NCBI GenBank assembly: GCA_050230475.1
Contig: JBFLGF010000032.1
Location: 62,001-94,187 of the forward strand
DNA: 32,187 nt
Source: Ancylonema sp.
Taxonomy: Eukaryota
Direction of reading: 5' to 3'
The notes beneath the pieces were generated by a model, which was not told the DNA's origin, did no database searches, and saw only the letters and a list, made by a program, of their open reading frames with translations. Numbering within the stretch: position 1 is the first letter of the stretch; each line of letters begins with the position of its first letter. The translations under genes were made by a program, and so were the position numbers. Below, piece by piece: positions 1 to 32,187 of this stretch.

Positions 1-461
1 GTTTATACCTGTCCCGACATCATTACATTAAAGAGGTTTTATTGTAGCAAGTGGACATTAGAAAACAACAACAAACGCCATATAGATGACCTACCTTCTT
101 CAATTAAAACCTCTAATCTGGTTGCTCAAAATAACCTAAAATTCACTTTCTTTCGATGTAGTGACATTGGCTCACTGTCGCCCTATCAAATGTCACTATA
201 CAGTATAACCTGTCTAAAGGAATACTCTCTAAAGGAATAACCTCTCTAAAGGAATACCGAATTCCGGTCCCAAAACCGGAATCGCTAGGAACCGTACCTG
301 TATAAGTGCATAATCTCTCTAAAGGAATATATTTTCTCCCCCCCGAGAGTATTCCTTTAGACAAGTTATGTTGTATAGTGTATAGTGACACCCCTGGCAT
401 TCGATATAGTGACATTATTTTCCACTGTCTATAAAATCGTCACTATATCAAGGGTTTACTG
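1..461. mobile_element. Right part of a Tc1/mariner-pogo-like MITE (left end outside the window)
   Basis: Ends GTCACTATATCAAGGGTTTACTG followed by TA (462-463). It has internal TATAGTGACA/TGTCACTATA repeats, and 141-200 is homologous to 797-855. Confidence 0.6.
201..373. mobile_element. 173-bp TA-flanked MITE nested in the preceding MITE
   Basis: 29-bp TIR CAGTATAACCTGTCTAAAGGAATACTCTC with 3 mismatches at the right end. TA at 199-200 and 374-375. Internal CTCTCTAAAGGAATA repeats. Confidence 0.75.
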
Positions 462-1545
462 TATATAAAAACCTACTCTATGTAGTGACAATCGCTACAG
501 TGACACACGTTATAGTGACCAAAAATTCCCAGATTTTTGTATTGCGATGTCGCTATAGAGTGAAACCTCGCTAAATTTATATTGTGAAAGTTAAAAACCT
601 GTCTATTTTAATGCATAATATTCCGCCCGAATTGTTTTTAGCCAAAATGTGACGCGTAAATTAATAACCAGTCTAATTACATTTTTTTTTATAATGGTTC
701 CAACATCAGTCATGTAGACAGGTTTTATTATAGCGAGAGGATGTTAAAACAAAAGCCGTTTAGATGAGCCAGCTCCGTTAAAAATATCGACCTGAATTTC
801 ACTTTCTCTCTATATAGTGACATTTCTATTGTCGCCCTATCAAATGTCATTATACAGTGTATAGTGACAGCGATATACAGTGCTCCCTCGATATAACGAC
901 AATTTTTTTTCCATTAAAGTGTCGTTATATCGAGGTGTCGTTATACACTGTATAACGACATTTGCTACAATAATCTGAAATCTATGTCGTTGTATCGAGG
1001 GACTTTGCGAATGAAGCAAAGTGAATAAGCAGATGTGTTTACTGTGTGTTTCCTAGAGTAAGTTGCCTTGGTATGATTATTAAATTCAGCGTGTGTATTG
1101 ATATACGAGCTATACAAGTGCGTCATGATACCAATACATGCGGATGGACAAAATATACCACAAAATTTTACGAGGAGAGTTGGGGAGGTATTAAGGTCGT
1201 TACAAAGCAACACCGGACACGCACATTCTATTGGACCTATATAGAATTCTATATAGAATTTGAGGCCGTTCTATATTTTCTCGATTTCCATACATCGTTA
1301 TCTGCGAGCAATAGCATTATATACACAGTATAACGACATTAACGACATTCAGTATTCTGAAATAATTTGTCATTATATAGAGTGTCGTTATGCTTATATC
1401 GAGGGCGATTTCATATTGATTTTAAAAAAGTTCCCAAAAAACTATCGTTATATCGAGGTTGTCGTTATATCGAGGGTCGTTATATCGAGGGAGCACTGTA
1501 GTAACCCCATGTCTATAATATTGTCACTATATCGAGACAGCACTG
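462..1545. mobile_element. Remainder of a host MITE (same family as 32093-32187), interrupted by insertions
   Basis: Right end TGTCACTATATCGAGACAGCACTG+TA is the near reverse complement of CAGTGCAGTCTTGATATAGTGACA at 32093. TATATAAAAACCTAC at 462-476 also occurs at the end of the window. Confidence 0.6.
878..1498. mobile_element. 621-bp pogo/Tigger-like MITE
   Basis: Perfect 23-bp TIR CAGTGCTCCCTCGATATAACGAC. TA duplication at 876-877 and 1499-1500. Subterminal GTCGTTATATCGAG repeats. Confidence 0.9.
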
Positions 1546-2388
1546 TACGAAGTGGCGCCAAGTACGGCGTGCGTTGTTATTGGACGCTACGTGACAGGTA
1601 GCGCCCCTTGACCTACAAAATGTCCTACCTGCTGTCACTCAGTCGCCATACAACTAGGGTTGTGAATTTTACATTTACGTTTTTTTTTACATTACGTAAT
1701 ACGTCAATTACCGTTTTTTACGGTAATCTTACCGTAATCTTACAAATAACATCGATTTGCTCAATTACGTAATACATGGTCAGAATAGTGATTACACGTA
1801 AAATGAAAGGATTTTAATAAGAATTGAAAAAAAAAAAAAAAAAAAAAAAGGGGGGTGGTTTTTTTTTCTTTTCATGTGGTTGTAGATTGTGTATTTTTTA
1901 ATCAATATTTCATTAAAACTATGTTGTTTTCATATTATTTTTCCCACATGGACGGAGTTCTCGATGTTATAACCTTGATGTGTACCAAAATAGCATACCT
2001 TATCTTCCCGTCGAAATTAGTACACCATATTTTTCTTTTCCACCCATGTTTTAGTGCATCATCTCCCCTCAAGTCCAATATTCCATTTCTTCCTCAACCT
2101 ACTTATAGTGCTAGTTGTGGCCTTTTCTTCCTTCGCAAAATGCAATGCGAACTTTGCATTCAGTAACAACATGTAATAACCTATTATCAACTTGCATTGC
2201 TATCGTGTTTGTAGCTTTTTATGTAACTTATAAAATGTATTTTTGCTTCATAATGATATACATACACACATATACACACAAGATAACCACATATTCCAAA
2301 TAATTCATGACACTGATTTTCGTCATTTTAAGTTGTTTCCCAACAAACAAGATTTCATCAGCATATACAAAATAGTGTTCGTCTGTCG

Positions 2389-2777
<389 letters not shown>

Positions 2778-3293
2778 CCGGAAAATACATTATTTTGTTT
2801 CCTTTGCCATCACAAAAATATATACTAAAAATAGAGACACAACCGGTGGGTGTCAAGTCTTTACCACCACCCACCCTTTCTTTATGAGAGAACCCAACTT
2901 TTTCTAACCCGGTAATGTCCAAACGACTTCCATAAATATATTTTATTGTCGTCGAACTTATATCTTCTGTTTTTTTCCGACCCAGACACTGTATCTATAA
3001 GTAAAGAACAACATGTGTATGTTGTAAATGTGTATATTCTGAGTATGCTTCCTCTACCACTCTACAATTAACAGCACACTTCATACGCGGCACGCGTGCC
3101 GTACACTCCAATGACCCATCTATGCTTTTATATAACAATATATTGTAGCAGCAATTACATATATTTTTGGTTTCGAACACATCGATTAGTGTATTCAACC
3201 ACCATTTGAAACTTCCCTTGGGGTCGTTTTGGGCTCTCTTCTTCATACGTGAAAATCGTCCCCGTGCGGGAAAATCTAGAAAAAAAACAAAAT

Positions 3294-4981
3294 CGACAAT
3301 TTCTTTTTGGTCGACCATTCACCCTTATTAGTGACCACGCACCCTTGAAGTGGATCATGACAACCACTAAGCTGACAGGCAAGCTGGCACGCTGTGCGTT
3401 ATTGTTGCAAGAGTATGAGTTTGACGTGGTACACCGGGCACGCATCCTTAACACCAACGCAGACGGTTGTAATAGGTGCCCCTTACCAGAAGAAACAACT
3501 CTTGACCACGGAATCGATACCTTGGGAGAGACGACACCCTGCTATCTCTTCCAACCACCACCGATCTCGGCCATCTCACCCAGTTACTTCATCAGCTATC
3601 ACCAGGACTCCACACCCGAGGCGGAACCGATACTTAACATTTGGGATGAAAAACCCGTCATGCATCTGCTCAAAACCCACGAGTATGCTCCTAACCTGAG
3701 TGCCATCGAACGTGACACAGTCTACCGACGAGAATTTAAGTATAAATGGTTAGGTAATCTGTACAAGAAACCCTCTTTTGGCAAATTGTTGCTTGTTCCT
3801 TCACCACCAGAGCGCATGCCACTCATCGAAACCCTTCACAACCGTTATGGAAACTTCGGTGTCAAACGGATTCTTCACGCTTTGCAGCAAGATTATTGGT
3901 GGCATCGCATGGGTGATATGGTTATCCAGCTTATCCGTAATTGCATCGCTTGCTCTCGTTCGAAAACCCACTTCCGTCAGGGACGCACACAACTTCAACC
4001 CTTGCCCATTCGTGGATTGTTTTACCGCTGGGGCATTGATTTTTGTGGTCCTTTTCCACCAACCGCCAAAGGCAACAAGTACATTCTTGTAGCAGTTGAC
4101 CATTTCAGCAAGTGGGCTGAATTCATGGCGGTAGATAAGAGCGCCAAAACCACCTCTGGTGCAGTTTTTGAACCACATCCTAGCCCGCTTTGGAGCACCT
4201 GGGAAGTCATCACTGGCCAAGGATCGGAGTTTGAAGGTGCTTTCCACACCCTTCTCAACCAACATCATATCACCCACCGCACTGCTGGCAGAGACCACCC
4301 ACACTCGGATGGGCTGGCTGAACGCCTAGTACAAACCCTCACGTCCGCCTTGCGAAAAACCCTTTTTAGCGGGCTTCGACAGGGTACACCCCTTACCACC
4401 TGACCTATGGTCGTCACCCTTTGTTTCAAGCCAACAACCAGGACGCCGAACATGACTTTTTACCACTGGACAAAAACCTCCCCAAGTTCCTGGAGGAACG
4501 AGGTAAAGAAGTTATGCCGTTAGCTATGCGGAACTTTGCCATCGCTCAACAACGCGACCGACACCACTGCTTCAAGGTACATGACCGTTATGACAGGCCC
4601 AAGGCAACTTACCACCCCGGAGAGTTCGTCTACGTCAAACGGCAAACCAAAGGTACTTTGGACATCGCAACCCACCCGCAAATCCTGCAGATCACCAAAA
4701 TCCGACCATCAGGGAACGTGCAACTCCACGGTCGCGATGGTCGCCGCATGTGGGAACAGATGACAAATATATCTCCATGCGGTCTCACCTTGAAGGATAA
4801 GAACATCAATGTCACCCGGTTCAATAGATCTGACCCAACCTTTTGCAGAAAATGTGGGGACCGTAAGGACGGGAAAAATATGATCCTCTGTGATAATTGC
4901 AACCATGGATACCACATTTATTGCTTGTCACCACCTCTGACTAGCATTCCCAAAAGGGAGTGGTTTTGTCCGGAACATTAA
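3294..4981 (+). pseudogene. Ty3/Gypsy pol fragment 1: end of RNase H, integrase, C-terminal PHD finger (degenerate, 5' truncated)
   Basis: RNase H end FGRPFTLISDHAPLKW...NADG. Integrase Zn finger LHNRYGNFG...CIAC (second His changed to Asn), WGIDFCGP, ITGQGSEF (second catalytic Asp changed to Gly), DGLAER. Compensating frameshifts at ~4160-4205 and a deletion/frameshift at ~4365. PHD: CRKC-x11-CDNCNHGYHIYCLSPPLTSIPKREWFCPEH. Confidence 0.92.
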
Positions 4982-5140
4982 CCATTTAATATTATACGAT
5001 TGGGGGAGGGGGCACCAATCACCCGATCCTGCACCCTTGTGTTCGTCTTTCGTTTACCCTTGCTTATGTACATTATATTTCACCTGGCTCCACATCATCT
5101 GTCCGTGTGTCCCAGCCTCCGACGCAGAGCTTTCATAGCT

Positions 5141-6560
5141 AGGGGGGGGGAGTGAGATCCAGATGATGACCAAAGGCCCAATCTTGATGCTGCTCATCCA
5201 GACAAGCAGCCAAGTCATCAACCGACATCCGTCATTTTCATCGACGCAAAAAAACTATAAAAAGTCAAATTTTGCATATTTTTTCCAAAATCTGTCGATT
5301 CCTTTGTTTTTGAGAGATTTCGTCGACGGACTGTCTGCCGACTCTATCTGGCTTCTCAGCTGTCATGCGGCTAGAGATCGTTAGAAAGTAGAGTCTTTTT
5401 AATTGTTGATCCGCTTGAAAAATAGCAATTTTTGTAAATTGTCGATTTTTAGTCGTTATATCGAATTCTGTCGTTATATGAGTTTCGATCAGTCAGACGT
5501 TTGATTTGATAATTTTTTTACACTCAGTTAATCTAGAAAATTCGGTGTACCGCTTTTTAGATTTTAAGTCGGAGTATTTTGCCGTATCGACGAGTTAGTA
5601 GAGTCCCACTGCGCGCCGAGCTTTATCTCAGTCACCCAGCCAAGCGTTTAATTCGCCGCACGTGTTAAATCTAGAACTCTATAATAGACTGTCACGATTA
5701 GCTATCTAGTCGATATTCGTTTTCTACCTTAGATCAAGATAAGATCTAGATCACCGCGCGTGTGAAACGGCGCGTCGATTGTACTAAAGCCTAAGTCGCT
5801 TTCTGAACTGCCAGCTTCCGCTGTCAGTTTACGCTGTCTGAATTTCAACAACTCTTTGCAATCGCCATCTTTACAATCTCTGTGAATTCGTGTAATCTGC
5901 AATCGTCAACAATCGTTATCAAGTGTGCCGTTTCGCCTTTGATATTCGCTATGAATTTTTGCAAACTTCGCGTCGCTCCATCCAGCCGTGTAAGTTCTGC
6001 GTGAAAAATTGCCTGTTTGCTTGTGTGCGTGCTGTCGCGCATCTCAAGTATTACAAAAAGCCGTGTGCCGTTTCTCATACGCATCGTGTGAAATTCTGCC
6101 GTTGTCATAATTATCGTTACCCTTGCAAAATCGTAACCCTTGCAAGTCGTTGATTGTCAGCCGTTTTGCTGACGTCAGAAATCGTTACAATTAGCTGCAC
6201 CGTTTTGTGCGAGCTCAGTCAGACAATTCACCCTTTGAGCACCTTGCACCCGTTACAGATCTAGTGAATCGTTTTATTCACGACAACGTTTGATTCCCGA
6301 AACCAATAGTGATTGCGCATCCCGTCGCAACCAACTATCATTCATTATGCACCCTTGTAGAAATTCTATAGTTATTTGCCTTGCGTTCTCTTTATTCGTA
6401 GCTGTCACTTGTTGTGAAGTACGATAACCTGCAACGCCTGATTAACCTTAGTGTTGTTTCTAGACCTCCCACCACTAAGCGTTGAGTGCATCTCAGCTTT
6501 CGGCGAGTAGTAGCTACGGCAAACTTCGTTGATAAGTCACATACCGTGCTTGAATTACAT
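5141..6560 (+). mobile_element. Polypurine tract followed by a probable ~1.4-kb LTR/leader starting TG at 5153 (3' boundary approximate)
   Basis: AGGGGGGGGGAG|TG lies ~160 bp after the pol stop. The region is non-coding and shares blocks with 12820-14135 (CTGCCAGCTTCCGCT, CCACTAAGCGT, GTGCTTGAATT). Confidence 0.6.
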
Positions 6561-6744
6561 TCTTGTGTGGTCAGTAGGGATTCAACCTACACCAAATCTA
6601 CTCTAAACTGACCAGCGGAAGAGCTTCTTTACATCGAGGTCTTAAGAAAAGTTTACATAACATTTTTTTTTTTTCTCAATTGATTGTTTCTTATACACCA
6701 TTGTATCGACAATAAACCATAGTAGCACTATTCAGAAGTCAACG

Positions 6745-7524
6745 ATGGGAACCTACGACCATCATTTCTGGACAACCAAGGCTATTGACTCAGAGTATGC
6801 TCTGAGTGACATACAATAAGAGACATATCTTTTGCAGCTTGCTACCAACATCTCCGTCGACTACAAGATCTACAGATTTGGGCAGCTACAACTTATGCAT
6901 AAGAAAACCGAGGACGAGTTCCGACAACTCCCTCTTGACCTCAAGCGACGCCGAGACGAACATCTGGCGGTCATTCGAGTCCATCGACAACGCGAGTGGA
7001 ACAAGATTCAGCTGGTACATCTCACCACAAACTTGGCGAAAGGTGAGGTGACCTGGAAAAATCGAATGTTTCACCGATTCCAGCGAAAACTTACACCAGC
7101 ACCTCCTGTAGCACAACCAATCCCGGCGTACACCAATATGTCGGTAACTAGTACTCCTCAATACCTGCAGATGACCAAGGAATAACACCAAAGATATGTG
7201 CAGGAAGCAACATATGCCAGAGGTGTAGGTTTCTTCAATTCGCTCATGAGTAAGGAAAAGGTGAAACCACAAGAAGAGGTATCGACAGCCCTCACCAAAA
7301 AGTGTGTCACATTCTCACTTGTCGTTGCAAGTCAAGCACCAGGTCTTGTCATCCTTTCACCACCCAAGGTAGAAGAGAAGTGCGCCGTATGTTTTCAACC
7401 AGGTCATATTTGGCAGGATTGTCCCCGTGATCACCTAACCAAAGAAGAGCAAGCGGGCATCCCAGTGGTCTTGCAGAGCAGGGTACCAGCAATTCACTCC
7501 ACAAAACACCAAGCCGGTCATTAA
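6745..7524 (+). pseudogene. gag-like ORF with CCHC zinc knuckle
   Basis: One frame from ATG 6745 with in-frame TAA at 6817 and 7183. CAVCFQPGHIWQDC fits CX2CX4HX4C. It lies directly upstream of the protease. Confidence 0.75.
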
Positions 7525-7555
7525 ACCAGATGCACGCATCACCACCAACTGGACG

Positions 7556-8553
7556 GTGCCTGTCATTGAAAAGAACAAAAAGTTTTTTTCCATAGAAGGA
7601 GTCGAACCCACAGGAGACATAGTTTTGGACACCGGGTCAGGAGATTGCATGATCGGGTTAACCATGGCGAAACAACTCGGCATCACCAAGGCAGACTTAG
7701 ACCCTCGTGAAGAGTACCTCACCTCGTCAGGACAAAACAACACATCTTTGGGAGTCACCAAGAGGGATTACGAGATCACCATTGGACAGGGAAAGTTTAA
7801 AACCACAGTTCCAGTCCGTCTCACTTTGTCACCCTCTGACAAGTACTCGATCCTCTTGGGCAATTCGTTTATTGTCCCCATCGGAGGAATCGTCGATAGT
7901 TGGGGACACCGTTTCCACCACCGAGTGGATTGGGAAGTAAAAGGGGACAGGATGGTATCTGTCACTATCATCACCTATGGGCTCAATGCTACTCATAAGT
8001 TTTACTTGGAAACTTATGGAGTAGTCTACATGAACCAGGGACTTTCACACGACATCACCTACACCACAATGGACACCTTTCTGAAGAACGATGACGAAAC
8101 CTTGTTCGCCACGAACGAGGATGAAGACATTCTTGCAGAATTTGAGTTTTTGGTGGCACAAGAGGGATATGAGCACAGTATTGCCTCAGCGACACCATCA
8201 CGTGATCCAACCACTTTGCCTGTTTATAACCTAGAGACTCAAGAATGGGAACTTGACACCATTCATTATTTGGCAACCCGCAAACACTCCGAGATCCTTG
8301 ATGCACACAAGCTCAAGCTTTTTACCGCAACCAAAAGTCTAGCACAAGTCAACGAGGCAAATGCAACCATTAGAGTCCACAAGCTTAGGTTGGATAGCAG
8401 CATCATGATCCAACATGACATCGACGTTGTGTGCCGACACCCCGTTCCACCCTTGCATTCTAAATGGCAGGGATTACCAATTCGAGACGCGGTTCCGATC
8501 ACCCCTCGGTACGACGTTCGTTTTAACCCTGGCGCATTGCAACGTGGACTTAA
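7556..8553 (+). pseudogene. Retrotransposon aspartic protease plus linker leading into the DNMT domain
   Basis: IVLDTGSGDCMIG active-site motif and downstream ILLGNSF. The frame stays open up to the MITE at 8554. Confidence 0.85.
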
Positions 8554-9127
8554 GAGCATCTCTTATGGTCGCCCGATTCGACTGGCTTGATTTGCGAAAC
8601 GTGACGTCAAAAATTGTACTTCGTGACGCAAATCAAGCTGCCTGATTTCAAGTTGTGTACGGCCGGGAAATTCTGGAAATCGAATTGGGAGGAGGCTGCC
8701 TTACGGGCAGCGCGATTTTGATTTGAATTTGGTGCCACGGTGGCAGTCACGAAACGTTGCCTGACGGATTTTGGCAGATTCGGCGACCTTTCGAACAACG
8801 AACGGTCGGACCAGCGAAACGATTCGCCGGGTCCTCAAGGTTGTTGCCACGCTGGCGATACGAACATCGCTGGCAGCCTCCGATTGGCTCGTCAAATCAA
8901 ACCGGGACATGAGCGAATGTGATTCAAAGTCCCGATTCAGGCCTTGAATCGGGACTTTGAATTACATTTGCTCATGTCCCGATTGTGATTCGGCACGTGT
9001 AAAATCACATCGGTCCGAATTGGGATCCCGTAAGGATTGCTTTCCCGATTCCCAAGTCTGATTCGGACTTGCGCCGTGTTCTGCCGCGAATCACGCCAGT
9101 CGAATCGGGCGACCATAAGAGATGCTC
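8554..9127. mobile_element. 574-bp PIF/Harbinger (Tourist-like) MITE inserted in the retrotransposon polyprotein
   Basis: 39-bp TIR GAGCATCTCTTATGGTCGCCCGATTCGACTGGC(T/G)TGATT with one mismatch. TAA TSD at 8551-8553 and 9128-9130. Confidence 0.93.
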
Positions 9128-9128
9128 T

Positions 9129-9810
9129 AACGTGTGGGATCTTTTTAAAGGAACCAGTTGTGCAAGCCTGACAATCGTCGTAAACGCCAACTACAAGTGC
9201 GGTGCCTACATCAACAACGACATCAACGTCGACGCACGATCCGTGACACGAGCCTTGTTGCCCAAGATCCAAGCACGTCATCCAGGACAACACCCTTCCA
9301 CAACAATTCGAGGATTTGACACTAGATTTTTTCACAATATTTCGCAAATTTCAAATGCTCATCTTGATAGGTTCATCGCAGACAAATGACCTATCGATTT
9401 TATTTTTGCAGGATGGGAGTGCCAAATGGTTAGCAAGGCGGGTAACCAACAGGGGTACAAAGACGAACGGTTCCCATACCCCATACTTCTTCGACCTCAT
9501 CCGCTGCATTAACCACTTGATCAAAGTCCAGCCTTACCCACCCATCTTCGTCTTGGAGAACATTTACCCTTTCGGTGAGTTTCCGAAGGAGATCCAAGAC
9601 ACCACAGTCCTCATCAAGTCATTTCTCGGATACCCCGCAGTTGTCGATGCATGCAGTATCGGCAGTAATGCTCACCGAGTACGATGTCTCTGGACGAACT
9701 TCATACCACCTCATATTCTGGAGTTGGCGATTCCGGCCACTCCACCGTTGAAACCCTTGACTAAGATCCTTGATCTGCACCACAAACCAATAGTCGTCAC
9801 TACAAAGGTC
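9129..9810 (+). pseudogene. C5-cytosine DNA methyltransferase domain (motifs I-VIII) inside the Gypsy polyprotein
   Basis: Motif I LNVWDLFKG. Motif IV region PIDFIFAGWECQMVSKAG (Cys codon 9420-9422). Motif VI FVLENI (Glu 9556-9558). Motif VIII VDACSIGSNAHRVRCLWTN. Lesions: TGA at 9387-9389 and a 7-bp duplication at 9473-9486. Motifs IX-X not seen. Confidence 0.85.
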
Positions 9811-11391
9811 CATGCAGCGTTGTCGTTTTCGGCAGCTTCTCTCACCCCTGCAGAATCACCTGCACCCTCTAGCTTCTCTACTGCTGCCCCTGCAACCAAC
9901 TTAACAGCTGGATCCACCTCTGCCTTCGCCACTATACTAGATCCGCTCGCAACAGTCGACATCTGGTCAATTCATCTTGTCCTAAACTTCCTTAAACACC
10001 ATCGTTACGCTCCGGATTCTACAGCGGCAGCTCGCGACAGAGTGTATCGGAGGGCATTAGGGTATCGTTGGCTGGGTGGGAATGTATATAAAATCTTTCC
10101 TGGTGGTATTATGATGTTGGTTCCCTCTCTCTCTGCGCGTTTAGACTTGATCTTGCGTACGCATCGAGACATGGGGCATTTTGGTATCAATCGGGTAACT
10201 AAATTGTTGCAGAAGAACTACTGGTGGATTAAGATAGAAGCAGACGTGAAGGGAGTCATTGGGAGTTGTTCCTCTTGTGTGCGCTCCAAAGCCACTTTTA
10301 GAGACCCTCGCACCGAGTTGCAACCCCTCCCTATTCGAGGACTTGGGTACAGGTGGGGAGTTGATTTTGCTGGTCCATTTCTTGTGACTAAACGTGGTAA
10401 TAAGTATGTGCTAGTTTTCATTGAGCATTTTACCAAATGGGTAGAACTTGTGCCATTGCCAGATAAATCTGCTGCTGGCACTGCATGGGCTTTGCTTGAG
10501 TTTGTTTTGAGTCGTATGGGAGCCCCTGCTGAAGTTGTAACAGATCAGGGTTCCGAGTTCAAAGGTGAGTTTCAGACCCCTCTATCCCACTGTGGGATAG
10601 ATCATCGCCTTGCCTCCCGTGAGCACCCTCAAGCAGATGGCCTTTCGGAACGCATGGTTCAGACCATGAAGCAAGGTCTGCGGAAGACTCACCTGGAGTG
10701 TGCCACTAACCGAGATCTGGTGTTGCCATACGTGGCAATGGGCTACCGGATGACGCAGCAGAAGGCTCTAGGGTATTCCCCCTTCTACATCCTCTATGGG
10801 CGACATTCCATCTTCCCTGCCAAGATTCAGGAGGTGGAGCATGAGCCGCTACCGGACCTGGATGACCCTGAGGCGGTCAGACTTTTCATTGATGCAAGGA
10901 GCCAAGTGTTCCGCCAGGTTCTTCCCCTCGCTATGAGGAACCTAGCCATTGCACTGCACCGTGTTAAGACGCATTTTCGTCTCGTGAACACTCCTCCCTG
11001 GGATAGGGAGAGGGAGGCTGTGGGGGCCGGGGATTTTGTGCTAGTTAAAAGGCTAACATTGGCCTCCCTGGACGTCCCCACACGTCCTCACATTATACAA
11101 GTCGTGCGACTGAAGGAGAGTGGAGTCGCGGTGCTTCAAGAGCAGGATGGAGCTCAGATAGAGGAGCAGCAGAAAAATGTGGCACCCTGTAGTTTGCCTA
11201 TTCTGGATAATAAGATATACCTAGAAAGATATTTCAGTGGAGATAAGACCAGTTGTCGGGAGTGTGGCAGCAAGAAGAATGAGGAAGCGATGGTACTTTG
11301 TGACAGGTGTCAGCATGCATTTCATACTTGGTGTTTGACACCCCCTCTACGATATATTCCACTATGAGCATGGATCTGTCCTTACCATTAA
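9811..11391 (+). pseudogene. Ty3/Gypsy integrase 2 with C-terminal PHD finger
   Basis: THRDMGHFG...CSSC zinc finger, WGVDFAGP, VVTDQGSEF and DGLSER (catalytic triad intact, 34 residues between D and E), GYSPFYILYGR. PHD: CREC...CDRCQHAFHTWCLTPPLRYIPL*AWICPYH* with premature TGA at 11365 and the likely natural stop at 11389-11391. Confidence 0.92.
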
Positions 11392-11516
11392 GGCCTTGCT
11401 CACTAGGGTGGTGTGTGTGTTTTGGGGGGGGAGTAGTGTGTTTGGAGTTGAGAGGCCTGGCGTGGAGGCATGTATTTTTGGACCTAAGCTTGTGTGCATT
11501 TCATTTTCACATGCTT

Positions 11517-11735
11517 AGGGGGGGGGAGTTGAAACATTTGGTGATGTATGATGGATGATTGATGGATAAAGACTTGTGAAGTATAAGGAAGTTGTGTTGG
11601 GGCCCAAAGGGGTAATAAGCTTGAGGAGTTGTAAAAAGACAAGTAGATAACACCAAAACTAGGAGTTTTGGGTGTATAATATACTGTGAGATGGTGTAGT
11701 TATCTTTGCTAGTAACGATCCTACTCGATACGACA
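11517..11735 (+). mobile_element. Polypurine tract and start of a 3' LTR (TG at 11530; end uncertain)
   Basis: AGGGGGGGGGAGT|TG lies ~125 bp after the integrase stop, the same arrangement as at 5141. The following sequence does not resemble 5153 onward. Confidence 0.55.
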
Positions 11736-12616
11736 AACTATTGGTACTGAAGGGCGTGCTCGTACTGGCTGAGGAGGCTGCACCATGGCTAGAGGAGGTG
11801 GAGGCTCAACATCAAACGACTGCGGAGTAGACGGCAAAGGGCTGGCCAAAGGCTGTCTGGCTAGACACTCTCCAAAACGGTTGCCGCTGATTGCATCCGC
11901 CTCCACGATCACTGATCCATGGCTGCATCCCATACCACGCGTGATCCAACTGCGTCCCTAGCTACGACTCTTGCAGATTGGCGAAGGGTTGCGTCCTCTG
12001 CAGAATGGTGGTCGCTGAGGATGGAGAGGGGAGGCTGGCGCTGAAGCGGCTGCAGGTGACTTCCAAGGGGGTACAACCCAAGGCTTTGAGGCTCGGGGTG
12101 GACGCCAATTACTCGGGCCCTATTTTTAGCTCGCGGCGCCAACGAAGGGTCGTACTGTGTTAAAAAAAAATGCTTGACCCGCAATAGGATCCGTATGTGT
12201 AATAAGTTGGGGTGTCGCTATGGACGTGACAATTGTAAAATGTAGCTTGCCAGATGCTAGATGCAAAAATCGATATGCAATGATGCAAATGGGCACACAA
12301 GTGTCCAGGATAGGATGCAGATATAAACAACCCAACAACAACAAAGACTACTGGCTGTCTAAGATGCCAGATAAGATCAACACACAGTGTTTTTTTTTTT
12401 TTTTTTTGAAGTTTTGAATCCAAGTAATATAACAAGTTCACAGATTTACAGATTTCACAGATTTCTGCACAAATTACAGATTTTGCAACCTGCCAATTCT
12501 ACACGAAACATTTCTTCACAAAATTCACATAATTCTGTAAAACGACACGTAAGTTGACAACTTTCCGTTTTAGATTGTACATATAAATTGGATATTTAAT
12601 TTGTATATATAAACTT

Positions 12617-14741
12617 GGAAAAACTTAACACGCAATTTTCCTTAACATCATGCAGTTGTCAAATCGAGTACCGGCTAATAAATTGGCCGATCGAAACTTG
12701 TCGTAAAAAAGAATCGGATGACGATATTGCCACATCAGCGAAACGAAACATGAGGTTTGGTACCTTCCCTTTCCACTCAAATCGGCTTTCACTTCACCCT
12801 ATACTCCGCCAGCGAGCCATGTCATGACGCTAGAGAGCGCTAAGGCATAAACCCCTATAAATTGATAAAAAACCCTTCTAGATTAATACTCCTCTACAAC
12901 GAGAGTAATCAATACAACGATATCTAGAATTAGTACTTTGCAAATAAAAATAGTGAAGTACGATTTTGTTCGACTCGAAAATAACGCGTGGCGTATTTTC
13001 CAAAGCCTAGAATCCAGCATTTTCAACAAATAGTTGCGTGTCGATTTTTGTAAATCACAAGTCACTTTCGACTTGTCGATAATCCCGGCGATTAAATCCA
13101 GCCGTAGAACTAGAGAAATATCTCGCGCCGTTTTCATCGTAGCGTCGAGATTAAATTGTATTGTTATAGAAGCGAGCCTGTCGTTATCTTCGATAGACTA
13201 ACTCTAGTTAACTCGGCCGGTTAGCACCGCGCAACAACTTTTGATAAAAGACAAATTGTACTTTCAGATCTGCCAGCTTCCGCTATCAGATTGCGCTCTT
13301 AAGAAATTCTTCAACAATCTTTGTGTAATTCTGAATCCTGTGCAATTCTGTGTATTTGTATCCCTTCGCTTACGCGACTTCGCAACGTGCTCGTTTCCTG
13401 TCTGAGCGTGACATCCGTCATCCAGACTGTAAATTGTCCAAATTATCATTTGAAACTTGTGTGTGTGTGTGTGTGTATGTTCAATCCATCTGAATCTGTT
13501 GTTGACGCTCTTTCTGAGCCAGCCTTGTAATCGAGTGTAATTTCTTGCATCGAGTCGCTGACGCTCTCTCTGAGCCACTAAGCGTGTGTGTATGTGCTTG
13601 AATTCTGTCGATTTGCTTACGTTCGCTCCGAACCAGCACTTTCATTGGTTTTATTATCGTGTTTGCTGTCGCTCGCACCGAGCCAGCAATTGTTGTTTAC
13701 ACCTGTCTGCTGACGATTTTTCTAAGCAAGCATCTCTTATCGACGCGCCGTCGATACTTTGACTTTCGCACCTTGATAATCCGCACCAAATTACATTGTT
13801 TGTGTTACAGTATTTTCTACGACTTTAGTACTGTGGTACATCTGTCAGCTTGCCCTCAACTTTAAGTAGTGAATTTCACCAGACCGGTGAGACGTGTGAT
13901 ATATATAATATTGATATCTCAGCAGAGACTCAATTTGCAATACTACTTAGTGCGAGCAGCCAGACCACCAATCCCACTAGAGACCCTTCGACCACCTCAG
14001 ACTATCATCGATACTGGCGCAGTCAACATCATTGCCACATCACCACGAGCATTACCACATGCATCATTCTGAGAAACATCATTACAAAAGTGTCAAGTAC
14101 AACATCCCGGGCGGCCAAATCCAAACCGCACGTCAGCCTTTCACTGCGGGCTATATATCATCCGCACCCTTCAATTTATGCGATCTGCGCGAATTCGCAA
14201 CAAAAATGAAAGCGGAGATACGCTGTGTCATCCTTCTTTCAAATTATGTTATTTTAATCTTATACGACAATTTTTTGACGCTAGAATACATCACAACAAA
14301 AGAAACAGTAAAATGGTTCGAAAACGCGCGCAACCAGCATAACAAGAAGGATTAAAGTCTTTTGTTGATTTTTATATTCTGAATGTACACAAGAATGTCA
14401 TCGCAACAAATTCATCGTAAAACTTTAGAGAATGGTGGGCTTTGCACTCGATGCGGATAAATCGTGGCAGCCAAGGAAGGAAGTAAAGAAAGCGTCGCGC
14501 GTAGTATCGGGAGTGGCAGTGGGTCGGGTGACGCTTATTGACGTACAGCGGCGATTTGCCACTCGCCTATGTCGCGATAAAGCGAGATACTACCAATATC
14601 AAAGACAAAACGATTTCACTCGTGGTACCAAGAGACTACCGGGTGATTTGACGACAAGTTTCGAACGGCCAGAACACCTGCCGGTACTCGATTTGACGAC
14701 TGCATGCGGTTAATGAAAACTGTATGCTGTTAAGTTTTCCC
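12617..14741. mobile_element. Non-autonomous Mutator-like element (MULE) containing a nested LTR-like insert
   Basis: ~90-bp imperfect TIRs beginning GG(A/G)AAAACTTAACA and including GTCAAATCGAGTACCGGC and TCGAAACTTGTCGT. Perfect 9-bp TSD TATAAACTT at 12608-12616 and 14742-14750. Confidence 0.88.
12820..14135 (+). mobile_element. Probable solo LTR related to the 5153 LTR/leader
   Basis: TG...CA ends with flanks GCCA/GCCT. Shares motifs with 5750-5860 and 6470-6560. Removing it brings GCCACATCAGCGAAACGAA and CTGCGGGCT to about the spacing seen in the related MULE at 22155-22258. Confidence 0.55.
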
Positions 14742-17377
14742 TATAAACTTTCGTCGAACAACATTTTCTTATCATACGATTAACGGTTTCCGATTGGGTT
14801 GGGATTGGGTTCCGATTGATTGAATTAGATTGGAAAATGATGTACATGTACAAGAAGCAGAAAACATGGGAACCACGTTAGTGAGACCAGTCAGTACATG
14901 ACTCATGTGCGCAATGATTCAAGGACCGAGAGGCCCATACTCATTTGGGATGTGTCAGGCTCGTATGAGTTGTGAGTACTGAGCTCGTTCAATGAAGATG
15001 GGCTCGCCGACCACACATCGCGAATCATTGTTGTAGTGATGTGGACGATGGCGGTGATTAAGAGAAGTGGTGCGACATTCATGTGCAACAATGATGGCGT
15101 TACGAGTTGGCTCGTAGTCGTTTTTTCGTAACAATGTTTTACCTCTTATGGCACATGTATATAATATATAGCGAGCAGCAGGTAAAGTCAGCAATATGAG
15201 TTGCAGCCATGTGTAACAACTTACGTAAATGGTACACGACTATTCATGCAATACGTGCCCATGAAGAGCTTCATATTTTTTCATGCCCGTTTTAAATCAA
15301 ATCCACACGTTGACGAAATTACCGTAATGATACCGTTGTGAACTCGCCGTACATAATGACCAGCAAACAAGTTTAGAAAGGGTCGATTTTTTTTTTTGTT
15401 TATTATTTTTTGCGGGTGGGTAAACTCCGATTTCCGGCATAGTGGGTCAACATCACAAAAACGACTTTTATCCCCCCCCCCCTCAAAATTCACATGTGGT
15501 TGGACCCCAATCGCCCAATATTCAATCATCGTCCAGTAGCGGCCAAATCGAATTTTATTGCTATTTTTTCAATTTTTCGTACCGATTTTGAACAATCCAA
15601 CATTATCACGTGGAGTTAGGGGGGGGGGTAAGTGCATGAAAGATGTCGGACTTAAATTGTATGGATCATTTTATTTTGTGCATCACACATGACCATCAAA
15701 ATAATGTTTGTTGTAACGTTCAAGTCATGAATACATTTATGAACACCTTGGATGAGGTATGTCAACATTTACTTGTCTATTGTACCTCTTTTCATGACGA
15801 TCACCGACAAAATCTAAGAATACATTTCAAGACTGATAGTTTTGGTCCGAATCGAACACTCTGCTAGAGACCCGGAATTTTGACCCGACAACTCCCTCCG
15901 CTCTTTTCACCCGAGGGTTTAAGCATTTACATTACCGTGATAGGTGCGGCACTCGTGCGGTAAATATTACGCATGGTTTTAGGCTAGGTCATTTTGCCTG
16001 CCAGGTCACGATATAATATGTATTATTTACCTGGGGCATAATTTTGGGTCAGGGGAGAATCATTGAAGTTTATATGGGTCAAGTTGGTGGGTCATCCCAA
16101 TGTGTTTTTCAGTTTTGTTTTACTCGGGTCATAATGTATGAGCACTACGGAACTTAGAAAGTAGTGAGGGATTTTCTGAGCTTGCCGCGCAATTACTCAC
16201 TTCAATGACGTTTTTGACCTTTCTCCCTAGCATAGTTTATTGTCAGGTATAATTTCTATTGAAAGGGATGAGTCTACAAGATGCCGCTTAGAAGAAAAGT
16301 AAGCAAAGGAACCGCAGTTTGCTGCAGAAAAAAAAAAAAACACTTTATCAAATTCGGTCCAAACGTATTGCTTGTCATGTGTAGCACCAAATGAAAACGT
16401 CACACGATCAAATCATATGTCTTCGCTATACTTGCTCGTTGATCTATATTCGTGCACACTTAGGCCCTCTGGATATCCCTTTGGATATCTCTATATATTT
16501 GAGTAGCATGTCAATATATAACTTATATAACTTTGTGTGACGCACACCACATGCTTAAGTAATGCAACCAATCTTTCTCGATTAATTTGTTATAAAAAAT
16601 CATGCAAACTAAGTAGAATCAGAATCAGAATTGCATGCTGGTTCGTCACTTAACATCCCTATGTCTGAAATGCAGATTTCGAAACTGGGAGGGACAACAA
16701 GTTGATAAAGGACACCCTTCCCTCGTAATCCCTACCTGCCTCCATCTTGTCTCTTGCCAAGACGTTAAAAAAAGTCACTGACATTTCCAATCCCTCTCAC
16801 TAGCTCTTCAAGAAGTAAATAATCTACAAATCCACTCAACATTGTGAGAGGGGGGCATGGACTGAGTCATAACTTAGAATCCCACACGTTCTGTCTCCAC
16901 CTCCTACAAGTTTAAGTAAAGCCTCTCTCCTTCTCAGAAAGAATGCTCCTTCTGGTTCTGTGACGTATGCTGACTGATGTCTATACCTCTATACTGACTA
17001 ATATGTTGACTAATTCAGTGGAGTACATCACTCGGGTTTTCGCCTTACAGCTACAAAATATTTCTACACCTACAATTGACAAGGTTCGTAGTCCAATCAG
17101 TATTGATCTGATCTGGTGAGAGAAAAATTGATTCTCCCTCTTATTCCTTCCTTGAATGTCGGCCAAAAACAAAATAAAACCGGTCCCCAGAACGTAACGC
17201 TGTACAGAAGCAAGGTGCTCCACCCATCCCAAAACCCCCAACCCCCCAAAAAAACACCACAAAAAGGTACAAGTCACCCACGGTGGTGGGCGGTCGGCAA
17301 TCAAATCGGGGATCATGGCGTCATGAATGCTCCTCGTACGGACGTCCCCAGGACAACAGAAGGGAGAGAGAGAGTGG

Positions 17378-19405
17378 TCAAGACCGACTGCACCCGTCGT
17401 CGGCGGGCAGGATGGGGGGCATGAGTTTGGCGACCGCGTCAAACTTGGTGTGCGAGTACTTCTTGTGCACCGCCGTCAGACTCCCCTCCCCGCTCCTCTC
17501 CTGCAGGCCCACCATCATCTGCACACACCCCCTCAGCTCCGCCTCCGACAGCTGGGCGTGGCGCTGCAACGTGGGCGTCCATGCCGGCAGTATGCCAGCT
17601 GTCCGTCTGGCGGTGAGCACGGCCGCTGCCGCCACATGGGAGGGCGAGAAGTGGAGCATGGCGTAGTCGGGCAGGCAGAGCTCGGTGAGGACCCACGCCA
17701 CCTGGGTCACCTTGCGGTCTGCCTTGGCCGCCTTGAGGAGTCGGTGTGTGAATACGTAGGGGGTGGGGACGGTGAGATTGAAGTGGAGGGTGTTGAGCAT
17801 CAGCTTCTCCATCCCCAGGATCTGGTCCTTGGTGTACGCGTTGTCGGAGATGTACACGAAGTCCTTCACCTCGGGCGCCCAAATCTCTTCGTACTTGGAG
17901 GCCAGGAGCATGGCCGTCACCCCGACCAGCTGCAGGTTCTTGCGGGTAACCGTGCACAACGACAGGAAGCGGTCGATGAGGTTGGCGGTGAGGTACAGGG
18001 TCTCGGGTAGCAGCTTGAACTTGAGGTGCACCTCCACCAGCCAGTCCAGCAGACTGGCGCGCATCTTCTCGTTGATCTCCGACTGCAGGCACATGTAAGA
18101 GGACGGCACGAGGCTGGACGCCTCCGACTTGCGGTAGAAGGAGTAGATGTCTGCCACGTATTCAGCCACCGCCAGCGGATCACGGACATCCTCCGCGTCG
18201 ATCTCGTCCAACGCGTCACACGCCTCCGCATCGTGCATCTCCGCATCCATGCAACCCACAGCCTCCTGAAACAAGAGTCAGACCATAACAAAGGTCAATC
18301 ATTGCACAACAGAAGGAATGGAATCCTGGCACTTGGGCAGCACATTCACAGCTCTACAGTTCTACAGCTGTCCCATAACTTTGCAAGAAGCAAGGGATGA
18401 TGCAAGACAAGAAGCCGGATCCCACCCCACAGCAGAAGAGCACATGACAGCTGTTCCCATGACAGCTGTACAGCTGTCCATGAACGACAACCCCAAGCAG
18501 AAGGACATGCCAGGTATCCCCACCTCTGCTATGTTTGTGAGTGTGGCCGTCATCCCCTGCTCCTTGATGACAGCCTCCGCAGCCTCCTCTGTGGCAGCCT
18601 TCGCAGCGACCATGGCTGCCCGTTGCGCGCGGGTCATAATGGTGCTCGATCGCCCGCCCCCGCCCCCGCCCCCGCCCGTGCTGCCCGTTTGGGACTGGGA
18701 CTTGGTAGCAGCAGCGGGTTCACATTGACCACTCGCCGCCACTCGGACAGGCAACGAACGCTGAGGCTTCTGAAGAAAAGACAAGGAAAGGAAGGAGGTG
18801 ATGAGGAGGCGAAAGCAGGTGGTCGGAGACGTACATCATGTATAAGAATGAGGAGGAAGAGAATGCGAGAGTGCATTCCCATGCGGGTACCCCGAAGTAC
18901 ATAACCTCACGACCCTTTACACAGCGTATCCAGGACTCGTGCTACAGCTGGCTTGCGGAATGTCGTGCGTAGGGTTGAGGGAGGAGCAGATGTTCACCTT
19001 CTGGACATCTTTGCTCTGCTGGACATTGCTCAAATTTGTGCCAAAAGCTCGCCTGGGAACGCGGACACCCAGGAGACAGCTGTCAGCATATGCTATGAGC
19101 TGTCATGAGCTAACACCACACACTCTGAATGCCATTGCCATCAATCATACAAGCAGATGACCAGCGCGAAGGAAACCATGGCTTCGCAGCCACGGCATAT
19201 CTGTCAGATGAATGCCACTATGGCCTAACATGCAACCGCATGTGACTGCATCTGATACTGACCATTTGAAATCAAACTTATTTACACACAACTTACTCGG
19301 TGATGTCTTTGCCCGAACGGCCAGGAACTACTTTGTCGAGGTTACCGACGTCCGCGAGTGCACGTCTGCCTCCGGCATTGTTGGCTGCGCGAAGTCCAAG
19401 AGCTC
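17378..19405 (-). CDS. CYCB: B-type mitotic cyclin, multi-exon. Supported exons: 19405-19297, 19052-18998, 18769-18524, 18265-17378. Start codon further upstream (candidate ATG 19789, mini-exon 19789-19783).
   Basis: Destruction box RRALADVGN. Cyclin box MRASLLDWLVEVHLKFKLLPETLYL...QLVGVTAMLLASKYEEIWAP...FNLTVPTPYVF. GT-AG sites have compatible phases, GC3 is high, and no lesions were seen. An additional small exon near 19160-19200 cannot be excluded. Confidence 0.93.
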
Positions 19406-20229
19406 CTGCCAGATGATAAACAGCACATGAAACCACATGAATAAGACATCCTGGCCTAAGTTTCGTGGACCATACATAGAGACTTGGTGACCGTCAAGAT
19501 CAAGAACATGCCACCCAGTAAGACTATCCAGCGATGTTCTCATTTAATGAGTGTGTCAACTTCCTTTCGTCCACAACGCAACCAACACTGTTGCTCTTTC
19601 TAGATTGCAAATGGTTGATGGATAGTCACTGGAAAAACCTCGTGCAGCTCATCAGCTTACAAGCTGATGTGTAGAGTCACACTATCTAGATCAGACAGGC
19701 CACAGCTGTTCGACAAACAAATCAAAGCTGCCATCATGAAAAAATACGCATGCTACATCCCACTCGAGGCAGTCATCCTCACCTGTCATAGCAGCTATGC
19801 TTTCCGTCACTTGCTACAGCTCATTCGGGGATGGGTGATTCTGCTGCATTTGGAAACTTCCTGCATGGGCTATGCTGAATATATCCTTGCATGTCAGATG
19901 GGTCGAACGGCATGGAGGAATGTTCTCGGCAGTTGAGACCCGTTGACGTCCGTTCCGTTCAGCGAGCTCAGAGCCCATGCCCTCGCTTTTTGTGTGCTAC
20001 AGTGCGTGACACGTGGAGCAGGTGCAAGAAACAACGATCGGTAATATCGGGGATAACAGAAATTAGGCCTTAATTCACCCTCCGCTGGTTTATGCATCTA
20101 CAAATTCGTAATAACTCGCTACTCCTAAGTTGCTAAAAACTCTAGCCGTCAGCTCGTGAGGTCGCGAGCCCGCGAGCTCTGAGCCTGCATGTCTTCGCTG
20201 ATATCACTGAGAACTCTTGAGTTGGCCAC

Positions 20230-20660
20230 GCACCGTTCGCGACATTTGCGCGCGCAGGTGGCGCGCTTGCGGATGCCCTGCAAGAATGCGAGTGCGGCGC
20301 GCCAGCCACGCCGGGACAAATTCAATTCCAGGCGTCCTGAGCCCAACGAAACCCTTTGGGATCCGAGCTCCGCCAGAGTCGAACCCAAGCTGCGACAGAC
20401 TCGGAATATTTCCGAGTCCCGGAAGTCCGGAATTTCCAGTGATGCACCGGGCCGGGCGGGGCCGGGGCCCGTTTTCTGTACGGCACGTTTTCCGGACGGG
20501 GCCGAGGGCAATCTGCCGGCCCTGGCAAATGCAAACGGCGTACGGATTTGCCCGCAAACGTCCGGAATACGGCCGTGAAATGCGGCAAACGGGTACGGAC
20601 TGTACGGATGCAAACGTTTGCGTCCGTACATTCCGTATATGTCCGTACATTTCCGTACTA
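20230..20660 (-). promoter_or_regulatory. GC-rich putative cyclin B promoter region with AACGG (MSA-core-like) motifs and a 30-bp palindrome
   Basis: AACGG/CCGTT at 20233, 20469, 20534 and 20588. Palindrome TGTACGGATGCAAACGTTTGCGTCCGTACA at 20601-20630. Located upstream of the minus-strand cyclin gene. Confidence 0.35.
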
Positions 20661-21970
20661 ATGACTCCGGATTTAACAAGAAGTGGCACAGCCACTAGAC
20701 TTAGCTCTCGATTATTCTCGTTATCAATTCGTTACATCGGTTGTAATCCGTATATGTTAAGCTAGTTTGAGTTGAGTAGTATTATTGGTTTTGGCTTGAT
20801 TTTAGAAATGTATTTTTGGTTCGAGTTACTCTGTTTTAGACTTAGTTTTCCACCAAACCTACAAACTAAATTGTCTTCAACACATTAGATGATAATGCCT
20901 TAGTAAAACCGCGTGACAAACATCGGTATGGCAAATGGCTTGTTTGTTTTACTTTGTGGTATTTGTTTTTAATGTACATATATATATTTTTTAAGTTTTT
21001 TAACATTTTTTATGAAACCAACATCAAATGGTTCATGTACAACTGATGATTGATAATGATGATGATGCTTCAAGGTTGATGTATTTCTTCGACATGATTT
21101 TTCGTTTTGGTGATTTTTTTGTTTTTTTTTTTTTGGAGAATAATTGTTGTGGAGTATGTTGTTTTTCTTTATATGTAATCAGATTTATCTTGGCCTTCCG
21201 CAATCTTGGCGCGACGGAAAAGAACGTGCGAAAGAGGCCAAGCATGTAGGAGCGGTATTGCTCGATGTTTGTTTAGCTCTAGTCATAGTGTGTTGTAGGA
21301 GGCAACATACATTGTTGTTAGAAGCCTAACTTTGTTCTTAATTGTGTGAACCACATATTCGCTATTGAATACAATTGGTTTGTCATTTTATTTATTTTTG
21401 TTGTTTTTATTGTTTTCGGAAGCAAAATATATTGTTCTTGTGTGTCCAGCCACTAGAATTAGATTTCGTATTGAATTCGTTATCAATTCGTTGTACCGGT
21501 TGTTTTTTATTTTTTCTATTGTTGACTAGTGTTAAGAAGCATTTTTTTTATTCGTATGAGGTGTTTTTTCGCTTGTTGTTTAATTTGCTAGTTGTATATT
21601 GGATACTGATATTTCCATCCATTCCAGGTATTGTTTTTTTTTTTTTTAATATCTCGCTCTACACATTCAAGGATATGTACCAAGAATAACTAGGCAACTA
21701 GTCAACTTCTTTTGTAGTTTATCTTTAATTTATCTTAGATGTACGTGTCATTGTTTACTTGTTTTACAAGGCATATTACTTTACCTGTATTTTATTTTTC
21801 ATTTTGATGGTTGTTCATTGTGTTGTTGTGGTATCGTTGTGTTATTTTGATGTATGTGAAGAATAACTATTATTGTTGTTGTTGGGTTGATTCAGTAGAA
21901 CCAAAGTTTGCGCCACAGGTTTTGCTATTTTGCCTTCGGCGCTCTTGTTGGTCAATGCCGTTTGGTTTTA

Positions 21971-22802
21971 GGGTCGTGTTATTGGCACTCCACCAAAAAC
22001 AATATTCGCACTCCAGGTGCAAGATTTACAGGTTTCGCCACTGCCGTACGTTAAATATTCGCTGTACGCAAACAATTAACCCGGTCCACGCTATGACGAG
22101 TACTGCGCATCCACTTGCAGCAATTTCCGTTGTAACTTTTCAGCACGTGTGCGTGCCACATCAGCGAAACGAAGAGAAATGTCTGGTAGCCTCCTCTCCC
22201 ACGCGTTTTCGGCCACTACAGCACCCCGTCTCTGTCTGCGTAACTTTCTCTGCGGGCTGTAGTCATCCGCAATATACGATTTATCCGCTCTTTGCCGATT
22301 CAAATCCAAACTAAGATCGGAGATGTCCTCTGCGATTCTGGCGTAAGTAGCTTCAACTTATGCGTTACGGCACAAACTTTTACAATCAGAATAGTAAGAA
22401 ATTGAAGAATTTGTCTTTCAAGCGAAAACGTATGCGAAGAATACAATTTTTTATTTTTTATTTGGTTTTTTTTATTACTGATTACTCTTTCAAGTCATAG
22501 CAACCGATCCATCGTAAATTTTATGAGAATAGAGATGCATGCACGCGATGCGATTCATTCGTGGCAGCGATTCAGCGACGTGGGTCGTGAACCACGCAGT
22601 AGCGGGATATGAACCACACGATATTTAATATGTGTTTTATATCGGATACTCATCGGGCAGCCGTGTAGTATGGGGAGAGACAGTGAGATCAATGGATTTG
22701 TTCGCGTTACAGCTTCACTTTATCGATTGACTGTGGCAAAACTGTAAAACTTGCGCCTGGAGTGCGAATAGTGTTTTTGGTGGAGTGCCAATAACACTAC
22801 CC
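21971..22802. mobile_element. 832-bp non-autonomous MULE
   Basis: ~70-bp TIR GGGT(C/A)GTGTTATTGGCACTCCACCAAAAACA... Perfect 9-bp TSD TTGGTTTTA at 21962-21970 and 22803-22811. Confidence 0.92.
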
Positions 22803-22812
22803 TTGGTTTTAA

Positions 22813-23562
22813 GGGTACGGTTAGAAACAAACTCGCTTTTTGTTAGAAACAAGCTGGCGAAACTCATTCTCGCTTGTTGCTTGTAATTCTCGATCCGCCT
22901 CCATAATGCCGCTATAAAGCAAAACAATGTCACTTGGGCCTGCGGCCTCTCCCGCTTCTACGCACTCCCCCCTCTCCTGCTCCCTCCCTACCTCCCTCCC
23001 TCCTGCTCCCTCCCTCTGCCAGCGTTCCTTCACTGTCGCCTACGATCTATCCGATCTCAATCCATTTTTCTTCATTTCGACAGCGGAAAGGCGCATAATA
23101 TTTCTCTCAAAATTATCTCTCAGAAACATCCAACATCTCAAATTTTAAAGGAAAATTCAATTCACAGCGTCGGATATACGCAACTGACCCCGAAAATGCG
23201 CGAGCAGTCATAAATTCCGAATTTTCCGATTCAATGTCACTGTTTAATTTTTTCAGAAGGTAGAGAATTACTTCAGCTATCGACCTGTCCAAATTTTAGA
23301 AGAATTGGTGAACAATACACTTGATGCGGATAAATCGTGTCACCGCGACCCGAATGGGCGAGGTCGCGATGTGTTCAGGAAGGGGCTTACCCCGTTATTT
23401 CGACTTTTCGTACGTAGAATCGGGAGAGGCCGTGGGCCCTAGTGACAGTGTTTCGCTTTATAGCGGCATTACGGAGGCGGATCGAGAATTACAAGCAACA
23501 AGCGAGAATTAGTTTCGCCAGCTTGTTTCTAACAAAAAGCGAGCTTGTTTCTAACTGTACCC
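22813..23562. mobile_element. 750-bp non-autonomous MULE
   Basis: ~150-bp TIR GGGTAC(G/A)GTTAGAAACAA... Perfect 9-bp TSD TGGTTTTAA at 22804-22812 and 23563-23571. Confidence 0.93.
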
Positions 23563-23844
23563 TGGTTTTAATGATGAAGGCGCAGGCACTTACGCGCCAG
23601 TATTAATTGGCGCTTGGCGCATGTATTTCGAGCGGAAATGCTTCTTGTCTGCAGGGCAGTTAAACGTCCTGGTCACTGCGCATTATTTAATTTTATTATT
23701 GTTTCTTGTCATTGCATTTGCTGTATTGTACTGCGATTTGTTTCATGTTGCGTACCTTCCGTGCCTTTAGACGAGATTTTCTTTGGAATCCATAATTGTT
23801 TTGATTTTTTAACAATGTGGTCAAATACTCGAATATTCGACTAT

Positions 23845-24601
23845 CTTGGAGCGGAAGTCATCGGAACATTTGCGCTCGTCCTTAATGGCTGCGGGGCGGT
23901 CGTTGTTGACAAACTGTCCGATGGTGCATTGACACATGTCGGCGTGTCTTGCTTTGGGTTGGTTGTGATGACCATGATTTATGCCACGGGGCACATCTCT
24001 GGCGCTCACTTGGACCCAGCCGTCACATTCGCATTCTCTGCCGTGCATCGCTTCCCCTGGCCGTAGGTGAGTAGGCCCTATATCGGAGCTGCCGTATCCT
24101 AGCGAGCTTGCCGGCCCTATATCAGAGCTGCGAGTATATACTGGTTATTGTTGAATGTTCACCATGAAGTTTCAGGTTTCAGGTTTCAGGTATCAGGTTC
24201 AAGGATTCGGGATTCAAACAAAACAAAAATAAAAAGTTTAAGAAGAAGCCAGGTCCACTCCCGTTTTTTTTTTTTAAAAAAAAAAAAAATTAAATTTCCT
24301 TCATTTATATATATTTTTATGAAAATGCTAACGATTCAGGGTTTCAATATCTAATCAGAAACTAGTTCCAATGCCCAGAATACTGATCCGTTTGCGAAGT
24401 TCTCATTCTTGGCAGGTCCCCTACTACATGGCCTCCCAAATCATAGCCGTCTTGCGTTTCTCTCGCATCATCTTCCACCCGGTAGTCCACCTTGGCCCCA
24501 CGTTGCTAGCTAGCATTCCCTTCCAGTCTCTGACCCTCGAGTTCTTCCTAACCGCCTTATTGATGGATGTCATCTCCTTTGTTGCAACCAAAAGCAGGGC
24601 G
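23845..24601 (+). pseudogene. NIP: NIP-type aquaporin (NOD26-like intrinsic protein) two-exon relic: 23845-24066 and 24416-24601
   Basis: GAEVIGTFALVLNGCG...MIYATGHISGAHLDPAVTFAF...FPWP*|VPYY...LEFFLT..LMDVISFVATKSRA|GT. First NPA box reads DPA, TAG stop at the exon end, small deletions, and no second-NPA exon found. Confidence 0.88.
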
Positions 24602-24724
24602 GTGAGCTGGTGGGGGGGGGTTTGGTTGAGTTGGCGCCGCTGAGTTGGCACTTTTCAGCTGGGTGGCAGGCAGCATGAGTCGTCAAGACTTTGGAGGTGC
24701 CAGCTGGCACTTTCGCATGCCAGC

Positions 24725-25128
24725 TAACATGAACTCATTGTGCGCATGTCATATACCTCTCTCCTGTACCCTAAGTAACATGAACCGACCGTGCTCATGT
24801 CATTTACCTCACTCCAATACCCTAAATGACATGAACTGACCGTGCTTATGTCATTTACTCCACTCCTATACCCTTAATCACCAGAAGTAAATGTGCGCAT
24901 GCATATACCCCTCTCTTGTACCCTAAATCACGTGAACTAAATGTGCGCATGTCATATACGCCCCCTGTACCTTGAATAACATGAACCGACCCTGCGCATG
25001 TCATATATCCTCTCCCGTACCCTAAATAACATGAACCGACCGTGCGCATGTCATTTACTCTTCTTCGGTACTTTAAATCACTTGAACTAAATGTGAGCAT
25101 GTCATATACCCCCCTCTTGAACCCTAGA
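24725..25128. repeat. Minisatellite of eight ~51-bp units
   Basis: Consensus close to TAACATGAACCGACCGTGCGCATGTCATATACCCCTCTCCTGTACCCTAAA, with a variant unit starting TCAC.TGAACTAAATGTG. Confidence 0.9.
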
Positions 25129-25220
25129 ACTAAATCTAATTGTGGTCTTGGTGGAAGAGTGGTGGTGTACATGCTCTTCGTTCTTCACCTTTGCACAGTG
25201 GTGTGATTTGTCAAGCCCTT

Positions 25221-26211
25221 GTGAACATAGTACTATTCCATAGCTTTACAACAAGAAATGAAATGAGGAGCCAAGTGCTTGGAATTGCGAATTAAGCTTC
25301 ACCAAGCTAATGACGAAACTTAAAGATTTTGAATTTACTTCTTTTCTTCGTACTCGCCGAATCGATCGGACGAAATTGGTACAAAAGATGAGAGATGATT
25401 TCCGATGTCGAGGTCGGTGATGAAGCGGACGTTGGAATGGTTGCGGAAGTACGCAAGGCCCCTCTTGTGATCGTAGTGAACGCATACAAACTCTACGTAA
25501 CGAGAGCCGGGTTCGTCGAAGGACGCCTGAAGAACCGCCGCGCTTTCGTTCCACGCCTCCATTGAAACCTCGCACGTGCCATCATAAATGATGACGCTCA
25601 TCACTTGGTTTCCGTTGCGGGTCGAATGTAGTTTTTGGATGTCGCCGATACAAACGTTGACGTTGTACAACTGGGGGAAAAAAAAACCGAAAAAATGTTA
25701 AGGTCGGATGAAGGATTATAAAGACATGAGAAATATGACCCATCAAACAAATCACGAAGAAGAACGTTGTCATATTTCCCACGAAAAAAGCCTAAAGAAT
25801 TGTTATGGTCGGAAATACAAATTAGACACATTTTTGAAGCGTGAACATCGAACAAACCCGAATGTAGAAGGTTGTCATCTCCTCCATGCACATTATACTA
25901 GTCCATTGACTATTTATGGATTCATTTGCAAGTAATTGTTCGGAGAATGAAATAATCTTACCCCCTCTAGAGTCTTGAACTCCTTCAACGATGGGTTTGC
26001 TTTGCGCTCAACGAATTCGATGGAGGGCGGGCATGGCAACACAAAAATGTCTTCGTTGATTTTGACATCGACCTTTGATCCCCATGGGTTCCACCTACAA
26101 CCCAAAAAATATGTGTTAGAGTATTTCCGAGAAATCGAAAGGGAAGCAAGTAATACAAGCACACGAGATACAAGACGAGAGACAAGCACAACACAAGCAC
26201 ACAAGATACAA
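25221..26211 (-). repeat. Left arm of a ~1-kb inverted duplication (partial copy of the OB-fold-like gene)
   Basis: Reverse complement of 27221-28225. The ORF translations of both arms are near identical (WNPWGSKVDVKINE..., NVNVCIGDIQKL...MEAWNESAAVLQ). Confidence 0.92.
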
Positions 26212-26910
26212 ATCTCTTTCTGAAAAAAAAAATCAAACAATTCCAACTTGAAGTAGCTAACATACAGCCAAAGAATATCTTATGTTGTTCGGACATGATG
26301 ACTTGTCCAAGAATGCCTTTTTTTTTTTTTTTTTTTTTAATTGGGAAACAGATTTGCATTTTCTGAACATCGATGATGCAGATAGAGTAGTATCCCATGC
26401 ATCCCGCAACAACAACACCTGTGAAGGTGCAATTTCAATCTCGTACTACGCATGTCATCGTCGAAAGTGTTCGTTTAGGTCATAACTTTGAATTGTCACC
26501 ATTTCCATTCGTTTTGTAAAGTGCATAAGATTTCAAAAAACGTCACCCGGTGCTGCAAAAAAAAAAAAAAAAAAAAAAAAACTTCTGGCAAAAACTATGC
26601 AGCCATATTGCTCTGATATGCCAACACACGAGTAGGTGTCCTCACAACGCACTTGTGATTGCAAAATTGATTCCTATTAGGTGAAACCCCCCAGACCTAA
26701 GATGGAGCCAGCTACTCAAAGCCAAGATAAATTCAAGGTACTTTGTTCTTCTATTTATATGTCGAACAACCATTTCATATGTTTCGACCTCCGAGCTTTC
26801 AAATTCCTCGATTTCAACTTGAGTTGTTGGTTTTTTGAATTCGAAATCTTTGCTTTTTTGACGCTTTGATTCGACAGGATCGTATCCTAACAAAAAAAAA
26901 AAAGTTCTTT

Positions 26911-28125
26911 ATGCAGCCCCTTGTGGTGACCCTCGCGACATGTGGTGAGGAGGCTTTGCACAAGCAAATATTCATCAAAGTAGACCACAAGTTCCCGCCG
27001 TTTGTGGTAAAAGTGAATGACGTGTGGCTTACCGTGGCTCAACTCGAGGACACCGACGTGAACGACAGCCACGTTTTCTTGAGGCGGGAGTTTCCCGGGA
27101 AAAACGAGAAAGAGATGGGCGAAGCAAAGGCGTGGATAGCTCTGATATCCATCCCCGGAAGTAAGCAAATAGTAAACGTAGAATTTACAGTTATGTAAGT
27201 GAACATCATCACCAGTTGAATTGTATCTTGTGTGCTTGTGCTGTGTTTGTCTCTCGTGTACTGTATCTCGTGTGCTTGTATTACTTGCTTCTCTTTCGGT
27301 TTCTCGGAAATACTCTAACACATATTTTTTGGGTTGTAGGTGGAACCCATGGGGATCAAAGGTCGATGTCAAAATCAACGAAGGCATTTTTGTGTTGCCA
27401 TGCCCGCCCTCCATCGAATTCGTTGAGCGCAAAGCGAACCCATCGCTAAAGGAGTTCAAGACTCTAGAAGGGGTGAGATTATTCTATTCTCCGAACAATT
27501 ACTTGCAAATGAATCGATAAATAGTTAATGGACTAGTATAATGTGCATGGAGGAGATGACAACCTTCTACATTCGGGTTTATTCGATGTTCACGCTTCAA
27601 AAATGTGTATAATTTGCATTTCCGACCATGACAATTCTTTAGGTTTTTTTCGTGGGAAATATGACAACGTTCTTCTTTGTGATTTGTTCGATAAGTCATA
27701 TTTCTCATGTCTTTATAGTCCTTCTTCCGACTTTAACATTTTTTTGGATTTTTTTTTTCCAGTTGAACAATGTCAACGTTTGTATCGGTGACATCCAAAA
27801 ACTACCTCCGACCCGCAACGGAAACAAGGTGATGAACGTCATCATTTATGATGGCTCGAGCGAGGTTTCAATGGAGGCGTGGAACGAAAGCGCGGCGGTT
27901 CTTCAAACGTTCTTCTACAAACCCGGCTCTTGTTACGTGGAGTTTGTATGCGTTCACTACGATCATAAGAGGGGCTTTGCGTACTTCCGCAACCATTCCG
28001 ACGTCCGCTTCATCACCGACCTCGACATCAGCAATCATCTCTCAACTTTTGTACCACTTTCGTCCGATCGATTCGTCCGATCGATTCGGCGAGTACGAAG
28101 AAAAGAGGTAAATTCAAAATATTAA
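26911..28125 (+). pseudogene. Spliced gene of unknown function with OB-fold-like (RPA/ssDNA-binding-like) segments. Exons ~26911-27194, 27340-27472, 27763-28125.
   Basis: Phase-compatible GT-AG junctions (AT|GTAAGT...TAG|G, GGG|GTGAGA...CCAG|TTG). TRNGNKVMNVIIYDGSSEVSMEAWNESA resembles the OB-fold D-x-S/T-x-x-hydrophobic-x-x-x-x-W pattern. A 13-bp duplication at 28060-28085 shifts the C-terminal frame. Confidence 0.45.
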
Positions 28126-28576
28126 AGTTTCGTCATTAGCTTGATGAAGCTTAATTCGCAATTCCAAACACGTGGCTCCTCATTTCATTTCTTGATGTTA
28201 AGATATGGAATAATACAATGTTCACCATCACGGTATTTGCCATTGCATACAATTAGTTCCTTTGCAATACAATTGGCCTCTTTGATGTTTTTGTTGTTGT
28301 TGTTGTTGTTTTTGTGGTTTGATGTTTAACTATGGTGTTGCAATAACGTGGTGCAGATTTACTGCCGTGGACAACTACCTCAAGGAAGCTCAAAATCCAC
28401 ACCAACGAACTCAGAAATAGAGAGTTTGGGTAGAAATCGAATACGTCGGCGAATGCAGTGTGCAAGCTCTCCAAAAGGGGGGGGAAGAGTTGAGAGCAAA
28501 AGCCTGTTTCCAAGATGGCGATAAGCTTTGTATGCCACTATTTCGAGAACTGCATATTTTTGTTTTCTCGTTATTC

Positions 28577-28668
28577 CACTCGCCGAATCGATCGGACGAA
28601 ATTGGTACAAAAGTGGAGAGATGATTGCTGATGTCGAGAACGGTGATGAACCGGACGTCGGAATGGCC
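28577..28668 (-). repeat. Third partial copy of the 3' end of the OB-fold-like gene, fused to an unrelated exon-like segment
   Basis: Encodes HSDVRFITVLDISNHLSTFVPISSDRFGE, matching 25352-25440 and 27992-28092. Confidence 0.8.
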
Positions 28669-30181
28669 ACAACTTGTGGCGTGCAAGGACTCTTTCTTTG
28701 TTTGCATCAGCGGTGACATTTCCTTCAGCATAGGCGTAGATTCCACCTTCTTCACTTGCACGCCCTCTTTCGGTCCAAAGGTCGTCTCATTCTCGGTTGT
28801 AGGATCGTCGAGGTTCTTTGAGTCAACATTAGAAGCTCCCTGTAAAAAAGAAATTGTGGATTGTCACGCACATAAAAATCTTTTAGAGTAATTGTATGTG
28901 AATACAAAATAAATGGTCTGCACCTGATCAAGTAAAAATCTGTATGTGTGAGGATAAAATATCGAGCTACGACCCGCGGAAAGAAAGGGTGTCAAAGAAT
29001 ACAGTGAAGTATTTTTTCATAACAGATAAATTAATGCATAGCATGCTTCCTGTCTGGGTGATCGTAACAAAAAAAAAATCACTGGATTTCGATACTGAAT
29101 GACAAAGTTATTGATTAGCAAAGATTTAAAAGCTACTAACACAAATTTGACCGGTTCTAAAATAAATTTGCGATATTGAACTCGATACTGCTCGGATTCC
29201 TCGGGGGTATTCTTTGCAGAATGTGTTATTTTTTAGTACGAAGATAGACATAAATTCGTTTACAATAGATGTATCACAGTGATGCTGAAATACTGATTGG
29301 ACCGTTTTAATAAAAGGGAACTTACTCCAAACTTCAATACACGAGCGTAGGTTTGGCGACCCATCTTGAGGAGAGAAATTGAGCGTTGAAGTGAAAACTT
29401 TGGCTGAGTGGTGCTAAAACTTGGAGTTGATGCGGAAGTGTTGAGGTCAGGCAAAACTTGGTGTTTGAATTTGTGCCAAATATTTTTAAGAACGATGTCT
29501 CGAACGATCCGAGAACGTCGGAAGTTGTTGTCGTATCCAAGAGACGAATACGACAAATGTGATACGATGCTGATCGTCACCGACTCGAAAAAGAATATTC
29601 TCGCCGACATTTAGATTTCTCTATAGACTCAAAACTATAACGGGCTCATCCGTCGCTTTGTCTTTTGTTGCACTCATCGGGCTCATTTATAACTTTAAAT
29701 ATTGTGCCTATATGCAATATCTATAATCTATGCTTCTATTGTGTCGTTAGTGCTTAAAAAAGGTTAGAGTATGTTTAAGAGGATCTTATTCGTCAATAAT
29801 CACCGACAATTTCACATGTTGTAACGCACCACCGACTTCAACGGCAAGATTCCGGTTCAGTGCGATTTTTGGCCATATCTGAATAGAGACGAAATAAGGA
29901 CAGATAGCATTGTCGTATTTTATAACATTCCGGGAGACTTCCTGTCCTTGCGCATAAGACGGTTAGTTTCTTTGGAGTGCTACAATTTTGTGGTTAGTGG
30001 ACCACGTATCTACGAAAAGCATATCTTATGGCAGACTAACTAGGCCCGACTAAGTCGATTTTCGACTTGAGCAAAAGCCAGTTAACGCATTAGTTTGTAT
30101 TGTCGTTCTTATGGCGGGTTCTAAAGTTAGTTGCGCCTGGAATTCCGACTAACTGCTGACTAAAGTTAGTCGGCACTTAGC

Positions 30182-31250
30182 TAGGGTTGTTACCTCCGCG
30201 CCAACCGCGCAGCAGCCAACCGCGCAACCGCGCAGTGGCCAACCCCGACAACGCTCATACAGGTAACGGTTGACCCACCCGGGTGGCTTTTTTGGCCAAC
30301 CGCAAGCCAACTCCCAGCCGGTTGGCGAACCCCCACCCGGGTGGGATGCAGTTGGGGCGGTTGGGTTGCGGTTGGGGTGCGGTTGGGTGCGGTTGGGTAT
30401 TTTCAAAAAAAGAAAAGAAAAAAGAAAAAACCTTTTTTTTTTTTTGGGTATCCTCACCGTCTCTCTCCCTATAAGTACAAATTTATAATAGGATATGGCG
30501 TACAAACTTCTTATTATACTTTCTTCTTTCAATATCTGTGTATCATACGTGAAGGGTTCCTTTCGGATACCTTTCGGTTCCTACATATAATTATTGCCTT
30601 TCACGTGCTCATTTTGTGAACCATCCCATACTCATTTACGATGTGTACTTGTTTATAACGTTTGTTAAAAACATACATCATTCTTCCACACTCGTAAATT
30701 TCCATTCCCCCCCCCCCCCACAATTCTCCACATTTTAATAGAGCGTTCATGAAGGGATTTCAAGGGGACATTAACAATGTGTTCCATATTGTCATATATC
30801 TTGTTTACTCTACCAATAAGAATATATATGTTGTCTATAAGAAGAGAGGTCAAGAAGACAAGAAGTAGAGGACGAACATCAGAATGGAAATGGAACAAAG
30901 AAGGGAAGAACGGATTCGGTGACAGAGAAGCCTTCCCATACATGAACTACGTGTGGCGGTATTTAACTTCGATGTTTTTTTTTTTTTTTTTAACGTAGTT
31001 CTTGAAATTTTCGTGTCGCAATTCAATTTTGGACCCTACTTTTGAATTTAAATTTATGAAACTTTGCCTATTTTTAGCCTTCTAGCCAACTGCCCAACCG
31101 CATCCCACCCGGGTGGCACCTTCCCCATCGGGTGGCGGTTGGGATGCGGTTGGGAAAACGCCACCCGGTTGGGCCCAACCGAAACGATGGGGTGCGGCTG
31201 GGCGCGGATGGTACTTTACCTACCGCGGTGAAAAATGCGGAGGTAACAGT
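30182..31250. mobile_element. hAT-like non-autonomous element
   Basis: Left end TAGGGTTGTTACCTCCGC and right end GCGGAGGTAACAG. Flanks CACTTAGC/TACTTAGC match 7 of 8. Clustered CAACCG/CGGTTG subterminal repeats at both ends and an AT-rich core. Confidence 0.7.
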
Positions 31251-32092
31251 ACTTAGCAGGCGACTAACTCCTATGACGTGGCTGGATGGAAGCTTCGACG
31301 AATCACAGAGCCCGTCACCGTCCAGTCACCCAAACTTCAACCTGAACCTTGCCGCTGGCCTGCTGGTGGTATCCCCCTCGCTGAAATCGTTCTGACATCA
31401 CACGCTCAGTCGCTAACACGATTTGCCCGCCCTGAATGCATTCTTCGCCGTTTATTCTGAAAAATGTACAAATCGATAGCTCTAGCAAGCAAGTATCCTC
31501 TGGCAAAAAATCAGGGAAAAAAGTGTGGTTTTCCGTAGTCTTTCACTACTCGCGCACTTTTTGGGGTCTTGTTACTATTTTTAATACTGTGAATTATTTG
31601 AGCGACAGAAAAATTATTTAGAGATAATTTCTGGAAGCTAAGACATTTATGCTTCATATGAATATCTTCGATTTACATTTGGTTTCGAATCGGTGTAGGG
31701 CGAATAAATCGTAGACTGATGGCCGGTGTTGCGAGGAACGAACGCTAGGTGACGCGAGGAGCAGGTGGAGGAGGAGGCAACCAGCCGGGGTTCTGAGTTT
31801 CGCTGACGTGGCATTCGATTGATCGGCTGCTGACTGGTTATTATAATATTTTAAGTTAGACGGCCATAAGATTTTTTTTTATCTAACATGCGAGATACGA
31901 GTGAGAATTCGGCCGCTTTGGGGTCATTTTGACCCCGAAAGTACAGGCTTCGAACGGCTGAGTTAGTTGCCATAAGATATGCTCTAAGGGAATCCCCAGT
32001 TATACGTGTGGACATTCCACAAAGGCCAAATATCGGTTTGTTTTTTGGATTTGTCCAACCGGCTTGAGCCGTCAATTGCTCGATAGCCACTA

Positions 32093-32187
32093 CAGTGCAG
32101 TCTTGATATAGTGACACACTGTACAGTGACAATCACGATATAGTAACATTTTTTTTGCCCTTTTTCTAATCCTATATAAAAACCTAC
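32093..32187. mobile_element. Left end of a TA-target MITE of the family seen at 462-1545 (runs off the window)
   Basis: TA|CAGTGCAGTCTTGATATAGTGACA, then TATATAAAAACCTAC identical to 462-476. Confidence 0.7.

Follow-up and report, generated by a model that had tools for sequence, protein, structure and literature searches.

Can a Gypsy retrotransposon carry its own cytosine DNA methyltransferase (DNMT) alongside an integrase with a PHD finger, and what would such an enzyme do for the element? The question is raised by positions 6745..11391 of the stretch of DNA analysed here (32,187 nucleotides, hereafter the window; features lie on the forward strand, except for a MITE that is given no strand). 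Sequence and Pfam searches yielded the domain order gag(CCHC)-protease-DNMT-(break)-integrase-PHD-polypurine tract (PPT), which confirmed both the order and the placement of the DNMT motifs proposed in an earlier sequence-only reading. The gag region (6745..7524), interrupted by in-frame stops at 6817 and 7183, contains a zinc knuckle at 7378-7425 with a weak Pfam match (E 0.059). The aspartic protease (7592-7870; PF13650, E 1e-6) and its linker occupy 7439..8553, in frame +1 relative to gag, and the linker matches the relatives P0011, P0014 and P0027. A MITE of 574 bp (8554..9127), recognized from the sequence and from contigs skipping the site, has terminal inverted repeats with 49-nt arms that are 92% complementary and a TAA duplication at its flanks; we take it to be Tourist/PIF-like. 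The window copy is a dead Gypsy element, its gag-protease-DNMT order interrupted by this MITE, by a stop codon within the DNMT (9387) and by the tandem duplication of 7 bp (9473-9486). Behind the DNMT, reverse transcriptase (RT) and RNase H are absent, and a junction zone (9799..9950) leads into an RNase H-integrase linker, probably of another family to judge from the end of similarity and from four-fold sites. The downstream integrase and PHD finger follow at 9951..11391 (H2C2 10132-10293, 6e-13; rve core 10348-10629, 1e-11; PHD from 11254, 7e-8), the PHD containing a stop at 11365 that contigs of other copies lack, and then two PPT-like runs (11421-11434 and 11516-11529, together 11421..11529).

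The element also reaches beyond 6745..11391, to a repeat at 5153-6606 and an upstream 3' half at 3210..4981 that comprises the end of RNase H, an integrase and a PHD finger (Pfam RT_RNaseH 8e-9, H2C2 4e-12, rve 4e-7, PHD 4e-13) and is followed by its own PPT at 5141..5152. A frame break lies near 4370-4400 in this half. Since they share the repeat and codon composition, the upstream half and the gag-protease-DNMT half probably belong to the same family; the ends of the window copy itself are lost.

The DNMT (9129..9798) displays the C5 methyltransferase motifs I (DLFKG, 9138-9152), IV with its cysteine (GWECQ, 9411-9425), VI (ENI, 9556) and VIII with RxR (AHRVRCLWTN, 9670-9699), in order. Similarity to its closest relative, P0001 (69%), ends at 9798, and the window copy consequently lacks motifs IX-X as well as RT and RNase H; P0001 has motifs IX-X, as do 31 of 80 related loci with a stop-free domain. 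The PF00145 match suggested earlier as a check was obtained weakly for the N-terminal piece (E 0.0017, below the cut-off) and did not appear for the C-terminal piece, and PDB searches with each single window piece as query found no methyltransferase. The C5 methyltransferase identity was nevertheless upheld when the domain, with its stops read through as X, was scored against a profile built from 28 relatives, leaving out the window rows and P0001: it reached 174 bits, and 200 shuffled controls at most 1.6. The relatives' profile ranked DNMT3A (1e-21) above DRM (1e-13 to 1e-10), HaeIII/HhaI (1e-8) and DNMT2 (1e-7), and the structure predicted for the DNMT of a relative, L002, rather than for the window copy, had a pLDDT of 93.4 and best matched DNMT3B/3C/3A (TM 0.73). 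By this ranking and predicted fold, the domain is assigned to the DNMT3 class, not to the DRM, DNMT2 or bacterial enzymes, and its motif order is unrearranged; the DNMT3/DRM resemblance noticed earlier is thus borne out on its DNMT3 side.

One could ask whether this domain is merely a fragment or processed pseudogene of a host DNMT3 gene, lying by chance between unrelated transposon pieces, as the weak Pfam support of the window pieces alone might suggest. However, the domain has no introns, at 74 of the 80 related loci the DNMT is flanked by retroelement domains whose order is constant, and in other copies the protease linker continues into motif I. In fact, contigs of other copies skip 577 bases at the MITE site (two contigs in X1, two in X2), P0011 and P0014 align through that site at 51%, and the 7-bp duplication is missing from 14 X1 contigs (depth 24255 of 25199), seven X2 contigs and one X4 contig; the contiguity of DNMT and protease expected by the sequence-only reading is therefore found in other copies. 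We consider the host-fragment explanation largely refuted and highly improbable.

The relation between the DNMT and the integrase downstream of it is less straightforward. They could belong to one element of a single family that suffered a simple internal deletion: the C-terminal half of the DNMT and the downstream integrase lie in one open frame (9247-11367), intact relatives such as P0089 are closer to the downstream integrase (54%) than to the upstream one, and the integrase tree, which assigns neither window integrase to the DNMT, makes the two sisters with a support of only 83. On the other hand, four-fold sites separate gag-protease-DNMT from the downstream integrase (p=5e-5) more than from the upstream integrase (p=0.04), where 16 within-element control comparisons gave a lowest value of 0.004 and three values under 0.05. 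Moreover, the upstream PPT runs directly into the 5153-6606 repeat, whereas the sequence 3' of the downstream runs at 11421-11529 is unlike it. A single-family deletion consequently appears unlikely to us, and the window DNMT, cut at about 9800, was probably fused to the integrase-PHD of another family, so that the caveat to this effect in the earlier reading looks right.

The architecture lost from the window copy can be followed among its relatives, none of them an intact member of its own subfamily, surveyed as 80 metagenome loci; P0018, P0047 and P0050, among 70 matches, were repetitive non-homologues and were left out, and a search of viral contigs with P0001 gave three pattern matches, none confirmed. 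P0089 holds the whole gag-PR-DNMT-RT-RH-INT-PHD order within one protein of 2300 aa, and the Ty3/Gypsy order PR-RT-RH-INT with a DDE integrase is found in P0089, P0094 and the loci. Among the 80 relatives the DNMT occupies two different positions, either between protease and RT or, as in L019, in the order RT-RH-DNMT-INT, and the proposed pairing of a methylation writer with a PHD reader holds across the lineage, with the PHD after the integrase in 43 of 44 loci; the solved PHDs nearest to it are those of CHD4, KMT2C/D, UHRF1, ATXR5 and KDM5, a neighborhood with which recognition of unmethylated H3K4 would agree. Purifying selection acts on the DNMT in relatives, with a dN/dS of 0.06-0.14 in four unsaturated non-moss pairs; less favorably to a conserved enzymatic role, it is 0.27-0.50 in moss copies, similar to RT.

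As to the host, the sequence-only reading had taken a NIP intron pattern as a hint of a land plant, but NIPs are also present in streptophyte algae according to the accessible part of PMC7289719, and cyclin B fell outside the land-plant branch (100/100) of a tree whose rows include no hornwort, Chara, Coleochaete or seed plant. AU tests rejected its grouping with mosses (p 4e-5), Riccia (3e-7) and ferns plus lycophyte (6e-8), and did not reject a position as sister to land plants (p 0.055). An atlas search with the NIP piece placed it no more narrowly than Streptophyta. Judged by the one-gene cyclin B tree, the DNA probably comes from a streptophyte alga and not from a land plant. The extension to land plants envisaged earlier accordingly fails for the window copy itself and survives through its relatives, since the L008 family adjoins a Sphagnum gene.

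The repeat of these elements is composed in the window of a part B (5153..5358, from the PPT to CA) and a part A (5361..6606). Part A begins with TGTCATG, identical to 18 of 18 moss-family 5' ends, and likely contains the promoter and transcript start; its summed contig depth is about 10-25x that of the coding part, as a measure of depth and not of copy number. The window family displays only B-A, plus the A|B join in other copies, where the A end at 6606 continues into the start of B (loose end 6595, 29 X1 records; also in X3 and X4), while complete A-coding-B-A-B repeats occur in L008, L014, L033 and L065. Between the two parts lies a CA-GC-TG junction, CAGCTGTCA (5357..5365), a candidate integrase attachment site. 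A CA-NN-TG motif is found 3' of the PHD in 20 of 40 relatives, against 2.8 expected, and in 11 of 14 families, a motif picked after two families had been seen and matched loosely in two. Immediately behind A, a likely primer-binding site (6604..6621) is complementary to a likely self-primer at 5815..5831 (17 matches, one bulge), a score reached by none of 300 shuffles; of the 17 moss-family 5' repeats, 15 likewise contain a self-complement, which lies roughly 32 nt downstream of a TATA box. With no tRNA gene found in the window, we preferred self-priming to a start from a tRNA. In moss-family relatives, a perfect 4-bp target duplication with TG...CA ends was observed at five of seven distinct sites, the other two lacking it, and the internal CA-NN-TG junction matches these integrated ends. 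The rve integrase and the 4-bp duplications rule out a DIRS/Ngaro tyrosine-recombinase identity. Together, the shared junction and the self-priming complement suggest insertion from an opened two-LTR circle, which we regard as the likely route, in line with the foamy virus integrase, described in the accessible part of PMC1180852 as cutting palindromic two-LTR junctions. Against a simple circle model, the A-B-A-coding-B copies that it also predicts did not appear at any of the 18 5' ends, which represent 13 distinct sites. We did not take A-coding-B copies as products of one-LTR circles, since L033 and L055 have common flanks but different repeats (B-A-B and B, respectively).

We favor, with some reserve, a reading of the window as a dead and likely chimeric Gypsy copy whose DNMT3-like enzyme, within Pol, would likely methylate the element's own cDNA, the integrase PHD steering insertion. 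The RNA would start in A and prime itself at the site behind A, the PPT would prime the plus strand at B, and the resulting B-A...B-A cDNA would close as a two-LTR circle, which the DDE integrase would open at the internal CA-NN-TG palindrome and insert as A-coding-B-A-B. Packaged into the particle within Pol, the methyltransferase would mark the cDNA, probably at CG, and the methylated cDNA would enter the genome resembling host DNA, while the PHD finger would likely direct insertion. The enzyme may be released by the element's protease, as the sequence-only reading proposed, but no cleavage site was identified. In the window, one B-A repeat would bridge two successive units, following the 3' half of the first and preceding the 5' half of the second, with the DNMT end fused to a foreign integrase. 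In yeast, related enzymes from Symbiodinium do show de novo CG methylation (PMC5890265). The domain might instead be kept for a non-catalytic or RNA-directed task, such as binding cDNA or RNA, shielding cytosines or decoying host factors: KnitGypsy-Dnmt3 of Klebsormidium nitens showed no methylation in yeast, a result its authors call inconclusive (PMC5890265), Glu replaces the Pro of HhaI before the catalytic Cys in the window copy and 52 of 80 relatives (counts biased by scan patterns that demanded such motifs), and CpG depletion is small (observed/expected 0.73 in gag-protease, 0.98 in DNMT and 1.4 in the repeat). Against this, the Cys, Glu-Asn and Arg motifs hardly vary, if at all, among distant relatives, and profile and predicted fold point to DNMT3, not DNMT2; we find a non-catalytic role rather doubtful. 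Nor need writer and reader cooperate under the methylation reading, since a Chlamydomonas Gypsy has a PHD finger with no DNMT listed in the accessible part of PMC9940879. More tentatively still, and as a possibility that we hold to be short of even, these elements may form one old green-lineage Gypsy clade, from algae to Sphagnum, with an active DNMT3 writer, a PHD reader and attachment sites in mid-LTR, which would prime itself, methylate its two-LTR circle and insert by opening a conserved CA-GC-TG palindrome.

What DNMTs do for retrotransposons is left open in PMC5890265, and the dead window copy leads to many relatives with stop-free DNMT domains, such as L002 (3784-4743) and L008 (9749-10693), in which this role becomes testable, as well as to moss copies. 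A defined junction and primer would explain DIRS-like repeats on an element with a DDE integrase; if circle-opening is the normal route, two-LTR circles would no longer count as mere by-products and annotation tools that rely on paired LTRs would miss such elements. If the reading as one old clade is true, a DDE retroelement would routinely integrate from circles, with methylation pre-installed, in a land plant, despite the stated absence there: methylase-encoding transposons are described as absent from land plants such as tracheophytes in the accessible part of a review (PMC6338049). The literature searched, with subscription journals, Repbase and theses mostly outside it, contained no report of land-plant DNMT elements or of the junction mechanism, and within that scope the PHD pairing, the two DNMT positions, the Sphagnum-linked family and the CA-NN-TG junction with its self-priming complement are new.

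Among known systems, the SymbioDIRS-Dnmt3 elements of Symbiodinium (PMC5890265), shown to methylate CG de novo, are alike in having a DNMT3 in Pol, two domain orders, purifying selection and split direct repeats, but they rely on a tyrosine recombinase, not a DDE integrase, and neither their host nor their RT lineage is related. In Chlamydomonas, Gypsy-7a_cRei and REM1 are likewise green-lineage Gypsy elements, and their PHD finger has been suggested to influence where they insert, yet the accessible part of PMC9940879 lists no DNMT among their domains and gives them near-conventional LTRs. In the accessible part of a preprint (10.64898/2026.05.21.726589), the EpiLTRs of Cymbomonas and Euglena are LTR elements in which a chromatin reader also accompanies a cytosine methyltransferase, and differ in their DNMT4-sister enzyme, an extra adenine methyltransferase and a chromodomain instead of a PHD; there, KnitGypsy-Dnmt3 is named 'Gypsy-DNMT3'. 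The precedent invoked by the sequence-only reading for DNMT-carrying retrotransposons exists and is closer than was thought, as KnitGypsy-Dnmt3 (de Mendoza et al. 2018, PMC5890265) is itself a Gypsy and has this repeat layout too, its repeats being DIRS-like and split; the paper describes the DIRS arrangement as A-coding-B-A-B and calls that of KnitGypsy 'the same'. The comparison is one of descriptions, the accessible part of that text mentioning no PHD, second domain order, land-plant copies, attachment junction or priming mode, and the named Klebsormidium element was not among the relatives' matches. KnitGypsy-Dnmt3 and the window element share an intronless DNMT3-related domain in a Gypsy Pol, without the DRM rearrangement, and a streptophyte host. 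The defining feature of Gypsy-Dnmt3, a DNMT3-like domain inside Pol, is found in P0089, in the contigs and in P0011/P0014. The window element most likely represents a new member of this kind, which was described from Klebsormidium.

The DNMT-bearing Gypsy element in the window is real. On the plus strand, the translated gag region starts at 6745, contains a zinc knuckle and is interrupted by two stops; behind it come a protease ORF (7439-8590, Pfam E 1e-6), DNMT motifs I, IV, VI and VIII (within 9138-9699), an integrase and a PHD finger, in the order claimed by the sequence-only reading. A 574-bp MITE (8554-9127), flanked by TAA and bounded by terminal inverted repeats, splits the protease linker from motif I, and two lesions break the DNMT domain itself: a stop (9387) and a tandem duplication of 7 bp (9473-9486). 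Pfam recognized this domain weakly, with E 0.0017 for one piece and no match for the other; with each break replaced by X, it matched a profile of 28 relatives (window rows and the related protein P0001 excluded) at 174 bits, shuffled controls reaching at most 1.6 bits (n=200).

In order to compare other copies, contigs from four sequencing runs, which stem from 2 studies and no more than 3 samples, were set against window 5500-12500; since only 0.30 of the window's words are found in the best run, these contigs represent relatives of the window copy and not the copy itself. At the MITE, two contigs of run X1 and two of run X2 jump over 577 bases; 14 X1, 7 X2 and 1 X4 contigs lack the 7 bases at 9473; and the related proteins P0011 and P0014 can be aligned with the window through the MITE site with 51% identity. 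In this family, therefore, the DNMT follows the protease without interruption, and the sequence-only reading withstands both of the refutation checks that it had set. Other copies also differ at the PHD stop at 11365, and P0001, 69% identical, includes motifs IV-X and can be matched to the window as far as 9798.

A profile-free search returned 70 matches, including P0089, with gag-PR-DNMT-RT-RH-INT-PHD within a single 2300-aa protein, and P0079, with RT-RH-DNMT-INT-PHD; LINE-type proteins were also among the long matches. Of 402 pattern matches from a metagenome scan, 279 were confirmed; in the best 80 of these 279 loci, RT lies behind the DNMT in 40, RT or RNase H ahead of it in 23, a protease before it with nothing detected after in 8, and an integrase directly 3' in 3, the order being unassigned in 6. 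These 80 loci, 31 with a stop-free DNMT domain, form 16 families, and as one family holds 39 of them they are not independent. Among the same 80, a PHD lies 3' of the integrase in 43 of 44 sufficiently long loci, bearing out the proposed pairing of DNMT and PHD in this lineage. In trees with one row per family (rows >90% identical removed for the integrase, 30 of 42 kept), the RT-RH-DNMT-INT type is monophyletic (DNMT 89/95, integrase 95), which is consistent with a single capture plus one move, or else with related enzymes having been captured twice. The window DNMT clusters with P0001, P0036, P0019 and P0032 (100/99), apart from the large family. Separately, the LINE-type proteins P0075, P0063, P0042, P0101, P0103 and P0105 carry endonuclease-RT-PHD-PCIF1_WW-like domain-DNMT-RNase H in one ORF, two of them with an additional OTU protease; by domain content this is a non-LTR element with a related putative cytosine methyltransferase and a second methyltransferase-like module, and 'PCIF1' does not occur in a 2026 preprint (10.64898/2026.05.21.726589).

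Motif VIII had been likened to the DNMT3/DRM type. A 31-row DNMT profile ranked DNMT3A first (1e-21), then 3C and 3B, with DRM after (1e-13 to 1e-10) and HaeIII/HhaI (1e-8) and DNMT2 (1e-7) lower; the predicted structure of a related metagenome locus, L002 (pLDDT 93.4), is closest to DNMT3B/3C/3A (TM 0.73), and the unrearranged motif order makes the enzyme DNMT3-like, not DRM. Its dN/dS is 0.06-0.14 in four unsaturated non-moss pairs, two further pairs being saturated, and 0.27-0.50 in three moss pairs, similar to RT.

Along the window the order is RH-INT-PHD-PPT-B-A-gag-PR-DNMT, followed by another integrase-PHD, where A (5361..6606) and B (5153..5358) are parts of the split repeat. The two integrases are 48% identical, gag-PR-DNMT departs from both in four-fold-site composition, with p=5e-5 against the downstream and p=0.04 against the upstream integrase (lowest p in within-element controls 0.004), and DNA 3' of the downstream PPT holds no match to the B-A repeat. 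These results favour the earlier caveat that DNMT and downstream integrase come from different families, and a chimera is probably the better reading of this copy. About 390 bp of (TA)n (2390-2780) immediately precede the truncated upstream element.

A land-plant host, previously suggested from a NIP gene, was not upheld. The best named matches of the window cyclin B (17378-18277) are Mesotaenium (66%), Sphagnum (64%) and Klebsormidium (63%), and another 66% match is, to judge by its id format, presumably Spirogloea. A tree of this one gene, covering neither hornworts, Chara, Coleochaete nor seed plants, placed it outside the land-plant branch (100/100), and AU tests on 15 of 25 rows rejected a position with mosses, with Riccia or with ferns and lycophyte together; NIPs are also known from streptophyte algae, according to the accessible text of PMC7289719. 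The host is thus likely to be an alga, as far as one gene sequence can indicate. The cyclin B gene (17378-18835, minus strand) has ~870 bp of cyclin boxes in a single GC-rich exon (63% GC), and a relative 82% identical is likewise a single ORF. In the NIP-type aquaporin remnant (23836-24620, plus strand; MIP E 2e-14), a stop lies where the first exon ends and the first NPA box is altered; beyond this remnant lie an array of at least 8 ~51-bp tandem repeats (24699-25144) and a ~1-kb inverted duplication (25221-28225, 92%) whose ORFs match an OB-fold weakly (E 0.052). The extension to land plants stands instead through the metagenome locus L008, where a PLS-DYW PPR gene ~2.3 kb 3' of the element shares 99% identity with a protein of Sphagnum magellanicum and 95-96% with four further Sphagnum proteins; MYB-CC and NAC genes adjoin L010 and L030 of this moss family. 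The L008 element keeps a stop-free DNMT inside an 820-aa DNMT-RT-RH frame, its other parts being broken.

Repeats follow an A-coding-B-A-B layout in L008, L014, L033 and L065, B beginning at the PPT and CA-NN-TG sitting between B and A. Moss-family 5' ends start with TGTCATG in 18/18 cases (13 distinct sites), with no B ahead, and 3' ends close in CA. Of 7 distinct sites, 5 have perfectly matching 4-bp flanks, one has flanks that agree in 3 of 4 bases, and at one the flanks do not match. The motif CA[GA][CT]TGTCA, picked after two families had been seen, occurs within 3.5 kb 3' of the PHD in 20 of the 40 loci, against an expectation of 2.8, in both domain orders and in 11 of 14 families, loosely in two. 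The 5' repeat of L077, a locus with the second (RT-RH-DNMT-INT) order, begins exactly at the junction TG; the window junction at 5357 is CAGCTGTCA, and in other copies the A end (6606) is joined to the B start (5153). The junction GTCACGACAGCTGTCATGCCC is identical in L022, L026, L028 and L036, a family of the second order, and in the moss family, though their proteins are distant. The 18 bases 3' of A are complementary to window 5815-5831 (0/300 shuffles), and among the moss-family 5' repeats, 15 of 17 have a similar self-complement that lies ~32 nt past a TATA box, resembling Tf1-type self-priming. At 13185-13359, a diverged (65%) partial repeat A retains a stretch matching this likely self-primer and may belong to a related family.

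The data show the anatomy, the fold, the selection and the ends of these elements; the cycle that we infer is one in which reverse transcription would be self-primed, the Pol-borne DNMT would methylate the cDNA, the integrase would open a two-LTR circle at its internal palindrome and the PHD would guide insertion. The nearest solved PHDs are of CHD4, KMT2C/D, UHRF1, ATXR5 and KDM5 types, mostly readers of unmethylated H3 tails. Several observations count against this mechanism: CpG depletion is weak, none of the 18 moss-family 5' ends (13 distinct sites) belongs to an A-B-A-coding-B copy, the Klebsormidium enzyme showed no activity in yeast, a result its authors judged inconclusive (PMC5890265, in part), and a Chlamydomonas Gypsy has the PHD with no DNMT listed in the available text of PMC9940879. 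The replication model is testable and possibly new. The literature searched made no mention of copies in mosses, of the regular PHD pairing, of a second domain order or of the junction mechanism.

The precedent for DNMT-bearing retrotransposons lies closer than proposed: the DNMT3-carrying Gypsy kind is itself in print (available parts of PMC5890265 and PMC12344493) and is named Gypsy-DNMT3 in the same preprint (10.64898/2026.05.21.726589). According to the accessible text of PMC6338049, land plants such as tracheophytes lack methylase-encoding transposons. PHD-transposon fusions are known in general (10.1101/2021.11.30.470311, in part), and foamy virus integrase, as portrayed in the accessible part of PMC1180852, is a precedent for action on a two-LTR circle palindrome. 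For KnitGypsy-Dnmt3 of Klebsormidium nitens, the available text of PMC5890265 reports the same repeat layout as in L008, L014, L033 and L065.

Follow-up and report, generated by a model that had tools for sequence, protein, structure and literature searches.

The closest described system is KnitGypsy-Dnmt3 of Klebsormidium nitens, in which, according to the published account, the Pol ORF of a Gypsy element encodes, besides RT and RNase H, an intronless, non-permuted Dnmt3-related DNA methyltransferase (DNMT) (de Mendoza et al. 2018, PMC5890265). The same element corresponds to the 'streptophyte Gypsy-DNMT3' named in a preprint (bioRxiv 10.64898/2026.05.21.726589). In yeast, KnitGypsy-Dnmt3 gave no methylation, a result which its authors describe as inconclusive, and the only retrotransposon DNMT reported in that paper to methylate CG, again in yeast, is SymbioDIRS-Dnmt3 of Symbiodinium (PMC5890265). 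In this article, we describe a further element, which is located in a stretch of 32,187 nucleotides of Ancylonema sp. (contig JBFLGF010000032.1); the term window is used below for the whole of this stretch.

With KnitGypsy-Dnmt3 as published, the element shares, through its relatives, the presence of DNMT with RT and RNase H in one Pol ORF (RT in four of the 11 longer relatives, RNase H as well in two of the 11), and there is a hint of DIRS-like split repeats, which are named in the legend of Fig. 4 of PMC5890265. When compared with the published description of KnitGypsy-Dnmt3, the window copy differs in being dead, in lacking the DNMT tail, RT, and RNase H, and in belonging to a divergent subfamily, in which Glu precedes the catalytic Cys. 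The relatives of the window element also end in a PHD finger, a term absent from the main text of PMC5890265; the PHD finger and motif IV may be shared by the two systems. SymbioDIRS-Dnmt3 resembles the window element in carrying its methyltransferase, a Dnmt3 domain according to PMC5890265, in Pol and differs from it in possessing a DIRS tyrosine recombinase, whereas the window element has an integrase of the rve type along with a protease. Gypsy-7a_cRei of Chlamydomonas is likewise described as a Gypsy polyprotein with a PHD finger, but DNMT is not among the domains given in its figure legend (bioRxiv 10.1101/2022.06.16.496473). In the literature searched, outside of which most subscription journals lay, no description was found of the subfamily of the window element or of a PHD-bearing Gypsy-DNMT3.

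The window element is very probably a dead, repeatedly damaged Ty3/Gypsy copy, in the polyprotein of which protease and RT were separated by a DNMT3-like cytosine methyltransferase domain (Table 1). A Gypsy element carrying a DNMT is of an already described kind (PMC5890265), and the window copy is a pseudogene of a divergent subfamily. The protease-RT-RNase H-integrase order of Ty3/Gypsy was found in the intact relatives P0022 and P0023, and from protease to PHD finger the window is collinear with P0028 and P0022, apart from one gap; its integrase is 47% identical to those of P0022 and P0023. The gag frame contains two stops (TAA at 6817 and at 7183), and either a lesion or a programmed shift could account for the change from the gag frame to the protease frame near 7500. 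Sibling copies were compared in four public runs (X1 to X4) from two studies, with X1 and X2 representing a single sample that is possibly related to the source of the window. All covering sibling contigs of X1, X2, and X3 have a different base at position 11365, where the PHD finger is broken in the window. A tRNA scan of the window found no tRNA, and no primer-binding site was identified. The CG o/e of the element is 0.73 in gag-protease, 0.96 in DNMT, and 0.60 in the integrase, and this slight depletion tells against our interpretation.

Table 1 Features of the DNMT-bearing element and its surroundings in the window, with the evidence for each
Feature	Coordinates	Strand	Evidence
Upstream element of the same clade, 3'-terminal part: RNase H end, integrase, PHD, polypurine tract	3270..5152	+	Pfam, homology
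Terminal repeat 'A' of very high copy number, end part directly preceding gag	6500..6606	+	X1 depth 405,795 in bin 6500-6680 vs about 18,000-39,000 in gag and protease
Gag-like frame with CCHC knuckle (7381-7422)	6745..7524	+	Translation; weak Pfam zf-CCHC_2, E 0.059
Aspartic protease, DTG at 7628	7592..7870	+	Pfam Asp_protease_2, E 1.4e-6, above cut-off
Protease-DNMT linker	7871..8553	+	Last 110 codons match natural proteins continuing into DNMT; 45% identity to P0003 residues 3-111
Left target-site copy TAA	8551..8553	+	Sequence; empty site in sibling contigs
MITE of 574 bp; inverted repeats at its termini, 40-bp hairpin (8900-8984) inside	8554..9127	.	Inverted-repeat analysis, folding
Right target-site copy TAA	9128..9130	+	Sequence
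DNMT first piece, spanning motif I (F-K-G, 9144-9152) through motif IV (GWECQ, with Cys at 9420)	9131..9479	+	34-37% identity to P0022, P0023
Premature TGA	9387..9389	+	Relatives have Gly here; directly before PIDFIFAGWECQ
7-bp tandem duplication CCCATAC (at 9473 and 9480), frameshift	9473..9486	+	Sequence; absent in X1, X2, X4 siblings
DNMT second piece: motif VI (EN, 9556), motif VIII (R-x-R, 9676-9684), target-recognition start	9487..9813	+	45% identity to P0023 residues 634-745
In-frame junction zone; DNMT tail, RT, RNase H missing	9814..9897	+	Homology gap vs relatives; X1 depth 30,612 to 6,629 across
Integrase: zinc-binding part 10132-10293, core 10348-10629, C-terminal part	9940..11253	+	Pfam Integrase_H2C2, E 6e-13; rve, E 1e-11
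PHD finger, broken by TGA at 11365	11254..11391	+	Pfam PHD, E 7e-8
Polypurine tract (11517-11528) and TG-starting terminal repeat, right edge approximate	11517..11735	+	X1 depth 27,882 in bin 11568-11748, then 1,870

Natural proteins confirm the proposal of the initial annotation that protease and DNMT once formed one polyprotein. Relatives were collected by an HMMER search of 1.84 billion proteins, which yielded ten matches including eight true relatives (the matches to P0004, a repeat protein, and P0007, a WD40 protein, were dropped as spurious), and by a profile search of proteins of 386-2000 aa, in which the best 7989 candidates were scored and 11 further relatives were obtained, all with a DNA_methylase domain. 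The DNMT-bearing relatives that were looked up are ENA or Logan records. P0002, P0003, and P0006 extend in one ORF from the linker before the MITE to DNMT motif I, with 48-52% identity across the MITE site to the X-read-through of the window. The longer relatives agree in six of 11 cases: Pfam located the protease upstream of DNMT in the same ORF in these six (several below the curated cut-off), RT downstream of DNMT in the four mentioned above, and the full run protease-DNMT-RT-RNase H-integrase-PHD in one ORF in P0022 and P0023. The ORF of P0060 additionally encodes a Gag-like N-terminus. As had been anticipated, ORF-based annotation misses the DNMT of the window: neither of the two ORFs gave a DNA_methylase match, and the read-through reached an E value of only 0.0017, which is too weak to pass the cut-off.

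The relatives reaching from protease to RT form a sister clade and are only 35-40% identical to the window within the DNMT, which tells against the interpretation given above. For the window's own subfamily, which is known from fragments of 137-206 aa that show the protease-side link alone, we infer that RT followed the DNMT. In a tree of 19 rows, the window groups with P0002, P0003, P0006, and P0008 and is separated from the long-Pol relatives (91/88, not starred as strong support); strong support was obtained for only two of the 16 inner branches of this tree, and for the fragments P0005 and P0009 the assignment to groups is guessed. Word-index protein searches with the second DNMT piece retrieved no relatives (12 and 21 candidates), and no related DNA loci were found in the viral contigs and JGI metagenomes searched.

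The DNMT is separated from the protease by a MITE, whose inverted-repeat arms comprise about 44-49 nt with 92-95% complementarity, the first base being 8554 and the last 9127. Its folding is well beyond that of shuffled sequences (z -16, none of 100 shuffles as good). The insertion is short and non-coding, with terminal inverted repeats and a 3-bp TAA/TTA duplication, which are the features of Tourist-like (PIF/Harbinger) MITEs; we take the TAA duplication to fit the 3-bp TAA/TTA target sites of this group. The X1 depth inside the MITE is about 3000, which indicates that the MITE is present in other contigs as well. Excision of the MITE together with one TAA (577 nt) does bring the protease frame (7439) into register with the VWDLF frame at 9132, as had been noted initially. 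An open frame after excision is weak evidence when taken alone, because, when 500 arbitrary excisions of 577 nt were placed with their starts at 8300-8799, 165 of them likewise kept 7439-9386 open, and the real support is provided by other copies of the element. A MITE-free join from 8550 to 9128, skipping 577 nt, is present in two contigs of X1 and two of X2, that is, in one sample, and loose ends at 8553 that continue into the sequence behind the MITE were found in three contigs of X2 and in one contig of X3, which belongs to the second study. An assembly artefact was rejected on the basis of the target-site duplication and of the empty sites in siblings.

Two further lesions are located within the DNMT domain. 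At the first, TGA at 9387 was thought to replace the Gly of GPID; among 66 proteins, 24 matched a motif-IV pattern and represent 12 clusters, and all 24 have Gly at this position. P0003 reads GPIDF, and one loose end in X4 implies G. At the second, the 7-nt shift indeed leads to the frame holding ENI (9556) and HRVRCLW (9673). These 7 nt are missing in 16 sibling contigs of X1 (depth 24255 of 25199), in seven of X2, and in one of X4, with X3 having no cover there. At the DNA level, the MITE and the duplication are thus both absent from siblings, and the reading initially proposed for these lesions survived this comparison.

Polypurine tracts followed by TG-starting terminal repeats occur at 11517-11531 and at 5141-5154. 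The terminal repeats of the window copy do not match each other: comparison of 4980-6750 with 11390-12400 gave a best local score of 33, located at the polypurine tract, and shuffled sequences scored up to 31. This mismatch weakens the notion of one intact element and leaves the family assignment unaffected. Twenty-nine contigs of X1 (consensus agreement 0.62) link the end of the repeat before gag (about 6606) to the start of the repeat at 5153, with no whole element seen; this join hints at DIRS-like split terminal repeats of the type A-coding-B-A-B. The upstream element (3270-4981) is 5'-truncated, and its integrase, which has a frameshift near 4360, is 49% identical to the downstream integrase. 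Between the upstream polypurine tract and gag (5153-6606), an AT-richer middle part at about 5240-6260 may be another insertion, and 5799-5835 resembles 13261-13297.

Several further features were observed elsewhere in the window. On the minus strand, a single GC-rich frame without interruption (17378-18277) encodes the Cyclin N and Cyclin C domains, and another exon may be located upstream near 18362-18835; this cyclin is presumably of the B type, and an exact look-up of it returned no match. A NIP-like aquaporin fragment at 23779-24066 has DPA in place of the first NPA motif and NIP2-1 as best solved match, and is likely a pseudogene or a single exon. Together with the cyclin gene, this fragment points to a host of the plant lineage. 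Inverted copies of a repeat of about 1 kb with 92% identity are located at 25221-26214 and 27218-28225, with a fragment at 28578-28666. A tandem array of about eight units of 50-51 bp occupies 24699-25126, and a long (AT)n microsatellite of about 390 bp occupies 2390-2777.

The initial view that three reversible lesions hide the DNMT proved incomplete, as a fourth lesion is present near 9814 and more stops occur in gag and in the PHD finger. Homology to P0023 ends at 9813 (residue 745) and restarts near 9898 (residue 1438); with respect to P0022, the window jumps from residue 525 to residue 1293, homology restarting at about 9898-9940, and the gap comprises about 690-770 codons. An intact DNMT domain has about 329 residues, of which the window retains about 229 and has lost about 100 (motifs IX-X). 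No part of the window matches the missing DNMT tail or RT, and RNase H is absent from this element. Because the join at the junction is in frame, motif VI and the integrase are found in one 706-codon ORF. The gap could have arisen either by a deletion or by a recombination event that joined the integrase half of another family.

In the latter case, the 5' half (repeat A, gag, protease, and DNMT) and the 3' half (integrase, PHD finger, and 3' repeat) would derive from two families that became fused in frame near 9814, either through recombination or through template switching, an origin to which we assign slightly less than an even chance and which would modify our interpretation of a damaged DNMT-bearing Gypsy copy and not replace it. 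The fourfold-degenerate sites of the two halves differ (A+C 0.63-0.65 vs 0.45; chi2 23.1, p 4e-5), but the upstream integrase is also mildly unlike the 5' half (p 0.04), so that composition may drift within one element. A change point in strand composition near 10040, which is stronger than those of 200 out of 200 permutations, also argues for two sources, although it lies about 200 nt away from the homology junction. In X1, the 5' bins outside the MITE have depths of about 15,000-39,000, compared with about 7,000-13,000 for the 3' half, i.e., about three- to four-fold lower, but these are summed contig depths, which do not represent a copy number. Finally, siblings link repeat A to the 5153 repeat, and the window copy ends in an unlike repeat.

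Motifs I, IV, VI, and VIII of C5 methyltransferases have established functions, and their key residues, i.e., Phe-x-Gly (I), the catalytic Cys (IV), Glu-Asn (VI), and Arg-x-Arg (VIII), are present in the window pieces and in the relatives. The order of the motifs is non-permuted, unlike that of DRM (I-IV-VI-VIII-X in the relatives and I-IV-VI-VIII in the window), and a DRM-type permuted enzyme was rejected. The second DNMT piece is cut before motifs IX and X, which are absent from the window and kept in intact relatives. With the profile A4, composed of relatives and the window pieces, the best solved match was human DNMT3B (E 2.7e-8), aligned through motifs IV, VI, and VIII. With the profile A5, and with P0025 alone, bacterial M.HhaI was placed just above DNMT3, the match being strongest around motif IV. 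The nearest Atlas models to the relative P0005 were DRM2-like and DNMT3 (TM 0.70-0.77), with bacterial ones at 0.62. The window DNMT pieces alone gave no meaningful match to a solved structure, the Atlas leads were all under 0.9, and an AlphaFold2 model of P0018 based on seven sequences was unusable (pLDDT 33). As judged from these comparisons, the DNMT domain of the window clade likely has Dnmt3 affinity.

The catalytic Cys is conserved in the window and in 11 of the 12 cluster representatives. The residue preceding it is Glu in seven, Gln in four, and Pro in one of the 12 representatives, and the window has Glu-Cys; the Pro-Cys dipeptide of active C5 cytosine methyltransferases was not found in the window. 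The middle residue of motif I is Lys in the window compared to Gly, Ala, or Ser in the aligned relatives. It is conceivable, but rather unlikely, that in this clade the DNMT fold is catalytically weak or dead and has been retained to bind DNA or RNA. The replacement of Pro-Cys by Glu-Cys or Gln-Cys in 11 of the 12 representatives and the deviant motif I of the window's subfamily (WEPFGG in P0002, P0003, and P0006) point in this direction; however, Cys, Glu-Asn, Arg-x-Arg, and Phe-x-Gly have been conserved in relatives with an identity of only about 50%. The yeast data reported in PMC5890265 bear on both sides of the question: KnitGypsy-Dnmt3 showed no detected activity, but human DNMT3B was silent in the same assay.

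There is hardly any chance that the DNMT piece is an accidental neighbour, whether a host gene fragment or a separate insertion, behind the protease: an open frame after excision easily arises by chance (see above), but sibling contigs join both sides of the MITE exactly, natural proteins including intact relatives keep both sides in one ORF, and the composition of fourfold-degenerate sites is alike in protease-linker and DNMT (p 0.87). The initial claim that the DNMT is not a chance neighbouring insertion was therefore upheld.

With respect to the function of a DNMT3-like domain in a Gypsy polyprotein, the polyprotein would be packaged together with Gag, and the protease would release the DNMT inside the particle. 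Having entered the particle along with RT, the DNMT could methylate cytosines of the element's new cDNA in cis before integration, and the insert would arrive pre-marked. This cDNA-methylation model is that of the discussion and the authors' reply to reviewers in PMC5890265, and by analogy it has, in our estimation, an equal chance of holding or failing for the window clade. The PHD finger, judging from its domain type, may direct insertion by recognizing histone tails; for a Gypsy element of Chlamydomonas, a role of the PHD finger in the choice of the insertion site has been suggested. After insertion and silencing, a copy such as that of the window would have gained the MITE, the stops, and the duplication, with no order implied.

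A more far-reaching proposal, which we regard as improbable, is that RT-less elements were amplified in a streptophyte Gypsy lineage, encoding no enzymes other than the protease and a DNMT3-like domain in which Glu or Gln precedes the catalytic Cys. Five related clusters end a few residues after motif X (five of five representatives; P0015-P0019, P0031, P0034, and P0047), with GWQCQ as motif IV and GWPCQ in P0019. The proteins of this clade are of the Gag-protease-DNMT type and about 1370 aa long, and their ORF contains no RT. In the window element, reads cover the Gag-protease-DNMT half about three times as deeply as the integrase half. If the proposal were true, the methyltransferase would be a cargo from which the element profits in the particle even when it has no RT of its own.

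The occurrence of a host's own silencing enzyme aboard retrotransposons is rare. What is gained here is range and test material and no new principle: P0022, P0023, and P0060 are intact natural relatives that are usable for an assay, and the locus points to an unusual motif IV with Glu-Cys or Gln-Cys and adds a divergent, abundant subfamily to the retrotransposons that carry such an enzyme.
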